Part shown: positions 1 to 64,000 of the stretch, piece after piece
Position numbering within the stretch: position 1 is the stretch's first letter
Layout: the number at the start of each line of letters is the position of its first letter
Origin: a virus
Lineage: Duplodnaviria > Caudoviricetes
Length of the DNA: 64,000 nt
Strand: one strand, 5' to 3'
IMG/VR virus record: IMGVR_UViG_3300020577_014401
Span: 32,001-96,000 of that record
The notes under the pieces: generated by a model
Seen by the model: only the letters and a program-made list of their open reading frames with translations
The model's database searches: none
Told to the model about the DNA's origin: nothing
Position numbers and translations under genes: made by a program

Positions 1-1
1 C

Positions 2-604
2 ATCTACGACATTCTCCGTTCCGCCGGCATGGTGACGAATGAAGAAGTCGCCAGAGCTCTCGGCCAAGACGATGTGGACATCGTCGGCAGCCTCGCCGGG
101 TTCCTCGGGAATGCTTCTCTGGCTGGCCGGACTTCAAGGAACGCGTCGGTCATGGGTGGGCCTCTGGCGGTCGGTGTCGATCTGCCGGGAGCAATGCAAA
201 AGTCCGAACGGACCAGTTTGCTGCAAGGGCTCGACCAATCGATTCAGTCCACTCAACAGAAGCCTGAGACGCCCAGTCTGTTGCAGGGACTCAGCCAAGC
301 AATCCAGTCCACTCAACAGAAGCCTGAGACGCCCAGTCTGTTGCAGGGACTCAGTCAATCGATCCAGTCCGTTCAGCGGAAGAAGAACCCATTCCGAGAG
401 GGAATTGAAGCCGATAAACTTGGCAATGAGGGCGGTGCCGGCATGACTGGGGCCCTCCTCGAAGTCGGCAAGCGGGTGGCTAAGATCGCGGGCGGCAAGG
501 TTTCAAGTAATCAGAGTGGCCCTCTTCAGATCAGCATCGCCAAGCTGATCGTCAGCAGAGATGGAAGCGCTTCGCTGCAGAGCGAAGGATCTGCCAAGCC
601 TTGA
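2..604 (+). CDS. C-terminal part of a large tail-associated protein (possibly tape measure), 5'-partial
   Basis: Frame is open from the window edge; Gly/Ala/Gln/Ser-rich with 20-aa repeats; lies just upstream of baseplate-like genes. Confidence 0.4.
   Translation: MYDILRSAGMVTNEEVARALGQDDVDIVGSLAGFLGNASLAGRTSRNASVMGGPLAVGVDLPGAMQKSERTSLLQGLDQSIQSTQQKPETPSLLQGLSQAIQSTQQKPETPSLLQGLSQSIQSVQRKKNPFREGIEADKLGNEGGAGMTGALLEVGKRVAKIAGGKVSSNQSGPLQISIAKLIVSRDGSASLQSEGSAKP
213..370 (+). repeat. 60-bp tandem repeat (about 2.6 copies) encoding SLLQGLSQSIQSTQQKPETP
   Basis: Units start at 213, 273 and 333; bases 245-300 and 305-360 are nearly identical. Confidence 0.95.
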
Positions 605-616
605 AAGGAACCGACC

Positions 617-1183
617 ATTTATCTCTTCTCCAGCGAACCCGGTGTCGTCGGTGCCATGGTGACGGGCGGCGCCATGCCGTTCGCCATTTTCATCGGCGGT
701 AACGACGCAGTGCCGGCGTTCCCGGCCCCGTGGCTGTCCAAGGCGATCCTGACCGGGTACCGGGTCGCCAAGAAAGCCGGATTGGGGCTGAGCCACACAT
801 TGATGGAGCGGATCTACGCGCACATCTTCGGGGAGAAGGCCGGCGTCGCCATGGTCACCGGACTCGGATTCGCCGGGATGTGCAACACCCGAGGCGGGTA
901 CGTCGGCTTCGATGCAGTCCATGCCTACTTTGACGATGTGAACGCTTCAAACCAAGGGGCACCGGTCACACTGATCTTTGGACCGAGGACATCCATTTCC
1001 GGCATGATGACCGAGTTGGAATTCTCGGTCGACGATCCGTCCACCGGACTGGGCTCGTTCTCCTTCCAATTCCGGACGTTCCCTCGATCGAAACGGGCCT
1101 TGCCGTTCCTCAGCCTGTTGATCGACGACCAGATCCCGGAGATTCCTCCGGCTGAAGGTGATGCCGAATTGGTCGGGGGGTGA
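617..1183 (+). CDS. Hypothetical tail/baseplate-region protein (possible ATT start at 617; first ATG at 656)
   Basis: AAGGA SD at 605-609 precedes an in-frame ATT; stop overlaps the next start. Confidence 0.6.
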   Translation: MYLFSSEPGVVGAMVTGGAMPFAIFIGGNDAVPAFPAPWLSKAILTGYRVAKKAGLGLSHTLMERIYAHIFGEKAGVAMVTGLGFAGMCNTRGGYVGFDAVHAYFDDVNASNQGAPVTLIFGPRTSISGMMTELEFSVDDPSTGLGSFSFQFRTFPRSKRALPFLSLLIDDQIPEIPPAEGDAELVGG

Positions 1184-1686
1184 TGGAAATGGTCAACCAC
1201 GTTCGCACACTGCTGCTGAATTCGCCGAGCGCCAGCCCGCCTTACGCCGCCGGCGAAGAATACGTACCGATGGACTTCGTGCCGGCGGTTTTGCCGCAGT
1301 ACCTCCAAGACGTCCGATCGACGCTGTTCGGAGAGAACGCCGACCGGGCCTCTCTCAACTTGCAATTGGCCAGGTTGCTGTCGTGCCTGCATGCGTCTCC
1401 GCTCATGGACGATTTGACCGCGGATGACCCGAGGATCTCTTACAATCCGACCGAACCGGCTTACGACGCCGATCCTGAAGCGACTTCCCACAACATGTTC
1501 AGTGTCGCTTCGGCGGAGGGGGCGGATTTGAGCGGCGTCTTCAGGCGCGGAAGGTCGGCCGCGGAAACACGTTGGACGGACTGGTGGTTGGACTCGTCGG
1601 CGCCGGCGACACTTCGTGTCGGCGCTCTGGCTCTCGCCCTGGCGTCCAGGACGAAAGATGTCATCGACGGCACTTACGACGGATGA
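1180..1686 (+). CDS. Hypothetical virion-region protein
   Basis: ATGA overlap with upstream gene; codon usage like neighbours. Confidence 0.65.
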   Translation: MMEMVNHVRTLLLNSPSASPPYAAGEEYVPMDFVPAVLPQYLQDVRSTLFGENADRASLNLQLARLLSCLHASPLMDDLTADDPRISYNPTEPAYDADPEATSHNMFSVASAEGADLSGVFRRGRSAAETRWTDWWLDSSAPATLRVGALALALASRTKDVIDGTYDG

Positions 1687-1689
1687 TTC

Positions 1690-3930
1690 ATGGCCAGCGA
1701 ATGGTTCCGGGCGGTTCGAGTCAAGACATTCATCGGCATCCCGAGGAACGACCCGGGGCCGAGCGAGGGCACGTACGGATTGCCCGGCCTGGACCGGGTA
1801 CTCGACGAGGCCGGAGTCCTGTCGCAACTGAAGCCGCTGCTCGACCTCCACACGATTCCGGAACCGCTCCACGTTTCGTTGCGGGATCAAGGGTACAGCA
1901 ATCGGTTCGACACCCCGGAAATCCTGGTGATCGACGCGATGGCCGTGCAGACCGACGGCGGTCTGAATGAGATCCCTCGGGCGACGTGCATGGTGCCGAT
2001 CGGACGAGCGATCTCCGACCACGACGACAAACGTCCGTCGGTGCTCGCCGGAGACTCGGACGCCGATTCTGCGTCGATTCTTCAGGTCATTGAGAAGTAC
2101 CTGACCCGTCATGTCCCGGCGAAGATCTTCATCATTCCAAAGACGGTGTCCGCGGCCGGCGAAGGGGATCGTGCCGATAACATCGATTGGGCTGACGAGC
2201 CGATGGTGCTGTTCGACGGCATCGTGACCGGACCGAGCCACCAAGCCTCCGCTGAATCGAATCAGGGAGCCGCCGTTCTCCATCTTCTGCACTTCCTCGG
2301 CGGCCTGACATTCTCGTCGTCGCTGTCGGGACAGGTTTCGGCCGGCGGCACTTTGCCGGTCACCTACCAGATCGGAGTCTTCCCGAACGCCACGACCGGG
2401 GCTACGACGTCGTTCACCATATTCGGGGCCATCGCCGCGACGCTTGCGGGCGGGGAGGCCCTCTCCACTGACTTCTGGGGGTACCAGTTGCCGTCCCGGA
2501 CGAGGCCCGACGCCGACCCGACTCGGCCTCCTGTCACAGTCCCGGCGAGCACGGGCCTGAAAGGGATGCTCTGGCAGTTGGCGGACACGCCGTTGTTCAA
2601 CTGGCAAGTCGTCGGGACCTCGGATTTCGGAGGTTCGTTTTGCGGCGACAAACCGCCCAATTCCCTCAAGAACAACGGGGCCCTCGGCGCTCTCGGTCGA
2701 ATCGAGCCCCTGTGGCCGGAGTGGGGCAATCTCAATGTCGGCCCCGGAGGCGGGGTCAACGCCGGACCAGTTGTCGCCGGGGCTCTTTGGTCGTCGATGA
2801 AATCGGCGATTGAAGACGCAGCCGTTGTCGATTCGAACGCCGTCGATCGAAACGACATCATCACGAGAATGGACAACAACTTCTACTCGGTCGGCTACCG
2901 ATACGGTGTGCCGATCTCGTTCTATTTGTCCGGCGGCAACCAGCCTGTGAACGCGGCGACGACCGAGCAGGGCCGGGCATTCGCGTCCGACATCACCGGA
3001 GCTTCGTTCGAAACACTCAACTCGTCCTCGTTCTGGGAACTCTTGACCGGCCAGTACGCCGGTCGATACCAGATCGGCGTGATGCCGATGGCCGACCGGG
3101 CCGTCATCATTCCGCTCGCCCCTGTGCTGGAGGGGGCCTGGCAGTTCATCCGCGGCAGTGAGATCTTCACTTGGTCGGACGACATCCAGCTCCCCGTTCC
3201 CGTTCGCGGAGTGATGCTGGCTTCGAGCCGGATGAGCGGAACCGGAGTGTTGGTCGCCGGATTCAAACCGTTCGAAGCCGGCTACGACTCGTGTCAACAA
3301 GGCGTGTTCGTGACCAAGGAGATGCCGCCTTGGTTGCTGAGCACCCGATCGGCGCCGGCGACGACATCCGGGGACACCGTGCAGTTCGGTCCCAAGAATG
3401 TGGTGGGGGCACCGTGGGCAATGGGGCCGGCGTCGGCCGCCATCCTCGGCGGTGCGGCCGCGTCGTTGAAAATCGGAAACCCCGGGCCGGAAGAGAAGTC
3501 GACGGCCGCCCGGCTCGCCAAGTCCATGTGGCAGCAGGAGCGACTGAGGTACCGATCGATCTACGTGACCGGTCGGTTCAGGGTCGACATCGCCCCCGGT
3601 TCGACGGTAATCGCGGATCTGCCGATGGACAAGCACACCCGGCAGGCTCTTGGTCCGAACGGGCCACTCGGGTCCATCGCCGACCAAACGGTCCAGGGTC
3701 TGGTGCTCCGCGTCACGCACTCCATCGATGAGGAGGGCGAGTCCATGTCGACCTCCTTCCAAATCGGGTTCCCTCGGTTGGAGTCCGAGACCGCTCCCGG
3801 TCAACCGCTGCACGCCAACATTCATCCGTACTGGCGAACCGCTTGCTTCGGAGCGCCGTGGTGCGACTCGACATGGATTCGGGAACGGTTGGGGGCCGCG
3901 GCCAGCCTGGCTGAACTTGATCTCTTCTGA
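1690..3930 (+). CDS. Putative baseplate hub / tail protein
   Basis: 746 aa; C-terminal 'VTGRFRVDIAPGSTV...VLRVTHSI' resembles hub-protein C-termini; baseplate context. Confidence 0.45.
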   Translation: MASEWFRAVRVKTFIGIPRNDPGPSEGTYGLPGLDRVLDEAGVLSQLKPLLDLHTIPEPLHVSLRDQGYSNRFDTPEILVIDAMAVQTDGGLNEIPRATCMVPIGRAISDHDDKRPSVLAGDSDADSASILQVIEKYLTRHVPAKIFIIPKTVSAAGEGDRADNIDWADEPMVLFDGIVTGPSHQASAESNQGAAVLHLLHFLGGLTFSSSLSGQVSAGGTLPVTYQIGVFPNATTGATTSFTIFGAIAATLAGGEALSTDFWGYQLPSRTRPDADPTRPPVTVPASTGLKGMLWQLADTPLFNWQVVGTSDFGGSFCGDKPPNSLKNNGALGALGRIEPLWPEWGNLNVGPGGGVNAGPVVAGALWSSMKSAIEDAAVVDSNAVDRNDIITRMDNNFYSVGYRYGVPISFYLSGGNQPVNAATTEQGRAFASDITGASFETLNSSSFWELLTGQYAGRYQIGVMPMADRAVIIPLAPVLEGAWQFIRGSEIFTWSDDIQLPVPVRGVMLASSRMSGTGVLVAGFKPFEAGYDSCQQGVFVTKEMPPWLLSTRSAPATTSGDTVQFGPKNVVGAPWAMGPASAAILGGAAASLKIGNPGPEEKSTAARLAKSMWQQERLRYRSIYVTGRFRVDIAPGSTVIADLPMDKHTRQALGPNGPLGSIADQTVQGLVLRVTHSIDEEGESMSTSFQIGFPRLESETAPGQPLHANIHPYWRTACFGAPWCDSTWIRERLGAAASLAELDLF

Positions 3931-3960
3931 AAACCGACGAAACAGGTTAGACTCGTCGTC

Positions 3961-4776
3961 ATGCCATCGGCGTCCTCGACCACCTACCCGTTCAACCCCT
4001 CCGGGACGACTCCGGCCGCCCCCGAGGTCGATCCGTGGAAATCTCCGGGTCAGGGGCAGACCCTGCTGGAGGACAAGTACGCCGAGCCGTATCAGGCCTA
4101 CAAACAGAACCCGAGCCTGGAAACGTCCGGTCCGCTCCTGAAGGCCATCGAACCCATCATCAACGAATCGTTGAGGTCGTACGCCGGTACCGAAGCGCAG
4201 ACCGGGACCGCGCGGGCGAGGGCCAAGGTGCTCGCCCTCGATGCGATCAACAGGTACGATCCTCAACGAGCCAAGCTGAGGACGCACCTCCTCAGCCATC
4301 TTCGAGGGCTCCGCCGCGTCACGGAGCGATCGACGGCCGGAGTGTACGTCCCCGAGCAGTGGAGGATCGATTCGCGAAGGGTCGATGCCGCTCTCAACGA
4401 TGCGAGAGACGAGCTGGGCAGGGAGCCGTCCGACGCCGAGTTGGCCGAACGGGCCGGCATCTCGATCGAACGGATTCGGAAGGCCAGGCAGGTGCCCGGC
4501 GTGTTGTCCGGCAGCCAGTTCGAAGGCGCGATCGAAATGTCGAACCCGAGTGAGAAAGCTTGGAACTCGTGGGTGGAAGGCATCTATCACGACTCCGACC
4601 CCAAGGACCAGGTGATCCTCGAATACTCGTTGGGCTTGCACGGGAAGCCGGTGCTTCAGGCCAACGAAGTGGCCGCCATGCTGAAGTTGTCGCCCGGGGC
4701 GGTTTCGCAACGAAAAGCCAGACTGCAGAACGCTCTGGATGAGTTCGAGCTGTTCATGAGGGGTCGAGGCCGATGA
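3961..4776 (+). CDS. Phage RNA polymerase sigma factor (sigma-70 family, FliA/SigB-like)
   Basis: Region 2-like 'AINRYDPQRAKLRTHL', region 3-like 'LGREPSDAELAERAGISIERIRK', region 4 HTH 'NEVAAMLKLSPGAVSQRKAR'. Confidence 0.85.
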   Translation: MPSASSTTYPFNPSGTTPAAPEVDPWKSPGQGQTLLEDKYAEPYQAYKQNPSLETSGPLLKAIEPIINESLRSYAGTEAQTGTARARAKVLALDAINRYDPQRAKLRTHLLSHLRGLRRVTERSTAGVYVPEQWRIDSRRVDAALNDARDELGREPSDAELAERAGISIERIRKARQVPGVLSGSQFEGAIEMSNPSEKAWNSWVEGIYHDSDPKDQVILEYSLGLHGKPVLQANEVAAMLKLSPGAVSQRKARLQNALDEFELFMRGRGR

Positions 4777-4852
4777 TGCGAACCCGTCGGACGTTGTGGC
4801 GGCTACGCCGTCTCTGTACGATGAGCCAAGTCCTTCAAAGGAAACAACTTCG

Positions 4853-5347
4853 ATGCCGACTGACGCGTTCTATGTCCATCTCGACGCGGTGATCGAGCAG
4901 GCCCGCCTGCAAGGGGCGGCTGCGTGCGTCCCGGGCGCCGTCAAACGACCGTGGAACATTCCGGCAGCGGCCCCACTGGACGGGACTGACATCGAGTCGG
5001 CCTCTTTCGCCAAACGAGCCTGCGATCGCAACGATCTCAACTCCAAGGCCATCAGCGCTTACGAATCCGGGAAAGACCCGAACTCTGGGCGGCTCGGCCA
5101 GGTGATGGCGTACAAGAAAGCCATCGACTACCAGGCCGCATACGAACGGGCGTTCATCGCTCGACACGCATCCGCAGTCCGCCGACGGGTGTGGGCGATG
5201 GCCCGCCGAACCGGGCACGGAAGCAAGACTTACGGTGTGTTCGGAGCTGTTCGAAACGAGCTCGACGCATTCATCGGCGAAGCTCAATCGGTCGACAACG
5301 CGCCGCGCGGATCGTTGGCCAGCGACCACCTCATCGGGCTTTCGTAA
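4853..5347 (+). CDS. Hypothetical protein
   Basis: AAAGGAAA SD before ATG 4853; TAATG coupling to next gene. Confidence 0.6.
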   Translation: MPTDAFYVHLDAVIEQARLQGAAACVPGAVKRPWNIPAAAPLDGTDIESASFAKRACDRNDLNSKAISAYESGKDPNSGRLGQVMAYKKAIDYQAAYERAFIARHASAVRRRVWAMARRTGHGSKTYGVFGAVRNELDAFIGEAQSVDNAPRGSLASDHLIGLS

Positions 5348-5787
5348 TGGCGACCCCGGCCCCGATCAATCCGTCGAAAAGCGACATCGCCCTGCTCGGC
5401 GATGGCAGCTTCACGTTCGACCCGGATTCGTTCGGGCCGTTCGGCGTCCGCGGTGCGGACAAGGTCGCGCAGCGATTCCTCTACGCTCTGTTCACTCCGG
5501 CAGGATCTGTCGCCGGCCGACCGAAAGACGGCACCGATTTTCTAAGGATGATCTCGTCGTTCGCGTCGGAATTCGATGTGTTCGCTGCATTTGCTTCATG
5601 CGAGCCGAAAGCCGTGACGACGGTGAAATCGTACGAATCGACCACCGACCCGGCTGCTGACCGGATCGACGGAGCCGCCTTGGCGGCGATGGAGCTCACG
5701 GCAGGTCTGTTGACGCTGACGTTCAAGGTCGCGACGATGGATGCCTCGCAACCGACCCAGGTCATCGACTACACGCTGGAAGCCTGA
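5347..5787 (+). CDS. Baseplate wedge subunit (gp25/GPW-like)
   Basis: 'KVAQRFLYALFTPAGSVAGRPKDGTDF' fits the gp25-like LxTxxGS...PxxG pattern; directly upstream of baseplate J. Confidence 0.65.
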   Translation: MATPAPINPSKSDIALLGDGSFTFDPDSFGPFGVRGADKVAQRFLYALFTPAGSVAGRPKDGTDFLRMISSFASEFDVFAAFASCEPKAVTTVKSYESTTDPAADRIDGAALAAMELTAGLLTLTFKVATMDASQPTQVIDYTLEA

Positions 5788-7412
5788 TGCCGACCACCGC
5801 CGCCGATCTCGCCGGAGCGACCGACAGCCAGATCCTGGCTGCGCGGAACGCCCTCATCGCGTACCTCCAGGAACGGTGGCCGAACCTCGCCATTCGCGGT
5901 GGCCCGCTCGCCGATCTTGTCCTCGGACCATCCGGGAACGCGTTGGCGGCGGTCGATGTGATCGCCGCCGAAGCGGCGCTGTCGTACAACCCCGAAGAAG
6001 CGTTGGCCCAGGGGGGCTACAACTCGACCATCCTCGATTCCGTTCTCGCCGGGCGAGGTGTGCAGAGAACCCAAGCGGCGGCCGCTTCCGGGTCGGCGGG
6101 CATCCGCCTCACGAGTTCGACAACCCGGTCGTTCCCGGCCGGGTTCAAGTTCCAGACCGCCGACGGAGTCGAGTTCGCAACCAGTCAGTCGACCCGCCTC
6201 CTCGCACCCGGCTCGACCGCCGTGCTCGCCAACGATTACGTCTTGGTGGCGGACGCTGAAGGCGAGACGTTTCTGGCGGTGGTGGCGATCAGCTGCCGGA
6301 CGACCGGGTTGTCCGGGAATCGGGCCGCCGGGACGACGCTTGAAGCTGTCGACACGTTCGATTCGCTTGATTCCGCGTGGATCGCTGTCGACACGGCTGG
6401 CGGGTTGGACGAGGAGACCGACGCTGAGCTGCTCGCAAGACTGCCGGCCGCCTCGGCGCCCAGGACCGCGGCGTCGATCGCCGGTGCCGAAGGTCTGATC
6501 CGAGATGCGATCCCGGCCGCCTCCACTCTGTCATCGATCAAGTTCGGTGACCCGGAGATGGTCCGGGGGCGATCCGTTCTGTCGACTCAAACCCCCGGCC
6601 GATTCGACGTCCGGTTCCGCACCGAGTCGTCGCCGAGCCGGGAAGGCACGACAGTCGAAGCCGAGCTCATCAGCATCGACCCGGAAGACATCGGAACTTG
6701 GAGGTTCACGCTCACTCGGGATATCTCTCCGGGGCGATTCCTCGTTGAAAAGATCCTGAGAACCGACCAGGGTGTCACTGAAGCCGGCATCAACCCGACA
6801 GTGACCCCGGGGTTCGACCTGTCCGACATCGACGATCCGCCGGACATCCGGTCGGTCGCCGACGCGGCGCTCACGCGGTACGCCACCGCCCTTGTGACAT
6901 TTGCGGATCCTTCGACCTCCACGACCGGTTTGGAAGTGGGGGACATGAAGGATTACCAGGTGGTTTGCCGCCTGATCGCCGGGGTTGAAGACGGCCAGGC
7001 CGCGGTCGATGTCGCCGATGCGAAGGCCGCCGGCGGCGACTGCCTGGTCCGGACCGCGGTGCCGTGTCTGGTGTCGGTGACCGCCGCCGCCACACCGGCG
7101 GCGGGCGTGTCCGTCACCGTGGCGGAAGTGCGAGCGGCCGTGGCTCAGGCGATCAACTCGGCGGCGAAGATCGATAGCCGGCTATTGGCTTCGCAAGTCG
7201 CAGCCGAAGCGGCCGTGATCCTTCCGAAGGGAACAGCGTTGCTGCTTTCCAATTGGTCGGGTACCATCTATCCCAACGATGGCGATGATCCGGTGATGGC
7301 GACGGCCGACCAACTCGGACTGACGGTCGCCGACAACCTGCCAAGGAACATCAGCGCCGCCACGGTCGCTTACTACTGCGACCCGGAATCCGTCACTGCA
7401 TCCGTCTCGTGA
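5787..7412 (+). CDS. Baseplate J-like protein
   Basis: 'GVQRTQAAAASG', 'FPAGFKFQTADGVEFAT', 'TTGLSGN', 'GGLDEETDAELLARL' are typical baseplate J motifs. Confidence 0.85.
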   Translation: MPTTAADLAGATDSQILAARNALIAYLQERWPNLAIRGGPLADLVLGPSGNALAAVDVIAAEAALSYNPEEALAQGGYNSTILDSVLAGRGVQRTQAAAASGSAGIRLTSSTTRSFPAGFKFQTADGVEFATSQSTRLLAPGSTAVLANDYVLVADAEGETFLAVVAISCRTTGLSGNRAAGTTLEAVDTFDSLDSAWIAVDTAGGLDEETDAELLARLPAASAPRTAASIAGAEGLIRDAIPAASTLSSIKFGDPEMVRGRSVLSTQTPGRFDVRFRTESSPSREGTTVEAELISIDPEDIGTWRFTLTRDISPGRFLVEKILRTDQGVTEAGINPTVTPGFDLSDIDDPPDIRSVADAALTRYATALVTFADPSTSTTGLEVGDMKDYQVVCRLIAGVEDGQAAVDVADAKAAGGDCLVRTAVPCLVSVTAAATPAAGVSVTVAEVRAAVAQAINSAAKIDSRLLASQVAAEAAVILPKGTALLLSNWSGTIYPNDGDDPVMATADQLGLTVADNLPRNISAATVAYYCDPESVTASVS

Positions 7413-7431
7413 CACCACGGGGAACAACTTC

Positions 7432-8274
7432 ATGATTCGCGCTTTCTCTTGGATCTTGTTCGCGGCGCTGGCCATCGCCAGTTGCCAGGTGCAATCCGCC
7501 GATCCGTTGCCGACGCCCAAGTCGACGGTCAAGTTCCCGGTTCTCCCGGTGAAGCCGGTCGACGACAAGAAGGCCGAGCCGACGACTCCGCCGGCCAATG
7601 ACATCCCGGTTCTCGACGAGGGCGTCTACTACGTCATCCACGACGACGCCCCGTTCATCACGTACGCATCGCCGGCGAATTTGGTCCACATCACCAAGAC
7701 GACCGGGCCGGTCAAACTGCTCGGCAAGTTCATCGACGGCACCGGCGACTTCGAAGAGAAGGAGTACAAGTCGAAGAACGTCACAATCATCCGTGCCAAG
7801 GCTCAAGGCCGGGTCGAGCTGATCGTCAACGCCGTCGGAGCTGTCGACGAGTCGACCGCCCAGCGGAAGTTGATCGACGTGATCTCTGGTCAAGGGCCGA
7901 TCCCGCCGCCCAAGCCGGTGGTGCCGGTGACGCCGACGGAAGTGAAGTCGTTCCGGGTGATCTTCGTGATCGAATCGGGCTCGACTCCGACCGCCGCCCA
8001 GCTCGGCGTGTCCGACGCGAAGCTGGTTCGCGACTACCTGACTGCGAAATGCACCAAGGAGGGCGAATGGCCGGGCTGGCGCCGGTACGACCCGGACGCC
8101 GATGTGACCAACGAGCAGCCGACGATGAAGGCGTTGTGGGAGGCTGTGAAGCCGAAGATCACTTCGACCCCTTGCCTGGTTGTCGAGACCAACGGGAAAG
8201 TCGACATTCTTCCATACCCGAAAAACTCAGTCGAGAGTCTGTCGTTGCTCAAGAAATATGCGGAGGGCAAATGA
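7432..8274 (+). CDS. Exported protein with signal peptide and Pro-rich linker
   Basis: N-terminus MIRAFSWILFAALAIASCQVQSA; 'GPIPPPKPVVPVTP' linker. Confidence 0.7.
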   Translation: MIRAFSWILFAALAIASCQVQSADPLPTPKSTVKFPVLPVKPVDDKKAEPTTPPANDIPVLDEGVYYVIHDDAPFITYASPANLVHITKTTGPVKLLGKFIDGTGDFEEKEYKSKNVTIIRAKAQGRVELIVNAVGAVDESTAQRKLIDVISGQGPIPPPKPVVPVTPTEVKSFRVIFVIESGSTPTAAQLGVSDAKLVRDYLTAKCTKEGEWPGWRRYDPDADVTNEQPTMKALWEAVKPKITSTPCLVVETNGKVDILPYPKNSVESLSLLKKYAEGK

Positions 8275-8837
8275 CTTCGGTGATCCAGTCCAACCAAAAC
8301 GATCATCTTCTGCGTCGTCTGTGGCGGCAAATCGCCATTGATGGCCAAAGTGGCTGTTGGGTGTGGACTGGAACAATATCCACAGACCACATGCACTACG
8401 GCCAGGTCAGTGTCAATAACCGAGCACAGAAAGTTCATCGGTTGATGTACACACTGATGGTCGGCCCCATCCCGACCGGGCTCTGTGTTCTTCACAAATG
8501 CGACAACCCGCCATGCTGCAATCCTGGTCATTTGTTTACTGGGACGAACGAAGACAACACAAATGATCGCCACAGAAAAGGCAGATCTGCCCGAGGATTG
8601 GCGAGTGGTCGGCATACAAAACCGGAGCGGACAGCGAGAGGGAGTAGGAACGGTCGTTCGAAGCTGACAGAATCGAAAGTGGCGACGATCCGCGATCGCT
8701 ACGCGACCGGTAACGTATTCCTGAAAACTCTCGCCAAAGAGTACAATGTTTCGACTCAAGTTGTGTGGAGGATTGTTCGGGGTATCAGTTGGAAAACCTT
8801 CGAAGACAAGACTTCACCCACTAAAAGGACTCAGTGA
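8271..8837 (+). CDS. HNH homing endonuclease (HNH_3-like) with C-terminal HTH
   Basis: 'GCWVWTG', 'VHRLMY', 'VLHKCDNPPCCNPGHLFTGTNEDNTND', 'SKLTESKV'; visibly lower GC than flanks. Confidence 0.9.
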   Translation: MTSVIQSNQNDHLLRRLWRQIAIDGQSGCWVWTGTISTDHMHYGQVSVNNRAQKVHRLMYTLMVGPIPTGLCVLHKCDNPPCCNPGHLFTGTNEDNTNDRHRKGRSARGLASGRHTKPERTARGSRNGRSKLTESKVATIRDRYATGNVFLKTLAKEYNVSTQVVWRIVRGISWKTFEDKTSPTKRTQ

Positions 8838-8840
8838 ATC

Positions 8841-9674
8841 ATGGCCATCGAACTCTACCGCGGGAAAATTCCGATCATTCGCCGTTCCCTGAACGACGGA
8901 TTCATCCGCGGCACGCCGGACGACCTCCCGAGCACCGGCTGCGTCGAACGCGACTACGACATCGACCCGGTCGCGATGGGTGACTCGCCGGCGGCGATGA
9001 AGCTTGTCGAAGACAGCGAGCTGGACGCCATCTTCGACGAACAGGAAGCGCAGGAATCCTCTCTCGAGCACATGTACGTGCGAGATGGAAGTCCGGCGTT
9101 CGAGTTCCTCGACCAGAACGGATTCCCCGACTGCTGGTTCCACTCGACGGCCCACGCCCTGATGGTCGACCGGATGAAGCAGGGGCTCCCTCCGGTCCGG
9201 TTCAACGCCGTGGCCGGCGCCACGCTGCTCAACCAGACCAACGGCGGCTGGTGCGGCCTGTCGATGAAGTTCATCCGCGAGAAGGGCTGCCCGGTCATCG
9301 GCAGCGGCCCCGGCGAGTGGCCGTACCACACCCGCAGCAACCACGACTCGCCCGAACTCCGGGCGAACATGGCCAAGTACAAGTCGCTCGAGGACTGGTA
9401 CGACTTGGGCCGTCGTGAATGGGACCAGAAGCTGTCGCAGCGACAGCTCCGCACGCTCGGGTGCGGCAACATCCCCGTTCCGACGGATTACAACAAGTAC
9501 GGCCACAGCATGCTCATGATCCGCCTGGTGCGGATCGAGAAGGGCCACTGGGGCCGTCTCACGCTGAACTCCTGGAAGGGGTTCGGCTACCTGGGCCTCT
9601 GCGTGATCCCGGAGACGACGGCCGACGTCAACAACGCCGTCGCCCTCAGGGTGAGTTCGTCCACCTACAAGTGA
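8841..9674 (+). CDS. Papain-like (C1-type) cysteine peptidase
   Basis: 'DQNGFPDCW' (oxyanion Gln and catalytic Cys), 'YGHSM' (His), 'LNSWKGFG' (Asn). Confidence 0.75.
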   Translation: MAIELYRGKIPIIRRSLNDGFIRGTPDDLPSTGCVERDYDIDPVAMGDSPAAMKLVEDSELDAIFDEQEAQESSLEHMYVRDGSPAFEFLDQNGFPDCWFHSTAHALMVDRMKQGLPPVRFNAVAGATLLNQTNGGWCGLSMKFIREKGCPVIGSGPGEWPYHTRSNHDSPELRANMAKYKSLEDWYDLGRREWDQKLSQRQLRTLGCGNIPVPTDYNKYGHSMLMIRLVRIEKGHWGRLTLNSWKGFGYLGLCVIPETTADVNNAVALRVSSSTYK

Positions 9675-9684
9675 GGTCGTCGCC

Positions 9685-10170
9685 ATGAGACTCGTCTACG
9701 CCCTTGTCGCCGCGGCCCTGACCGCAACGGCGGCCGCCGGCGCCGAACCGCCCAAGTTCGTCGTCACCAACAAGATCCCGCAGAGCTTCCAGATCGAGAA
9801 CAAACTCTCGGTCAAGAAGACGACCTGCGGGTGCGCCTCGACTGGCAAGTGCGCGTGCTGGAATGACGAGTGCGACTGCCCGGCGTGCGGCCGCGGCGCC
9901 AAAGCCAAGCAAGGCGGCCCGGGAGGTGCCGCCGTCAACCGCCCTTTCGATCCGGCGGTTACCACGCCTCCCACGAATGCCCAAACTGCGGCACCTACGG
10001 ACTCGAAACCCGCATCGTCCGCGGGTACACCGGATCCGGAGGACACTACCATTCCTGCCCCAAGTGCTCAACCACTTGGTGGCATTCAGACCCTGGGCGG
10101 TAACTGCGCCAACGGCCAGTGCCAGTCCGCTTCGTCGAAGCCGGTTTCCCGATTCCGGCTTTTCCGATAA
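9685..10170 (+). CDS. Exported Cys-rich small protein (0-frame product)
   Basis: Signal peptide MRLVYALVAAALTATAAAG; CGCxxxxxCxCxxxxCxCxxC cluster; C-terminal CANGQC. Confidence 0.75.
   Translation: MRLVYALVAAALTATAAAGAEPPKFVVTNKIPQSFQIENKLSVKKTTCGCASTGKCACWNDECDCPACGRGAKAKQGGPGGAAVNRPFDPAVTTPPTNAQTAAPTDSKPASSAGTPDPEDTTIPAPSAQPLGGIQTLGGNCANGQCQSASSKPVSRFRLFR
9942..10103 (+). other. Putative programmed -1 frameshift site (C CCT TTC) and overlapping -1-frame Zn-finger coding segment
   Basis: X XXY YYZ heptamer at 9942-9948 in the correct phase; -1 frame reads RSGGYHASHECPNCG...GHYHSCPKCSTTWWH. Confidence 0.65.
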
Positions 10171-10212
10171 TCTGACCACGATTCGCCCGACCAACCATCC
10201 GGAGACAGCGAC

Positions 10213-10503
10213 ATGAGCCTCTTTTCCGATCTCAAGGCCCTGTACGACGCGATCAGCGCCGACCAGCGGAACTGGAAGACCATCCTCGACGCTTTCATGA
10301 AGGTGGCCGCCCACTTCTTCTCGGACTCGCCCCCGACGGTCGGCGACGACGGCGAGACCGGCGACGCCAAGGAACTGGCTCAACAGATCCTCGCCAAGTG
10401 CGAAGCGCCGGCCACGTTCGGGGCCGACGGCGTCGGCGCGAACGGCGAGAAGATCCTCGAGTTCATCAAGCTGGTGCTGCCGCTGATCATCAAGTGGCTG
10501 TGA
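10213..10503 (+). CDS. Small hypothetical protein with hydrophobic C-terminus
   Basis: GGAG SD; ends ILEFIKLVLPLIIKWL. Confidence 0.7.
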   Translation: MSLFSDLKALYDAISADQRNWKTILDAFMKVAAHFFSDSPPTVGDDGETGDAKELAQQILAKCEAPATFGADGVGANGEKILEFIKLVLPLIIKWL

Positions 10504-10513
10504 ACCCGGGAAG

Positions 10514-10873
10514 ATGACCATGCCTTGGTCGCTGATCATCTCCGGGTTGTGGGTCATCTTCGGCCCGTACATCACGGAACTCGCGCGGCTTCTCTTGGAC
10601 AAGTGGTTCAAGAAAGCCGCCGAGCTCCTTCCCGAACCGTCGTTCGGGGGTGTGGAAGAAGGATCGGCCGAGTACGCTGTTCGACTCAGGAACTGTCGGC
10701 TCGAGCTGATCGACAAGACGTTGGAGATCCTGCCCTGGCACGCCAAGGGCAGGAAAACCATGTTGAGGGTGATGCGGGCCGCGATCATGATGAGCGGCCT
10801 GTCTGAAATCCAACTGAACCAGTCGTGGATCGACGACCTGTCCGACGCGGACGCGCAAATCGAAAAGGATTGA
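10514..10873 (+). CDS. Small membrane protein (holin/antiholin-like candidate)
   Basis: N-terminal hydrophobic helix PWSLIISGLWVIFGPYI; cassette position. Confidence 0.5.
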   Translation: MTMPWSLIISGLWVIFGPYITELARLLLDKWFKKAAELLPEPSFGGVEEGSAEYAVRLRNCRLELIDKTLEILPWHAKGRKTMLRVMRAAIMMSGLSEIQLNQSWIDDLSDADAQIEKD

Positions 10874-10885
10874 TCGAACCTCCCG

Positions 10886-12916
10886 ATGAGCAGCCCGACG
10901 CCCAAACAGTTGATCGGAGGATACTGGGGCGTCAATCCGTCGCCGGTCGTTGACGACTACGCCGGCGTCTGCTCGGCGGTGTCCGGCCCTGGCTCCGGTC
11001 TCTACGCCGGCTCCCCGCTCGCCTGTTGGGCCATTCAAAGAACCCAACGCGTGTTCCCCGGCCCGAATGGCTCCGTGGCGTACGGGTACCCGGCCCCGGC
11101 TTCCGATCCTGTTTGGATTTCACTGACACAGTCGTCCGGGCCGGTCCTGACCAAAGGCCCGGATTTCATCATCGAAGACGGGTATGTCTGGTTCACACGC
11201 GATCCGTTTTTCGATCGCCCAGGCCGGATGGAATTCTCGGCCGCCAACGGCTTCCAACCGGTGCTGGACATCTGGTACGGGGCCGAACCGACTTCGGTAC
11301 AAGAAACGCCTCCGCTCGACGCAACCGCCTACGCGCTCGCCAAGTCGATCGCCACGTCCACCGATTCGCCGTGCTCCGGACCGGTGCGTGAAACCGTGAC
11401 CGACATCTGGCAGGCGGCCGACGGGTCCTGGAGGGTCGTCACGAACGTCGCCGTCTACCGCCTCGAATCCGGGAACGATCCGGTCGTGGTTGCCGGGGAC
11501 GTCCTGGCTCCTGGTTCGCCGATCGGCCAGGCTTGGTCGTTGGAGAAGCTCGATTTCCGGACAGTGTCGGATTACATCACACTGCCGGCGTCCTTCATGC
11601 AAGGCGTCACGGAAGGCAACGTCACCTGGTACCGGGAGAATTGTCCGATCCTGGTCGACGACTACGCCGGCCGGACGCGTGTCCGATTCGACCTCGGCGT
11701 CGAGTCGATCGCCGACTTCGACGCCATCTGGGAAGCGTCGATGGTCAACGGCGTCGAGAACGGCCGCACATTGGCCCAAGCTCTCGACACAAGGCCGTCT
11801 GGAACGGGCGACCCGGGGGCGGCCAACCTGCCTCGGGTCGTCAGTCCGATGCGGTTGCTGGCCAAGGAGTTGCTGGCCGGATGCGCCTATCGACTGATCG
11901 TCAAACCGGACAAGTTCGGACCTTCGGGTCTTTCGGTCGATCAAGTGGCCGCGGCGGCGAGAACCGCTGCCGGCTCATATCCGGCTATCTTTGTGTGGGA
12001 AAACGAGGAACCGGTGTACGACCCGGTCCAGCCGTCGACGACGACTACGACCACGCACCCTCCCACGACGACGACAACCACGTATCCGCCTACGACAACC
12101 ACAACCACGTACCCGCCCACGACGACCACGACCACCATTCCGCCCACGACAACCACCACAACGGTTCCTGGCGGCGACTGGTACTGCATCAATGTCACGT
12201 CGTTCTCGTCGCCGGGCGGCCCCGGCTACAACTGCTTCAATGGCAGTGCTGGAACCGGGCCGATGTGTGTCCAGCAAAGCAGCGTGGTCGGAGGCGGGTT
12301 CCCGTGCGGACCGTCGGGGACGACGAATTGCCATCAGGGGTGTGGCGGCGGGGTTTCGACATACTACGACGTCACTTCCGGACCGCACGCCGATTACGCC
12401 GCGTGCTCGGTATCGTGCGGCGGCGTCACAACGACGACCAACACTACGATCGCTCCGGTGCCGCTGCAGTACGATTGTTCGCTCGGTTCTTGCGTCGGCA
12501 TCCTGATCGGCGACTACCCGACATTGGCCGAGTGTGAAGCGGCTTGTGGCGGGTACACTCCCGGAGACTGTTGCACGCTTGGAGCCCTGTACCACCCTGA
12601 TCTGAAACTGACCATCGCTGACGGTCCGAACGCGGGCGATCACACTGTCACTTGGGCCGCCGGTTGCTACCCTGATGGCTGCTGGGTGGCGTTGACCCCG
12701 AGCCTCGGCGCGGAGATCTTGTTCGGCTGTGGAAAAGTCGAAACCGGGACCTGGAGGGTGAAAATCACCCCGACGGTCCACCCGGCCATCGGCTGGAGCG
12801 ACTCTGCCAAGGCCGCCACGCAAACCTGCATGCCGTCGTTCCTCGCCATGTGGGACGACGCGGACGTGCTGGCGTTCTTCAGTACGACCCAGCCGATTCG
12901 GTTGACCGTGGCTTGA
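10886..12916 (+). CDS. Putative virion (baseplate/fibre) protein with C-terminal mucin-like Thr/Pro and Cys-rich domains
   Basis: About 380-aa globular N-terminus, then five T6 runs, then Cys-rich modules; no signal peptide. Confidence 0.7.
   Translation: MSSPTPKQLIGGYWGVNPSPVVDDYAGVCSAVSGPGSGLYAGSPLACWAIQRTQRVFPGPNGSVAYGYPAPASDPVWISLTQSSGPVLTKGPDFIIEDGYVWFTRDPFFDRPGRMEFSAANGFQPVLDIWYGAEPTSVQETPPLDATAYALAKSIATSTDSPCSGPVRETVTDIWQAADGSWRVVTNVAVYRLESGNDPVVVAGDVLAPGSPIGQAWSLEKLDFRTVSDYITLPASFMQGVTEGNVTWYRENCPILVDDYAGRTRVRFDLGVESIADFDAIWEASMVNGVENGRTLAQALDTRPSGTGDPGAANLPRVVSPMRLLAKELLAGCAYRLIVKPDKFGPSGLSVDQVAAAARTAAGSYPAIFVWENEEPVYDPVQPSTTTTTTHPPTTTTTTYPPTTTTTTYPPTTTTTTIPPTTTTTTVPGGDWYCINVTSFSSPGGPGYNCFNGSAGTGPMCVQQSSVVGGGFPCGPSGTTNCHQGCGGGVSTYYDVTSGPHADYAACSVSCGGVTTTTNTTIAPVPLQYDCSLGSCVGILIGDYPTLAECEAACGGYTPGDCCTLGALYHPDLKLTIADGPNAGDHTVTWAAGCYPDGCWVALTPSLGAEILFGCGKVETGTWRVKITPTVHPAIGWSDSAKAATQTCMPSFLAMWDDADVLAFFSTTQPIRLTVA
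12038..12163 (+). repeat. 27-bp-period coding repeat (TTTTTTxPP) x5
   Basis: Five hexa-Thr runs separated by HPP/YPP/YPP/IPP, with mixed ACN codons. Confidence 0.95.
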
Positions 12917-12938
12917 TGAACCTGACGACAAGGAACCG

Positions 12939-13163
12939 ATGACTTCCAAGGAATTGATCAACTCGTTGATCAAACGGAAAATCCCCAGGGCGACCGTCTC
13001 ATTGGAGCCGGCGGACGACGGGTACCGGCTGAAAGTGGTCTCCGATCACTTTCGAGGTGCCCAGTTGACCGACCGGCAGAGCATGGTCTACCAGGCGCTC
13101 GATCGGGCGCCTCTTCCGCTGCTGGCCAAGATCATGGCGATCGACTGTCACGACGGGTGCTGA
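12939..13163 (+). CDS. BolA-like protein
   Basis: 'YRLKVVSDHFRGAQLTDRQSMVYQAL' fits the BolA VVSxxFxGxxxxxRxxxVYxAL signature; AAGGA SD. Confidence 0.65.
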   Translation: MTSKELINSLIKRKIPRATVSLEPADDGYRLKVVSDHFRGAQLTDRQSMVYQALDRAPLPLLAKIMAIDCHDGC

Positions 13164-15359
13164 TTGGAACCCTCGACCACAACCACGACGACGCAGGGCC
13201 CCTGCAACAACACCTGTCCGGCCCCGGACTGGCGGGACCCGCCCGTACTCGATCCGTGGACAACCACCACCACGACGTCGGGCGGCGGGTCCACGACTAC
13301 GTCTACGACTGAGGCGCCATGCCCGGGGACGTGTCGATTCACCTGGAGCGTAGGATCGAAAACTTGGGTCAAATCTTCGTCGACGTGCGGTGAAGGATGC
13401 GCCTGCTCGCCTCCGACGTTCTGCCCGCCCGACCCGGGTACCCCAGTTTGCACGGATACGTATTGCTACCGAAATTCTTACGATTCGCCGCTTCCAAATT
13501 GCACCGGTACGACCACGTCATACGGTCCGGATGACTGCGCGCCCCGCACCACGACAACCACCACTATTGCCGGATGTGTCCCCGGTAATTGTTACGGTTG
13601 TGATTGGTTCTGCCACCCAGTCTCGAAAAGATGGATTGGACTACCGGGCAACGAATGCGACGGGTGCAACATCAGGTGCCAAAACACCTGCGCCGGACCG
13701 ACCAAGCCTTGTTTGGGCGATTGTTCCGTTGTCCACACTGATTGCGCTCCGGTTCCTCCGCAGCCGCCGGCTGATGACCCGATAACATGTAACGGAGACT
13801 GCTTATTCCACTGGGTGCCGGCGACTGATTTCACCGCCGGCTACTGGTTCCGCGACCAAGATCGCCCAGGTTGCAAATTTACCGGACTGACCGGCTCTCA
13901 AATTTGCAGTTGCGCCGACCCTACTTTCGAAGGCACCTACTGCGGCGCCCCTGTTCTGACGCCGTGTACTCTTAAGGAGCAAGTCGCAGGTACCACTACG
14001 ACCACTACTAGAGGATGCCCTGTCATCCCGGTCTGGACGACCCCTCCGTATGACCCGAACAACCCATGCGCCGGCTATTGTTACTGGAGATCGGACGGGG
14101 CTGGTGGGTGGCTCTTATCCAGTGGTTGCCCGAGTTGTGACTGCGCTCAACCTCCGGCGGCCTCGTCTTCGTCATGCGCTATTGCACAAACTCCGTGTGG
14201 GGTCCCGACGACAACGACCACGACCATTCCACCACCCACAACAACTACGACTACACCGAATCCTTGCGGTACATCGCAATGCGTCTGGACGTGTTACGGC
14301 CCGTCTTCGACCTGGAATCTCAATTCCAATCCGTGCAACACCGGGTGCGGATGCGTCTACCCGACTGCGACGTGCGGCAGCGAACAACACGGCGCCGGCA
14401 TCGGCACCGCCTGCATCATCGACGGCACGACGACGACGACAACCGCCCCGGCCGTGAACTGCAACTGTGTCTACGATCCGGCCGCTCCGGATTATGTCGC
14501 TCAGAAACCGTGCTCGGCCGGTCTCCCGGCCGCCGGCGTAAACGTCGCAGTCAGTGTGATTTCGAGTCTTCTTCCGAGATGTCGTTTGTTGTCGACAGGG
14601 TGGAATTGCCCGACGAAAAGCGGCAATTGCACTTATGTCGGGACCGGCAACGACGACATCAACAACATTCACCTCGACGCCACGGTCATCCGCGGCATCG
14701 ATGGTGGAGGCAACGCCGTCACTCTGGTTTACATCTACGACGCCTCCGACGGCTCGTCTTTGACCTACCGGATGGCGTCTCCTCCACCGATCGATTGTTG
14801 CACTACCGACAGCGTTCCCAACTTCGAACAAGTCGGGTTCTCCGAGTGCGGAGGGTTGACAGGCACCAATGCCGATCTGACGCCGCTCTCGTCACCGTGC
14901 GAGTGTTCGACAACCACCACGACGACGGTCCTCCCGTCGACAACCACGACGACAACCTTGCCTCCGGGCACGTTGCAGTATTACTGCATCGACGAGACGC
15001 AGTGTTCGATGATCAGCTGCACGTCCTGCACCGGAGCTACAACTCGTAGTTGCCAAGGTTGGTACTCGACACCGCCGACCTGCTCTGACACTGGCGCGAC
15101 TTCAGTCCACAGAGTCATCGTCGCCGGCCCGTTCGCCAGCACTCTCGCATGCGGAGAATCCTGCAGCGGAACTCCGACGACCACGACAGCCGGGTCGGCC
15201 TACAAGTGCTACAGCTGCCCGCCGGAAGGAGGCGGTATCGGCATCGGTACCTGCATCCTCGACGGAGATCCGGTGCCCAGCGGATGCCTCGGACCTCTTA
15301 GCTCGTGGTCGTCGTTTGCAGCATGTTCGGCCGGTTGCGTCGGAGGAATTACTCCGTAG
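13164..15359 (+). CDS. Cys-rich, poly-Thr mucin-like protein (putative glycosylated virion fibre)
   Basis: 731 aa; nine exact T6 runs between repeated CxxxCx(W/F)xW/C modules; TTG start directly after the in-frame TGA of the BolA-like gene. Confidence 0.8.
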   Translation: MEPSTTTTTTQGPCNNTCPAPDWRDPPVLDPWTTTTTTSGGGSTTTSTTEAPCPGTCRFTWSVGSKTWVKSSSTCGEGCACSPPTFCPPDPGTPVCTDTYCYRNSYDSPLPNCTGTTTSYGPDDCAPRTTTTTTIAGCVPGNCYGCDWFCHPVSKRWIGLPGNECDGCNIRCQNTCAGPTKPCLGDCSVVHTDCAPVPPQPPADDPITCNGDCLFHWVPATDFTAGYWFRDQDRPGCKFTGLTGSQICSCADPTFEGTYCGAPVLTPCTLKEQVAGTTTTTTRGCPVIPVWTTPPYDPNNPCAGYCYWRSDGAGGWLLSSGCPSCDCAQPPAASSSSCAIAQTPCGVPTTTTTTIPPPTTTTTTPNPCGTSQCVWTCYGPSSTWNLNSNPCNTGCGCVYPTATCGSEQHGAGIGTACIIDGTTTTTTAPAVNCNCVYDPAAPDYVAQKPCSAGLPAAGVNVAVSVISSLLPRCRLLSTGWNCPTKSGNCTYVGTGNDDINNIHLDATVIRGIDGGGNAVTLVYIYDASDGSSLTYRMASPPPIDCCTTDSVPNFEQVGFSECGGLTGTNADLTPLSSPCECSTTTTTTVLPSTTTTTTLPPGTLQYYCIDETQCSMISCTSCTGATTRSCQGWYSTPPTCSDTGATSVHRVIVAGPFASTLACGESCSGTPTTTTAGSAYKCYSCPPEGGGIGIGTCILDGDPVPSGCLGPLSSWSSFAACSAGCVGGITP

Positions 15360-15399
15360 AACCACTCGTAGCCGCAATTCGTGCAACAGGAACTTCACC

Positions 15400-16920
15400 A
15401 TGGCTGTGCTGACAATCGGGATGGCGTGCTATCGGAGCTACGAGTCGGTCTACTTCACGTGTCTCTCGCTCCGGGTGCTCCACGGTTGGTCGTTCGAACT
15501 GGTCGTCATCGACAACGCCCCGGAGTCGTGCCAGCGAACCAAGGCGATTGTTCACAGCTGCGGCGGCCGCTATTACCATCGCCCGGATTTGAACGGAACG
15601 ACCAGGCCGCGAAACGCCTGCTTCCAGTACGCCAACACCCCGTGGGTCATGGTCATCGACGACCATGTCATTCTCGACAACGGGGCCGTGGCCGCCGCGA
15701 TCGATTACGCCGATCGCAACCCGCTTTCTAAGGACATCATTTCCGGTCCGATTCTGGGAGACGACGGACGCTGGGTGGCCACCCACTGGCAATCCGATCT
15801 GCCCCACAACCTGTGGGGGGTGTGGGGCTGCACCGGCGATTTCCAGGACCGTTGGGGGAAACAGAACGAATCGACCTGGAACAGAGCGTCGGCCAGAGCC
15901 GCGGTCGATCGGATGGAGCCGTTCGAAATCCCGTCGATGGGACTCGGGCTGTGGATGATGCGGAAGGCCGCGTGGCCCGAGTTCAATCCGCACTTCCGAA
16001 AGTTCGGCGGCGAAGAAGGTTACATCCACGAGAAAGTTCGTCGTCTCGGCGGCAAGGCGATCTGCCACCCCAAGATCCGATGGCATCACAAGTTCCGCGA
16101 TCCGTCGAAGCCCGGTGAAATCCCGTATCCGTTGGATCTGGAAAACCACGTTCGCAATCTGCTGCTCGGGGGGCAGGAACTCGGAATCGATCACATCGAG
16201 GATGTTTGGGAGCACTACGGCAAGCGGCTGAACGGTGGGCGACGATCGTTCGACTCGATCGTCGCCAATGTCAAATCCATCCAGCCGTTCGGGCAACTGT
16301 ACGCTCGGAAAAGACTGAACATTTTGGGTGTCTGGTACACCAACAACGCAGCCCCTGAGCATGTTCTTCGGTCGTCGCTCATGACGGTCCGGCAGGCCCG
16401 CAGCGAATCGTTTCACGATGTGGTGATCGGGACCAGCAGCTGGGCGCCGATCGCCGACAACACGTTTCCAAACGCGATCGCCTCCCAGGCGACGAAACGA
16501 AAGCCGGGCCACGCGACGATCATCAACCAGATTCGCGAAGCCTGGGAAGTCGGCCAAAAGTCGAGGAAGAATTGGACCCCGGACGTCATCTGCTTCCTCG
16601 AGCATGACGTGCTGTACCCGCCCGGCTATTTCGATCGGGTCGGGGACATGTTCTTGTTGAAGCCGTCCGCCGAGGTTGTCAATCACACCGATTACATTGG
16701 GCTGAACCAGACCGGCTGGTTGCGGATCGCCAACATGGATACCCCGCTTCACCAGTTGTCGATGCGACCCAAGAAGGCTCTCGACAATCTGGTTCGGGCG
16801 GAAGTGGATTGCGACCGGCAGGGATGGGCGTATCTTGAACCGGATCACGGCGCAGACAGGTCCGCCTGGGCCGTTTACCCGATCGACGGATTTTCCCCCA
16901 GCGTCCACATCAACTGGTAA
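15400..16920 (+). CDS. Glycosyltransferase with two GT-A (GT2-like) domains
   Basis: 'ELVVIDN', 'WVMVIDDHVIL', 'FGGEEGYI' in domain 1; 'ICFLEHDVLYP' in domain 2. Confidence 0.85.
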   Translation: MAVLTIGMACYRSYESVYFTCLSLRVLHGWSFELVVIDNAPESCQRTKAIVHSCGGRYYHRPDLNGTTRPRNACFQYANTPWVMVIDDHVILDNGAVAAAIDYADRNPLSKDIISGPILGDDGRWVATHWQSDLPHNLWGVWGCTGDFQDRWGKQNESTWNRASARAAVDRMEPFEIPSMGLGLWMMRKAAWPEFNPHFRKFGGEEGYIHEKVRRLGGKAICHPKIRWHHKFRDPSKPGEIPYPLDLENHVRNLLLGGQELGIDHIEDVWEHYGKRLNGGRRSFDSIVANVKSIQPFGQLYARKRLNILGVWYTNNAAPEHVLRSSLMTVRQARSESFHDVVIGTSSWAPIADNTFPNAIASQATKRKPGHATIINQIREAWEVGQKSRKNWTPDVICFLEHDVLYPPGYFDRVGDMFLLKPSAEVVNHTDYIGLNQTGWLRIANMDTPLHQLSMRPKKALDNLVRAEVDCDRQGWAYLEPDHGADRSAWAVYPIDGFSPSVHINW

Positions 16921-16940
16921 ATCACAACAGGAACCATTCA

Positions 16941-18818
16941 ATGACCAGGTTTACGAATCACGGCGATTTCGTTTTCGAGCAGTCCAGCACACTTGGCCAA
17001 AATCATCCGTTTTGGGGACCGCACTCCAAATGGTGGCCCGGTCAAGTCGAGACACCCAAGCAGAAGGAGACGGACATGGCATGCGGGGGGTGCAATCAGC
17101 CCAATCGAGTCGCCAACACCGGTCCTGTCGACATCAAGGAATGGTACAAGTCGGAGAAGAACGCCCCTCCGGATTTCCACGCGCACATGGATACGCTCAA
17201 GGAGCTGTGCGCCTCGATCAAGCACGCCACGGAGATGTCGATCTGGCCCAAGCAGGCCTACTTGGCGATCGCGGCCGGCATGCCGGATGACGGGGTGCTG
17301 ATCAGCGTGTCGCTCGGCGGCAAACCGTGGTGGCCGAAAATGGCGGCATCGCTCGGCGCCAGGTTCAAGATGACCCCGCAGAATTCCCTGACGGCGGACA
17401 TCGAGCCGACCGAGTTATTGTTCATCGACTCCGAACACACCGCACAACGGACGTACGACGAGCTGACCCGGCACGCCGGCAAAGTGTCCAAGTACATCGT
17501 CATCCATACGGTGGCCCGCGACACGTTCGGAGAACGCGGCGACGACGGCGGCCCCGGCGTCATGGCCGGAGTCCGGCAGTGGCTCCGCGAAGGAGCCTCC
17601 CGCGAGTGGGTGGTGAAGCGATTCGACGAGCACAACCACGGATTGGTTGTTCTCAGCCGCGATCCCGAAGACCATCCGAAGATCAAGTTCGGGGCCCGTT
17701 CCGCCCTTCGGTTCGTCCGATCGAAGATCAAGCACAAGCTGAACGGGTCCACGTACCTGCCGTTGCCGATGGCGCAGGAACGGTTGGACATCTGCCTCAC
17801 TTGCGACAGCCGCGGAGGCCAGGAGGGCAACAACTGCAAGATCTGCAAATGCTTCCTCGCCGAGATCCCCGATTACGCCCCGGTCAACCATGGGCAGCCC
17901 GGCAAGGCGTTCATCCCGACCGAAGGGTGCCCGATCGGCAAATGGCACGACCGTCCGAACGACGGAGTGTCGATGACCGGCGAAGAGGTCGAGGCCATGC
18001 TCGAAACTCTCCGTGCCGAATCGGAGAAGCACCACGCCGAGGCCCCGGCCGCGGAGGAAAGCAGTCCTGTCGCGGTCGAGGTCGCCCATGTTGCCGCAGA
18101 AACTCCCAAGCAGGTCGACAAGACGTACCCGCTGGACCGGGTGTTCTCGATGTCGGGCGACTTGGGCGACATCATTTGCGCCCTTCCCGTGATCCGGACT
18201 CTCGGCGGCGGGAAGCTCGTGCTGTACCCGTCCAACCGGACGACCGTTCGCATGACGATGGACCGGGCCGCGGTGATCGCCCCGCTGCTCGTGACTCAGC
18301 CGTACATCTCGACGGTGCAATTCGCCGACAACCCCGAAGGCATCGATCTGGATTCGTGGAGAAACAGAATCAAGCCCGGGACTCTCCAGACGGCGCTCGA
18401 TGCGATCTCCGAGACATTCCTGCACGGAGCCAGGTTGTCGCACGAAGTGACTTGGCTCAAAGTCCCGCCCGAGAGAAGAGCGGCGGTCGTCTTCCATCGC
18501 ACGCTCAAGGACAATCAGTCGATGGACTGGAAGCGGTTGCTCAAGGAGCACCCCGATTCCGTGTTTGTCGGACTCAAGCAGGAGCACGAAGCGTTCGAAT
18601 CGGACATCGGTCCGATTCCATACGTCGAAACGACTGACTTGCTGAAGATGGCCGCTGTCATCTCCGGAGCCGACCGTGTCATCTGCAACCAGTCTGTCGG
18701 CCTGATCATCGCTTACGGGCTCGGTAAACCGGTGATCTGCGAGACCAACCGCAAGGGCATGAACTGCGCCTGGAACCGCAAGGACTGCGAATTCCGCCCC
18801 GACCCCAGACTGACGTGA
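16941..18818 (+). CDS. Multidomain protein: class I SAM methyltransferase-like + Cys-rich Zn-binding domain + GT9-like glycosyltransferase (strong alternative start at 17076)
   Basis: 'ELLFIDSEHT...YIVIH...GV' MTase; 'RLDICLTC...CKICKC...CPIGKW'; 'SGDLGDII', 'ISGADRVICNQS' GT-B/GT9. Confidence 0.75.
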   Translation: MTRFTNHGDFVFEQSSTLGQNHPFWGPHSKWWPGQVETPKQKETDMACGGCNQPNRVANTGPVDIKEWYKSEKNAPPDFHAHMDTLKELCASIKHATEMSIWPKQAYLAIAAGMPDDGVLISVSLGGKPWWPKMAASLGARFKMTPQNSLTADIEPTELLFIDSEHTAQRTYDELTRHAGKVSKYIVIHTVARDTFGERGDDGGPGVMAGVRQWLREGASREWVVKRFDEHNHGLVVLSRDPEDHPKIKFGARSALRFVRSKIKHKLNGSTYLPLPMAQERLDICLTCDSRGGQEGNNCKICKCFLAEIPDYAPVNHGQPGKAFIPTEGCPIGKWHDRPNDGVSMTGEEVEAMLETLRAESEKHHAEAPAAEESSPVAVEVAHVAAETPKQVDKTYPLDRVFSMSGDLGDIICALPVIRTLGGGKLVLYPSNRTTVRMTMDRAAVIAPLLVTQPYISTVQFADNPEGIDLDSWRNRIKPGTLQTALDAISETFLHGARLSHEVTWLKVPPERRAAVVFHRTLKDNQSMDWKRLLKEHPDSVFVGLKQEHEAFESDIGPIPYVETTDLLKMAAVISGADRVICNQSVGLIIAYGLGKPVICETNRKGMNCAWNRKDCEFRPDPRLT

Positions 18819-19735
18819 GCATGGAATACAAACTCGTCGTGAGACGCAAAGGAGTCGGAGACACAGTGGCGATCTCGCCCTTGGTGCGGGATCTTCACCG
18901 TTTCAGACCGGATATCCGGATATCCGTCGAAGGCACGTTGGCTTCGGAAATTTTCAAACACGACCCGAGAGTCTCGACCTGGTCCGGAAACGGACGGGAA
19001 GTTGTGATCGACTACAAGCCGACTCACGATCGGGCTCGGTTCGACAAATCCGCCAGGTACCTGCTCGCCGGACTGGAAGACTTTAACCTCCAGACCGGCC
19101 TCAGTGTCCCGGCCGGCGATCCTAGACCCGAGCTCGTCCTGCTCGACGAGGAACGACCGGAACCGTCGGCCTATCCTTACATCGTCCTGGCTTCCGGTGT
19201 GAAACTGGACATGCCGCTGAAGCGGTACCCGCATAACCGTTGGGCCGAACTGGTGAGGCTCGGTTCGGCTCTGGGTTGGAAATTCCGACAGGTCGGCCAA
19301 ATCCACGACGGCAGGTTGCCGCATATCCAGGAAGCGATTCCTGGCGCCGACAACCTTCTCGGCAAGACATCGATCAGGCAGTTGTTCCGCGTGATCTCCG
19401 GGGCGGCCGCCGTGGTCTGCCACGTCTCGCTGCCGATGTTGATCGCGTCGGCCTTCCGTGTCCCGTGCATCGTTCTCGGGGGCGGGCGGGAGAACCCTTG
19501 GCTGTTCGCCGACATGGGAGTCGACTATCTTCACACCATCGGCGAGCTCGGGTGTTGTCAGCTGCACGGCTGCCATGCTTGTTTCGCCAAACCGGCCCAC
19601 GACGGAGCCTATCCTCCCGGCAGTCTTTGCGCCGATCCGGTGGAATGCGAGAACGGGTCCGCGGTCGGGCGGTGCATGACGCTCATTGAGCCGTCCGAGA
19701 TCGTCGATCGTCTGAGCGTACTCGTCCGACCCTAA
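18815..19735 (+). CDS. GT9-family (ADP-heptose-type) glycosyltransferase
   Basis: 'GVGDTVAISPLVRDL', 'KRYPHNRWAELV', 'NLLGKTSIRQLFRVISGA', 'PCIVLGG', C-terminal Cys cluster. Confidence 0.85.
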   Translation: MSMEYKLVVRRKGVGDTVAISPLVRDLHRFRPDIRISVEGTLASEIFKHDPRVSTWSGNGREVVIDYKPTHDRARFDKSARYLLAGLEDFNLQTGLSVPAGDPRPELVLLDEERPEPSAYPYIVLASGVKLDMPLKRYPHNRWAELVRLGSALGWKFRQVGQIHDGRLPHIQEAIPGADNLLGKTSIRQLFRVISGAAAVVCHVSLPMLIASAFRVPCIVLGGGRENPWLFADMGVDYLHTIGELGCCQLHGCHACFAKPAHDGAYPPGSLCADPVECENGSAVGRCMTLIEPSEIVDRLSVLVRP

Positions 19736-19826
19736 AATCTCACCTTATGCACGGCATTATTACTTGCGGACGAATACGTCGTCCGCGAAGGGGCCGCCTT
19801 CTTGTTAGCGGTCAGGAGCACGATCG

Positions 19827-21083
19827 TTGAGCACACCGATTCAAGATCTGATGGACGACGTCGAAGCGTGCATGGACGTCGGCAGTGTGGCGTACATCCT
19901 CGGCCCGCCCGGCTGCGGCAAGACCGCGGCCATCTCCGCCTTGGCCAAGAAGCGCGGCGGGTTCTTCGCCGCCATCGTCGGATCGATTTCCGACCCGACC
20001 GACATCTCCGGGTTTCCCGTGGTCACGCAGGCCGAGCACTCCGATTCGGCCGGGCGAAAGACGCCGTCCCTGAAGTTCGCCCCGAGAGACTTGCTGGTCC
20101 GTCTCAATGATGAGGGTGGCGTCCTGTTCCTCGATGAACTGACATCCTGCCCACCGGCGACCCAGGCCTCGCTGCTCACCGGCATCTGCGATTGGCGATT
20201 CGGCGATTTCCAGCTGGACCGTCACAGGGTGGCGATCGTCGCCGCCGGCAACCCGGCCGATATCGCGGCCAACGGTCAAGAGCTGGCCGACCCCATGAAC
20301 AACCGGCTCGAGCATTTCGAGTTCCCGGTCGATTCCTCGGCGATCTACGAGTGGTGCTCGCAGTTCCCGGGCTATTGGGGCGACCCGCCGAAGGTGGGGT
20401 TCATCAGCCGGCACGGCGAACGGTTCATTTCGCCGGAATACCTGCTCCGGGCCCGATCGGCCGTCGCCGGGTACATCCGCAAGAACACGAAGGCGTGGTT
20501 GGACGAGCGATTCGACAAGAATTCCTCATCCAAGGATTCGTCGAAGGACCGAGTCAGCCCGGCGTGGCCGAGCCCGCGGTCTTGGGGTCGAGTCGCCAAC
20601 CATCTGGCGAAGGCGCTCGACCAGAAGAAGTCGCCGCTCTCGGCCATGCGGCGAATCACGGCCGCCATCGGTCACGCGCAGGCCGTTCAGTTCCAAACGT
20701 ATCTGCGGGAAGTCGACCTGCCGGATCCCGAGATGCTGCTGGCGAATCCGGACAAGTACAAGCCGACCGGCCGACTCGACATCGATTTCGCGACAACAAT
20801 GTCGGTCATCGCCGCTCTCGAGTCGAACGTCACCGGTGACCGCTACGTGGCTTCCTGGAAAATCTGCCGGACGGCTGTCGAGGACAAGGGCGAAGCCGGG
20901 CCGGCGTACGAGGCCGGAATGGCGGCGGCGATCCGCTTGTCGAAGTTCCTGAAGCGGCAAACCGTCGAAGGGAAGAAGCTGTACGAATCGGGCAGCGACC
21001 TGAACAAGGTCATCCTCGATTCGCATAAGCTGTCCAAGCCGTTCCTGAAGCTGATCAAGGAAGCCGCCGGGGAGCTCTCATGA
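19827..21083 (+). CDS. MoxR-type AAA+ ATPase
   Basis: Walker A GPPGCGKT, Walker B LFLDE, 'AAGNP', 'SPRSW'. Confidence 0.9.
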   Translation: MSTPIQDLMDDVEACMDVGSVAYILGPPGCGKTAAISALAKKRGGFFAAIVGSISDPTDISGFPVVTQAEHSDSAGRKTPSLKFAPRDLLVRLNDEGGVLFLDELTSCPPATQASLLTGICDWRFGDFQLDRHRVAIVAAGNPADIAANGQELADPMNNRLEHFEFPVDSSAIYEWCSQFPGYWGDPPKVGFISRHGERFISPEYLLRARSAVAGYIRKNTKAWLDERFDKNSSSKDSSKDRVSPAWPSPRSWGRVANHLAKALDQKKSPLSAMRRITAAIGHAQAVQFQTYLREVDLPDPEMLLANPDKYKPTGRLDIDFATTMSVIAALESNVTGDRYVASWKICRTAVEDKGEAGPAYEAGMAAAIRLSKFLKRQTVEGKKLYESGSDLNKVILDSHKLSKPFLKLIKEAAGELS

Positions 21084-22480
21084 GTTCGGAAAAACAGTCG
21101 TCCTCGGCCGAGCCCGCGGACTGGGAGGTTTCTGACAAGGCCAAGGAGATTTTCAGCCTGGCCCGCACCGCCATTCCGCTTTACTGGCCGTTCTTGACCG
21201 CGGCGGCTTATCGGTTGGTGCCCCGCTGGACTCCACTCGTGCCGACGATGGCGGTCGACAAGTGGTGGAGGCTCTACCTCAATCCGAAGTTCGTGGAGAC
21301 GAAAACGCCGCCCGCCCTCGCCTTGCTGATTGTCGGTCATGAGCTGCAGCATCTCCTTATGCAGCACCATTCCCGGTTGATGGAGTACCGCGACCGTTCG
21401 CTGATCATCAACGGGGTGGAGCACGATTTCGCCAACATCTGCAACGATCTGGCCATCAACTCGTCGCTGAAGCAATTCGCAGCGACGGGGATCGCCTATC
21501 GGACCCAGGTGTCGGCGAAGCCGGCCGGCAAGCTGGAGGCGCCTGTCGAAGCGATGTACCCGGAGAACTTCGTCGACAAGCAAGGCAACAAGTTTCCGAA
21601 CGGATTGATCTCGGAGCGGTACGCCGAGCTTTTCGAGAAGAACGCCCAAGCGAAACCGAAAAGTGGAAAAGCGGGCGGTACCGGCAAACCGTGTTCCGGC
21701 CAGTGTGGTTCGGGCGGCGGTCAACAGGCCGGCGACTGGGAAGACAAGGGGGACGCCGACCCGGACAAGCCCACCACGGGTGTGACGAAAGAAGAGGCGG
21801 ATGTGCTCGCCAGGCACACGGCCGAAGCGGCACGGGAGCAGGCGCAGAAGCACCGCGGCACCGTGCCGGGCAACATGGAATTGTGGGCTGAAGTCCAGCT
21901 CAGCCCCCCGAAGATCGATTGGCGGAAGCAGTTGGCCCCCATCGTTCGGAAGGGGTTGAACTGGGCGGCCGGCCGGACCAACTACTCGTTCTCTCGACCG
22001 AATCGGAGAGCGATCGCTTCCATGTCGAAGGTCGTCCTCCCCGGCATGTATTCGCCGAAGCCGAAGTTCGTTGTCGCCCTCGACACCAGCGGGTCGATGG
22101 GAAGGAAGGATTACGCAATCGCGTTCTCGGAGTTGAAGTCCGTACTGGCGACTTGCGGGATCCCCAAGATCCCGTTCTTCTCCGTCGACGCCCAGGCGTA
22201 TGACATCCAGATGATTTCCAAGTTGGAGGACATCAAGCTCACCGGCGGCGGCGGGACGGACATGGGGCTGGCCGTCAAAGTCGCCTCCGAGATCCCCGGC
22301 ATCAGTCTGATCATCGTGCTGACCGACGGGGTCACCGATTGGTGCCCGCCGCCCCCGAACGACATCCGTGTCATCATCGTTCTCACACAGAAGGAGACGG
22401 AGAGCTACCCCGCCCCGTCGTGGGCGACAGTGATGGAAGCATTCGACGAAAAGAGAAAACCCGACCATGATGACGATTGA
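21080..22480 (+). CDS. HExxH metallopeptidase-like + VWA domain protein (DUF2201-like)
   Basis: 'TMAVD', HELQH, 'DLAIN', MIDAS 'DTSGSM', 'GGGGTD', 'LTDG'. Confidence 0.88.
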   Translation: MSSEKQSSSAEPADWEVSDKAKEIFSLARTAIPLYWPFLTAAAYRLVPRWTPLVPTMAVDKWWRLYLNPKFVETKTPPALALLIVGHELQHLLMQHHSRLMEYRDRSLIINGVEHDFANICNDLAINSSLKQFAATGIAYRTQVSAKPAGKLEAPVEAMYPENFVDKQGNKFPNGLISERYAELFEKNAQAKPKSGKAGGTGKPCSGQCGSGGGQQAGDWEDKGDADPDKPTTGVTKEEADVLARHTAEAAREQAQKHRGTVPGNMELWAEVQLSPPKIDWRKQLAPIVRKGLNWAAGRTNYSFSRPNRRAIASMSKVVLPGMYSPKPKFVVALDTSGSMGRKDYAIAFSELKSVLATCGIPKIPFFSVDAQAYDIQMISKLEDIKLTGGGGTDMGLAVKVASEIPGISLIIVLTDGVTDWCPPPPNDIRVIIVLTQKETESYPAPSWATVMEAFDEKRKPDHDDD

Positions 22481-22522
22481 AGCGGCTCGCAAAATTCAGT
22501 CGTCGTGGGTATCATCAACTCC

Positions 22523-22795
22523 ATGTCAGTTTTGACTCTGGACCGGAATTCCATCCGGACGTATGCCGCCAGGAGGAACGTGCAAGTCGCGTTCCCGTTC
22601 CTGGCGGCATACGCCAAAGTCCAATCTCCGGGGTGTTGCGGCGGCTCGTCGCCGCCGATCAACGGAACCCCGGCCTTGCGGCAAATCGCTTCCCTGCCGA
22701 AAGATCGGCAGGAGGAGCTGAAACGGCTGCTCGGGGTCTCGACGATCCGGCTTCGGATCGTCGAAGCCGGCCGATCGAAGTCAGTCGAAATCTGA
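22523..22795 (+). CDS. Hypothetical protein
   Basis: Compact ORF with CCGG peptide motif; fills the gap between genes. Confidence 0.55.
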   Translation: MSVLTLDRNSIRTYAARRNVQVAFPFLAAYAKVQSPGCCGGSSPPINGTPALRQIASLPKDRQEELKRLLGVSTIRLRIVEAGRSKSVEI

Positions 22796-22818
22796 ACTGG
22801 AGAGAGGATTTCCGCATC

Positions 22819-23199
22819 ATGGAGAAGAACTACCAGATCGATCCCAAACGGATCTACGGTATGTCCGACAACCAGGTCGACCCGGATGCTCCGGGCAGCA
22901 TCTGGGTGCCGGTGGTCAGCGCCGACCGGGAGGAGTGCGACAGCCCGGATGCCAAGATCTATGTCACCCGTTACGTTTCCTCGAAGAAGAACGGCGGTCA
23001 GGGCTGCAGCATCGATCGCACTGTCGGCCCTGAACCCGACGCCGGGCAAAGCGCGCCGACCGGGCCGGCCGGCATGGGCCGGGTGATCAGCGCCGACGAG
23101 TACCGGGCCCAGATCGCTCGGGTCAAGTTCAAGCAATCCGCCGGCGAAGCCCAGCGGTTTGTGGCCTTCCACCGGGTGCGTCTTGCCGACTTCATCTGA
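22819..23199 (+). CDS. Hypothetical protein
   Basis: GAGAGGA SD before ATG 22819. Confidence 0.6.
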   Translation: MEKNYQIDPKRIYGMSDNQVDPDAPGSIWVPVVSADREECDSPDAKIYVTRYVSSKKNGGQGCSIDRTVGPEPDAGQSAPTGPAGMGRVISADEYRAQIARVKFKQSAGEAQRFVAFHRVRLADFI

Positions 23200-23695
23200 A
23201 CCAGTCGGGGCGCTCGACGAGATCTTCGTCGGGTGCGCCTCCGGGGTCGTGACCGGGGCCGTTCGAAAGCAATTCGAATCGGCCCTTGTCCGCAAGGAAG
23301 ATGGACTCGCCAAGACCGCGGCGGCCGTCTGGATCACGGACTTCCTGCTGAAGGAACTCCCGGACAAGGCCGCTGGAATTTGGTTGATGGCCGGCGGTGG
23401 TTTGATTCAGGAGCCATCCGAGAAGCTGGTGGGCCGACTATTCGACAGCCGGGTCGACGATCCGTCACCGATCCTGTCGATCTCCAGCGGGCGCTACGTG
23501 GCAATCACGGGATTGCCGTTTCTGTTCGATTTGTCCGAAGGATGCAAGTTGTCCGGACCGAAATCGGACGTGTTCGAGACGCGGGTGTTCAACCTGCGCA
23601 TTCTGATCAGAAGCTGCCTTGAAAGGGTCAAGAAATGGACGAGCTCGCAGGCCGGGTCTGGGGAGACCCGGAAAGTCCGGCCGTCTGCCTCTTAG
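23159..23695 (+). CDS. Hypothetical protein (start uncertain)
   Basis: Protein-like composition; fills the gap between neighbours. Confidence 0.5.
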   Translation: MWPSTGCVLPTSSEPVGALDEIFVGCASGVVTGAVRKQFESALVRKEDGLAKTAAAVWITDFLLKELPDKAAGIWLMAGGGLIQEPSEKLVGRLFDSRVDDPSPILSISSGRYVAITGLPFLFDLSEGCKLSGPKSDVFETRVFNLRILIRSCLERVKKWTSSQAGSGETRKVRPSAS

Positions 23696-24342
23696 CTCTC
23701 GCCATCGACCGACATTGGGAAACCGACGGCCAGGGTCGACTGCTCTGCATGAACTGGCTGCCGCAGACCTGGCACCAAGAAATCGTCCAAGACACCGGCT
23801 CCGAACCGCACCCGCGATGCCTCGACCGGCTCGGTGCGGCTCTGGCTTTGTGCAACAACCCGGACGAGTATTACCACTCCGTGCCGGGGTTTCGGGACAT
23901 CTGTTCCGGCCTGGCGTCGGATTGGTTCGACTCCCGAGTCGATCAGCACCTGACGACCGACGAGTTGCTGCGCGGGCTGGTCGAAGCGCACATGATCCAT
24001 CCTCCGCACGAGACGGAGAAGTTCTCCCCGCAGGTCGTTCGCTACGTCAACATGGTGGCCCGTCACGACGGTTTCTCGAAACTGCCTGAACCGATCAAAT
24101 CGTTCGGAATCCCCGCCGACCCCGGTGTCGACTGGGGTAGTGATCTGTCCGGCGACGAGGAACTCTTCGACCTGGCCGCCGGTGCGGAGGAAGACCGCCA
24201 GCAAGACCTGATCGATTCGCTGAGTTCGTTCCTGCTCGACCTGGCCGACCGGCTCGGCAGGCTGCCTTTGAAACACATCAAGAACGCCAAATCCGTGGCG
24301 GATGACATCCTCAAGAGGGTGCCACGAATTCCGGCCGAATAG
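23635..24342 (+). CDS. Hypothetical protein
   Basis: Acidic, protein-like 235-aa ORF. Confidence 0.65.
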   Translation: MDELAGRVWGDPESPAVCLLALAIDRHWETDGQGRLLCMNWLPQTWHQEIVQDTGSEPHPRCLDRLGAALALCNNPDEYYHSVPGFRDICSGLASDWFDSRVDQHLTTDELLRGLVEAHMIHPPHETEKFSPQVVRYVNMVARHDGFSKLPEPIKSFGIPADPGVDWGSDLSGDEELFDLAAGAEEDRQQDLIDSLSSFLLDLADRLGRLPLKHIKNAKSVADDILKRVPRIPAE

Positions 24343-24351
24343 CCGGATATC
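24339..24351. promoter_or_regulatory. Recurrent palindromic motif copy (ATAGCCGGATATC)
   Basis: Overlaps a stop codon, 25 bp before the next start; same 13-mer recurs elsewhere. Confidence 0.6.
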
Positions 24352-24376
24352 GCCGCGGGGAAAGGATTTCAATCCA

Positions 24377-25456
24377 GTGTCCGTATTCCGCGAGTATCTC
24401 CTGAAAACCTACGCCGACAGCCCCGATGCTGTCGGCGACTTCGTTTCCAAGTCTTACGTGTTCGTTCGCATCAAGCAGCGCTTCTGGCGCGGCTATCGCA
24501 AGGCCAAGGGGGTCGGGCTGCAGTTGGAAGGGGTCGAGTCCAAGGACAAGATCGCTGACGCCATGACCCAGCCGTCCTGGAAGCTGGCTCCGAAGGAACT
24601 GGTCAGTGAGTTCCAGAACTTCTCCACCAGCGTCGAGCAGGCCGTGTCCCGGTGGGCCATCTCGCCCCGCGAAGACGACGAGAATGAAGAACGGGCGGTC
24701 GCCGCGGTTCTCGTCGGGGGCGGCCGCTACATGGTCGACGTCGCCGTGTGGCCGCAGCTGCAGGACTTCCTCTCCTCGGTCCAGACGAAGTGGTCGGAGG
24801 CCGCCGATCACTGGTGTACCGAAGACGGTCACGCGAAGCTCCACGATCACGTCAAATCCCAATATGGCGATGAGGTTTACGGCCGCATCTCCAAGCTCAT
24901 CCCGGAACGGAACTCGATGCGGTCGCGGTTCGGGTTGAGCGTCCGGACGGCGCCCGTCAAAATCGTCGAGGAGGGTTCGACCTCCGATGCCTCCAAGCAG
25001 GGTCGCCGCGACGAAGTGGTCGATCTGCTCGAACTGGCCGTGAAGACCCCTCGCGAAGAGGCCGCCGAGGTCTGGGAAGAAGTCGGCAACCGGCTGGTGG
25101 AATTCGACGGCGAGCGGTGGTCGGCCAAGAAGCGGTACGTCGAAAGGGATGGAACGTCCAAGGAGACCAACCGGGTCGTCCAAGTCAGGACCGTCCAGAT
25201 GGTGAACACGACGGCCAAGGCCTTGTCCCGGGGCGAGCGGTACCTGGACCCGGTCACCAAGTCCTTTCGTGACAAGATCGTCAAGGAGTTCCCCGCCGAC
25301 GCCGGATCGGCCAAGGATGTCGCCAAGTTGCTGGCGTCGAACGATCAGGTCGCCGTTCAGCTCGGTTGCCTGCTGATCGAGGCCGCCAAGGCGTGCCGCG
25401 ACGAAGCGGCCATGTGCGAAGGTCTGTCGGCCGCAGTCGCGGTTGGAGTCCAATGA
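24377..25456 (+). CDS. Helical protein, DUF3150-like (tentative)
   Basis: AAAGGA SD + GTG; 'SWKLAPKE', 'GGRYMV', 'MRSRFG'; near the AAA/VWA pair. Confidence 0.5.
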   Translation: MSVFREYLLKTYADSPDAVGDFVSKSYVFVRIKQRFWRGYRKAKGVGLQLEGVESKDKIADAMTQPSWKLAPKELVSEFQNFSTSVEQAVSRWAISPREDDENEERAVAAVLVGGGRYMVDVAVWPQLQDFLSSVQTKWSEAADHWCTEDGHAKLHDHVKSQYGDEVYGRISKLIPERNSMRSRFGLSVRTAPVKIVEEGSTSDASKQGRRDEVVDLLELAVKTPREEAAEVWEEVGNRLVEFDGERWSAKKRYVERDGTSKETNRVVQVRTVQMVNTTAKALSRGERYLDPVTKSFRDKIVKEFPADAGSAKDVAKLLASNDQVAVQLGCLLIEAAKACRDEAAMCEGLSAAVAVGVQ

Positions 25457-25941
25457 CCGACTTCGGCACCGGAGTTCAGTATCGTTCGATTCGACCGCGG
25501 GGCGACCGTAGGCCGGCGACCAAGCTGCGCAAACTCGGGAGACACTATGTGATCCCGAGTTGGCACGACGTCGACAGCGCCATTGTCGCCGAGACATCGA
25601 CCCTGTCGTCGTCCGTGATCGGTTACTTGGGGTTCGAGACGACCAAGACCAACGGAGTCTTGATGCCGAATCTGCAGATCTGTGAAGTGGTCACCGACCC
25701 GACGATCAGCGATGTCGACGCCGACGCGATCTTCATCGGCCTGCTGCGACGGGTGTACGGGGGATTCGACCTTGAGAAGCGAGGCTACTTGCTCGCCAAA
25801 GTGGACGGCGGCGACGAGCGGACCAGACGGTTGCTTGAAGCCGACGGATGGATCGCCACGTCGTACCGGAAAGATCGCAGCTGGATCCCGTACGCGTGGT
25901 TCGCCTTCGACCGGTTCAACAAACCGGTCGAAGGGATCTGA
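25453..25941 (+). CDS. Possible GNAT-fold protein
   Basis: 'VIGYLGF' and 'VDGGDERTRRLLEADGW' resemble GNAT motifs. Confidence 0.4.
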   Translation: MTDFGTGVQYRSIRPRGDRRPATKLRKLGRHYVIPSWHDVDSAIVAETSTLSSSVIGYLGFETTKTNGVLMPNLQICEVVTDPTISDVDADAIFIGLLRRVYGGFDLEKRGYLLAKVDGGDERTRRLLEADGWIATSYRKDRSWIPYAWFAFDRFNKPVEGI

Positions 25942-25945
25942 AGCG

Positions 25946-27034
25946 TCAATTGAGCGACAAGGCCCCAGCGAAAGCTTCTTTCGACTCGGCTTTCCAGTCG
26001 ACCCGAGCCTGGGGTGCCCGTTCGATCGGCTCGACACCCATCGAACGCGCGAGCTTCTCGAACGGGGACGACGGATCGGAGACGGCGGCGACCTTGGCTT
26101 GCAGACTGACGACCGGGCCCATGCCGCAGAGTTCGAAACAGGCCTCATCGGGGACGCGATCAAGGTCCGATTTCAGATACCAGTTTCCGGAAGCGGCCTT
26201 CACGGCCGATGCCAGCTTGAGACGAGCCATCGACGGGGTCATCGAGACCATTCCGCGAAGGGGGTCGTCCTGACCCCATTTGAACCGGTCATCGAGTTTC
26301 TTCCACATGTTCGCGAGTTCGCCGGCATTACGGAACGTCCCGAACTCGTTGATCGACTCCTCGGCGTCGGCCGCCGCCTTGTCGATGGCGTCCGCCAGTT
26401 CCGTGGCGCCGAGTTGGCGGGCCTTCTTGGCCCGAACCGAGAACTCGGTCTTCCAGTTGTCCGTGGGGAGACCGAGCCCGGCTTCGGCCTCGAACCGCCA
26501 CAAACGGTCGGCGTCGATGGCCGAAGGAAACACGTCGGCGGCTTTCACGAGTTGCTCGGCGTAGATCCGTCGATCCTCATCGGAGAAGCGATCGGCCCAT
26601 TGTTCGAAGTAGTTCGCAGCGGACTTGACTTGACCTTCGGTATCCAGGGGATACTTCTGGCAGTGCGGCAACGCCCAGGTTTTCACGGGCGGAGCCGAAG
26701 CCTCCTTCGGCCTGATGGCCTCGAGCCGGTCCCACTCCGAACCGACTCCGAACCATTCGCAGGCTTCCTTGATCCGGTTGCCGACAACCGGGTCGCTGGA
26801 GGCGGTATCGTGGTAAGCAGCCGCGGACAGCCACGCGGAACTGGGGGAGTGGACGGGGTAGGTCTTGGCGGTGTCCGCGTACCCGGTCCTGATCGGAGTT
26901 CCTTCAAAGATCTCGGCCGCCGATTTGTCGAGAAGCCGGTCCGGCATCCCGTACCGACGGATCAGATCGGCAGCGATCGCCCCCGTCCGATCGGACATGG
27001 GACCGGGGGCCAGGCGGGTGTTCAGTGAGTTCAT
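25946..27034 (-). CDS. Hypothetical phage protein (start may be 26998)
   Basis: 362-aa protein-like ORF with two YP(V/L)-type internal modules. Confidence 0.7.
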   Translation of the reverse strand: MNSLNTRLAPGPMSDRTGAIAADLIRRYGMPDRLLDKSAAEIFEGTPIRTGYADTAKTYPVHSPSSAWLSAAAYHDTASSDPVVGNRIKEACEWFGVGSEWDRLEAIRPKEASAPPVKTWALPHCQKYPLDTEGQVKSAANYFEQWADRFSDEDRRIYAEQLVKAADVFPSAIDADRLWRFEAEAGLGLPTDNWKTEFSVRAKKARQLGATELADAIDKAAADAEESINEFGTFRNAGELANMWKKLDDRFKWGQDDPLRGMVSMTPSMARLKLASAVKAASGNWYLKSDLDRVPDEACFELCGMGPVVSLQAKVAAVSDPSSPFEKLARSMGVEPIERAPQARVDWKAESKEAFAGALSLN

Positions 27035-28587
27035 CGTTTTCCCTTCATGAACGTCATCCCAACGTCGCTATCGGCGCCGCCGGGGTGTTCGGATTGTTGA
27101 ATCTTCCGCCGTTTCCCGACCAGGCGGCCTGTCCGTCGTGCCTGGGGCCTTGCAAGATCGACCCGGCCCAGGAAGGCGGGGCCTGGTTGTCATGCCGAAA
27201 GCCGTCCTGTTCCTGGGAAGGTGACCACTTCGAATACTTCCAAGCCAGGACCAAGATCTCGGAGATTTCGATGGCGATCAACTCGATCGCCAAGAAAGAC
27301 GTCCGGGTCGCGCCAGGCGCCGATAACGCGGCTGTGGTGCGATCGTACCAGAAGAGGCTGCGCACCCGGAAGAGCTTCCGTGAACTGTCTTTGAGAATGA
27401 ACGCCAGAGCTTCAACCGGGGTAGGCGAGGCGCACGCCGTTCTCGGGCTCGCGGACCAACCGCATTCTCCGCCGTACTGGTGGTCGATTTCGGTCGGTGA
27501 ACTGGACGACATCCTCGGCCCGGATGTGTTTCCAGCCACTTCCGCCGACCGCCGCTTGGGACTGCCGGCGCGACACGACCCGGCGTCGGTGGCCGTGGTC
27601 GTGCCGACGTACGACCAAATCGGACGAGTCTCGGGGCTCTGGGCCGCGGCCGGGTGCGCGGAACGGGGCGGCCGGGTCGACGTGGATTGGAGGTGGAGAG
27701 GGCTCCACGACTTCCCTGGCGGCGTCGGGCTGCTCCACTCGGCTTCCAGCCAGGTGCCGGCCTGGGGCGGCTGTGGGTTGATCTGGAGCGATCCTGGGCC
27801 GGCTCTGAGACTGCACGCCGATCGCCGCAGGCACGCGTCAGACAGGCCCCCGGCGGTCATCCTGCCGCCGCACCATGCTTTGGATATCGCCTCCATCTCC
27901 AGGACGTTGCCGGCTCGGAAATGGGTCGCCCTGGTCGACAAGTCCATCGACGCCCATTCCGCTGCGGTGTTCAAGCTGTGCTCATCAGTTTCAGCGATGG
28001 TCCGTCTTCTTCCGGACGACAAGCCTAAGCTGTGGACCACGACTTCCGCCGGTGTGGAGCTGGTGGCGAGGGCCGCATCATGGCAGGATCGCATTGGCGA
28101 CCTGATTTCCGGTTTCCAGCCTGGACACCGGTTGGCGTCTTTCTTGGTGGAGCTGGGGTGGAACTCCGATCTCGAGGCCAGGTGTTTCCCGAGGTGGACG
28201 GCGGAGACGCGAGCCAAGGTGGCCGACTCCTTGGGCGCTACGGAGAGGGTGAGGTCGGTGCCGATTCGGAAAGGTCTGACGATCGTTGAAGCCGACGGTC
28301 TCTGGGTGTGGGAGGAGAAGAACATCGTCGTGTCGGATGTCATCCTCGACCAAGTACGATCGTACCTCGACGCGAACGGAGCCAAGCGGCACAAAGGGCT
28401 GATCCTGCACAAGGGATTAGTCCACCAGTTCGACACGAATCGGTTTCGCGAGGACCCGTCCGCGGCCGTCGAGACGGCGCTTCTCGAGGCTGGCGTCGCC
28501 GACCCGCCGTCGTTCCACCCGTGTCTGTCCGGCTTGGTGGCCGACATTGTGATGCACTTCAACAAGATCCGGAACTCGGCCGAGTGA
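27025..28587 (+). CDS. Zn-ribbon protein resembling a degenerate DnaG-like primase
   Basis: 'CPSC...WLSCRKPSC' and 'VVVPTYDQIGRVSGL'; no clear TOPRIM acidic motifs. Confidence 0.5.
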   Translation: MSSSFSLHERHPNVAIGAAGVFGLLNLPPFPDQAACPSCLGPCKIDPAQEGGAWLSCRKPSCSWEGDHFEYFQARTKISEISMAINSIAKKDVRVAPGADNAAVVRSYQKRLRTRKSFRELSLRMNARASTGVGEAHAVLGLADQPHSPPYWWSISVGELDDILGPDVFPATSADRRLGLPARHDPASVAVVVPTYDQIGRVSGLWAAAGCAERGGRVDVDWRWRGLHDFPGGVGLLHSASSQVPAWGGCGLIWSDPGPALRLHADRRRHASDRPPAVILPPHHALDIASISRTLPARKWVALVDKSIDAHSAAVFKLCSSVSAMVRLLPDDKPKLWTTTSAGVELVARAASWQDRIGDLISGFQPGHRLASFLVELGWNSDLEARCFPRWTAETRAKVADSLGATERVRSVPIRKGLTIVEADGLWVWEEKNIVVSDVILDQVRSYLDANGAKRHKGLILHKGLVHQFDTNRFREDPSAAVETALLEAGVADPPSFHPCLSGLVADIVMHFNKIRNSAE

Positions 28588-28590
28588 GCC

Positions 28591-28603
28591 GATATCCGGC
28601 TAT
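28591..28603. promoter_or_regulatory. Recurrent palindromic motif copy (GATATCCGGCTAT)
   Basis: Intergenic, just upstream of the AAGGAGGAG SD of the 28628 gene. Confidence 0.65.
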
Positions 28604-28627
28604 CTGCTTTCCTGAAAGGAGGAGACC

Positions 28628-28969
28628 GTGCTCTCCACCATGATTCTGTCGCTGACCTTGATCGGTCAGCCCGCGTCGCCGTCGGGTCGGCTGGACAACA
28701 CCGCATCTGGGGCGGCGGCTGCTCCCGTCCGGAAGTCCGGACCCACGAAAGCCAGTCTCGACAACCGCTATTCCGCGAAGAAGACGACCGCCTACTGCGT
28801 GCTCACGCCACCGAACCGATGCCTCCGCAGCGTGTGGGAGATCCGATCGGACGGGCCGCTCACCAACCCGTACGGCGTCGTATGGGTGAGATTGTCGAGC
28901 TGGTCCGACCTCAATCCGGTCCAGCTCAAGTCCATCACCGATTACGAACGAAACCGCTACCGTCGCTGA
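28628..28969 (+). CDS. Small exported protein
   Basis: Strong SD; hydrophobic N-terminus MLSTMILSLTLIGQ. Confidence 0.65.
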   Translation: MLSTMILSLTLIGQPASPSGRLDNTASGAAAAPVRKSGPTKASLDNRYSAKKTTAYCVLTPPNRCLRSVWEIRSDGPLTNPYGVVWVRLSSWSDLNPVQLKSITDYERNRYRR

Positions 28970-28997
28970 AAAGGCGACCTCGCGAAAGGACGACGAC

Positions 28998-29588
28998 ATG
29001 TTTCAGCTCATCATGCGCTCCGGCTACGAGATGAAGATCGAGGGCTGCCCCAGTTACGGCCTCGAAGCCATCGATTTCAGAAGGCAGCACAACCTGCCCG
29101 AAGAGCCGTCCAGCAAAATCAAACCGCCGTCCGGTGCGTTCCAAGACGAGAAGTTGGTTCGGCAGCTGCGAGCTGCCGGCGCCTACATCGATATGAGCGG
29201 CGACTGGGTGTTCGACGGGCAATCGATCATCGAGCTGCACGGCCGCGGTAACGGCGCTCACTCCAAGCATGGCCCGTGGCACTACGGATCGGCCCTGCCC
29301 GTCGAACCGGCGGCTATCAAGGCGTACATCGAAAACCCGTGCGCGGACACGCTCTTCGGTGTGGCCATGGCGATCTGCCAGCACAACGCCGAGCAGATGA
29401 AAATCATCGAAGCCGAGCAGCGCACTGTCGAAGAAGCGGCTCGCAGCAAGGAGGCGGCTCGGCTCTGTCTCAAGGACGAGATCGACAAGCTGGAGTCGAA
29501 GATCAACTACCTTCAGTCCGAGCTGCAGGAATCGAAGGAACGGATCGCTGAACTTGAAGACGAACTGGAGGCCCAGAAGGTCAGTTGA
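28998..29588 (+). CDS. Hypothetical protein with C-terminal coiled coil
   Basis: AAAGGA SD; heptad pattern LKDEIDKLESKINYLQSELQES. Confidence 0.7.
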   Translation: MFQLIMRSGYEMKIEGCPSYGLEAIDFRRQHNLPEEPSSKIKPPSGAFQDEKLVRQLRAAGAYIDMSGDWVFDGQSIIELHGRGNGAHSKHGPWHYGSALPVEPAAIKAYIENPCADTLFGVAMAICQHNAEQMKIIEAEQRTVEEAARSKEAARLCLKDEIDKLESKINYLQSELQESKERIAELEDELEAQKVS

Positions 29589-31299
29589 TCAGCCCGGCGA
29601 TCGAGAACTCCGGCCACGATTGTGTCAGCGACCACAACCAGCTCGCGCCGAAATTGACGGCCGCGCTGAAGTCGTCGCAGACGGTCTTGCTCGACCTGCG
29701 AATGCGGAACGCGCTGCCCGACGGTGTGTCGACCTTGTCCTCCACCAAGGACAGGAAATCGTGCAGGTGGCCGGGCTCGTCGCGGCTCTTGTAGTCGTAC
29801 TCGAAGAACCTCACCTTCCCGTACCGGACGGCCTGGCTCAACACCTGCAATGACTTCGACTTGTGGATGGAGTAGTACCCCAACCCCGAGCCGCTCGGCG
29901 GCTTGTGGTACACGGGTCGGGCCGGAACTCCGTCGACCCCGGAATAGAGCAAACGGGCGATCCGGTCGGGCGGCCACCCGCTGTGGATGAACGCCGCTTC
30001 GGAGGCGGTCCCGATGCCGCCGCCGATGTCATGGGCGATGAACGACACGTTGCAGGCCTTGGCGATTCTCAGAATCTGATTGGCTTCTTCGATGCGGTCG
30101 GTCGACGGCGGGAAGCCGAAGCCGTGAATGACTTCGGCGACCCCGTCGTTGGCCAGGCCGATCACGGCTCCCTTGGTGCGGCTCACTCCGTCGTCACCGC
30201 CGCCACCCCAGTCGACTCCCAGCACAACGACCTGGTAGTGCTTGGACCGCATGGAGGCGTTGGCCAGCGTGTTCGGGCCCAGCACCGCCGCTTTCTTCAA
30301 GTCTTCGATCGAGAACAATTTGACGGCGAGGTCGTACGCTTCGCCAAGGCACTCGTTGTAGAACTTGGCGGTCGAGTAACCGCCTTTGCCGGCCATGAAC
30401 CCCAGCAGTTCCTTCCACTTGTTCGGAAGGGCGTAGTGGATGGGGAAGATCACCTGCGGGGCGTAGTACCCGGCGACGTCCCGAAGCCGCTCCGGGAAGC
30501 GGTGGACCCACCGGCCGAACCGCGGGTTGATCGGCTGCTTGGGCCCGCACCGCTTGCACACGGTCCCCGGGCGCTTTTCGGAGATGTCGTCCCGGTAAGG
30601 GCCGATCATCGCCAGGAGGTGGCCCTCGGGCTCGATGGCGCAAATGTTGTCGAATCCGCACGCCGGGCACTTGATCTGCCAGACGCCCTGGCTGGAGTCC
30701 TGCCACTCGCCTTCGAGGTACGTGTCCTTGGTCAGGCTGGTGCCGCTGATCCACAACTGCGGCTGTTTGGCGGCCCGTGTACATTGCTGGATGGCCGGCA
30801 GGTCGCTCACGTCCATCGACTGGCCTTCGTCGACGTACAGGATCCTGCCGGTCTTGGAACGCAAACGAAGAGGATCTCCCTGGCAGTACGAGAAGTGGAT
30901 CACACTGCCGTTGGTGAACGGACCCCGGATGCGGACGTTGCCGAGATTGGACGTTTCGCTGAGCAGGGTCCGGATGGGGCTGTTGTCGATCATCGGACGG
31001 AACACGAGCGACGACAGGCCGTCCGACTGGCTTTGCAGCGGCGTGACGACGATGACTCGCGTCCCGTCGATGACCGCGCACTCGACGCACATCCGGGCGG
31101 CGATCTGCCAGGTCTTTCCGATCTGGCGGCTGGAGCGGTGGACGATCCGGGGAGGCTGCCGGGCCGAGAACACGTCCTCGAACGGAAAGAAGTCGTCGAG
31201 CCGCATGGGCTGCCGACCGATTCCTTCGACATTGACCCGGATCAGGGCCGGAAGGATGTGGGCGAACGTGTCGATCCGGTTGTCAGGTTTGTAGCTCAA
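29581..31299 (-). CDS. terL: Terminase large subunit
   Basis: Walker A 'SRQIGKT', Walker B 'LYVDE', Zn pairs CPAC/CKRC, nuclease 'GVDWGGGG', C-terminal 'DDFSAAVNF'. Confidence 0.85.
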   Translation of the reverse strand: MSYKPDNRIDTFAHILPALIRVNVEGIGRQPMRLDDFFPFEDVFSARQPPRIVHRSSRQIGKTWQIAARMCVECAVIDGTRVIVVTPLQSQSDGLSSLVFRPMIDNSPIRTLLSETSNLGNVRIRGPFTNGSVIHFSYCQGDPLRLRSKTGRILYVDEGQSMDVSDLPAIQQCTRAAKQPQLWISGTSLTKDTYLEGEWQDSSQGVWQIKCPACGFDNICAIEPEGHLLAMIGPYRDDISEKRPGTVCKRCGPKQPINPRFGRWVHRFPERLRDVAGYYAPQVIFPIHYALPNKWKELLGFMAGKGGYSTAKFYNECLGEAYDLAVKLFSIEDLKKAAVLGPNTLANASMRSKHYQVVVLGVDWGGGGDDGVSRTKGAVIGLANDGVAEVIHGFGFPPSTDRIEEANQILRIAKACNVSFIAHDIGGGIGTASEAAFIHSGWPPDRIARLLYSGVDGVPARPVYHKPPSGSGLGYYSIHKSKSLQVLSQAVRYGKVRFFEYDYKSRDEPGHLHDFLSLVEDKVDTPSGSAFRIRRSSKTVCDDFSAAVNFGASWLWSLTQSWPEFSIAGLIN

Positions 31300-31326
31300 G
31301 AACCACCTTCAACTGAAAGGAATTTC

Positions 31327-31578
31327 ATGTTTCCCGCAGTCGTTGAAACGATCGTGATCGGGCGCCGCGAGGCCGCCGACCTGCAACACGGAATCACGCA
31401 CAACCAGGCTTGGGGGATCACCGGAATGTCGGCCTGGATTGGCATCATGATCAGCGCCCAGACGGGCGAAGCGTTCCCGTTGCTGCTCCCCGCGGTCACG
31501 GTCCTGATGTTCTCCGGGCTGTCAAAGTTGTCGTCCAAGTATCGGGATCAGGACGGCAATGGTCCTCCGGGTGCTTGA
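31327..31578 (+). CDS. Small membrane protein
   Basis: GAAAGGA SD; two hydrophobic segments. Confidence 0.55.
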   Translation: MFPAVVETIVIGRREAADLQHGITHNQAWGITGMSAWIGIMISAQTGEAFPLLLPAVTVLMFSGLSKLSSKYRDQDGNGPPGA

Positions 31579-31603
31579 CAGACGGAGTTCCACCTCCCAC
31601 AAT
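31575..31603 (+). promoter_or_regulatory. Sigma-70-like promoter
   Basis: TTGACA (31575-80), 17-bp spacer, CACAAT (31598-603). Confidence 0.6.
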
Positions 31604-31667
31604 TCCCAGTGTACTAGGATCTTACGACGACCGGCCACACGTCTCCATGTCCAGGAGTCGCTCCACC

Positions 31668-32096
31668 GTGAAGAAAAAGCAGTCCGTACGGCCGGGAGAA
31701 CTCATCCCGGCCGTCACGCGGGTGCTCGAGCTGGTCACCCACCTCGAAGCCGACATCGTCAAACACGCCGACCCGAGGTGGGTCGCCAAGCACGGTTCAC
31801 GGCTGCGTCGAATCGAGGACGCGAACATCTACTTCTACCGCGACTCCGAAGAGGTCCGGAAGTACACGCGAATGCCCAAGGGCGACGACATTCCCTTCCA
31901 CGAGGCCGCCGCGGCCTACCTTCAACTCTCCGCCACCTGTCTCAAGATCGCGATCGACTACGAAGCCGCCGCCGTCCGCGAGAACGAACTGTTCGCGAAG
32001 CTGATGCGGGACGGACCCGAGGAGAAGCCCCTCGTCCCCGTCACCGCCGGCGGTTCGGAAGACGAGGACGACGCGGTCGACGAAGACGACGAATAA
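31668..32096 (+). CDS. Hypothetical protein with basic N-terminus and acidic tail (alternative ATG 31647)
   Basis: AGGAG SD before GTG; ends EDEDDAVDEDDE. Confidence 0.7.
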   Translation: MKKKQSVRPGELIPAVTRVLELVTHLEADIVKHADPRWVAKHGSRLRRIEDANIYFYRDSEEVRKYTRMPKGDDIPFHEAAAAYLQLSATCLKIAIDYEAAAVRENELFAKLMRDGPEEKPLVPVTAGGSEDEDDAVDEDDE

Positions 32097-32181
32097 GCCC
32101 GTGCAGGGGCTGTTCAAACTGCAACTTGAAGAGAACATGGCCACCACTACGAGCCCGTGCAGGGGCTGTTTGAACTGCAAC
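32096..32181 (+). repeat. Two 30-bp hairpin-containing direct repeats separated by 26 bp
   Basis: AGCCCGTGCAGGGGCTGTT(CA/TG)AACTGCAAC at 32096-32125 and 32152-32181, 28/30 identical. Confidence 0.9.
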
Positions 32182-32424
32182 CCGAGCAAAATAGGACTAT
32201 TCCTCTCCTAATCCATGAACTAAGTGAGGAATGCCTCATTCTGACAATTGTTCATGAGTAGGGTGCTCGTTCCGTCATGTTGTATTCACAACATAGACGT
32301 CATCCTTCGGAGAATAGGATGACTGACGTCATCCTATTCTCCTCAGGAAAAATAAGAAACACGCCCGGCCGCTGCGCGGCCTCGGCGTGTTTCTTGGGGC
32401 GGGCCGCCAGCGGCCCGCCTTTTT
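32182..32424 (+). ncRNA. Candidate structured non-coding RNA or origin
   Basis: AT-rich; five or more consecutive inverted repeats including a perfect 15-bp stem (32309-32342) and a 12+6-bp stem (32354-32395); ends in a terminator. Confidence 0.5.
32398..32424 (+). terminator. Rho-independent terminator
   Basis: GGCGGGCCGC-CA-GCGGCCCGCC-TTTTT. Confidence 0.8.
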
Positions 32425-32456
32425 CTCCACCAAACCGGAAGAGAGGTGCCACTACG

Positions 32457-32613
32457 TCCGAACTGACCGAAGGCGCGCTCAACGAGCACCAAGCGACGCC
32501 CGACCGTTCCGAATTGATCATCAGCGCGCCGAAGAAGAAGCGCACACGAACCGACCGTTCCGAACTGAAGAGCACCAAGCGCGCCGGAACATTCTGTTCC
32601 AAGTCCGAATTGA
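32457..32613 (+). repeat. Spaced 10-bp repeats TCCGAA(C/T)TGA
   Basis: Copies at 32457, 32508, 32559 and 32604 (spacing 51, 51, 45). Confidence 0.8.
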
Positions 32614-33566
32614 CCATCCGTCCCGAACTGTTGCCTCCGAAGTGGCCGAAGTACGTATCCAAGGCTGTGGTTCCGATGCGCAAGAGCAACGGTGCGGGCG
32701 CATGGTTGGCACGCCAGATTGTTGCACACACTTACACGCAAAAGGCTTACGGCAATAAGGTCAATTTCGACTTGCTTAACGACGATGAGAAGTTCGCCTG
32801 CGCCGCGTCGATGTGGACCAGGGCCGTTTCCGTCATGCAGTACAACGGCACGGGCTGTGGCTCCTCCGCCAAGGCGGAGCGGATGGCGCGGCGCATGTAC
32901 GGGTGCTATGCGCCCGGGTACAAGTTCGGTTCGCTCTGGCATGAACGCCCGACGTGGGACCTGTGCAAGCACGAACTCTGTCCGTACTGCTACGCCCGTC
33001 GCGTGGTCAACATGTTCAAGGATCTCGCCAACGCGTTCAAGAATCGCCCCGAAGGCTCTGAGATCTGGATCTCGGCGTTCTACACCTTCGACAATCGGAA
33101 GGAGTTCGCGAAGAAGCTCTGCAAGATCCGGCCGGCCTGCGCGGCGGCTTTTTACCTTCCGACCGGTCAGACCGACGGCGACGACGGCTGGAAGATCCAC
33201 GGCGTGATGATGACCGACGACCCGGAGAAGTTCCGGACTCGAAAGTACAAGCGACGCATCTACAATTCGAATCAGATCGCCAGGGCGCTGGCGATGTGGA
33301 TGCGTTACCCGCGGCCGTGGTATGCGAGGGGAGCGGTCAAGACCGCTCAGCTCATGGCCCATGTGTTCGCGTCGCTTCCCGACGGCAAGCATCGTTACTC
33401 GACGTTCGGCGCGGCCCGAGCCGATTGCCGTCCCGGTTGCTCGTTCATGGACTGGAAGGCGTATGACGCGGGTGTGCCGCAGGATGTGATCGAGAAGTGG
33501 GAGCGCAAACGGGCGGATATCCGGCTATCAACTGGTACTCATCAACAGGAGTCGCATGAGGCGTAA
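32514..33566 (+). CDS. Divergent Rep_1/IS91-like (HUH superfamily) Zn-finger protein; start uncertain (TTG 32514 or 32610, ATG 32676)
   Basis: 'KAERMARRMYGC', 'CKHELCPYCYARR', 'WKIHGVMM', 'MRYP', 'HRYSTFG' occur in the same order as Rep_1 motifs. Confidence 0.5.
   Translation: MIISAPKKKRTRTDRSELKSTKRAGTFCSKSELTIRPELLPPKWPKYVSKAVVPMRKSNGAGAWLARQIVAHTYTQKAYGNKVNFDLLNDDEKFACAASMWTRAVSVMQYNGTGCGSSAKAERMARRMYGCYAPGYKFGSLWHERPTWDLCKHELCPYCYARRVVNMFKDLANAFKNRPEGSEIWISAFYTFDNRKEFAKKLCKIRPACAAAFYLPTGQTDGDDGWKIHGVMMTDDPEKFRTRKYKRRIYNSNQIARALAMWMRYPRPWYARGAVKTAQLMAHVFASLPDGKHRYSTFGAARADCRPGCSFMDWKAYDAGVPQDVIEKWERKRADIRLSTGTHQQESHEA
33516..33528. promoter_or_regulatory. Recurrent palindromic motif copy (GATATCCGGCTAT)
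   Basis: Ends 27 bp before the hldE start. Confidence 0.6.
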
Positions 33567-34989
33567 ACCGCATGTCTGGGTCGTCGGGGACTCGATGCTG
33601 GACATTTCCGTCCGTGCCGAGCAGTTCCCTCGAACTCCGGAAGACAGAACCGTGCCGGTTCTCCCGGCATACGATCTCGAAGCCCACGAGGTCCAGCCCG
33701 GTGGTGCCGCCAACGTCGCTGCCAATCTGTCCGCGATGGGGTGTGACACGATCTTGTACAGCCGATTCGGAAGAGACAAGGCTTCGACCAGGTTGATCGG
33801 CGACCTCGATGCCGCCTATGGCGTCGACTTCGGTCTGGTGAAGGAGCATCGTGACGGACATGCCACCGTCAAGACTCGGTACTACGAAGATGACCGGCTG
33901 ATCGCCCGCCACGATTCCAATTTTGATCAGCCTCCGATCAGCCACCAGTTCAAGGATGATGAGCCTTCGCCCGACGCTGTCGTGCTCACCGATTACGGAC
34001 GTGGCGTGATCGACGAGCAGTCCTTGAGGTCCTGGGTTTCCGCTTGCCGCGACCGCGGTGTTCCGCTGTTCGGGGACCCGAAGTTGGGTCGTACGGCGAT
34101 GTGGAGGAGCCACCCCGGTGTGATCATGGTCGCCAACTTCAAGGAAGCTCGGGAACTGGTGGCCGACCCCGGCAAGGGATTGTGCTTCGGTCGTGACGAC
34201 GCCATGCGGATGGCGATGAAGCTCGCATTGGACTTCCCACGGTGCGTGGTCAAGTGTGGTCCGTTCGGGTCGGCGTACTGCGATCTCGACGGTTTTGGGA
34301 GGACGCCCGCTTACGGACCTCTGGCGGTGTTCGACGTGCAAGGTGCGGGCGACACATACTTGGCTGGTCTGGTGACGGCGATGTGCGGCGGCGCCAGCCT
34401 GGAGTTGGCGTGCAACTTCGCATCGGCTGCGGCGGGCGCGGCCGTCGGTGTCCGTGGGACCGCGGTGATCGACCGGAAAACTGTGCTGGACACGATTCGC
34501 AAGTCGATCGTCGAGCCGACGGGGGCTTGTGCTTACGACGACGCGATCGCCAGTGCTCGAATTCGTCGGATGTACGGGCACAGCATCGGCCTGGTCAACG
34601 GATGCTTCGACCTGCTGCTTCCGCATCCGGGTCATCTGGCCCTGATCTCCGAGGCCGCCAAGAAGTGCGACTACCTGTATGTCGGCATCGACTCCGACCG
34701 ACGCGTTGCTGTGTTGAAGGGCGACGGCAGGCCGAGAACTCCGGAACAGGACCGGCTCGCCGCTGTCGCCGCTCTTCGTGGTGTCGATACGGCGTTCATC
34801 TTCGACACCCCGATCGAGAAGGTGGTTTCCGACTTGAAGCCGGATGTGATCGTCAAGGGATCCGATTACCGGGACAAGGGCGTTCCGGAAGCTGTTCTTC
34901 TTGACGAGTGGTCCGGTCGATTGGAGTTCGTCGAATTGGTTCCGACCAAGTCGACCACTCTCCGAATCGCGGAGATCGATGGTGAATGA
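33556..34989 (+). CDS. hldE: Bifunctional heptose-7-phosphate kinase / heptose-1-phosphate adenylyltransferase
   Basis: PfkB domain 'VVGDSMLD', 'PGGAANVAANL', 'TDYGRG', 'DVQGAGDT'; nucleotidyltransferase domain 'NGCFDLL.HPGH', 'LKGDGRP', 'VKGSDY', 'STT'. Confidence 0.92.
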   Translation: MRRKPHVWVVGDSMLDISVRAEQFPRTPEDRTVPVLPAYDLEAHEVQPGGAANVAANLSAMGCDTILYSRFGRDKASTRLIGDLDAAYGVDFGLVKEHRDGHATVKTRYYEDDRLIARHDSNFDQPPISHQFKDDEPSPDAVVLTDYGRGVIDEQSLRSWVSACRDRGVPLFGDPKLGRTAMWRSHPGVIMVANFKEARELVADPGKGLCFGRDDAMRMAMKLALDFPRCVVKCGPFGSAYCDLDGFGRTPAYGPLAVFDVQGAGDTYLAGLVTAMCGGASLELACNFASAAAGAAVGVRGTAVIDRKTVLDTIRKSIVEPTGACAYDDAIASARIRRMYGHSIGLVNGCFDLLLPHPGHLALISEAAKKCDYLYVGIDSDRRVAVLKGDGRPRTPEQDRLAAVAALRGVDTAFIFDTPIEKVVSDLKPDVIVKGSDYRDKGVPEAVLLDEWSGRLEFVELVPTKSTTLRIAEIDGE

Positions 34990-36073
34990 TTCCATTGAAG
35001 GGGTCGTGATCGGCGATCTTCACTGGCAGGAGTCTGTCGACCGGGGGACTTGGTCGGACATGCCCGGTGTCCGCGGCGACCTCGAATACGCGCTTCGAAA
35101 GACTGTCGAACTCTGCGTCGCCGACAAAGCCGACCTCTATTTGGCCGGCGACAATTTCGACGGACCTGATCCGGAACCGGAATCGGTTTCCGCCTTGTAC
35201 GCCATCCTCAGACCCATCCTCGATTCCAAGTTTGACATCTACTACGTGATCGGCAACCACGAGCGCGGGCGCGACTGGTTGGCCCCGCTCGGTTACAAGG
35301 CGATCCGGATCGAGGACGGCAAGGCGATCCGGACGAGGTTCGGCAGGACCGTGTCGGGACTGAACTTCCAAGACCCCGATCGATTTGAAGACCTGGTTCG
35401 GATGGTGCCGAAGACGGACATCGGACTGTACCACCAGTCGTTTCGCGAGTGGACTGGCGGGCGTGGTTTTCCGTTGTCGTGTCTGCCGCCGCATCGTCTG
35501 GCCATCTGCGGGGACACGCACGTTCAGGCCGTGGTCCGGCCGCAGCCGGCGGTGGTGAGGTTGTCGCCCGGTTCTCTGGTTCCTCAGTCGACGACCGAGT
35601 TCGATTCGGCATCCAAGGTCTGGCGGATCACGTCGGAGTTGGATGTGATGGCAGTCAGCCTGCCCGGCAGGAAGCGAATCCGTAGAGTCATCGAGAACGC
35701 CGATCAGGCCGACGCAGTGCTCGCGGAAATCGCCAAGTTGAATTGCGCTGACGGCTCGTTGCCGCCGCGGATCAGGGAGCCGATCGTCGCTGTCCGGTTG
35801 ATGACGCCGATTCCCGGGTTCACGGATGTTCTTAGGAAGCTGGCGGGCGACCGCGGCTTCCACATCCGTGTGTCCGACGACTCGAAGTCCAGAAGTCCCA
35901 GACAACAACAAGCCAGGTCCGGCTCGGCGACTTTGGTCGAAGCCATTCTTTCGTGGGACGCCCCCCAGGACGCCAAGGACTTGGCGTTGGCGGCATTGTC
36001 GCCCGGTGCCGACCCGAAGTCGGTTTTTGCGAGGGATCTTCGTGCTCAAACTGAAATCGTTGGATCTGTGTGA
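34979..36073 (+). CDS. SbcD/Mre11-like metallophosphoesterase nuclease
   Basis: 'GDLH', 'AGDNFD', 'GNHE', 'GDTH', 'PGS'. Confidence 0.85.
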   Translation: MVNDSIEGVVIGDLHWQESVDRGTWSDMPGVRGDLEYALRKTVELCVADKADLYLAGDNFDGPDPEPESVSALYAILRPILDSKFDIYYVIGNHERGRDWLAPLGYKAIRIEDGKAIRTRFGRTVSGLNFQDPDRFEDLVRMVPKTDIGLYHQSFREWTGGRGFPLSCLPPHRLAICGDTHVQAVVRPQPAVVRLSPGSLVPQSTTEFDSASKVWRITSELDVMAVSLPGRKRIRRVIENADQADAVLAEIAKLNCADGSLPPRIREPIVAVRLMTPIPGFTDVLRKLAGDRGFHIRVSDDSKSRSPRQQQARSGSATLVEAILSWDAPQDAKDLALAALSPGADPKSVFARDLRAQTEIVGSV

Positions 36074-38093
36074 TGTCGGCGTTTTCTCGGGTGATAAGTC
36101 ATTTGATCTGTCTGGTCGTCTTGTCGGCATCGTCGGGTCCAACGGTCGCGGGAAAAGCACCATTCTCGAGATGATCCGGTTTCTGATCACCGGGGACACG
36201 TCTCGCTTCGGCAAATCCGATTCCGTTTCGACCGGAAGGTGCTCGCCTGAGCAGCCGTATGGCCGTCTGGTCGCCGACGTCGACGGTGACCCGCTCTCGG
36301 TCACCCGGTGGTTGCCGGACGGCTCGCGGGACGGCAAGCGTCGCATGGTGTTCGGCAACCAATCCTGGTCGACGCAAGACGACATCGCCTCTGAAATCTC
36401 CAAACTGTCGGACGTGCCGGTGAAGTTGCTGTCCGAATTCGTGTTCGTTCAGCAGGGTCGGCTTTCTTCGATCGCCGATGACCGACCGTCCGATCGGGCC
36501 AGAACTTTGCAGCGGCTGTTCGGTATCGAGGAGGCCGAGAAGGTTCGTGCAGCGGCTGCTGACCACTTGGTCTCCTTGCCGGGCCGGCAGGACAAGGAGG
36601 TGCTGGCCGCTCTTCGAGCCAGGTATGTGGAGGCTGAGACCGCCTGGCTCGACGCCAAATCCAAGCTCGACGCCGTGCCTCCTCCGATGAATGAAGTTTC
36701 CGAGGCGGTCGAGTTGCTCGCCAAGTTTTCCAACCAGCAGCAGTCCCGAGTCGAGATCGCGAAACTGGAGGCACAGCTGGAGCAGTACCAGTCGCGGCTG
36801 AATCGAGAACCGGAGATTGAGCCGGATCCCGTCACACTGCAACGGTTGGAGGCTTTGAGGTGCCAGTGGCTGTCTTATCTCCATGCCGCCCGTCAACTCG
36901 ACAGTCTGGAAGACGACGGGGAGGCTGCGAAAGCGGCTCTGGCGATGGAGGAGTCCACGAAACCTTCGGATTTGTTCGAAGGTCCCGGTCCTCTGCCGGA
37001 ATCGGCCAAGCGGTTCATCTCGGAGAAATACAGGTTCAAAGTCATCGCCGAGATGCCCGAGTCGGATGGCGTGTGCCCGGTCTGCGGGTCGGGTTTCGAT
37101 TGTTCGAAAGTTTCACGAGAGGATGCAGTCAGGGCTCTGCGAACGATCGAAGAGCTCGAGGAGCTGGATCGTGAGCACCACGCCGCCGTGGCCGATCACA
37201 ACTGGAAACTTCAAATCGCGGCTGAGCGGATCGTCGCCGCCCATCGCGAAGTCGAACGGATTACCAACAAGATCGAAGCTTTGACCGTGCCTGAGAAGCC
37301 GGACATCGATTACGCCCAAGTCGAATCGAAGCTGTCCAGCTATACAATCAAGGTCACGACGTTTCACAACGACCGCGTCGAGCGAGAGCGGGCCCGACAG
37401 GAATGTGATCGGATCCGGGCCAGGATCGACGACATCAACGCCACAGCCGGCGAACCGGTTTCTTCGTCTGAGGCGGCCGCGGCTCGACTCTACATCGAGA
37501 CGCACGATAAGCTGGAGGCGAATCGGAGAGTGCTGTCGGCGAGAGCGACGGCACTCAAGGAGTCGTTCGATTCCGCTCAGGCTCTTCTTCGCAAGGCCGA
37601 AGAGTCGGATTCCCGGTATGAGGCGATCGAGCCGCACCGGGCCAGGGTCTTGGCGATTCGAGACATGCTTCATCGAGACGCCGCTCCGGCTCAATCGGTG
37701 AAAGGTTGTCTCGACAGCCTGACCTCGGAATTGAACGATACGCTGGCCGAGTTGAAGGCCAGGTTTCGTGTCTCCGTCCGAGACGACGGGGAGCTGATGG
37801 CTGAGTTTCGCGACGGAACTTCGAAGTCTTCGATCCGCGTCAGCCGGATCAGCAAGGGGGAGCGGGCGGTTCTTGGTCTGGCCTGGGTGGTGTCCGTTTC
37901 GACCAGGTACGCCCCGCGTGTCGGTGTTCTGTGTCTGGACGAGCCGACCGACGGGCTCGACCGGGAGAGGGTTGGCGCGCTTCGATCGTCGCTGACCTCG
38001 TGGTCCGAGGCCAACCCGGATCGTCAGTGCATCGTCGTGACTCACGAGCGATCGCTGATGGGAGTGTTCGATCGAGTCATCGATCTGGGGTGA
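36042..38093 (+). CDS. SbcC/Rad50-like SMC ATPase
   Basis: Walker A GSNGRGKST, 'QQG', Zn hook CPVCG, signature 'SKGE', 'LDEPTDGLD', 'VTHE'. Confidence 0.92.
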   Translation: MLKLKSLDLCDVGVFSGDKSFDLSGRLVGIVGSNGRGKSTILEMIRFLITGDTSRFGKSDSVSTGRCSPEQPYGRLVADVDGDPLSVTRWLPDGSRDGKRRMVFGNQSWSTQDDIASEISKLSDVPVKLLSEFVFVQQGRLSSIADDRPSDRARTLQRLFGIEEAEKVRAAAADHLVSLPGRQDKEVLAALRARYVEAETAWLDAKSKLDAVPPPMNEVSEAVELLAKFSNQQQSRVEIAKLEAQLEQYQSRLNREPEIEPDPVTLQRLEALRCQWLSYLHAARQLDSLEDDGEAAKAALAMEESTKPSDLFEGPGPLPESAKRFISEKYRFKVIAEMPESDGVCPVCGSGFDCSKVSREDAVRALRTIEELEELDREHHAAVADHNWKLQIAAERIVAAHREVERITNKIEALTVPEKPDIDYAQVESKLSSYTIKVTTFHNDRVERERARQECDRIRARIDDINATAGEPVSSSEAAAARLYIETHDKLEANRRVLSARATALKESFDSAQALLRKAEESDSRYEAIEPHRARVLAIRDMLHRDAAPAQSVKGCLDSLTSELNDTLAELKARFRVSVRDDGELMAEFRDGTSKSSIRVSRISKGERAVLGLAWVVSVSTRYAPRVGVLCLDEPTDGLDRERVGALRSSLTSWSEANPDRQCIVVTHERSLMGVFDRVIDLG

Positions 38094-38096
38094 ATA

Positions 38097-39596
38097 ATGA
38101 AGTCCGAACAGATCCATCTGCAACGAAAGGGGCGACTGGTTCTGGCATCGGGTCCCGGTCGGACACCTCTCTCCGCCGGGACGTACAACTGGATGGCCGA
38201 CGCCCTGACCTACTACGAGAAGAAGTTCGACCCGACCGCGGCCCCGGGGGAGAACTTCGATTTCATCGACAGGAGGATCTACAACCCGGGGCCGTTTCCC
38301 CGGACTCTCGTGTTCCCGCTCGGCATGCGGTCGAGGATCGCCAAGGAGCTCGCCGGGCACGGTGCTTCCGTGACGCTGACTGGTCGGAGCATGGTCGACG
38401 AAATCCAAGGAACCCCGGCCGGTGAAGTTGATTGGGATGCCTTGCTTGACAGTTTCACGGTCCATCCCGACCAGCAGCAGTTGCTGTTCAAGGTCACGGC
38501 CGCGGACGGCGGTATCGTGTCGGCTCCGACTGGGTTGGGTAAAAGCGTTCTTGTGAAGATGATCTGCAAGCTCTACCCGAAAGCCCGGATTCATGTGGCG
38601 ACCAAGTCCGTCCAGCTCGCTGACGAGATCTACGGAGATCTGCTCACGGTGGTCCCGACTGTCGGGATGGTTGGCGGGGGCAAGCGTAAGCCGGCGAGAG
38701 TGACCGTTTACGTCGCTGACAGTCTTCATCATGGCATGGGTCAGGCCGATCTGCTGCTGCTCGACGAGCTCCACCAGCTTTTGGCGCCGAGGTACGTCGA
38801 GATGATCGGCCGGTACCAGACGGCCCGAATCTTCGCGTTCTCGGCCACTCCGACCGGCCGTTCCGACGGTCGCGACATTCTCGGTGAGGCGATTTGCGGT
38901 CCGGTTTTGCAAACCATGCACTACCAGGACGGGGTCGCGATGGGGCGCATCGTGCCGATCACGGTCGAGTGGATCCCGATGCGGGTGGGCCCGGACACGT
39001 CCGGGATCCGGAACATCGCCATCAAGGATCGGTTCGCGATCTCCAGGAACATCGACAGGAACAAGGCGATCGCCGAGCGTGTTTCAAAGTTCTCGGATGA
39101 CGAACAGGTGATGATCATCGTGAAGACGATCGACCACGCCGTTCAGCTGAAGTCGTTGCTTCCGGATTTCACCATGGCGTACGCGGCCAATGGCATGGAC
39201 GAGGACCGGCTCGAGAAGTACATCGAAGCCGGAGAGCTCCCCCCGAATGAACCGTTGATGACTCGGGAGCGTCTCTCATCTTTGCGGAAAGCGTTCGCAG
39301 ACGGTACTTTGAAGAAGGTCATTTCAAACTACGTCTGGAGCACGGGGGTCAATTTCCGCAATCTTTCGGTTTTGGTCAGGGCCGACGCCGCCGCCAGCGA
39401 AATCCTGGACGGGCAGATTCCGGGTCGGATTTCCAGACGTGTGCCGGGTCAGAAGGAATCGGCTTTGCTGATCGACTGTTGGGACGAATGGGATTCGCGT
39501 CTCATGAAGAAGGCCCAATCTCGATCCCGCAACTACAGGAAGAGGGCATGGAACCAAGTGTGGCCGCAATCCTCCCCGGTGGGGGTCGGGTTATGA
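38097..39596 (+). CDS. SF2 DExH helicase (UvsW-like)
   Basis: APTGLGKS, LLDELH, SAT, 'STGVN', 'QIPGRISR'. Confidence 0.88.
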   Translation: MKSEQIHLQRKGRLVLASGPGRTPLSAGTYNWMADALTYYEKKFDPTAAPGENFDFIDRRIYNPGPFPRTLVFPLGMRSRIAKELAGHGASVTLTGRSMVDEIQGTPAGEVDWDALLDSFTVHPDQQQLLFKVTAADGGIVSAPTGLGKSVLVKMICKLYPKARIHVATKSVQLADEIYGDLLTVVPTVGMVGGGKRKPARVTVYVADSLHHGMGQADLLLLDELHQLLAPRYVEMIGRYQTARIFAFSATPTGRSDGRDILGEAICGPVLQTMHYQDGVAMGRIVPITVEWIPMRVGPDTSGIRNIAIKDRFAISRNIDRNKAIAERVSKFSDDEQVMIIVKTIDHAVQLKSLLPDFTMAYAANGMDEDRLEKYIEAGELPPNEPLMTRERLSSLRKAFADGTLKKVISNYVWSTGVNFRNLSVLVRADAAASEILDGQIPGRISRRVPGQKESALLIDCWDEWDSRLMKKAQSRSRNYRKRAWNQVWPQSSPVGVGL

Positions 39597-40306
39597 GCAA
39601 CAACGACGGGCCGCCGGACTGCTGGGACGAACAGATCGAAGTCCCGCCGAAGGCGTCCAAGAAAAAGTACGATGATCGTCGGCCGATTCTTTCGGCCGAC
39701 GAAGAGGAAGCTCGCCGCCTGTGGGTGATGGCCATGCGGGCGCATCATCAGAAGCGGACAGGGGAACCGTCGAATTACGATTCCAACCCGGCTTGGGACG
39801 GTGGTCGGTGCAACAACACCGGCCGGGTCTACCACTCGTCGATTTGGCCGGCCTTTGTTGCCAAAGCTCGCTCGGCAGGCTATTCTCCCGGTGAGCTGAT
39901 CGGCGTCCTTTTCCGCTCGTGGGCCAGCGAGACCTCGCCGACCCCCCACGCGGCTACGACCCATGAAAACATCCAGAGGGCGGCTCGAGACCGGATGCTT
40001 CGGAAGCGGCGTATTGCCGAGTCCTTGAGGACCGAAGAGTCGATCTACAAGGCTGATGTGTGGGGCGTGACGCAGGTCATCCCGGACAAGCGGGAAGCGA
40101 TTCGATTCGTGTTGAATGACACGAGTCGTATCCTGTCGCCGTTGTTCCGTTACTCGGTGGCGAAGATCGCCAATCTCGACGACGTCGCCTCGCGATGGGA
40201 GGCGGCCGCCGTGTCGCAGTTTCAGTCCGATCGGGATGCTTATCTCGAGCACTGGTCGGCGCTGGTTCCCGAATCCATGAAGCAACCCGCCTCACAGGCG
40301 GTCTGA
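39593..40306 (+). CDS. Hypothetical protein in replication cluster
   Basis: ATGA-coupled to the helicase; protein-like. Confidence 0.65.
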   Translation: MSNNDGPPDCWDEQIEVPPKASKKKYDDRRPILSADEEEARRLWVMAMRAHHQKRTGEPSNYDSNPAWDGGRCNNTGRVYHSSIWPAFVAKARSAGYSPGELIGVLFRSWASETSPTPHAATTHENIQRAARDRMLRKRRIAESLRTEESIYKADVWGVTQVIPDKREAIRFVLNDTSRILSPLFRYSVAKIANLDDVASRWEAAAVSQFQSDRDAYLEHWSALVPESMKQPASQAV

Positions 40307-40325
40307 TAACAAGGACGTCCGCCCC

Positions 40326-42038
40326 ATGTCGAGCCAAAAGCGACCGACCGACCCGGATCCGATCGGGTCGGCCGTGAGGACCAATGTCCGCCCGCGGATG
40401 ACACCGCACGAAATCGAGTTCATGCTCGCGTCGGTGATCCGCTCGCAGGCCGTTTATCTCGCCGCCAAGGACCCGCTTTCCGATCTGACTTTGTTCAACA
40501 GCGATGAGGGTCGTTACATTCTGCTTTGGAGGGCGGCGCATACCGCTCTCCAGAACAGCCGGTGCAGTCTTCCTCCCGACCCGGCCACCGCCAAGGAAAT
40601 CGTCGCCAGCCATGTGGCCGCCGAAGTGGCCACCGACATCACCAAGCGCGTTTACACTCCATCCGTCGAAGCGGCCGTTCTTGAGGAAGGCGGCTTGCTC
40701 GACGCCGTGTTTTCTCTTCCCATGGACGATGCCGTGGTCGAACGCGGCATCGATCTGCTTTCTCAGTTCGTCGTGGAACGGAAAGTCGGCGACCCGATTC
40801 GGCGGGCGTTGGCCGGATTGTCGAGCCAAGAGACGATCAGCGACCCGGCTGCGATCATCGCCGTGCTCGAGCGCCATTCGTGCGACATCAGCGGCATCAA
40901 GGCCGACCCGGGCGCCGACGCGTTCTTGCCGACATTCGAGTCCCTGCCGCCCGGTCCGAAAGTGTCGACCACCGGCATCCGCGGCATGGATGAACTGCTC
41001 AACGGCGGCCACGCTGCTCAGGAGACCTACGTCCTTCTCGGCCCCACTTCGGGCGGCAAGTCGGCTCTGGCCACCCAAATCGCCATTGAAGGGGCCAAGA
41101 TCCAGTCGGCTCTCGCTTCCGAGATCGGGCCCGACCGAGCCGGGTACTGGTACTACTTCACTTGGGAGTTGAGCCGCGATCAGCTTCGCGCCCGCATGTA
41201 CGGCTATGAGGCTCGGATTCATGCTGACACGTTCAAGGAGGACATGGTCACCCGGGCCATGAACCCTCTGTCGACCAGCGAAGATCTCACAACCCTCAAG
41301 CCGTACGAGTCCGAGCCGTTTGTCAACTCGCCGGGCAACCCGGTGATGGGCGAGCGTGAAAGGTTGCGGTTGGTGAACGCCAGGATGTCCGGTCCGAACA
41401 GCCGACTCGTCATCGTCGACTACTCCGCCCACGCCGGCGGGTCGGCCGGGTTCGGCGGCACTGACGAGATCGCCCGGTATCTGCACAGGCAGCGGAGCCG
41501 TGGCCGCAAGATTTCCGGAATCGTGATCGATTATGCCGGCCTGGTGGTGGAGCGGTACTGCCAGCACCAGCGGCTTCGTCCGAGCGACCAGTACATCTTG
41601 CTCGCCGGGTTCGTCAACGAAGTCCGGTCCAAGATTTCCATCCCGTATGATTGCGCCTCGTGGGTTCTGCATCAGTTGCACGGTTCCACCAGCAAGTTGG
41701 CGCCCGGTCGCGTGGCCCACCATTCCGACGCCCGCGGCTGTCAGAACTTCGCCGACAACGCCGACTTTGGCATCCAAATCGGAAATCGCCAGATGTCGAC
41801 GGGGATGGTTCAGGTGAAGGCGACCAAGACTCGTCGAGCGCCTGGTCGGGAGGACGGAGTTCTGCTTCACTTCGATGGTCGGTTCGGTCGGTTCTCGGAC
41901 CCCAATCAGCATTACGTCATCGACCCGATGACCCACCAGATCGTGCCTCAGGATTTCATCAGTTCGCAGACCGCCAAGACGCCGTACAACCCGAGTTCCG
42001 GTCGTCCCAATGTCGATCCCACGATTGGCATCGGATAG
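40326..42038 (+). CDS. DnaB-like replicative helicase
   Basis: 'TTGIRGMDELLNGG', GPTSGGKS, 'FTWELS', 'IVIDYA', 'HQL', 'ADNAD', 'KTRR'. Confidence 0.85.
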   Translation: MSSQKRPTDPDPIGSAVRTNVRPRMTPHEIEFMLASVIRSQAVYLAAKDPLSDLTLFNSDEGRYILLWRAAHTALQNSRCSLPPDPATAKEIVASHVAAEVATDITKRVYTPSVEAAVLEEGGLLDAVFSLPMDDAVVERGIDLLSQFVVERKVGDPIRRALAGLSSQETISDPAAIIAVLERHSCDISGIKADPGADAFLPTFESLPPGPKVSTTGIRGMDELLNGGHAAQETYVLLGPTSGGKSALATQIAIEGAKIQSALASEIGPDRAGYWYYFTWELSRDQLRARMYGYEARIHADTFKEDMVTRAMNPLSTSEDLTTLKPYESEPFVNSPGNPVMGERERLRLVNARMSGPNSRLVIVDYSAHAGGSAGFGGTDEIARYLHRQRSRGRKISGIVIDYAGLVVERYCQHQRLRPSDQYILLAGFVNEVRSKISIPYDCASWVLHQLHGSTSKLAPGRVAHHSDARGCQNFADNADFGIQIGNRQMSTGMVQVKATKTRRAPGREDGVLLHFDGRFGRFSDPNQHYVIDPMTHQIVPQDFISSQTAKTPYNPSSGRPNVDPTIGIG

Positions 42039-42047
42039 CCGGATATC
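42035..42047. promoter_or_regulatory. Recurrent palindromic motif copy (ATAGCCGGATATC)
   Basis: Overlaps the helicase stop, just before the primase start. Confidence 0.6.
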
Positions 42048-42063
42048 GGCGAACGACAGGAGT

Positions 42064-43140
42064 ATGCATGTGACGTTGAACCCAGCCCTGTTCGCAGCCG
42101 TGCAGAGAAAAATCGGCCCGGCCAAGATCATTTCGGAGAACGTCGAGCTCGAGGGGTTCTATTACAACGACGTTCGTCACGGAAACAGAAGGTGCCTGAA
42201 GATCAATCGACGGGGAGAAACGATCCTCGTCGATTGTCCGTTTTGCAACGATCGCCGCGCCCGCATGTCGATCAATCATCGGTACGGTGTGATCGACGAG
42301 GAAACCGGGAGCCGAGGGACGAATCTCTGGAAGTGTTACAACGAAGAGTGTCAGAACAAATCGGACAATCGCGATGCTCTCAGGGACAAGCTCCTCCCGG
42401 AAATCGATCTGCCGATGGGCGGCCCGGTTTTCAGGACGCCCGGTATCAGGCGGGTCGCCCCGACCGGGTTGGAGCCGGTGGAATTCCCGGGCCTGATCAT
42501 TCCTCTCAAGGATCTCACGCCCGGCCACCACGCCGCCGCCTACCTGGAGCGGCGGAACTTCGATCTCACTGAGCTCACCGATGTCTGGGGGGTCGGGTAC
42601 GCCGAGTCGATGCCGATGCGCCGCGAAGGGGCGATGTCGAGTGACCGGATCATCATCCCCGTCCGGTTTCGGGGTGTGATGATCGGGTGGCAGTCCAGGT
42701 TCATTGGTGACATCGATTGGAAGACCACGGGCATCCCCAAGTACCTGACGTACTTCCCGAAGTCGCAAGCGATCTACGGGTTCGACGAGGCCAAGTCTTC
42801 GGACGTGATCGTCATCGTCGAAGGGGCCAGCGATGTTTGGAGGTACGGCCCGGGTGCTGTCTGCGGATTCGGCAAGAAATTGTCCAACGACCAAGTCCGG
42901 TTGATTGTCGAGTTGACCGAGAATTCTCGAAAACCGATCGTCATGATCCCCGACGCCAACGACAAGGAAGCGTTCGACAACTTCTGCGCCGGCATGAGCC
43001 AGATCCTCGATGCCGGGTTCTCCGGGCACTACGGATTGGTCCCCTTGCCGCGCGGAAAAGACCCGGGTAGCATGACCCGACCTGTGCTCCGTGCCATGGT
43101 CGCCCATGCCGCGAAGTCGGTCCCAAATAAAACTACGTGA
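42064..43140 (+). CDS. DNA primase (Zn finger + TOPRIM)
   Basis: CPFC...CYNEEC; 'YLERR', 'RIIIP', 'GWQSR', 'IVEGASDV', 'PDAND', 'KDPG'. Confidence 0.9.
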   Translation: MHVTLNPALFAAVQRKIGPAKIISENVELEGFYYNDVRHGNRRCLKINRRGETILVDCPFCNDRRARMSINHRYGVIDEETGSRGTNLWKCYNEECQNKSDNRDALRDKLLPEIDLPMGGPVFRTPGIRRVAPTGLEPVEFPGLIIPLKDLTPGHHAAAYLERRNFDLTELTDVWGVGYAESMPMRREGAMSSDRIIIPVRFRGVMIGWQSRFIGDIDWKTTGIPKYLTYFPKSQAIYGFDEAKSSDVIVIVEGASDVWRYGPGAVCGFGKKLSNDQVRLIVELTENSRKPIVMIPDANDKEAFDNFCAGMSQILDAGFSGHYGLVPLPRGKDPGSMTRPVLRAMVAHAAKSVPNKTT

Positions 43141-43194
43141 TTCTTTTCGGGCCCACGGACGCCCGACCCAAGTCCGGACAAGGAAGACAACCAG

Positions 43195-46100
43195 ATGCTC
43201 AACAGGTCCACGGTGGATCTGGAATCCGCTACTGTGCGGACCAGATACTTCGGAGGGCGGTCGTTGGCGGCCATCGCCGACGAAATGCCCATTCTGCCGG
43301 TCGACAGCCCCGGACTCCCGATCCCCGGTCCGTCGTTTGTGGCGTTCGCCGAGGTGCTCGGCGACACGGCCAACGCCTCGCCGACCGGGCCCAAGAAACC
43401 GCGTTCGAAGAAGACTGCGTTCGTGCGTCCCAACGGGCCGTATTTGCACGCACTGACGAGGTCGGTCCTTTACCAGTCCGGGCTTTCGCTGCCCGTCTAC
43501 AACAGTCCGATTCCTTACGTCTTTCAGCCCGGCATCTTCGCCACCAACGACCCGATGGGGGACTCTTACGGCCCGCAGCCGTGCCGTCTCATGGTGGTGG
43601 GAAAGTGCCTCGGTCCCGCGGAAGCCTCGGCCGGCAGACCGTTTGTCGGCCCCCGCAGCCAGCCGCTCTGGGACACATGGGATGAGGCCGGGATTCCTCA
43701 CCCTTCGAAGGAACATCCGGTTTATCTCACCAATCTGATCCGGTTCGTTCCTCCGTTCGATCTGGCTCGACTCCCCAAGCAGTGGGTTGAAGACGGCGTT
43801 CACCTTCTCATGCAGGAAATCGCCATCTGCCGCCCCCAGGTCATGTTGCTGCTCGGTGCTGACGCGTTGAAAGCCGTGTTCGGCCCCAAGGCCAGGGTCG
43901 CCGATTTCCGCGGCCGTGTCGCGGACTTCGAGATCGACTGCCGCCCGGTGGCCGATTCGCCGCCGGACATTCATCGTTGCAAGGTGATCGCCGCGGAGCA
44001 TCCGGCCGCCGTTGCCATGGAGCCGGACATCTACCCCAATCTCCTCGCCGCCGTCAAACTCGTCGCCAAGGAGTTGGGGTTCGCCGCTCCCGATCAGTCC
44101 ATACCGCTCGACCATCAAGCGGTGTACACGATTCAGGAGTTGGAAGCGGCGGTCAAGCAGTCGATCGAGGCCAGCCAGGCCGGCGGGTATGTTTCGTTCG
44201 ACTGCGAATGGGAAGGCCGCCATCCGACCGACCCCGGTTCTTACGTCTACACGGTGCAGTGGTCGCACCAACCGGGTCATGCTCGGACTGTGTTCATCCA
44301 CCGGTGCGGCGGGCTCCCGAACCAGGCTTTGCCGCTCGACAAGGCGGTTCCTCTGCTGAAGAAGCTTTTCGAAGGGGCCCCCGCTCGAGGCGCTCGTCTG
44401 GTCGCCCACTTCGGCAAGGCCGACTTGCCGTGGCTTCTTTCGATCGGTGTCGATCTCTACCCACACTTCGTCGGGCCGGACGACGACCCCCCTGGAACTC
44501 CGGACTGGCTGTCTGGTCCTGAGAAGTCTTATTTCCAGGGCGGGTTCGACACATATGTGGCGGCGCACTCGATCGAGGAGTCGCAAGAGTTGAAGCTCGA
44601 GGTGCTCACGGCGACGTACGCCGGCATTCCCAGGTACGACACCAAGATTCTCGAATGGAGGGACAACTACTGCAAAGAACACAAACTGCGCAAGTCGCAG
44701 CTCAAGGGCTACGGGAACATTCCCGAAGAACTGCTCATCTCGACCCGCTACACGTCGTACGACGCCGATGGCGCCGGCCGGCTCTACCTGAAGTTCAATG
44801 GAGACCCACGCATCGACTCGAGGGGGATGCTGGACTCCGACCGGTTCGCCAGGTCCTGCCGGAAGATCTTCGGCATCCGCATGCGGGCATGGGGTGCCTG
44901 GTGCGAGATGGAGCGGTACGGGATGATGGTGGATCGCGATGCGCAGAGGGACCTGCGGACCCACCTCGATCGCAAGCGTCACGAACTGATGGATGAGTTG
45001 AGGAAGGCCACCAACTGGCCGGATCTCGATCTCAACAAGAACCGCCACAAGGTGGAACTGCTGTTCGGAGATGACTGGATCGATTGGCCTCGGCAACGGC
45101 CGCAATCGGCTCTCACGCTCGGTCTGACCCCTTACAAGACCACGGATTCCAGTTACGGCGGGGTGCTGTGGGCGGAGGCCATGTCGGCGTACGAGTCCGA
45201 AGACAACTCCTTGGCGATCAAGCCGAAGCCGGCCGCCGATCGGGAGACGATCACTCACAAGGCTCGTGAGCACGATCTCGTCAAGTTGATGCGGGACGTT
45301 CTCTTCATCAACACGGCCATGAAGATCACGTTTCGTCTTCCCGACCAGGTCGATACCGAGAACGATCACCCCGATGTCGACGGTGAAGGCGGGGAAATCG
45401 CTATTCCTGACGGTAGCGAATCGTTCGAAGCCGGTTTGCTTTCGTTCGTTTGCGGCGACGAGCGGATCCGTTCGGTGTTCGGTTTGGTCGAGACCGGTCG
45501 TGCGTCCAGCAGCCGGCCGAACATGCAGAACTTCAGCAGCCGCCGGGACGAGCAGTTCAACCGAATCCTCGGGTGGGGCGACTACGCCAAGGAAGGCGAT
45601 TCGGTCGCCAAATCGAGGAAGTTCGTGACTCGGTCGGTGCTGACCGCGCAGCCCGGTTGGTTCCTCGTGTTCGCCGACTTGAAGGGTGCGGAGATTGTCG
45701 CCGCGGCCATCTTCAGCGGCGACGCCAATCTGCTGGAGCACGCTCGCCGCAACAATCTGCCCGAGAATCACCCGGACTACCTCGACCTCCACAGCGATCT
45801 GGCGAACAAGGCGTTCAATCTCAACCTTCCGTTCTCCGAGATCAAGAAGAAGCACAAGCCTCTTCGTGTGGCGGCCAAGGCGACCCGGTTCGGGAAGTAT
45901 TACGGGGCCTCGTCGGACACGATTCTGCGGCAGGCTTTGGAAGAGACCCCGGATGTGACGCTGTTGCAGATCGAGAACTTGATGGCCGGGCACGACGCGC
46001 AGTACCCCGACCTGATCAAGTTTTTTGACACGGCCGAGCAGCGGCCGGCGACTCACGGCTGGGCGTCCAACGGGTTCGGCGGGACGAGACGGTTTCGTCG

Positions 46101-46491
46101 CGCCGGCTCGCGGGACCGGTTGGCTGCGCAGGGGCGGGAATCCAAGAACTGGACCTGCCAAGGGTTGGTGGCCGACGCGATGAACGTCGGTCTCGGTAAC
46201 GCCTGGTACGACATGCGACGCCGCAAGATGCGTTCGCGGATCATTTTGTCCGTTCATGACTCGGCGGGGTTCGAATGCCCGCCGGATGAAGTCGAGACGG
46301 TGGTGGATGAGATCCTTCCTCGGGCGTTCAAGGATCTGCTTCCGATCACGCCGACTGATTTGAACGGACGGCCCAACGGCCGCCCCGACTGCCGCTTCGA
46401 CATCGATGTCGAAGTGTTCAGGTCGTGGGGGGTCGACATTGATGAGTCCGAGTGGCGGATTTCGAAGAAGGAGGTGGGGGCCAAATCGTAA
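43195..46491 (+). CDS. Family A DNA polymerase with N-terminal uracil-DNA-glycosylase-like domain and 3'-5' exonuclease
   Basis: UDG-like 'GRPFVGP', 'HPAA'; Exo 'FDCE', 'YDAD'; Pol 'TGRASSSRPNMQN', 'ADLKGAE', 'AKATRFGKYYG', 'VHDS'. Confidence 0.93.
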   Translation: MLNRSTVDLESATVRTRYFGGRSLAAIADEMPILPVDSPGLPIPGPSFVAFAEVLGDTANASPTGPKKPRSKKTAFVRPNGPYLHALTRSVLYQSGLSLPVYNSPIPYVFQPGIFATNDPMGDSYGPQPCRLMVVGKCLGPAEASAGRPFVGPRSQPLWDTWDEAGIPHPSKEHPVYLTNLIRFVPPFDLARLPKQWVEDGVHLLMQEIAICRPQVMLLLGADALKAVFGPKARVADFRGRVADFEIDCRPVADSPPDIHRCKVIAAEHPAAVAMEPDIYPNLLAAVKLVAKELGFAAPDQSIPLDHQAVYTIQELEAAVKQSIEASQAGGYVSFDCEWEGRHPTDPGSYVYTVQWSHQPGHARTVFIHRCGGLPNQALPLDKAVPLLKKLFEGAPARGARLVAHFGKADLPWLLSIGVDLYPHFVGPDDDPPGTPDWLSGPEKSYFQGGFDTYVAAHSIEESQELKLEVLTATYAGIPRYDTKILEWRDNYCKEHKLRKSQLKGYGNIPEELLISTRYTSYDADGAGRLYLKFNGDPRIDSRGMLDSDRFARSCRKIFGIRMRAWGAWCEMERYGMMVDRDAQRDLRTHLDRKRHELMDELRKATNWPDLDLNKNRHKVELLFGDDWIDWPRQRPQSALTLGLTPYKTTDSSYGGVLWAEAMSAYESEDNSLAIKPKPAADRETITHKAREHDLVKLMRDVLFINTAMKITFRLPDQVDTENDHPDVDGEGGEIAIPDGSESFEAGLLSFVCGDERIRSVFGLVETGRASSSRPNMQNFSSRRDEQFNRILGWGDYAKEGDSVAKSRKFVTRSVLTAQPGWFLVFADLKGAEIVAAAIFSGDANLLEHARRNNLPENHPDYLDLHSDLANKAFNLNLPFSEIKKKHKPLRVAAKATRFGKYYGASSDTILRQALEETPDVTLLQIENLMAGHDAQYPDLIKFFDTAEQRPATHGWASNGFGGTRRFRRAGSRDRLAAQGRESKNWTCQGLVADAMNVGLGNAWYDMRRRKMRSRIILSVHDSAGFECPPDEVETVVDEILPRAFKDLLPITPTDLNGRPNGRPDCRFDIDVEVFRSWGVDIDESEWRISKKEVGAKS

Positions 46492-46598
46492 ACGATTCGT
46501 TTCGACGCCCACGACAAACCAAACTCCTGAATCGACTTCACGCAAGAAACGAAATCCAACTTTTCCACCAACAATCACGAGAAAGAACAAGGATCCCG

Positions 46599-48017
46599 AT
46601 GAGTCTCTTTGGCAAGAAGAAGTTCGACCCGAACACCGATCTGGCCCCCAACTCCGATCGCGGGTTCGACCACCTGTCTTACGTCGTCCAGCCCGGACAG
46701 GCGATTCCTCGCGAGCCCAAGATGAAGGGCTCCGGGGGGACCGTCGTCGTGCTGCCGTACCCCCAGTTCGACGTCCCGGACTACAAGGAGAAGCTCCTTG
46801 TCCACCCGGATCGGCCTGAGCAATCCGAGACGGAGTTCGGCGATCAGCGCTGGATGTTCGTCTGCGATGGTGTGCGCAAGTTCGGCAAGAACTCGGTGAC
46901 GCTGCTCTTCGACAATCCGGATGATTCCGGATTCGATGTCCGCGAGCACCATCCGGTCGGGTTGATCGTGCAGGCCGCCTGGGCGGCTTTCAAGGGCGGC
47001 ATGGTGTCGACGCCGCTCGGCACCAGCGACTCGGACGGCTGGTACGAACTGCTCAAGGGCAACGACAAGAAGCAGAACTGCTACGCGTGTCTCCCCGGTC
47101 CGGATCGCTTGGCGATCATGAACGTCCTGCTGTACTCGCTGGGTGCCCAAACTTACCCGGTGGACTCCCCGCTCGGATCCGCCAAGAACGAGCCGCAGGT
47201 CCTCTGGGTGATGTCTCGTGCGACCGCTGGTGAGTTCCTCAAGGTGCTCCGCGACAAGGACGGCAATCCGTTGCCGATCTGCGGTTCCCGGGTGTTCCAC
47301 TTCTACGACAAGAAGAACCCGGCGAGCTGCCAGGCGCTCACCAACTCCACCGTCGCCGGACAAGGGTCGTTCGAGTTCGGCGATCGCCGACGTGCTTCTC
47401 CGCTCGGGCCGGGCGGGCAGAGTCAGCAGCAACTGGCCGGTTTCACGGTTCTGGCGACCGACTCGCTGAGCGGCTCGCCGGGTGACAACCTCAAGCCGGC
47501 GATGTTCCAGCAGTCGCTGGTCAAGTACGCGTGCGAGAAGCTGCTGCCCTGGGAACGCGTTCTTCGCGGGCATACGCCCGACCAGTGCGCCCAGATCATC
47601 GCCACCAAGTGCGGGCTTCCCGACTCTCTGCTGTACCACGCGTGGCAGGGCCACAAGAAGTGGTACTCGGAGCAGATCAAGTACAAGCTCAGCAACCCGG
47701 TGACGTTGAACATGGGTACGGGTCCGGCCCATCACCAGCCGATGCAGCAGACGGCGGCTGCCACGCACGCCGGGGCGCCGGCGCAGCCCACCGGCAACCT
47801 CGACATGTTCGCCGGGTTCGGCGGCGACGCGGCGACTCCGCCGCAGACGGCTCCCCGTTCCGGTGATTTCCCGATGGGGTCGGCCCCGTGGGACGGGCCG
47901 GTCGGTGACGCTGAGCCGCCCGATGCGGCGGAGTTGGACGGTGTCGATCGGGCGAAGGTCGAGCAGGCCTCGGACATGTTCCGGCAGGCGATGAACCGTC
48001 GGAAGCAAGGCGGCTGA
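46599..48017 (+). CDS. Putative ssDNA-binding protein
   Basis: Between Pol and RecA-like genes; own terminator; low-complexity acidic/Pro/Gln tail; function inferred from context only. Confidence 0.4.
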   Translation: MSLFGKKKFDPNTDLAPNSDRGFDHLSYVVQPGQAIPREPKMKGSGGTVVVLPYPQFDVPDYKEKLLVHPDRPEQSETEFGDQRWMFVCDGVRKFGKNSVTLLFDNPDDSGFDVREHHPVGLIVQAAWAAFKGGMVSTPLGTSDSDGWYELLKGNDKKQNCYACLPGPDRLAIMNVLLYSLGAQTYPVDSPLGSAKNEPQVLWVMSRATAGEFLKVLRDKDGNPLPICGSRVFHFYDKKNPASCQALTNSTVAGQGSFEFGDRRRASPLGPGGQSQQQLAGFTVLATDSLSGSPGDNLKPAMFQQSLVKYACEKLLPWERVLRGHTPDQCAQIIATKCGLPDSLLYHAWQGHKKWYSEQIKYKLSNPVTLNMGTGPAHHQPMQQTAAATHAGAPAQPTGNLDMFAGFGGDAATPPQTAPRSGDFPMGSAPWDGPVGDAEPPDAAELDGVDRAKVEQASDMFRQAMNRRKQGG

Positions 48018-48033
48018 TTCGACGGTTGTTCGT

Positions 48034-48063
48034 GGCGGGCGGCGATTTGCCGCCCGCCTTTTT
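48034..48063 (+). terminator. Rho-independent terminator
   Basis: GGCGGGCGGC-GATTT-GCCGCCCGCC-TTTTT. Confidence 0.85.
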
Positions 48064-48084
48064 CACACCTCCGGAGTTTGAACC

Positions 48085-49383
48085 GTGGCCAAGTCCAAGA
48101 AGAAGAAGGAAGAGATCGACAAGGACGCCGCTCGCATCCTCATGCAGGCCATGTGGGACGGCCAGATGAGCGGCATGAACCCGGCTGAGTCGGCCGCGGC
48201 GAACGTCGGCCTCCGCCTGCCGCACTTGTGTCTCCGATTCCTGTTCCAATCGACGATCCTGCCGTTCCAGAGGACGTTCCTCATCCTCGGTCCGACCGGG
48301 AGCAACAAGTCCTCGCTTCTGTACTACTTCTACTCCTTGTTTCTCGACAACGGCGGCCGGTACGCACACATGGAAGTCGAGGACAAGGACACCCCGCTCC
48401 TCCGGTTGTCGCTCACGAAGTTCAACCGCCAGTGCGGCCGTGTCATTCCGTGCGAATCGATGAACCACTTCCAGAGGGAAGTGAAGAAGTCGGTCGAGCT
48501 GGTCATGGAGATGTGCAACAAGTCGAAGCTGGGCAAGACCGTCCCGTTCGTCGTCGGCATCGACAGCTTGACCGCCAAGATGACCGAGGAGGCCTACGCG
48601 ACCGTCGACAAGAACTCCGGCGAGACGAAGCGGCGATTCGCCGGCGAAGCGCTCAGCTTGTCGGACTGGTTCAAGGTCGAGCCGAAATACCTGGTGGGTT
48701 GGCCCTTCAACCTCATCGGAATCCGTCACGAGAAGCCGGGCACTGACAAGTACGGCAATCCGATCCACCAAGGGCCCGGCGGCGCGGCTCCGAAGTTCAT
48801 GGCCACTTACGAGTTTCTGACCAGCCGGATCAAGAAACTGAAGCAGACCGCCCAGGGTTGGGAGGGGAACCGGATCGGCATCTCGACCACCAAGTCTTCG
48901 CTCGGGTCCGACCAGCGGAGAATCGAGGCCGAGATCGCATGGCGGCCGTCGGTCTGGACCAACTCCAAGGGCGAGGTGGTTCCGTCCCAGGAAACGGTCT
49001 GGAGCTGGGGCAAGGCCACGATCGATCTGCTCGATCGTCTGCAGAACGACACCGGGCCGTTCGCCACCGCGGTGGACGAACTCATCGGCCTGACCAAGCC
49101 GTCCGCCGGTCGGTACGGGTCCCACACCATGGGTATCCGGGGCGATCAGTGCTTGTCCGCTTCGGAGATGGCGGCTGTGATCGAAGGCAACGCCGATCTG
49201 CTCAAGGAACTGGAGCCCAGGCTCGGGATCGGCCGCGGTGTCGTTTTCGACCCGAGCGGGTGTTTCGACACTCAGATCCGCGAGGCGATCGAGTCGGTCA
49301 ATGACCTGGTGCCTCAGCCTTACGCCGGTGACACTCCCCCGGAGATGCAACCTCAAGAAGACACGAACGAAGAAAGCGAGTGA
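48085..49383 (+). CDS. RecA/UvsX-like recombinase
   Basis: 'GPTGSNKSS', 'GIDSLTA', 'PGGAAPKFMAT'. Confidence 0.75.
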   Translation: MAKSKKKKEEIDKDAARILMQAMWDGQMSGMNPAESAAANVGLRLPHLCLRFLFQSTILPFQRTFLILGPTGSNKSSLLYYFYSLFLDNGGRYAHMEVEDKDTPLLRLSLTKFNRQCGRVIPCESMNHFQREVKKSVELVMEMCNKSKLGKTVPFVVGIDSLTAKMTEEAYATVDKNSGETKRRFAGEALSLSDWFKVEPKYLVGWPFNLIGIRHEKPGTDKYGNPIHQGPGGAAPKFMATYEFLTSRIKKLKQTAQGWEGNRIGISTTKSSLGSDQRRIEAEIAWRPSVWTNSKGEVVPSQETVWSWGKATIDLLDRLQNDTGPFATAVDELIGLTKPSAGRYGSHTMGIRGDQCLSASEMAAVIEGNADLLKELEPRLGIGRGVVFDPSGCFDTQIREAIESVNDLVPQPYAGDTPPEMQPQEDTNEESE

Positions 49384-49386
49384 CAG

Positions 49387-49866
49387 ATGTCGAAAGGCAA
49401 GACTGTCGAGGAGATCGAAGACGCCGCCGTTCGCACGGTTCTCCGGATGACGAAGATCGGGGCGGCGGCGGTTCTTCGGCGCGCCGGACTGCTGCCGTCC
49501 GGTCGGGCCACGTTTTCCATGCTCCGGGAGTTTCACGATTTTCCGGCTTCGGTGATCGCGACGAATGTCTCGGTCGAGCCGTTGCAGAAGTTGCTGACGA
49601 ATCCGGAAAACTGCAAGATCGTCAAAGCCATGGACATGGCCAAGGTCGAGAACCCGGGTGGGAAATGGGTGCTGGTGGCCCACGGTCTGGACTGCGGCTA
49701 CGTGATCCTGACCGCGAACCGAGGCGAGCCGCCGCACTATCCCCACCTGTCGTGGCCGCATCGACCGCTTTACATGGCGTCGTTGAAGGAATGGATCAAG
49801 TCGCTCAACTGGGCGCCGGCTTCCGGCTGGTCGGGCGATGACGATTCTCGTATCGGTGACGAGTGA
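49387..49866 (+). CDS. Hypothetical protein
   Basis: Protein-like ORF in operon. Confidence 0.6.
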   Translation: MSKGKTVEEIEDAAVRTVLRMTKIGAAAVLRRAGLLPSGRATFSMLREFHDFPASVIATNVSVEPLQKLLTNPENCKIVKAMDMAKVENPGGKWVLVAHGLDCGYVILTANRGEPPHYPHLSWPHRPLYMASLKEWIKSLNWAPASGWSGDDDSRIGDE

Positions 49867-49899
49867 CGGGTTTCATATCCACCACCAAGGCGAGGCACC

Positions 49900-50727
49900 A
49901 TGGTTGCGGCTCCCGCAGCTCCCAAGAAGGGCAAGAAAGGCAAGAACGCGAAGAAGGCGGTTCTCCAGAAGAAGTTGCGCAACGCCCTCGGCGAAATGCC
50001 CGAGGCCCTGCGCAGTGAGATCACGGATGTTCTCGACGATGTCGCCGAACTCGATTCGTCGGATATCCAGAAGCGGTACGACATCGGTGTTAGGCTCAAC
50101 AGCCTGATCAACGACGACTCCGGCAAGTACGGCGTCGACGCGAAGCGAGCGATCACCAACGTGCTGCGGCTGTCCAAGGACAGTATCGCCGGCATGGCGA
50201 AGGTCGCTTCCAGTTTCGAGCAATCGGACCTCGACGGTCTGACGGCGATGAGCAACCCGGTGACCAACGAGCGGCTTCGCTGGCACCACATCGTGTTTCT
50301 GGCTCGCGTTCCGGACAAGTCGAAGGCTTTCACGTTCGCTCAACGGGCGATCGACGAGGGTTGGACGACCAAGGATCTCGGGCGGGCGATCATCCGCAGC
50401 AGCGGCGGGGCCAAGTCGGCCGGCGGTCGCAAGCCGAAGCGGCACGAGACCCTGGAGCACAACCTGTCGGAGATGATCCAGAAGTGCCGGGCGCTGTCCA
50501 ATTCCATCGAACTGGTGTGGGCCGGCCCCGACGGTGTTTCCAGCCAGTTCGACAAGGAGATCGTGTCGGTCGACGGCACCCCGCCCGTTTCGATGCTTCG
50601 CCAGCTTTCCGAAGCCGTCGACGAGGGTACCCGGCTCGGCATGCAGACGGCGGCTCTGAACCAGGTCCTGATCGGCCTCAAGACGAGGGCTGAGGCGATC
50701 CGGTCGAGCAAGCAGGTGAAGGCCTGA
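49900..50727 (+). CDS. Putative DNA-binding protein (Lys-rich N-terminus; DUF1016-N-like helices)
   Basis: 'PKKGKKGKNAKK'; 'LRWHHIVFL', 'AIDEGWTTKDL'. Confidence 0.55.
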   Translation: MVAAPAAPKKGKKGKNAKKAVLQKKLRNALGEMPEALRSEITDVLDDVAELDSSDIQKRYDIGVRLNSLINDDSGKYGVDAKRAITNVLRLSKDSIAGMAKVASSFEQSDLDGLTAMSNPVTNERLRWHHIVFLARVPDKSKAFTFAQRAIDEGWTTKDLGRAIIRSSGGAKSAGGRKPKRHETLEHNLSEMIQKCRALSNSIELVWAGPDGVSSQFDKEIVSVDGTPPVSMLRQLSEAVDEGTRLGMQTAALNQVLIGLKTRAEAIRSSKQVKA

Positions 50728-50729
50728 TA

Positions 50730-51599
50730 ATGGCCGGGCACCCGCTTGCGATCGATGTCAAGCGCCGCGACAAGATCCTCGCGGCGCTTCGTCCGTTCGG
50801 CCGAATTCCACTCGACGGGTTGTCGGTCGGCCGGGCGGTCGAGGATCTTCTCAAGGTCCTCCCGAAAGGTGTTCCTTACTCCGCTGTGTTTCGTTCGATC
50901 AATTCCCTGATCGGGTCCGTCGCCGATCCGCAAGTGCTCAAAGACGTAGCCTGGTCGATGGCGGTCAACGTCAAGCAACTGAAGAAGAACGAAGTGGTCT
51001 GGCCGCCGGCGATACCGACTCACCCGACCACGGTTTCCCTCCAAGTTCTGGCGGCCAAGCGGTTGCCGATGCGGGTGAAGGCTCAAGGACAGGGGTTCCC
51101 GATCAAGTATCGAATGAAGATCGTTTCGGGACCCGGTTCCCCTCTGACCGTCGACACCAGGTTTTCCAGCCGCTTTGTCAGTTATCTCGCCTGCCGTCCG
51201 CAGGGGTTCGGGTTCTCCAGGCCGCCTCGGGGCAACCGACCTGCCACCGGCCGGCCGTACCAGCACTATTCCACTTTGGTCGGGATGCTTCTCAAGGCGG
51301 ACATTTCGGTCGATTCTGAAGGCAAGACCAAGATCGAGAACTTCCGCTGCACGCCGTCCTTCATCGAGTACAATCGCGCCTTGATCGAGATGCGGTGGAG
51401 GTCGACGTTCGACTGCCCGTTCGGGTTCGCTCACCCGTGCCACCAATGCTCGAAAGGGCAGGAGTCCTGCAAGGTCGCGACACATCCCAAGGACCACAAA
51501 ATCAAGATGTGCCCGCAGTGCATGGAGAACGAGGAATTCGACGCGTACTGGGTCGAGCCGGTGTGCATGAAGTGCAGTCTGAAACCGAGAAAGGAATGA
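50730..51599 (+). CDS. Hypothetical protein with C-terminal Cys/His Zn-binding motifs
   Basis: CPFG..HPCHQC...C...CPQC...CMKC. Confidence 0.7.
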   Translation: MAGHPLAIDVKRRDKILAALRPFGRIPLDGLSVGRAVEDLLKVLPKGVPYSAVFRSINSLIGSVADPQVLKDVAWSMAVNVKQLKKNEVVWPPAIPTHPTTVSLQVLAAKRLPMRVKAQGQGFPIKYRMKIVSGPGSPLTVDTRFSSRFVSYLACRPQGFGFSRPPRGNRPATGRPYQHYSTLVGMLLKADISVDSEGKTKIENFRCTPSFIEYNRALIEMRWRSTFDCPFGFAHPCHQCSKGQESCKVATHPKDHKIKMCPQCMENEEFDAYWVEPVCMKCSLKPRKE

Positions 51600-52003
51600 T
51601 GATGGCCAATTTGCCCGGTCAGAAACGGGGCGAGCTCTCGAAGGACGAGATGCGGTCGATGGTCGTCCACCGCGGTTGGGTCGACGGTCGGGAAGGATTT
51701 GTCTTCTGCCGGCTGGACGCTGTGATTTGCGCGGACAGGCTCCTGAGGGCCGAGTTGACCTGGAACGACGATGGTGAGTCGAAAGAAGACAATATGCCGA
51801 CCAGCTATTTCGATCCGATGCTGACGATTGAAAGCAATCGTCTCGACCGAAACGACTGGTCCCGGTGGGTCACGCACGACGCGATCCATATCGACATTTC
51901 CGGCGATCTCGCTGCTGAACTGGCCTCCAAACCCCCGACCGACGTGCTCGGCCAGTTCGCCGCGGAAGTCGCCGGTCTCAGACTCTGGAAAGGGAGCCGA
52001 TGA
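51596..52003 (+). CDS. Hypothetical protein
   Basis: AAAGGA SD; ATGA coupling at both ends. Confidence 0.6.
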   Translation: MMMANLPGQKRGELSKDEMRSMVVHRGWVDGREGFVFCRLDAVICADRLLRAELTWNDDGESKEDNMPTSYFDPMLTIESNRLDRNDWSRWVTHDAIHIDISGDLAAELASKPPTDVLGQFAAEVAGLRLWKGSR

Positions 52004-52548
52004 AGCTCGTCCTCCGTTCCCCCGCTCTCAACCCCTTGGACAGGTCTGTCTTGTTTTTCGACATCGATGGTGTTTTCAACTCTCACGAGCGCCACGGCAA
52101 CGGCTACTGCGGGACCCGGAAGGACTGCGTGACCAGGCTGAACCGCCTGATCGCCAGGACCGACTGCCTGCTGGTGGCGTCGTCGGCCTGGCGGTACCTC
52201 GTTCTGAGCGGGTCGATGACCGTGGTCGGATTCGAGAACATGCTGCTGACCCACGGTCTCGATTGCCGTAATCGCATCTACGGCGTGACCCGCCCCGATG
52301 CGACTCCGGAGATCACCGATCGAGGCGCCCAGATCAATGAATTCCTCGCATCGGCGGCCGGCGCCGGCATCCGGGCGGCCGCCGCGGTCGACGACCGCGA
52401 GTTCGACATCCCCCAGTTCCCGATCGCATTCGTCCGGACCGACCCGTGGAAGGGGCTGGACGATGCAGCGGTCGACAAGCTTGTCCTCTTGCTCGGCGAA
52501 AGGCCGGTCAAGGCTGACGACAAGCCGCATGATTGGAGACCAAGATGA
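52000..52548 (+). CDS. HAD-superfamily protein (Swiss-Army-knife RNA-repair-like HAD)
   Basis: 'FFDIDGVFN', 'SSAWR', 'RGAQI', 'VDD', 'GL'. Confidence 0.85.
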   Translation: MKLVLRSPALNPLDRSVLFFDIDGVFNSHERHGNGYCGTRKDCVTRLNRLIARTDCLLVASSAWRYLVLSGSMTVVGFENMLLTHGLDCRNRIYGVTRPDATPEITDRGAQINEFLASAAGAGIRAAAAVDDREFDIPQFPIAFVRTDPWKGLDDAAVDKLVLLLGERPVKADDKPHDWRPR

Positions 52549-53051
52549 GTGTGATCGACCTCATTCCGCGCATGACGTGCTACGGCACTTGCGCGAGATG
52601 GAACGTCAACGGGCATGTGTTCTACCAGTTCGCCCCGGCCATGACGGATCCGTATCGGGATGTCGCTCCGTTTCTCAAGAAGGTGGTCGGACTCGCGCAG
52701 GACGGACAGAAGATGTTCAAGGGGTCGTTGACCCCGCCCGGTTACGCGACCACCGAACCGCTCCACGTCCGCCTGAATTCCGTCCCGGACTGGGCGGTCA
52801 ACGATGTCGTGATCGACACCATGTTCCGGTATTGGCCGGAGATGGCTGTCCGCCCGCCGCCCCGGAACGCCAAGATCGGTTTCGACTGGAAGGTCTGGTG
52901 GGACGTCAGTTCATGTGAAGCGGCGTTCATCCGGTACGATCCGAACGGGAAGCCGGTTCCCATCCACACCATCGAACGGAAGCCGCTGGATGAGATGATC
53001 GAGGAGCTGGGTGCCACGTATCATCTTGGGGAGCTGGTCGAATGGCTGTGA
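52545..53051 (+). CDS. Hypothetical protein
   Basis: GGAG SD; ATGA coupling. Confidence 0.65.
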   Translation: MSVIDLIPRMTCYGTCARWNVNGHVFYQFAPAMTDPYRDVAPFLKKVVGLAQDGQKMFKGSLTPPGYATTEPLHVRLNSVPDWAVNDVVIDTMFRYWPEMAVRPPPRNAKIGFDWKVWWDVSSCEAAFIRYDPNGKPVPIHTIERKPLDEMIEELGATYHLGELVEWL

Positions 53052-53905
53052 AATCGACCAAGAAGTCCCGGCCGATCACGACGCTGACTCCTTGGTACGG
53101 CGGTAACCGGACCCTCGCTGAGAACGTCGGGGAGGCCCTTTCGGGGCGGAAGTGGGTGGCGGTCCCGTTCGCCGGCGGGATGTGCGAGTTGAGGTACATC
53201 AGGGCGTCGACCATCTTGGTGAACGACATGCACCGCCATGTCGTCAATCTCGCCGAGGTCGTTGCCGATCCGAAACTCGGGTCGAAGCTGATCCGTAGGC
53301 TCCGAAGGACGATCATCCACCCGGATGTCTTGGCCCAGTCGCAGAAGTATTGCGATGCCATCGACGGGGGCGGGCTCCACAATGTCGCCTCGGAGAACTG
53401 GGCGGAGGAATGGGCCTACCGGTACTTCATCTCGGCTTGGATGGGGAGAAACGGCAAAGCCGGCACGAAGGGGGAGTTCAAGGCCGGCATGTCCGTTCGT
53501 TACGACGCCGGCGGCGGCGACTCGGCCATTCGTTTCCGCTCGGCCACGGAGGCTCTGCTGGAGTGGAATCGGATTTTGCGCCGATGCACGTTTTCGACGC
53601 TGGACGCGTTCACGATGTTCGGAAAGTTCAAGGACGACCCCCAGTGCGGTGTCTACGTCGACCCGCCCTTCCCCGGGCCGGGCGATCACTATGCCCATAC
53701 GTTCGGGGAAGCCGGCCAGCGAAAGTTGGCGGCTGAGTTGTCCAGGTTTGAGAAGACGCGGGTCGTGTGCCGGTTCTACGACCACGAGTTGATCCGCGAG
53801 CTGTACCCTGCACGGCTGTGGCAGTGGAATTTCCAGACTGGCAGGAAGCAGACGCACGAGATGACGAACGAGGAAGTTCTGCTCATCAACCTGTCGTCGC
53901 TGTGA
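53042..53905 (+). CDS. Dam-like (D12 class) N6-adenine DNA methyltransferase
   Basis: 'PWYGGN', 'PFAGG', 'VND', 'YVDPPF', 'EVLLIN'. Confidence 0.85.
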   Translation: MAVKSTKKSRPITTLTPWYGGNRTLAENVGEALSGRKWVAVPFAGGMCELRYIRASTILVNDMHRHVVNLAEVVADPKLGSKLIRRLRRTIIHPDVLAQSQKYCDAIDGGGLHNVASENWAEEWAYRYFISAWMGRNGKAGTKGEFKAGMSVRYDAGGGDSAIRFRSATEALLEWNRILRRCTFSTLDAFTMFGKFKDDPQCGVYVDPPFPGPGDHYAHTFGEAGQRKLAAELSRFEKTRVVCRFYDHELIRELYPARLWQWNFQTGRKQTHEMTNEEVLLINLSSL

Positions 53906-53947
53906 TATCCGGATATGATGTGCTCAAGGCACACCGAGGTATCGACC

Positions 53948-54469
53948 ATGTTCCAGGCTCTGCAGGGCAACAGGGTTTTCTCGCCGAACCGCGACATCGT
54001 CCAGTTGTTTCCGTTCGTCATCGGTCGGCAGGCCGTTCTCCGGATCGCGGCCCTCCAACTCCCGCCGGCGCTCAAGAAGTACGCCGAGTTCACCAATCTC
54101 CAGAAGGAGGATCTGATCCAGATCGAGAAGGTGTTCGCCGAGTTCGTCAATCTCAGCGTCCACTACGGTGCGGACAACTGGGGGGCGATCTGGGAGATGT
54201 CCGGGATGGCCAAGCTTCCCCAGGCTTCGATTCTTCTGCTGACGGCGGCCATTGGCGAAGCGACGATGGGGGTCTTCTACAGGTCGGTCCGTGCCGCGAT
54301 TCGCGCCGGGTCGTCGCTCCCCGGCGCCCAGCAGCTCGGCGCCCTGGCCGACGTTGCCGCGTCGGTCATTGAAGAGGACCTCCCTTCCAGCAAGTCCAAG
54401 AGGCTCCTCGAGGCCGAGGGCATGGCCCTCCCCGAGATTCTCGACAACAATCCCACGCGGCCCGGCTGA
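53948..54469 (+). CDS. Hypothetical protein
   Basis: GAGGT SD before ATG 53948; preceded by motif variant GATATCCGGATAT at 53904. Confidence 0.65.
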   Translation: MFQALQGNRVFSPNRDIVQLFPFVIGRQAVLRIAALQLPPALKKYAEFTNLQKEDLIQIEKVFAEFVNLSVHYGADNWGAIWEMSGMAKLPQASILLLTAAIGEATMGVFYRSVRAAIRAGSSLPGAQQLGALADVAASVIEEDLPSSKSKRLLEAEGMALPEILDNNPTRPG

Positions 54470-54495
54470 CCGGGTCGACACCATGAGGAGGCATC

Positions 54496-55233
54496 TTGTC
54501 CGTTCACGTTCCGCCTTACGACTGTGTTCCATTCGACCGGGATGTGATTCGAAGGTTCCAATCCGACTTCGGCAACTTCCCGGACGACTACTTCGCGGTC
54601 GATCTTGAGACGACCGGTCTCGATCGCCGTTGCGATTCGATTGTCCAGATCGGCATTCTGCCGGTGAAGAACCGCAAGCCGACCGTTTCCAAGTCGTATG
54701 TCGTCGACATCACGCTGGGGCTTTCCGAATACGAGTTGGGCCTCCTCCGGGACAAGCTCAACAAAGTTCGGGCTAGCATGGCCGACCGCGGCAAGCATTA
54801 CCAGTGGACGATCGAGCTGCTCCAGAGGTACGGGAAGCCGGCCAAGGAAGTAGCCGAATCCGTCCGTCGCGAGCTCGGTGACTCGCCGTACTGCGTGGCC
54901 CACTATGGCTGGCAGTTCGACTTCCCGTGGCTGTTCCAGTTTCTCGCCGACAACGGCTACAGCTTCGACGCCGATGTCGGGGATCTTTACGACACCTGCC
55001 TGATGACCAAGGCCGGTATCGATGGGGTGCATCCCAGATACCCCGAGCGGATTCAGGACTATTACGCGAAGCTCAACAACCATCGCACCAAAGTCGGGTG
55101 CAAGCTCGAAGACTGCATCGAGCGGTTCGGGTTGAACTCCGCCGGCGTTTCCACCGGGTCGACCCATGTCGCCGACTACGACGCGTGGTGCGCCCATCTG
55201 ATCTTCGAAAAGCACCGGGAGGCCGCCGGATGA
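54496..55233 (+). CDS. DEDDh 3'-5' exonuclease (DnaQ-like)
   Basis: 'AVDLETTGLD', 'AHYGWQFD', 'YDT', 'HVADYDA'. Confidence 0.9.
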   Translation: MSVHVPPYDCVPFDRDVIRRFQSDFGNFPDDYFAVDLETTGLDRRCDSIVQIGILPVKNRKPTVSKSYVVDITLGLSEYELGLLRDKLNKVRASMADRGKHYQWTIELLQRYGKPAKEVAESVRRELGDSPYCVAHYGWQFDFPWLFQFLADNGYSFDADVGDLYDTCLMTKAGIDGVHPRYPERIQDYYAKLNNHRTKVGCKLEDCIERFGLNSAGVSTGSTHVADYDAWCAHLIFEKHREAAG

Positions 55234-55892
55234 GGACCAATTTCCACACCGATCCGTCGGCTTTCGGGGCGTCTCTGCCCGACAAGGATCGGAAACGGTT
55301 GGTGCTCGGCATCGACCTCGGCACCAACTGCGGCATTTCGTTCTCGCTGTACCAGCCCGGCGACCCGGTTTCCCCGTCGCTCATTCAAGCCCGTCACATG
55401 GGGCAGTGGGACCTGTCGGCCGGGCCGTATGACAGCGGGGCCATCCGATTTCTCCGGTTGCGGCATTTCCTGTCGGCGGTCCGGCCGGATCTGGTCTTTT
55501 ACGAAGATGTGAAGTTCGACCCGCCCGGCATCAACAAGATGAACGCCGGGGCTGTCTTGGCGCGGACGGCCACTTCGAGTGAGTTCTTGGGGGCGCTCAA
55601 GGCCACGGTTGCGACTTGGTGCGAGGAGCACGATGTTCCGTGTTCCGGATTCAAGATCGGTACGATCAAGAAGCGGGCCACCGGTCGTGGGAACGCCAAC
55701 AAGGAGCAGATGATCGAGGCCTGCAACAAGATGTTCGGGTCGTCGTTCGAGACCGAAGGGTACGAAACGACCGGCGTCGACAACATCGCGGACTCGGCGT
55801 TTGTGTGCCTTCTCGGTCTCGAGCAATATGCTGACGGTCTGCCGCCTGTCGGAGGAGACGTCGATGTCGGAACAGAAGAGGCTCAAGCCTGA
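55230..55892 (+). CDS. RuvC-like Holliday junction resolvase
   Basis: 'VLGIDLG', 'FYED', 'IKKRATGRGNANKEQM', 'DNIADS'. Confidence 0.88.
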   Translation: MRTNFHTDPSAFGASLPDKDRKRLVLGIDLGTNCGISFSLYQPGDPVSPSLIQARHMGQWDLSAGPYDSGAIRFLRLRHFLSAVRPDLVFYEDVKFDPPGINKMNAGAVLARTATSSEFLGALKATVATWCEEHDVPCSGFKIGTIKKRATGRGNANKEQMIEACNKMFGSSFETEGYETTGVDNIADSAFVCLLGLEQYADGLPPVGGDVDVGTEEAQA

Positions 55893-56520
55893 GTTTGTCG
55901 GCACCGCTGAGTTGCCGTGGTCCGAGGGGACTCACCGCGGCAACGATGTCAGCGACGACTTGGACACGGCTCTTCGGGAAGGTCGGTGGACTCTCACCGG
56001 CCTGGCCCAAGACCATGTCTTTTACTCGGCAGCTCTTCTGCAGATGAGCGGGGTTGTCGCAGACCCCGTCAGCATTTACTGGGCGGAAAACAATCTCGAT
56101 CTCAAGGAATCGCCGCTCTGCCTTCAAGTCGACAAGTGTTTGTTCCAGGGGTTGCCGGTTCCGATCGACCGCATGGTCTTCGCATGCCCCAAGCATCTGG
56201 CTGCCGGACTGCTGAGGTTCCTCGACCGGTTCGCGGTCGGGGACCCCTATCAGGGCAACTACTGGGAGTCTGTTCACCAAATCCGCAGTCTGGTCGACTG
56301 GAAGTTGGTCGGGAACATGACGGTCGTCCCCGATCGTCCTCCGTCCGTTGACATCCACATGTACGGGATGATGAACCGGGAAAAGATGCTTCTCTGGAGG
56401 AATCCGAAAGACCCATGGAAAGAAGCGATCTGGCTGGGGGAACTCCCCCGCCCCAAGAAACGGAAAACCGAGGAGTCGAACAACCGTCGGTCGAACCCGA
56501 GGTTCGGGCCGGCCCGGTGA
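55864..56520 (+). CDS. Hypothetical protein
   Basis: GGAGGAG SD. Confidence 0.65.
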   Translation: MSEQKRLKPEFVGTAELPWSEGTHRGNDVSDDLDTALREGRWTLTGLAQDHVFYSAALLQMSGVVADPVSIYWAENNLDLKESPLCLQVDKCLFQGLPVPIDRMVFACPKHLAAGLLRFLDRFAVGDPYQGNYWESVHQIRSLVDWKLVGNMTVVPDRPPSVDIHMYGMMNREKMLLWRNPKDPWKEAIWLGELPRPKKRKTEESNNRRSNPRFGPAR

Positions 56521-56843
56521 CTGATCGGTTCCGGTACCACATGCTGACTGTCGATGGCCCGACCGGCATCCCGGTTTTCAAGTCGTTTGAAAAGAAGGAA
56601 GAACTGGTCGCGGCCGTCCGGGAGTATTACCGCCGCGTCATGAGCGGGGACTTCGGTGTTTCCCAATCCATTTGGATGTTCGAAGGGCACCGGATTCGGA
56701 TGGTCGGCGACCCCATTCGCAGGCTCTTGTTCGAGGACGGTTCGCGAGAGATCGTCATCGATGAGGCTCCCATGGCGGCCGACGAGACCAAGCTCCTGCC
56801 CCCGTCGGTGCGAATCAAGTTGCTCCCCAAGCCGCCCGTCTAA
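56517..56843 (+). CDS. Hypothetical protein
   Basis: GTGA coupling to upstream gene. Confidence 0.55.
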   Translation: MTDRFRYHMLTVDGPTGIPVFKSFEKKEELVAAVREYYRRVMSGDFGVSQSIWMFEGHRIRMVGDPIRRLLFEDGSREIVIDEAPMAADETKLLPPSVRIKLLPKPPV

Positions 56844-56917
56844 ACAGATTCGTCAACCTCGTCATTATTGTTCGAGCGGCCGTGTTCGGCCGTTTCATCA
56901 CCATGAGGGGGTTCGAC

Positions 56918-57754
56918 ATGTCGCAGCAGCAACAGGCGGAACGGAAGCAGCACCGCGAGGGGCTCGATCAGACGGTCGAGAAGCGGGTGCAATTGTTGCG
57001 GGATCGCGCGGCGTCCCAGTACGTGTTCGGCGACGAGCAGCACACCATCTTTTCGTGGGCCGGCGGCGTCGACGGCCGCTGGTCTTCCACCGTGGAGATC
57101 GGCAATGTCAGGCGGTACCTGCGCAACCTGGCGGTGATCGCCGTCGGCTACTCCGGGTGCCCCGACAAGAATTCGGCCGGCGCTCCGGAACTCGTCACCG
57201 CCATCGCTCCGGTGCGGTTCGAGTCGCTCGGCGACGCGGGCGGTGTCGACGTGTTCATCGAGACGCCACCGGAGGTCCGGACCTTCTCCAAGTCCCGGAA
57301 CTTCGACCGGCATCCGTTCGGGCACATCGAAGAACGGTGGACGGCGGCGGCCGGTTTCCTCGCCGAGCAGCTGATGACTCTGCTGACTCACGCCCGCGGC
57401 GAGTCGATCCGGCAGAATCATCTTCTCTACGGGAAGACAGCGGTCCGGTTCCCCAAACTGACCGTCACCATCCCGGGTGAGACGAACGCCGATGGCATTC
57501 CGTCCGTTCCGCAGTACGTCCATCTCGACACGCTCAGCGACTCCCAGTTGGATCAACTGATGTCGCTCGTCACTCCCGAGTTGGTGTGCTTCGACATGGA
57601 CACGCTCGGCCACGCGTACGACATCCGCGGTTGGGACAAGTCCAACCAGCGGCTTCGTCCGGAGTACAGTGTCTGCCCGTGGTTCGTGATGCCGACGAAC
57701 ATCCGCACGGTGTTCGCCGACGTCGGTGTCGGGACGGCTCGCTGGTGGATGTGA
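56918..57754 (+). CDS. Hypothetical protein
   Basis: GAGGGGG SD before ATG 56918. Confidence 0.7.
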   Translation: MSQQQQAERKQHREGLDQTVEKRVQLLRDRAASQYVFGDEQHTIFSWAGGVDGRWSSTVEIGNVRRYLRNLAVIAVGYSGCPDKNSAGAPELVTAIAPVRFESLGDAGGVDVFIETPPEVRTFSKSRNFDRHPFGHIEERWTAAAGFLAEQLMTLLTHARGESIRQNHLLYGKTAVRFPKLTVTIPGETNADGIPSVPQYVHLDTLSDSQLDQLMSLVTPELVCFDMDTLGHAYDIRGWDKSNQRLRPEYSVCPWFVMPTNIRTVFADVGVGTARWWM

Positions 57755-57791
57755 AAACCACTGGCAGCTCTGTCGAGTTGCAACTATACTT

Positions 57792-57822
57792 GGTGTGCGG
57801 TCTTACGACCGCACGCCTTTTT
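57792..57822 (+). terminator. Rho-independent terminator
   Basis: GGTGTGCGGTC-TTAC-GACCGCACGCC-TTTTT. Confidence 0.8.
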
Positions 57823-57862
57823 CTTAGCCGTTGTCGACACCAAGGTTTGAGGCGACGCCCAG

Positions 57863-58651
57863 ATGTACGGGACCGACATCTCCGATATCCCCATCCTGGA
57901 CGACCAAGAACAAGTTGACGACCATGTCGACGACTTGGCCGGAGACGACGCCCAACTTCGACGGATGCTGGAGGACGACAGTCCTTCCGACGAGCAACTC
58001 CGGTTCGTCGGCGCCGGCGGTTGGCTGGCTCCACCGTCGGACCGTTCCGACTGTGGCGGCATCCCCAAAGGCATGCCGACCGACAAAGTCGACGGTCACA
58101 AGATCGAAGTGTTCCGGTTCAACGACAAGGGCGGCCAGTCCTTGATGGCGGAATACTCGATCGACGGGCTCAACGACCAAGATGTCCGGGAGATCTTCGA
58201 CAAGTACAAACTCAAGGACGGTGAATCGCGATCCCTGCAAGAATCCACCATGAACGCCATCAAGGCGATGCAGGAAGTCCAGAAGCTGAAACAGTCCAAG
58301 CGGAAAGCCGCGGCACTTCCCAAGGCTGGACGCACTTCCCAACACCGAGAGACGGCAACCATGCCTGAACCGCGTAAATCCCGTGTCGAGGTCGCTTTCG
58401 ATTTCGGCGGTCTCGACGGAGTCCGCCGAGCCAGGTACACCGACGCCTACGTTTCCGACTCGCTTCTCGTTCTTGTGGCCGATGACAGCCTCGTCGATTC
58501 CGGTGTCTGGGAGCCGCCCGATCTCGGCCCCGAGGTCAAGTTCGAAGTGAAAATCTCCGGCCACCCGGAGCCGCTTCGTGTGTTTTCCTGTGGACTCCGG
58601 CATCAGTATGGTGGCAACATGTTCTACTTGTTGTTCCTCGACGCCAGTTGA
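57863..58651 (+). CDS. Hypothetical protein
   Basis: Acidic N-terminus; coupled to the portal candidate. Confidence 0.65.
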   Translation: MYGTDISDIPILDDQEQVDDHVDDLAGDDAQLRRMLEDDSPSDEQLRFVGAGGWLAPPSDRSDCGGIPKGMPTDKVDGHKIEVFRFNDKGGQSLMAEYSIDGLNDQDVREIFDKYKLKDGESRSLQESTMNAIKAMQEVQKLKQSKRKAAALPKAGRTSQHRETATMPEPRKSRVEVAFDFGGLDGVRRARYTDAYVSDSLLVLVADDSLVDSGVWEPPDLGPEVKFEVKISGHPEPLRVFSCGLRHQYGGNMFYLLFLDAS

Positions 58652-60630
58652 GTGAGGCCGCCATTAACTTCTACGGCCATTCCCCGGTCATCAACCCGTC
58701 GTTCGACGGCGTCGCCCCGTTTGCGGACCCGTATTGGGATTACGCGGCCGGGCTGATGCCGGTGAGCGTGCCCGGGATGCTCCGCCACGCCGAGTGGTTC
58801 AGCATCTCCGATGACACGCTGCGGTCGGCTTACAACCGTGCGGCGTCTTACTTCCTCACGGACATCAAGGTTGAAGGTGAGATCGGCGGGGACGAGAAGA
58901 AACGGCAGAAGGAATATCTCGTCGACCAGGCCCAGGTCCCTTCGTTTCTTCACAAGTCCGCGATCGATTTGCTCACCTACGCGAACAGCTATTCCAGCGT
59001 CTTCCACCCGATCATGCGGTACGTTTCGTGCCCGGGGTACATCAAGGACGGGTCGGCCCCGGCGAGGCGATGTGGATCACGGTGGCGGCTTGCCGAGTTC
59101 GACACCAATCCGGTGTTCGATTTCAGTTGGAGGGCCGGCATCTACGGGCGGTGCCCGCGGTGCGGGTACTCGGGTGTATTCCACGACAAGGACCGCCCCC
59201 CTGTCGATGAGCTCGACTCGTCCCGGCCTCTGATCTTGAAGAGGTGGAACCCTCACGACATCCGTCCGGTTTACAACTCGGCGCTCGAGACCACGGCGGC
59301 CTTCGACTGGGTCATCCCGGCCGATGTCAGGACGGACGCCAAGCTGGGCGTCAACAAGCCGTTCCTCGAGGATACTCCTTGGGAATGGATCATGGCGGCT
59401 TGCGGCAACGACAACGTCAGGTTCACCAAGGACTTGATCTACCACTGGGTCGAGGGCACGCTCGCGGGTATCCGTACCCGCGGGATCGGCATTCCTCGCG
59501 CCATCGTCAGTTATCGAAGGGCGATTTACCACCGGATTTTGCAGCGGATGAACGAGGTGCTCGCTTACGGGCATGTCGTGCCGATGCGGACGATCAGCCC
59601 CGCCAACACCAGCGGCAGGGACGATCAGGGTGACATTCTCAAAGTCAGCCACATGGGCGGGGTGAAGGCGAACGTCAATCGCATGATTGCAGCCTGGAGG
59701 GCCGATCCGTCGAGCATCCATTTCTCGCCGGTCCCGCTCCAGTTCCAGTCGCTTGGTGCCGACGCCCGGCAGCTGATCCCGGCGGACATCATCAACCAGG
59801 CTCAAGAGGGTTTGCTCAACGGCATCGACATGCCGGTCGATTTCTACCGGTCCAACATGACCATGCAGAACGCTCCGGCCGGTCTTCGGTTGGTCGAATC
59901 GGTTTGGACGCAGTTCGTCGCCGGCATGAACGGACTTCTCAAGTTCATCGGGGGGCGAGCTCAGTTCCTTCTGAAGTGGCAGGAGGCGTCTTACAAGATG
60001 GCCCGCGTCACTTTGATCGACTCGATTGAGAAGAGCCAGTTGCGGGTCCAGATGGCCCAGGCCGGTCTCATCAGCCGCAGCACGGCGTTGGAAGAAGTCG
60101 ACAAGGATTTCACCGACGAGACTCGGCTCAAACTCGACGATCAACGGACCGAGCAGCGGCTCCAGCAGGAGTTCGAGGAGGAGAACGACGCCTACGCGTT
60201 CAGCCGGCAGCTCGCCGGTCTCCAAGGCTCGTTCCCCGGCGCTCCGGGTGCGGCCGGCGGCGGCCAGCCGGCCCCCGCGGGCGGGGGTGGAGGCGGCGGC
60301 GGTCAGCCGGATCCGAGTCAGCAAGCCGGGCCGGGTGGGCCGCAGCAACTCGCCGGAACTCCGGCCGGACAGAATCCTTTGCAGTCGATGATTCCCCAGC
60401 CGGGTAATAAGATCGATCCCAGGGAATATATGGCGATGGCTCAGCAGGCCGCGAAGTACCTGCTGACGATCGACGAGTCGCAGCGTTACCAGATGCTCCG
60501 GCAGATCGAACAAGCCAACCCTGATTTCCATGTGGTGGTCAAGGCTCAGCTCGAGAAGTCTCGATCCAAGATGAAGAGCCAAGGGTACCAGATGGTCCAG
60601 TCTCAAATGTCTCAAGGCGGCCAAAGGTGA
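58648..60630 (+). CDS. Putative portal protein with Zn-ribbon insertion
   Basis: 660 aa; 'DLLTYANSY', 'RGIGIPRAI', helical body, 'GLISRSTAL', Gly/Gln/Pro tail; recognised by architecture only. Confidence 0.55.
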   Translation: MSEAAINFYGHSPVINPSFDGVAPFADPYWDYAAGLMPVSVPGMLRHAEWFSISDDTLRSAYNRAASYFLTDIKVEGEIGGDEKKRQKEYLVDQAQVPSFLHKSAIDLLTYANSYSSVFHPIMRYVSCPGYIKDGSAPARRCGSRWRLAEFDTNPVFDFSWRAGIYGRCPRCGYSGVFHDKDRPPVDELDSSRPLILKRWNPHDIRPVYNSALETTAAFDWVIPADVRTDAKLGVNKPFLEDTPWEWIMAACGNDNVRFTKDLIYHWVEGTLAGIRTRGIGIPRAIVSYRRAIYHRILQRMNEVLAYGHVVPMRTISPANTSGRDDQGDILKVSHMGGVKANVNRMIAAWRADPSSIHFSPVPLQFQSLGADARQLIPADIINQAQEGLLNGIDMPVDFYRSNMTMQNAPAGLRLVESVWTQFVAGMNGLLKFIGGRAQFLLKWQEASYKMARVTLIDSIEKSQLRVQMAQAGLISRSTALEEVDKDFTDETRLKLDDQRTEQRLQQEFEEENDAYAFSRQLAGLQGSFPGAPGAAGGGQPAPAGGGGGGGGQPDPSQQAGPGGPQQLAGTPAGQNPLQSMIPQPGNKIDPREYMAMAQQAAKYLLTIDESQRYQMLRQIEQANPDFHVVVKAQLEKSRSKMKSQGYQMVQSQMSQGGQR

Positions 60631-60720
60631 GTTCTTGACGAGCTCGAGAATTGATTCTGGAGGCCGTCAAGGCCACCTAGAAAAACCAAACAACAAGGCC
60701 AATAAACACCGGGGGTTCGC

Positions 60721-61656
60721 GTGTCGTCGACGCACAATCGGTCGTATTGCCCGGTCTGCGGCAATACGCTTTTCTTCAACACCATCTCTTCCAAACCTCA
60801 CGTCGCCGTGCAGTGCGATGTGTGCAAACTCGGGATCGAATCGCACTTGGCGATCCGGCCCGATGCATACCTCCGCAAGCAGTATGACCAGGTGCGGGAC
60901 GCCGGGGCCGGTGCCGATCGATGGGCCAGGTTTCACCATGACTCCGCAGTGGCCGCTCTCCGGTTCTCCCAATTGTCCGATGCGATATCCGGCTATTCGC
61001 GAGGTGCCGTCTGGGTCGACGTCGGCTGCGGCAACGGAGCGCTCTTGTGCGAGGCCCGCCGGCTTGGGTGGATCCCTTGCGGGATTGAGAGCGACCCTGG
61101 TACTTGCGAAGAGATCAAGTCCATGACCGGTGTGCCGGTCTTTCCATATTCGAGCTGGGTCGATTTCTCGATCGGCCGCGCCTCGGTCGGGTTGGTCGAC
61201 GTTGTGTCGTTTTTCGACTCGCTGGAGCACATGCTGGACCCGGTCGGTGCTGTTCTCGTGGCCGCCAGCCGCCTGTCCAGCCGGGGTGCGATCGTCATCG
61301 AAGCCCCCGATCTCGGTGGCGGCCCGGTCGACGAGTTGTGGTTCCGCGACTGGAAGCATCGCCGCGTGATCGAAGAGTTCACTGAACACATTTGGCACTT
61401 CTCCCACCGGTCTCTCGAAGAGCTGCGGAAAAGGCATCTGCCGGAGTTCGAGTCGGTCCTGACCGCCTCTCCCCTTGAGGGCCGACTTCAGGTTGTCTGG
61501 CGGGCACCGGCAAGCTCCAAGGGAAGCCCCGAGCTCGATTTCGAGGATGAGGTCTCGCAACTCATCCGTGACCAGCGTGTCGAAGTTGAGGCTCGGAAGG
61601 AGCCCGAAGAGCCGCAATCGTTGGCGTTCACTCTGGACACTCTCAACATCAAGTGA
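60721..61656 (+). CDS. Class I SAM-dependent methyltransferase with N-terminal Zn finger (sugar-modification type)
   Basis: CPVC...CDVC; 'VDVGCGNG'; 'FDSLEHMLDP'; 'EHIWHFS'. Confidence 0.88.
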   Translation: MSSTHNRSYCPVCGNTLFFNTISSKPHVAVQCDVCKLGIESHLAIRPDAYLRKQYDQVRDAGAGADRWARFHHDSAVAALRFSQLSDAISGYSRGAVWVDVGCGNGALLCEARRLGWIPCGIESDPGTCEEIKSMTGVPVFPYSSWVDFSIGRASVGLVDVVSFFDSLEHMLDPVGAVLVAASRLSSRGAIVIEAPDLGGGPVDELWFRDWKHRRVIEEFTEHIWHFSHRSLEELRKRHLPEFESVLTASPLEGRLQVVWRAPASSKGSPELDFEDEVSQLIRDQRVEVEARKEPEEPQSLAFTLDTLNIK

Positions 61657-61663
61657 GCACATC

Positions 61664-63109
61664 GTGGATCGGACTGAGAGCCAACTTGCTGTCGAGCGTC
61701 CGGAACCCGACCCGGACGTCCCTTGCTATTGGATCAAGATCCATGGCGGCCTCGGTGACGCGATCTGGTTGATGAAGAAAGCGGTCAACTTTCCGCTCCC
61801 GTTGCACATTTCGATCTCGAGTGAGAACCGCTCCCGACCCCGGCGATCCGCCGATCTCGTCCGGCACCTGCCGAATGTGATCAGTTGGAACTATGACACG
61901 ACTTCGTTTTGCCCCGACACGGGGCAGGACTGGCCGCCGCAGAACGACCCTTGCTGCGCGATGAAGAAGAAGTTCTCCCAGCTCGACATCCGCCCGAATG
62001 TGAAAACCAGGCTCGAGTGCAACCGGTGGCTTGAAGGCGGCCGCCGGATCGAAGATTGGTTGCCGGACATCAAGACTGAGCATCATTTCGAGTTCAAGCC
62101 GTGCGGTCCGCCGACGTTGGACATCAAGACCCCCAATGTCATCCTTCATCTGGCCGGTTGGCCTGATGTCGCGGATGATGTGTGGACCGCCGCAGCCGAT
62201 CTGTTCAGGGCCAAGTGCCACGTCTACATCGTCGGAGGGTCGTACGATTTCCGCCCGCGGAGGATTCACGCTGCGGTCAACCGATGCTTGCCCGGCGTGT
62301 CGCTGATTGAAGACACGTCCTGGGAGAATTTGGTGGGCTTGCTCAAGTCGACGACGTTTTGTTTCGGGCACGCTTCCGGTTTCACGGCTTTGGCCGACGT
62401 GCTCAAAGTCCCCGGGGCCACTTTCAACCCGAGGGCTGTTCCGGGGCTGATCGGTAGTTGGAACAGCAAGCAGTACGATGGCATGCTGCATGTCGATCGG
62501 AATTCTGATTTCCAAAACGCCATCGGTTCGGCGATGAAGTTTTGGGAGTCGTCCGGGACGGCGACTTGGCCGCTCACGGCCAAGATCGGACCGAAAATCT
62601 CCCTCGACAACCGGACATCCGGATCGGAGGCCGCCCGTGCTGTCCGGGCCGCGTGTTCGATGGGGGCTCGTAATTCCCTCGTCTGGTCCGTCGACAAGGA
62701 AGCCCCGGACGACATTCCGGCCGCAGTGCTGGACGGCGCTTACAGCTGTGGCAAGATCGTTCGTCGTTTGGACATCGTTGGCTTCAATGAATTGGCGCTG
62801 GCCCGTGCTTACAAGGAGACCTCTCGGTCGACGGCCAAGCCTTTGATCGATGTCCATTTCACTTGGCCGATCTCCAATTCCGATGACTCTTACGATTTGG
62901 CGGTCGTCTACTGCTCCGAGAGGGCGGTTGAGTCGTCGGATGCCTGCCGACAGGCGTGGGCCAGGTTGTCCTCGAACGGGACGATCCTCATCGGCGGGGC
63001 GTCATCGAAAACCGCGTCGGAAACTTTGGCTGCGACGTTGAGGACCAAGGCCGCTCAGGTTGCGGACTCCGATGAGTGGTACTACTTGCATCGCAGGCTG
63101 GGAGCTTAG
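61664..63109 (+). CDS. GT9-like glycosyltransferase with degenerate C-terminal methyltransferase-like domain
   Basis: 'HGGLGDAIW', 'FCFGHASGFTALA...VP'; C-terminal 'YDLAVV...AWARLSSNGTILIG'. Confidence 0.65.
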   Translation: MDRTESQLAVERPEPDPDVPCYWIKIHGGLGDAIWLMKKAVNFPLPLHISISSENRSRPRRSADLVRHLPNVISWNYDTTSFCPDTGQDWPPQNDPCCAMKKKFSQLDIRPNVKTRLECNRWLEGGRRIEDWLPDIKTEHHFEFKPCGPPTLDIKTPNVILHLAGWPDVADDVWTAAADLFRAKCHVYIVGGSYDFRPRRIHAAVNRCLPGVSLIEDTSWENLVGLLKSTTFCFGHASGFTALADVLKVPGATFNPRAVPGLIGSWNSKQYDGMLHVDRNSDFQNAIGSAMKFWESSGTATWPLTAKIGPKISLDNRTSGSEAARAVRAACSMGARNSLVWSVDKEAPDDIPAAVLDGAYSCGKIVRRLDIVGFNELALARAYKETSRSTAKPLIDVHFTWPISNSDDSYDLAVVYCSERAVESSDACRQAWARLSSNGTILIGGASSKTASETLAATLRTKAAQVADSDEWYYLHRRLGA

Positions 63110-63179
63110 GCTTGATCCGTTCGACCGGGATCGGTCATAATCACGATTCGACTCCAATGACCGGAAGGGGAATCGGATC

Positions 63180-63359
63180 ATGAATCAGGAACAGATCGGC
63201 AAAAGCCTGGCTTTCGAACTCGGGTCGGCTGTCGAAGTCGTCAAGTACGCGTACGAGCAGCCGACCGAGGCCGCCTGCGAACAGGTGCTCAGCAAACTCA
63301 CGCCCGATCACATCGAACTGGTGCAACGGTATCAGGCCGCCGTCAACCAGCGAAACTGA
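63180..63359 (+). CDS. Small hypothetical protein (59 aa, not in the ORF track)
   Basis: GAAGGGG SD; MNQEQIGKSLAFELG...QRN*. Confidence 0.55.
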   Translation: MNQEQIGKSLAFELGSAVEVVKYAYEQPTEAACEQVLSKLTPDHIELVQRYQAAVNQRN

Positions 63360-63398
63360 TCGTTGGCCGGACGCACCTGACGCCGTGGAGCCCCGGTT

Positions 63399-64000
63399 GT
63401 GGCTGAACCTGTACCGTACGCGCCGGCCGCCCCCGGCGCTTTCAACCCCCAGCTCCCCGGACAACCGGCCCCTAACCAGGCCATGCCCGGGTTCGGGGGT
63501 TCGTTCGCACCCGGGGCCAATTTCAATTTCGATCCCCTCTCCGGCATCAACGCCCGATTGAAGGCTCCGGCCGGGACCCAGTCTGCACCTCCGGCCGCCC
63601 AGCAGCCGCAAATTCAACAGCAGTCGCCACCATCGACCTCCATGCGTTCGATTGGTGAAGACGCCGCGAATCGGTTCCTGTTCGGCGGCGGCCGTCCGCT
63701 GTCGCCGCCTCCGGCTGCTGGCCCGTCGAACGGCGTGTTTGACCCCGAGACCGGCGCCGGATTCGTTCCGCAGCCTCAGAACGCTTTCGGGCGATGGGCC
63801 GACCGCCAACTCAATTCCGTCAACGACTGGATGCTGGGTGGTCAGCAGGAAGCCAGGGATCTCGTCAATTCGTCCTCGCCGAGTGAGTTTCTCGGGCGAG
63901 CTTGGAATGCACTCCCCAATGATCCGAAACTGCCCAACACGTTGGGCGATTACGCTGTCACAGCCGCGAACGGTCTTCCGTTCGGCCCCAAGGATATCCG
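63399..64000 (+). CDS. Pro/Gly/Gln-rich protein, 3'-partial
   Basis: GGAG SD + GTG; open to the window end (MAEPVPYAPAAPG...). Confidence 0.6.
   Translation, partial: MAEPVPYAPAAPGAFNPQLPGQPAPNQAMPGFGGSFAPGANFNFDPLSGINARLKAPAGTQSAPPAAQQPQIQQQSPPSTSMRSIGEDAANRFLFGGGRPLSPPPAAGPSNGVFDPETGAGFVPQPQNAFGRWADRQLNSVNDWMLGGQQEARDLVNSSSPSEFLGRAWNALPNDPKLPNTLGDYAVTAANGLPFGPKDI

Follow-up and report, generated by a model that had tools for sequence, protein, structure and literature searches.

The gene and its setting

Can one short gene of a large phage yield two proteins from overlapping frames, or does its second frame record only past mutation? The question is raised by a 161-aa ORF (P0001; 9685..10170, + strand) whose middle DNA, read in the -1 frame, encodes a recognizable domain. 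The window, by which we mean the whole 64,000-nt stretch analysed, comprises bases 32001-96000 of a 109,992-bp IMG/VR virus record of 56% estimated completeness; its GC content is ~62% and its long ORFs are nearly all on the + strand. An earlier sequence-only reading of the window had proposed that a -1 frameshift in this gene produces two exported isoforms.

The ORF is located in the phage tail region, among baseplate and fibre genes. Upstream are the baseplate J gene (5787-7409), an HNH endonuclease gene (8049-8834) and a 277-aa ORF without known family (8841-9671, stop to 9674) that directly precedes our gene; downstream are two small ORFs and then a Thr-run fibre-like protein (10886-12913). 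Reading the sequence, we find an SD-like GAGG (9673..9676, + strand) 8 nt before the ATG at 9685, overlapping the stop of the upstream ORF (8841-9674). Promoter and terminator prediction over 9400-10600 returned nothing, and thus the 161-aa gene sits within an operon. The proposal that the setting is other than the usual tail-chaperone frameshift agrees with the position downstream of the baseplate J and HNH genes and with the lack of any PHROG or Pfam chaperone match.

Frame anatomy

The frame-0 protein consists of a predicted signal peptide, a PPKFVVTNK motif, a Cys-rich module, a Thr/Pro/Ala spacer and a tail, CANGQC...RFRLFR. The Sec signal peptide (residues 1-20; 9685..9744, + strand) is predicted from MR, a hydrophobic/Ala-rich core and AGA|E, and is supported by a comparable hydrophobic N-terminus in nearly all members of the family described below. 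The Cys-rich module (CGCASTGKCACWNDECDCPAC, residues 48-68; 9826..9888, + strand) has a motif that is also found in the relative P0045.

The codons CGC CCT TTC at 9940-9948 (CCT at 9943, TTC at 9946) create an in-phase X_XXY_YYZ slippery heptamer, C_CCT_TTC (9942..9948, + strand), which is the proposed -1 shift site and forms the first frame junction. An internal SD-like GGAGG (codons GGA GGT; 9922..9926, + strand) lies 15 nt upstream and is a candidate upstream stimulator. Both elements are present and spaced as first described. In the -1 frame no stop is met between 9867 and the TAA at 10101-10103, and from 9948 this frame reads RSGGYHASHECPNCG...GHYHSCPKCSTTWWHSDPGR, 51 aa with two CPxC knuckles and many His. 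This segment with its TAA (P0004; 9948..10103, + strand) holds the putative zinc-ribbon/His-cluster domain RSGGYHASHECPNCG...HYHSCPKCSTTWWHSDPGR. A slip at the heptamer would give 88 + 51 = 139 aa; the tryptic trans-frame peptide of that product would be QGGPGGAAVNRPFR, and its frame-0 counterpart QGGPGGAAVNRPFDPAVTTPPTNAQTAAPTDSK.

The second frame junction is at ~10092-10103, where the -1 frame reads WWHSDPGR-stop (homologous to relatives through DPG) and frame 0 reads LGGNCANGQC. The tail module follows in frame 0 (10096..10170, + strand) as GGNCANGQC, a variable stretch, RFRLFR and the TAA at 10168-10170. Judged from homology, the gene is that of a three-module protein with the middle module displaced to the -1 frame, the coding path running 0, -1, 0.

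Codon usage follows the same path. Phage-wide coding GC3 is 0.77. The N part has a frame-0 GC3 of 0.86 and a codon log-likelihood ratio (LLR) of +52 bits, with -43 bits for frame -1. Across the middle, that is the ribbon DNA, frame 0 has a GC3 of 0.52 and an LLR of -4 bits, and frame -1 has a GC3 of 0.71 and an LLR of +4 bits. In the tail, frame-0 GC3 returns to 0.77 and frame -1 is unfavoured (LLR -2.5 bits). Reading out of register turns NAC codons (His, Tyr, Asn, Asp) into ACN (Thr) and NGC codons (Cys, Gly) into GCN (Ala). The Thr/Pro/Ala stretch is zinc-ribbon DNA taken one base out of register, and not an evolved tail. The frame-0 protein had been described as 161 aa with a Thr/Pro/Ala tail ending in CANGQC; its length stands, but the low-complexity part is no tail that evolved as such, and the end from CANGQC to RFRLFR is itself an ancestral module.

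A zinc-ribbon domain in the -1 frame

With the 51-aa -1 peptide as query, phmmer found 47 proteins at E <= 1e-3 among 1.84 billion cluster representatives (best 1e-8, 42-58% identity). Nearly all are small (80-230 aa) with a hydrophobic signal-like N-terminus; motifs of the PPxFVVxNK type are present in many, singly or in pairs. The region matched is C-terminal or nearly so and finishes in W-x-H; many relatives terminate directly after W-x-H or WWHADPK. An alignment of 44 members has eleven invariant or nearly invariant positions (H9, C11, P12, C14, G15, H33, H35, C37, C40, W44 and H46), and the window peptide carries all 11 of this His/Cys/Trp set. An HMM of the remaining 43 gives it 68.1 bits (median 61.9; rank 37/44), a comparison that favours it in that the members were gathered with the same peptide as query. 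In other readings the same DNA gives -2.2 bits (+1) or no reportable match (frame 0).

These matches mark the 51-aa segment as a real domain, beyond chance. They uphold the expectation, made from the letters alone, that a -1 product of about 139 aa would bear two Cys knuckles too regular to be accidental, and the homologue alignment suggested as a check of the Cys/His pattern found every invariant position conserved.

AlphaFold2 (AF2), given the family alignment as input, models the -1 peptide with a pLDDT of 91.8. The best fold match in a structure search (all Z <= 4.2) was the NrdR N-terminal zinc ribbon (Z 4.2, rmsd 1.9 A over 39 residues). Foldseek with the domain model returned generic zinc ribbons only, at E > 1, and a PDB sequence-profile search returned marginal zinc-ribbon matches only, at E >= 0.001. 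The nearest Pfam entry, DUF7563, scored 25.9 bits (E 6.8e-6), under its curated gathering cut-off of 27 bits; a PHROGs search gave nothing significant and an ESM Atlas search no usable match. The modelled fold is that of a generic zinc ribbon. The residue set, four Cys together with four or five invariant His, points to a zinc ribbon and to a second metal site lined by His, in a protein predicted to be exported. We found no functional homologue of the ribbon family.

An undescribed family with a one-frame layout

These comparisons place the gene in a family not described before, made up of small proteins with a signal peptide that are predicted to be exported; the family has no Pfam, PHROG or structural entry. 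The family signature is FRSGGYHxxHxCPxCG...HxHxCPxC..WxH. As reconstructed from the alignments, the ancestral order in one frame is a signal peptide, a variable part rich in Cys and the His/Cys zinc-ribbon domain of 45 residues, followed in one clade by CxxGxC and a basic tail.

Among in-frame relatives P0059 (146 aa) is the closest, with both N part and ribbon in a single frame. It matches residues 23-68 of the window's frame 0 (PKFVVTNK.PQSF...CGCASTGKCACW...CDCPAC) at 65% identity (E 2e-18) and the -1 peptide at 51% identity (E 4e-13); beyond WWHANPG its reading frame runs on unbroken to GGCEGGNCPSPS...RRGLIFRR. In an AF2 model of P0059 only the ribbon is confident (pLDDT ~96, with ~55-65 for the N part and tail). 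We recovered 17 members of the tail-bearing clade; CxxGxC is invariant among them, and they end in a short motif of basic and aromatic residues. Examples are P0025 (GCANGQCPAPSAPTRWRLFR; GCANGQC...RWRLFR), P0040, P0045, P0059, P0060, P0062 and P0063, all in frame after the ribbon. The window's frame-0 end, GGNCANGQCQSASSKPVSRFRLFR, aligns with the in-frame tails of P0025, P0040, P0060, P0062 and P0063, and on this alignment the CANGQC...RFRLFR end is clearly the ancestral tail module. A conceptual read-through (frame 0 to 9948, -1 to ~10097, frame 0 from 10096) is collinear with 11 relatives.

The window departs from the one-frame rule of its family, with its N part in frame 0 and its domain in frame -1. 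No shifted layout was seen at the other family loci for which we have DNA (L003-L006), and the layout is known so far from two nearly identical phages only, the window phage and the sister described below. Scanning 185,579 representative genomes twice by pattern turned up no family member, and only a handful occur in metagenomic and viral loci. There was no match for the 161-aa protein or the -1 segment among viral contigs, for the 161-aa protein among metagenome contigs, or for the N part alone in a word-indexed search; the best matches in a GenBank phage search were only at E 0.6. Viral-contig searches with the 277-aa protein and the baseplate J protein found no relatives either. A possible homology between the 277-aa ORF and the ORF preceding the family member at L004 was dropped (BLASTP E 0.93), and synteny of the ORFs flanking family members was examined and rejected.

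The three modules share one frame in all tail-bearing relatives, from which it follows that two indels must have occurred. This opens the main rival to frameshifting: a 1-nt deletion near 9942-9948 and a second, compensating indel near 10092-10103 may simply have become fixed. On that view only the 161-aa protein is made, the -1 ORF survives as a recent relic that stays silent, and the heptamer is there by coincidence or as the run in which the deletion took place. We judge this the less likely of the two, as explained in the following sections. A path that is in frame at its flanks and out of frame in its middle is exactly what two compensating indels yield, and a frame-0 path across the ribbon DNA would be open by chance with a probability of 0.31. 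On the other hand, such fixation would have cost the protein the family's only invariant and confidently folded part while keeping its optional modules.

The slippery site and its surroundings

Where do the two frames meet? Frame-0 homology extends to at least Q76 (9910-9912), with CPAC followed by AKAKQ against AKPAKLQ in P0059. The subsequent stretch, GGPGGAAVNRPF, is similar up to the PF dipeptide to the AAPGVAAPxPF linker of the family. Before the heptamer the -1 frame gives an Arg-rich, off-frame reading, and -1 homology starts at (P/T)FRSGGYH. These limits place the first junction within 9913-9948, most simply at the PF dipeptide, which CCCTTT encodes in both frames.

Heptamers of the form H_HH.U_UU.Y are among the most efficient classes in E. 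coli, and C_CC.U_UU.C is credited with 'high level frameshifting' (Sharma et al. 2014, PMC4066793). Counted over 26 long genes of the phage, 3 of 13,477 codon positions have an in-phase heptamer from an efficient class and 26 have an X_XXY_YYZ of any kind. Given the amino acids, the heptamer requires the minority codon CCT (11% of Pro codons) after a C, and GGAGG requires GGA (15% of Gly codons). With 88 copies of GGAGG in the 64 kb, the chance of meeting one in any given 8-nt stretch is 0.011. Its 15-nt spacing from the heptamer falls inside the 6-17 nt upstream range in which stimulatory SDs were searched for by the same authors (PMC4066793). That the junction coincides with an efficient in-phase heptamer and a GGAGG, both built of minority codons, argues against fixed indels. 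This argument from coincidence loses force in that a deletion could have arisen within the short T or C run.

Downstream, we looked for a hairpin or pseudoknot 5-9 nt after the heptamer and found only a 4-bp stem (9954-9968). Segments of 62-92 nt fold no better than shuffles (z -0.7 to -0.9), and Rfam gave no match. The absence of a convincing downstream hairpin or pseudoknot, and so of a strong stimulator on that side, speaks against frameshifting and for fixed indels. Downstream structure is not obligatory for bacterial -1 frameshifting.

Two other routes between the frames were considered and dropped. A second in-phase heptamer, C_CCG_GGA (9918), has a poor sequence for slipping and does not survive in the sister strain. 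Transcriptional slippage was rejected, the runs being only 3 nt long.

Evidence from a sister strain

A search of 5.8 billion clusters found a sole close homologue of the 161-aa protein: P0005, also 161 aa and 94% identical, from a Logan contig of 63,432 bp. It has the same frame layout, with a collinear 161-aa ORF and the same frame-0 spacer, and R-P-F is retained at the heptamer. The frame anatomy, the homology of the three modules and the recurrence of the layout in this second strain are direct observations.

The source of the window is a metagenome assembly, and an artefact, that is, a real one-frame gene broken by two indel errors, had been named among the findings that would undo the proposal. 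We regard it as very unlikely. The two assemblies (JGI/IMG, 109,992 bp; Logan, 63,432 bp) were made independently and differ at 9 residues of this protein, yet both give the collinear 161-aa ORF; two compensating errors would be needed in both, in runs of only 3 nt.

The strains are otherwise nearly identical. Seven large proteins differ at 9 of 3602 residues (0.25%; 99.75% identity), with no difference in the proteins of 277 and 625 aa, one each in those of 541 and 466 aa, two each in those of 271 and 746 aa, and three in that of 676 aa. The 161-aa gene alone has 9 differences, each explained by one base change and all in residues 79-152, which change ~20 times faster than the genome average. 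A diversity-generating retroelement was considered as a cause of this hot spot and rejected, the changes not being adenine-specific.

The positions of the changes are informative. Three of the nine lie in the Gly/Ala linker before the heptamer and three in the variable stretch between CANGQC and RFRLFR; CANGQC and RFRLFR themselves are unchanged. The remaining three fall within 9948-10100 and are all third-position changes that are synonymous in the -1 frame (GGT>GGC, GAA>GAG, CCA>CCG); outside this interval only 2 of 6 changes are -1-synonymous. Thus none of the nine alters the -1 peptide, for which P is 0.009-0.017 against random frame-0 non-synonymous changes in 9919-10167, in a small sample and a test designed after the data were seen; in the same post hoc test P is ~1e-3 if the tail motifs and heptamer must be spared too. 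The base changes were deduced from the sister protein, and hence frame-0-silent changes are invisible to this count. The N part has 0 of the 9 changes (P 0.002).

Conserved modules in two frames separated by variable linkers are what dual coding would predict, rather than the pattern of a junk spacer. The fixed-indel rival has an answer to part of this. The ~20-fold faster change in residues 79-152 is as relaxed constraint predicts, and between strains 99.75% identical elsewhere a relic would not yet have decayed. The intactness of the -1 domain is weak evidence, since in strains so close a recently silenced domain would still look intact. Set against that rival are the constraint on the N part and the -1 peptide untouched by nine visible changes (P ~0.01), three of them inside it and synonymous at third positions.

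Purifying selection on the -1 frame would likewise be accounted for if the ribbon were a separate overlapping gene with its own -1-frame start, at the GTG at 9870 or that at 9885, encoding a 72-77 aa cytoplasmic protein. The frame is indeed open from 9867 and contains these two GTG codons. Neither is preceded by an SD-like sequence, and the -1 frame has no start codon between 9886 and the domain. The N-terminus of such a protein would be the Arg-rich off-frame sequence, which is altered by 2 of the 3 sister changes in 9919-9937. All but a few of the relatives we inspected have the domain behind a signal-like N-terminus homologous to the window N part, and here the domain would lose the signal peptide that nearly all relatives have. 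A separate gene is therefore very unlikely.

Programmed frameshifting as the best explanation

We favour programmed -1 frameshifting at C_CCU_UUC, with a probability of roughly 0.6. It would yield two predicted exported isoforms, one of N part and zinc ribbon (139 aa) and one of N part, spacer and tail (161 aa). Most ribosomes would remain in frame 0, read the ribbon DNA as the Thr/Pro/Ala spacer and re-enter the ancestral frame of the tail, giving the 161-aa product. A fraction would slip -1 on the heptamer, with tRNA-Pro moving from CCU to CCC and tRNA-Phe from UUC to UUU; the GGAGG 15 nt upstream probably aids the slip. Slipped ribosomes would make the 139-aa product and end at the TAA at 10101-10103, which is the normal end for the family. 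We infer the slippage and its rate, the use of both products, their export and their binding of metal. The isoform proposal thus stands as the best explanation by homology, codon statistics and sister substitutions; two fixed indels, a rival that it had not considered, also fit.

A more elaborate version has three outputs: N part with spacer and tail, N part with ribbon through the -1 slip, and a full protein of N part, ribbon and tail through a second, +1 event. The latter might occur at the end of the -1 ORF, CCU_GGG_CGG_UAA_C, with tRNA-Gly possibly re-pairing from GGG to GGC. We saw no standard +1 signal at the second junction (10092-10103), where CGG is the commonest Arg codon and tRNA-Arg is unable to re-pair on GGU. 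We consider this version improbable; were it true, one 486-nt gene would encode all module combinations in ratios set by two recoding sites.

Frameshifting with two products, if confirmed, would extend programmed -1 frameshifting to a setting not reported before, that of a small exported protein encoded in the baseplate/fibre region of a large phage. It would illustrate how a domain becomes optional without alternative splicing, by way of a compact signal consisting of a heptamer and an SD-like element without an obvious hairpin. The architecture appears to be undescribed: an ancestral folded domain occupies an alternative frame, and the main frame reads through the same DNA as a spacer before returning to the ancestral tail. 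Gene callers annotate only the 161-aa ORF, whereby the one conserved domain is missed and family membership is hidden.

Comparison with known systems

The E. coli dnaX gene has, like ours, an in-phase X_XXY_YYZ inside the gene, an internal SD-like sequence upstream, and a shifted product that is shorter and shares its N-terminal part with the other. For the tau and gamma products of dnaX, the heptamer is A_AAA_AAG, the SD lies 10 nt upstream, a strong stem-loop follows, and the -1 frame adds one residue before the stop. Our gene, in contrast, has C_CCU_UUC with an SD-like sequence at a distance of 15 nt, a search for a strong hairpin found none, and the -1 frame supplies a whole 51-residue domain that is predicted to fold.

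The lambda G/GT tail chaperone and T7 10A/10B are likewise genes of phage structural regions that give two proteins with a common N-terminus by a -1 slip on a heptamer. Lambda G/GT lies between the tail tube and tape measure genes, T7 10A/10B is a capsid gene, and in both the shift extends the protein. The present gene differs in being downstream of baseplate J, without chaperone similarity, and in having a predicted signal peptide and a shorter shifted product.

As a domain, the -1 segment shares the two-knuckle CPxC...CPxC ribbon with DUF7563 and with the zinc ribbons of the NrdR N-terminus and L37Ae; an extra set of invariant His (H9, H33, H35, H46), a W-x-H end and an export signal set the window's family apart from these. 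Within that family, P0059 (146 aa), P0045 (136 aa), P0040 and P0025 agree with the window in module content and order: first a signal-like N-terminus that includes a PKFVVxNK / CGCASTGxCxCW part, next a zinc ribbon whose invariant His, Cys and Trp are identical, and last CxxGxC with a basic tail. They carry all modules in a single frame, whereas the window has the middle one in -1.

A further parallel is corrective or compensatory frameshifting, in which a genomic indel displaces conserved coding sequence and a slip at the indel site may recover it (Atkins et al. 2016, PMC5009743). In the cases described, ribosomes that do not shift make nothing useful; in the present gene they recover a conserved tail in frame 0, and both products could be meaningful.

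Pairing and heptamers around the slippery site

The proposed -1 slippery site, CCCTTTC (C_CCT_TTC, 9942-9948), is flanked on both sides by a perfect 9-bp complement, AGGTGCCGC (9924-9932) and GCGGCACCT (9988-9996), the upstream arm of which overlaps the SD-like GGAGG at 9922-9926. This pairing is present in the minimum free energy fold of 9900-10010; that fold shows no gain in stability over shuffled sequences (z -1.2). The segment CCGGATCCGG (10030-10039) is likewise complementary to 9949-9955.

A second in-phase heptamer, C_CCG_GGA (9918-9924), lies 24 nt 5' of CCCTTTC and gives access to the same -1 ORF; it is a poor motif, and is lost in the sister strain through 9919 C>T (P79S; base change deduced from the protein). 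The sole further copy of CCCTTTC within the 64-kb window, at 53136-53142, is out of phase with the long ORF 53042-53905.

Divergence from the sister strain

Two predicted exported proteins, those of 7432-8271 (8 of 281 residues differ) and 9685-10170 (9 of 161), stand out as hot spots of divergence when compared with their counterparts on the sister strain's 63,432-bp Logan contig, against a background divergence of just 0.25% across seven large proteins. This distribution of protein differences suggests either a recombination patch or diversifying selection.

Neighboring genes and larger relatives

Between the baseplate genes and the cassette that includes 9685-10170 is an HNH homing-type endonuclease (8049-8834; PF13392, E 8e-12; phrog_1872, E 8e-36). 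Its longest ORF overlaps the 280-aa ORF 7432-8271 by ~220 nt, and its true start is therefore probably internal.

In some relatives (L005:36-617 and the family protein P0026) the zinc-ribbon domain forms the end of a larger protein, whose upstream part bears a CPPC motif. This arrangement hints at thiol-disulfide chemistry, but the upstream part has no Pfam match to a thioredoxin domain.

The gene at 9685-10170 is preceded by an ORF (8841-9671) with the motifs Cys...His...NSWG/NSWK, and in L004 (FRDC01001239.1) an ORF with such motifs (L004:1514-2629) likewise lies ahead of a family member that is encoded in frame. The two upstream ORFs share no similarity by BLASTP (E 0.93), and neither has a match in Pfam, PHROGs or PDB; judged by their motifs, both are reminiscent of papain-like peptidases.

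Follow-up and report, generated by a model that had tools for sequence, protein, structure and literature searches.

The locus described here probably comprises three elements and one link: a mini-array of two type V-M (Cas12m) CRISPR repeats, a leader made of hairpins, a gene encoding a Rep_1-type protein, and, at the edge of the leader, a protospacer for spacer 4 of the main CRISPR array, which the phage itself carries (Table 1). The window is the whole 64,000-nucleotide stretch of viral DNA that was analyzed and belongs to a phage record of 110 kb that is 56% complete. A previous sequence-only reading had drawn attention to a structured, repeat-bearing tract ahead of an open reading frame. 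The alignment of the repeats, the fold z-score, and the hairpins confirm that this tract is real. Positions 32090–32450 fold at −169.9 kcal/mol (z = −10.3 versus shuffles), and the GC content is about 0.49 at 32100–32400 versus about 0.62 in the surroundings. The same reading had treated the tract and the downstream protein as a single module. The parts of that module are present, but at least two unrelated elements are combined in the tract. A search of the tract against Rfam (E values up to 10) returned only chance-level matches, and none for the repeats.

Table 1. Features of the locus (window coordinates).
Feature	Position	Strand	Remarks
Small ORF, ~148 aa	31649-32096	+	From the ORF list; start uncertain
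CRISPR repeat R1	32096-32125	+	V-M / Cas12m scaffold type; ends in AAC
Spacer (guide 1), 26 nt	32126-32151	+	
CRISPR repeat R2	32152-32181	+	2 mismatches with R1, both within the unpaired L3 segment
Would-be guide 2	32182-32217	+	Putative boundary
Box TCTGACAATTGT	32240-32251	+	CTGACA invariant in four loci (alignment)
Leader hairpin A	32273-32299	+	
Leader hairpin B	32296-32342	+	Perfect 15-bp palindrome at 32309-32342, 4-nt loop
Leader hairpin C	32354-32395	+	GC-rich; outer stem co-varies, inner GGCCGC/GCGGCC invariant
Leader hairpin D and T-run	32398-32424	+	Intrinsic-terminator-like
Protospacer of main-array spacer 4	32424-32460	+	Spacer at G000:C1:310-346
TCCGAAYTGA word, five copies ('SEL' repeats)	32456-32631	+	In frame with the ORF
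Rep_1-like zinc-ribbon protein gene	32513-33566	+	Start uncertain

To judge from sequence and predicted fold, the repeat pair at 32096–32181 are type V-M CRISPR repeats. The two 30-nt direct repeats are separated by 26 nt and are identical at 28 of 30 positions, a match that was not obtained with any shuffle. R1 contains a stem (GCCC/GGGC), and its loop (UGCAG) pairs with its tail (CUGCA). In eight units from three loci, all 72 cells were paired according to the structure.((((.[[[[[))))........]]]]].., with compensatory changes in four of the nine pairs. Pairing collapsed when the partners were slid, and the covariation score was reached by none of 500 shuffles. G-U wobbles in the repeat units of loci L004 and L117 are compatible with this strand only and favor an RNA. 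The resulting fold, a stem plus a loop-tail pseudoknot ending in ...CTGCAAC, resembles that of published Cas12m crRNAs. The ApCas12m crRNA reads ...AGCCCUGUGCAGCGGGCUCAAAGCUGCGAC ahead of the guide, and the Ap, Ms, and Go Cas12m crRNAs share a layout consisting of stem I, stem II, and ...RAC (PMC11013384). In the Cas12m2 structure, the 36-nt scaffold forms a pseudoknot and a stem, and A(-2) and C(-1) are read base-specifically (PMC10442227). By-eye comparison with Table S5 of PMC11013384 showed that the ...RAC end and the likeness in sequence are shared with the Ap, Ms, Go, Tf, and Un crRNAs.

Type V-M arrays are likewise organized as stem I, an H-type pseudoknot stem II, and a ...CUGC(A/G)AC end abutting the guide (PMC11013384, PMC10442227). 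The repeat of the window is close in sequence to the ApCas12m repeat, and no tracrRNA is needed. The present case differs from these systems in that no cas12m adjoins the repeats or is found elsewhere in the available record, in its location in a large, apparently Planctomycetota phage instead of a bacterial chromosome or plasmid, and in the limitation of the mini-array to two repeats conserved over 30 nt. The region downstream of R2 was read as a second guide because the guide of type V systems is located 3' of the repeat (PMC10442227). If the mini-array is transcribed, each repeat would form a stem-plus-pseudoknot scaffold bound by Cas12m, with the guide 3' of ...CTGCAAC. The assignment of the repeat pair as the cognate hairpin or origin element of the downstream protein, as made in the sequence-only reading, is not retained, the repeats being of the Cas12m CRISPR type. 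An 8-nt likeness to the phiX174 origin (CAACTTGA, in R1 and its flank) was dropped, being absent from the other units.

Mini-arrays consisting of two repeats and one spacer without adjoining cas genes have been described in viruses (PMC6858448, PMC10120712), and there, as here, some evidence points to close relatives of a virus as targets of the spacers it carries. Most of these published cases belong to type I, with V-A also represented, whereas the mini-array of the window is of type V-M, with a silencing rather than a cutting effector, and the relative-matching spacer is located in a long array instead of the mini-array. The mini-array guides had no detectable target when the phage was searched with up to 5 mismatches, a Gemmataceae genome with up to 3, and IMG/VR for exact 20-nt matches. 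The mini-array repeats keep only 30 of 36 nt and related mini-arrays have irregular spacer lengths; these repeats could be decaying remnants. Among near-identical cassettes, the number of repeat copies varies from two in the window to three in L004, three in L003, and six in L144. The third repeat of L003 is fused to the leader of the gene in a register that is nearly that of spacer 4 of the main array. These variable copy numbers, the irregular spacers, the fusion, and the presence of a cas6 gene adjoining L003 are features expected if the mini-array were a non-functional by-product of recombination between the leader and an array containing a leader-derived spacer, carried along with the gene. 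We consider this origin unlikely since compensatory changes keep all scaffold pairs in every unit, which argues for continued selection on the RNA fold. Processing of the repeats by Cas6, suggested by the same cas6 gene, was not retained: the gene was seen in a single case, at a contig end, and type V-M systems do not need Cas6.

The leader (32240–32424) consists of four hairpins, with tandem terminator-like hairpins at its end. RNAalifold applied to five loci returned the four hairpins with 56 pairs, including compensatory changes in 21 of them. The fold z-scores were −10.3 for the window, −9.8 for L007, and −6.6 for L011. The 3' arm of hairpin B is copied directly upstream (GACGTCATCCT, 32296–32306), so that an alternative, mutually exclusive pairing of this hairpin is possible. 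The same forward-reverse-forward arrangement is present in L003 and L007 with a different sequence. Hairpin D is GC-rich (32398–32419) and followed by TTTTT; a simple terminator scan called part of hairpin C alone. Box TCTGACAATTGT could serve the leader as a −35-like promoter element; no convincing −10 element was found near it, and a consensus promoter scan made no call there.

Stacks of hairpins were also found upstream of the Rep-like homologue in L008, L012, and L013, and long perfect palindromes precede the gene in every close relative and in several of the distant ones. The upstream non-coding tract was absent at the distant homologue present in L010. Since at least one relative has the leader without an array, the leader belongs to the gene and not to the CRISPR. 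Inspection of the homologues for a structured upstream region, suggested along with the sequence-only reading, showed that the leader accompanies the gene in relatives. Judged by its structure, the leader would most likely gate transcription into an early DNA-metabolism operon containing the Rep-like gene, an hldE-like gene, sbcD, sbcC, and so on. It may act as an attenuator, as an anti-termination site, or as a short RNA. The nut sites of phage lambda and the put sites of phage HK022 are leader RNAs that control read-through of terminators. The leader of the window likewise combines a conserved hairpin stack and terminator-like elements at the head of an early operon. It differs from nut and put by the absence of sequence or Rfam similarity, and no antiterminator protein was identified.

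The reading frame reported downstream of the leader and the motifs quoted from it are present in the sequence. The listed start of the open reading frame, at 32277, was rejected: the frame then runs through the hairpins, and conservation among homologues begins near 'IRPELLPPKW'. The TTG codon at 32513 aligns with a GTG codon in L003 and a TTG codon in L004; on sequence grounds, this or a nearby codon is likely to be the real start. The region containing the TCCGAAYTGA words is probably coding because L004 harbors an in-frame 3-nt indel there. The family of this protein comprises about 27 clusters and is unannotated. No family was found above the cut-off in Pfam, PHROGs, or NCBIfam, no match was obtained by tblastn against 50,697 GenBank phages, and a sequence profile search of the PDB returned nothing below an E value of 0.8.

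Several weak lines of evidence concur in relating this family to Rep_1, as the sequence-only reading had proposed. Four cysteines forming a zinc site (C99, C119, C124, and C127, in the numbering of the translated window:32610-33563) are invariant or nearly so in the family and align with C37, C60, C65, and C68 of the Rep_1 alignment. The Pfam Rep_1 model (PF01446) scored 11.8 bits versus a cut-off of 33.2, matching the zinc motif only (model positions 9–36), and weak Rep_1 matches were obtained for 3 of 28 family members (best E value of 0.0029). Comparison with Rep_1 by hhalign gave a collinear alignment with E values of 5e-4 to 7.5e-4; plasmid Reps were used to represent Rep_1 diversity, a first search having returned near-identical pC194 Reps only. 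Global hhalign produced a meaningless alignment and was discarded. The ESM-Atlas feature neighbors of the protein carry Rep_1. The AF2 model (pLDDT of 89.9) had no Foldseek match in the PDB. Against BFVD, the top rows had an E value of 1e-4, and several were named microvirus replication initiators (E values of 0.02–0.05). In VIA-align, the HUH-type protein SIRV1 ORF119 was the best PDB row (Z of 4.8 and rmsd of 5.3 over 96 aligned residues), a rank it shared with GGDEF and RT palm domains. With Rep_1 (PF01446; pC194 RepA) and the initiators of Microviridae, the family shares the motif C-x4-CP-x-C-x2-R(R/K) with a fourth Cys ahead, a hydrophobic strand at the FLTLT position, a predicted ferredoxin-like core, and (R/K)-Y-(P/S) apparently near the position of the catalytic Tyr. 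It differs from Rep_1 by the lack of conserved HUH histidines, by a score far under the Pfam cut-off, and by its status as a conserved gene of large dsDNA phages, located beside or near an hldE-like gene.

The HUH position is occupied by K-I-H in the window and by R, Q, S, Y, or other residues elsewhere, with no conserved His in the 28 family representatives. In a low-confidence profile alignment, K-I-H faces H-F-H of pC194 RepA, indicating that the first His is missing in the window copy. The motif is therefore degenerate, as had been noticed, but the residue reported as missing was the second His. Tyr233, in 'RYP', is nearly invariant in the family; hhalign places it within 1–2 residues of pC194 Tyr214, although the alignment has low confidence there. 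The first gene of the operon would thus encode a diverged Rep_1-type zinc-ribbon protein that has lost the HUH metal site, and this protein is more likely to act in DNA binding or recognition than as a classical nickase.

These data bear on the possibility of a rolling-circle or HUH-type enzyme whose cognate single-stranded DNA sites for recognition or nicking would be the repeats and hairpins, at an origin or a transposon end. The collinearity with Rep_1 in the zinc motif, the motif-I strand, the HUH position, and a Tyr close to the catalytic one, the microvirus Rep models detected by Foldseek (E values of 1e-4 to 0.05), the SIRV1 ORF119 row, and the long palindromes ahead of the gene in relatives would all fit such an enzyme, as would the presence of the block extending from about 31768–31808 to 33516 in at least three genomic contexts and the fact that an ori can itself be a target of Cas12m. 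We nevertheless regard this possibility as quite improbable. In addition to the absence of a conserved His, the 4-nt hairpin loops are too short for typical HUH nick sites, and a Cas12m-type CRISPR accounts for the repeats, whose wobble pairs favor RNA. Moreover, the distant homologue of L010 lacks the upstream tract, and the sequence-only reading credits the phage with a polymerase and further replication genes of its own.

The link between the CRISPR and the operon is provided by the main array of the phage, which is located outside the window at the start of its contig (G000:1-1250) and comprises at least 18 regular 36-nt repeats (GTGACAAGGCCGTGCAGGGCCTGAAAGAACTGCAAC), of the family seen in the mini-array, with spacers of 33–40 nt. 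Spacer 4 agrees with the sequence at the 3' edge of the leader in 33 of 37 positions and departs from it at guide positions 1, 2, 10, and 25. The protospacer spans a conserved box (CCGGAAGAGAGGTGCC), and its 5' flank (32420–32423) is TTTT, a T-rich PAM. The 5' flank of the single protospacer identified here is thus T-rich, as in type V-M systems. The effector Cas12m binds DNA without cutting it and acts as a block to transcription or replication; it recognizes T/C-rich PAMs, and an ori and transcribed genes are among its functional targets. The 3' edge of the leader would therefore be a Cas12m protospacer for which the phage array holds a spacer. In the resident copy, guide positions 1 and 2, adjacent to the PAM, are mismatched. 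Such an arrangement would let spacer 4 silence this operon in co-infecting relatives of the phage, or where the cassette is chromosomal, with the phage itself escaping. In view of its seed mismatches, this single spacer could equally be the obsolete record of an old target.

Searches with the TNB family and with a protein from L117, another viral contig, revealed no cas12m or TNB-domain gene, either in the 110-kb, 56%-complete record or in the cassette-bearing Gemmataceae genome. An effector for the repeats of the window would be either encoded in the missing part of the record or supplied by the host. An 831-aa ORF adjoining the main array was rejected as the effector, being Gly-rich and not Cas12-like. 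In L117, two arrays of the window-type repeat unit flank a 706-aa protein with a Cas12f1-like TNB domain (E value of 2.5e-11), whose best PDB match is Cas12m (E value of 2.9e-45). The absence of the effector gene from the record, the intact scaffold positions of the repeats, and the lack of detectable targets of the guides could also be explained if the mini-array were an RNA anti-CRISPR or decoy, its repeat-only RNAs soaking up host Cas12m or loading it with harmless guides. A published proposal (PMC10120712) holds that solitary repeat units and mini-arrays carried by viruses act as inhibitors of cognate effectors. This explanation appears very improbable to us, as the phage also has a long regular array with diverse spacers, which argues for use of the effector rather than its inhibition, and Cas12m was not found in the single candidate host genome.

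The gene upstream of the mini-array encodes a small protein with a basic N-terminus and an acidic tail (...EDEDDAVDEDDE). It has no family in Pfam, PHROGs, or NCBIfam, and a full-length homologue is present in the syntenic phage locus L007 (5151–5555). L007 retains the order terminase (minus strand), small ORF, leader, Rep-like gene, PfkB+CTP_transf gene, sbcD, and sbcC. The Rep-like gene also adjoins a PfkB-type gene in L008 and L012 and is located about 2 kb upstream of one in L010. The 3' half of the small ORF (from about 31768–31808) forms the left edge of a shared cassette, blastn homology with L003 and L004 beginning at 31768 and 31808, respectively. The cassette is also present in a Gemmataceae genome, with 87–95% nucleotide identity, and Gemmataceae is likely to be the host lineage of this phage group. 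The contigs of many relatives stop within the leader or the repeats. Contigs from four sequencing runs showed low-coverage breaks only and neither joints nor ends; a 148-kb contig of one run (X1) includes this stretch. We rejected a physical end of the genome (cos site or hairpin telomere) as an explanation because long contigs read through and the breaks coincide with the palindrome and the repeats.

A more speculative proposal, to which we assign a low probability, is that a 1.75-kb cassette comprising the mini-array, the leader, and the Rep-like gene is exchanged between a large phage and Gemmataceae chromosomes by recombination at CRISPR repeats and spacer-protospacer pairs, the leader-aimed guides marking a conflict. 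If so, the Cas12m guides of the phage would be directed against its own replication-operon head where this is present as a chromosomal, satellite-like, or decoy copy, in a transcription-silencing analogue of the ICP1-PLE conflict, and the Rep-like protein could be the contested replication or recognition factor.

Cas12m currently attracts interest for engineering as a compact, programmable protein that binds DNA without cutting it, and the cited papers describe it from bacteria. Here, its repeat family occurs in a large, probably planctomycete-infecting phage, and does so twice, in a long array and in a satellite mini-array. The analysis also defines an unannotated family probably derived from Rep_1 that is devoid of the HUH motif and linked to an hldE-like gene across very divergent phages. 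If, as proposed, one spacer of the phage targets close relatives at the head of their replication and repair operon, this would be a natural case of CRISPR interference serving a conflict between viruses, or between a virus and an island.

All the features described by the sequence-only reading were recovered, namely two 30-nt direct repeats (0 matches in 100 shuffles), a strongly folded tract (−169.9 kcal/mol versus −109.6 ± 5.8 for shuffles; z = −10.3), and the quoted motifs in the ORF downstream from the tract. The GC content of the tract falls to about 0.49. The proposal that these formed a single origin or nucleic-acid-guided module held in part for the protein, which is Rep_1-like, but not for the repeats, which are CRISPR repeats of the Cas12m type.

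Coordinates of the features (window numbering unless a contig is named)
Feature	Position	Strand	Remark
Main CRISPR array	G000:C1:1-1250		Locus L151; lies outside the window, whose start is 32 kb downstream
Large terminase, lambda-GpA type	29581-31299	minus	Left neighbour
Direct repeats	32096-32125 and 32152-32181
Folded tract	32090-32450
Leader	32240-32424		Conserved CTGACA box, small hairpin, perfect 15-bp palindrome, two GC-rich hairpins
Spacer-4 site	32424-32460
hldE-like PfkB + cytidylyltransferase gene	33556-34989		Directly after the Rep-like gene

The repeat unit is present in two copies in the window, three copies in each of loci L004 and L003, and six copies in L144, a Gemmataceae metagenome-assembled genome (MAG). 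When the eight units of the window, L004, and L003 were aligned, they conformed to an H-type pseudoknot, in which a 4-bp stem is combined with pairing of five loop bases to a tail located 8 nt downstream. All cells of the alignment were paired, with compensatory changes in four of the nine pairs (GCCC/GGGC, GGUC/GACC, and GGUU/AACC in the stem; U-A to C-G in the loop-tail pairing), and pairing was lost when the partners were slid as a control. A pattern scan of IMG/VR led to contig L117, which harbors many units of this family in two arrays; loop and tail co-vary, and several G-U wobbles are workable on this strand only. The arrays flank a 706-aa protein containing a Cas12f1-like TNB domain, whose best PDB sequence match was 'CRISPR-associated DNA-binding protein Cas12m' (E 2.9e-45). 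The L117 arrays (minus strand, about 365-913 and 3158-3418) have very uneven spacers of 14-44 nt, which is unusual for CRISPR. The window repeats are identical in layout and similar in sequence to published Cas12m crRNAs, such as that of Ap (...AGCCC U GUGCAG C GGGCU CAAAG CUGCGAC followed by the guide; PMC11013384). In the Cas12m2 structure, the 36-nt scaffold comprises a pseudoknot and a stem, the protein reads A(-2) and C(-1), the heteroduplex is 17 bp long, and no tracrRNA is needed (PMC10442227).

The phage record carries its own main array of at least 18 regular 36-nt repeats, GTGACAAGGCCGTGCAGGGCCTGAAAGAACTGCAAC, with spacers of 33-40 nt. Since this array is of the same CRISPR type, the window pair is a satellite mini-array. 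The contig begins inside a main-array repeat. No cas12m gene was found in the 110-kb record or beside the array, where the adjacent ORFs encode an 831-aa Gly-rich protein followed by a 1253-aa protein with intein/LAGLIDADG domains. The IMG/VR virus record (109,992 bp, of which the window covers bases 32001-96000) has an estimated completeness of 56%, and the Cas12m effector would be either encoded by the missing half of the phage genome or supplied by the host. The first spacer, possibly truncated (G000:C1:14-53), matches exactly a gene of comparison locus L005 over its 3' 20 nt (L005:6506-6525; E 3e-5 in a small database), its PAM-proximal half being unmatched.

In the leader, an additional upstream copy of one palindrome arm allows alternative pairing, and a T-run lies directly 3' of the second GC-rich hairpin. 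RNAalifold analysis of five loci recovered all four hairpins, with compensatory changes in 21 of 56 pairs. In the syntenic phage locus L007, whose protein is just 45% identical, the architecture is kept with a different sequence, including the forward-reverse-forward word arrangement, and this locus has no clear CRISPR unit. Hairpin stacks are also present upstream from the homologues of L008, L012, L013, and L011; the L010 homologue (24% identical) has no leader, and its neighboring genes overlap. The structured tract is an element separate from, and older than, the CRISPR repeats, and the leader belongs to the Rep-like gene and its operon rather than to CRISPR. With tandem terminator-like hairpins placed at the head of an early operon, the leader may gate read-through or yield a short terminated RNA. 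Five independent contigs (L005, L006, L008, L012, and L013) break off among the repeats and palindromes, no more than about 270 nt before the start of the homologous gene, most likely due to assembly breakage.

Spacer 4 of the main array (ATTCCACCAGACCGGAAGAGAGGTACCACTACGTCCG) matches 33 of 37 positions directly after the last terminator hairpin, spanning the conserved GGAAGAGAGGTG box, with TTTT on the 5' side of the site. T/C-rich PAMs are typical of Cas12m, which acts as a roadblock to transcription or at an ori. Spacer 4 and the site differ at guide positions 1, 2, 10, and 25; because the first two adjoin the PAM, the resident leader copy probably escapes, as judged from general Cas12 behavior. 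The site recurs in other loci, with 33/35 positions matched in L005 and L006 and 29/32 in both L144 and L004. The spacer-4 leader segment of L003 is joined to a CRISPR repeat, in nearly the register of the main array.

The Rep-like gene is followed by rightward DNA-metabolism genes, the hldE-like gene and then sbcD and sbcC. It is directly adjacent to the hldE-like gene in the window, L007, L008, and L012, and the L010 homologue lies about 2 kb from it; this linkage across very divergent phages suggests a functional tie. In L011, an ORF of similar size (484 aa) at the corresponding position is a putative counterpart by place and size. The listed ORF start at 32277 was rejected as an open-frame artefact, the frame crossing the hairpins and likeness to homologues beginning only around '...IRPELLPPKWPKY'. 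The most plausible candidate start is TTG 32513, aligned opposite GTG in L003 and TTG in L004; L003 additionally has an ATG immediately 3' of the GGAAGAGAGGTG box. The 5' portion of the ORF contains five in-frame copies of TCCGAAYTGA (32456-32631); these encode 'SEL'-type repeats missing from the L003 and L007 homologues, and may be DNA/RNA sites or a plain low-complexity N-terminus.

A full-library search grouped the protein with an unannotated family of 27 cluster representatives (245-379 aa). C99, C119, C124, C127, R130, P147, A176, Y233-P234, and G267 are invariant or nearly so, and the family alignment contains no conserved His. The AF2 model, which is confident (pLDDT 89.9), has a ferredoxin/RRM-like core (residues 132-243). 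PDB structure matches were weak and mixed, the best being HUH-type SIRV1 ORF119 (Z 4.8), level with GGDEF and RT palm domains; among predicted viral structures, the best matches reached E 1e-4, and several matches at E 0.02-0.05 were named microvirus replication initiators. The Pfam Rep_1 model matches the zinc motif only, and Rep_1 was hit weakly by 3 of 28 family members. ESM feature neighbors bear Rep_1, and the family HMM retrieved a plasmid Rep_1 protein (E 7e-5, small database). hhalign against eight plasmid Reps gave E values of 5e-4 to 7.5e-4 (probability 25-30%), with a collinear, low-confidence extension pairing C99 with C37, CxxxxCPxC with CxxxxCPxC, EIWISAFY with FIFLTLT, and K-I-H with H-F-H, and placing Y233 at most two residues from the catalytic Tyr. 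The sequence evidence for Rep_1 is weak but consistent, and we read the protein as Rep_1-derived with loss of the metal site. Membership of Rep_1 proper was rejected, the HUH test having failed and the score being under the cut-off.

The cassette is mobile. The block from 31768/31808 to 33516, which runs from the 3' part of a small ORF across the mini-array and leader to the Rep-like gene, is 78-95% identical in nucleotide sequence to contigs with different flanks; parts of it are unaligned or missing in L003 and L005. In the Gemmataceae MAG, the cassette lies at about 200.3-202.4 kb of a 208-kb contig (JAXMBB010000011.1), with a sulfatase gene and DUF5131 genes as neighbors, and a search of this MAG for homologues of the phage terminase found none. 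The L003, L004, and L005 cassettes also have non-phage flanks. In the single case of L003, a cas6 gene (L003:509-1225, minus strand; PF09559, E 1.8e-45) lies directly upstream from the cassette, near the contig end; type V-M has no need for Cas6. Since phages keep the Rep-like and hldE-like genes in stable linkage, transfer from phage to chromosome would be the likelier direction, and Gemmataceae a likely host lineage.

Virus-borne mini-arrays (PMC6858448, PMC10120712) and type V-M systems were already known. New here are the combination of a mini-array and type V-M in a large phage, a self-related protospacer heading a replication operon, a cassette common to phage and chromosome, and an uncharacterised Rep_1-like family without HUH.
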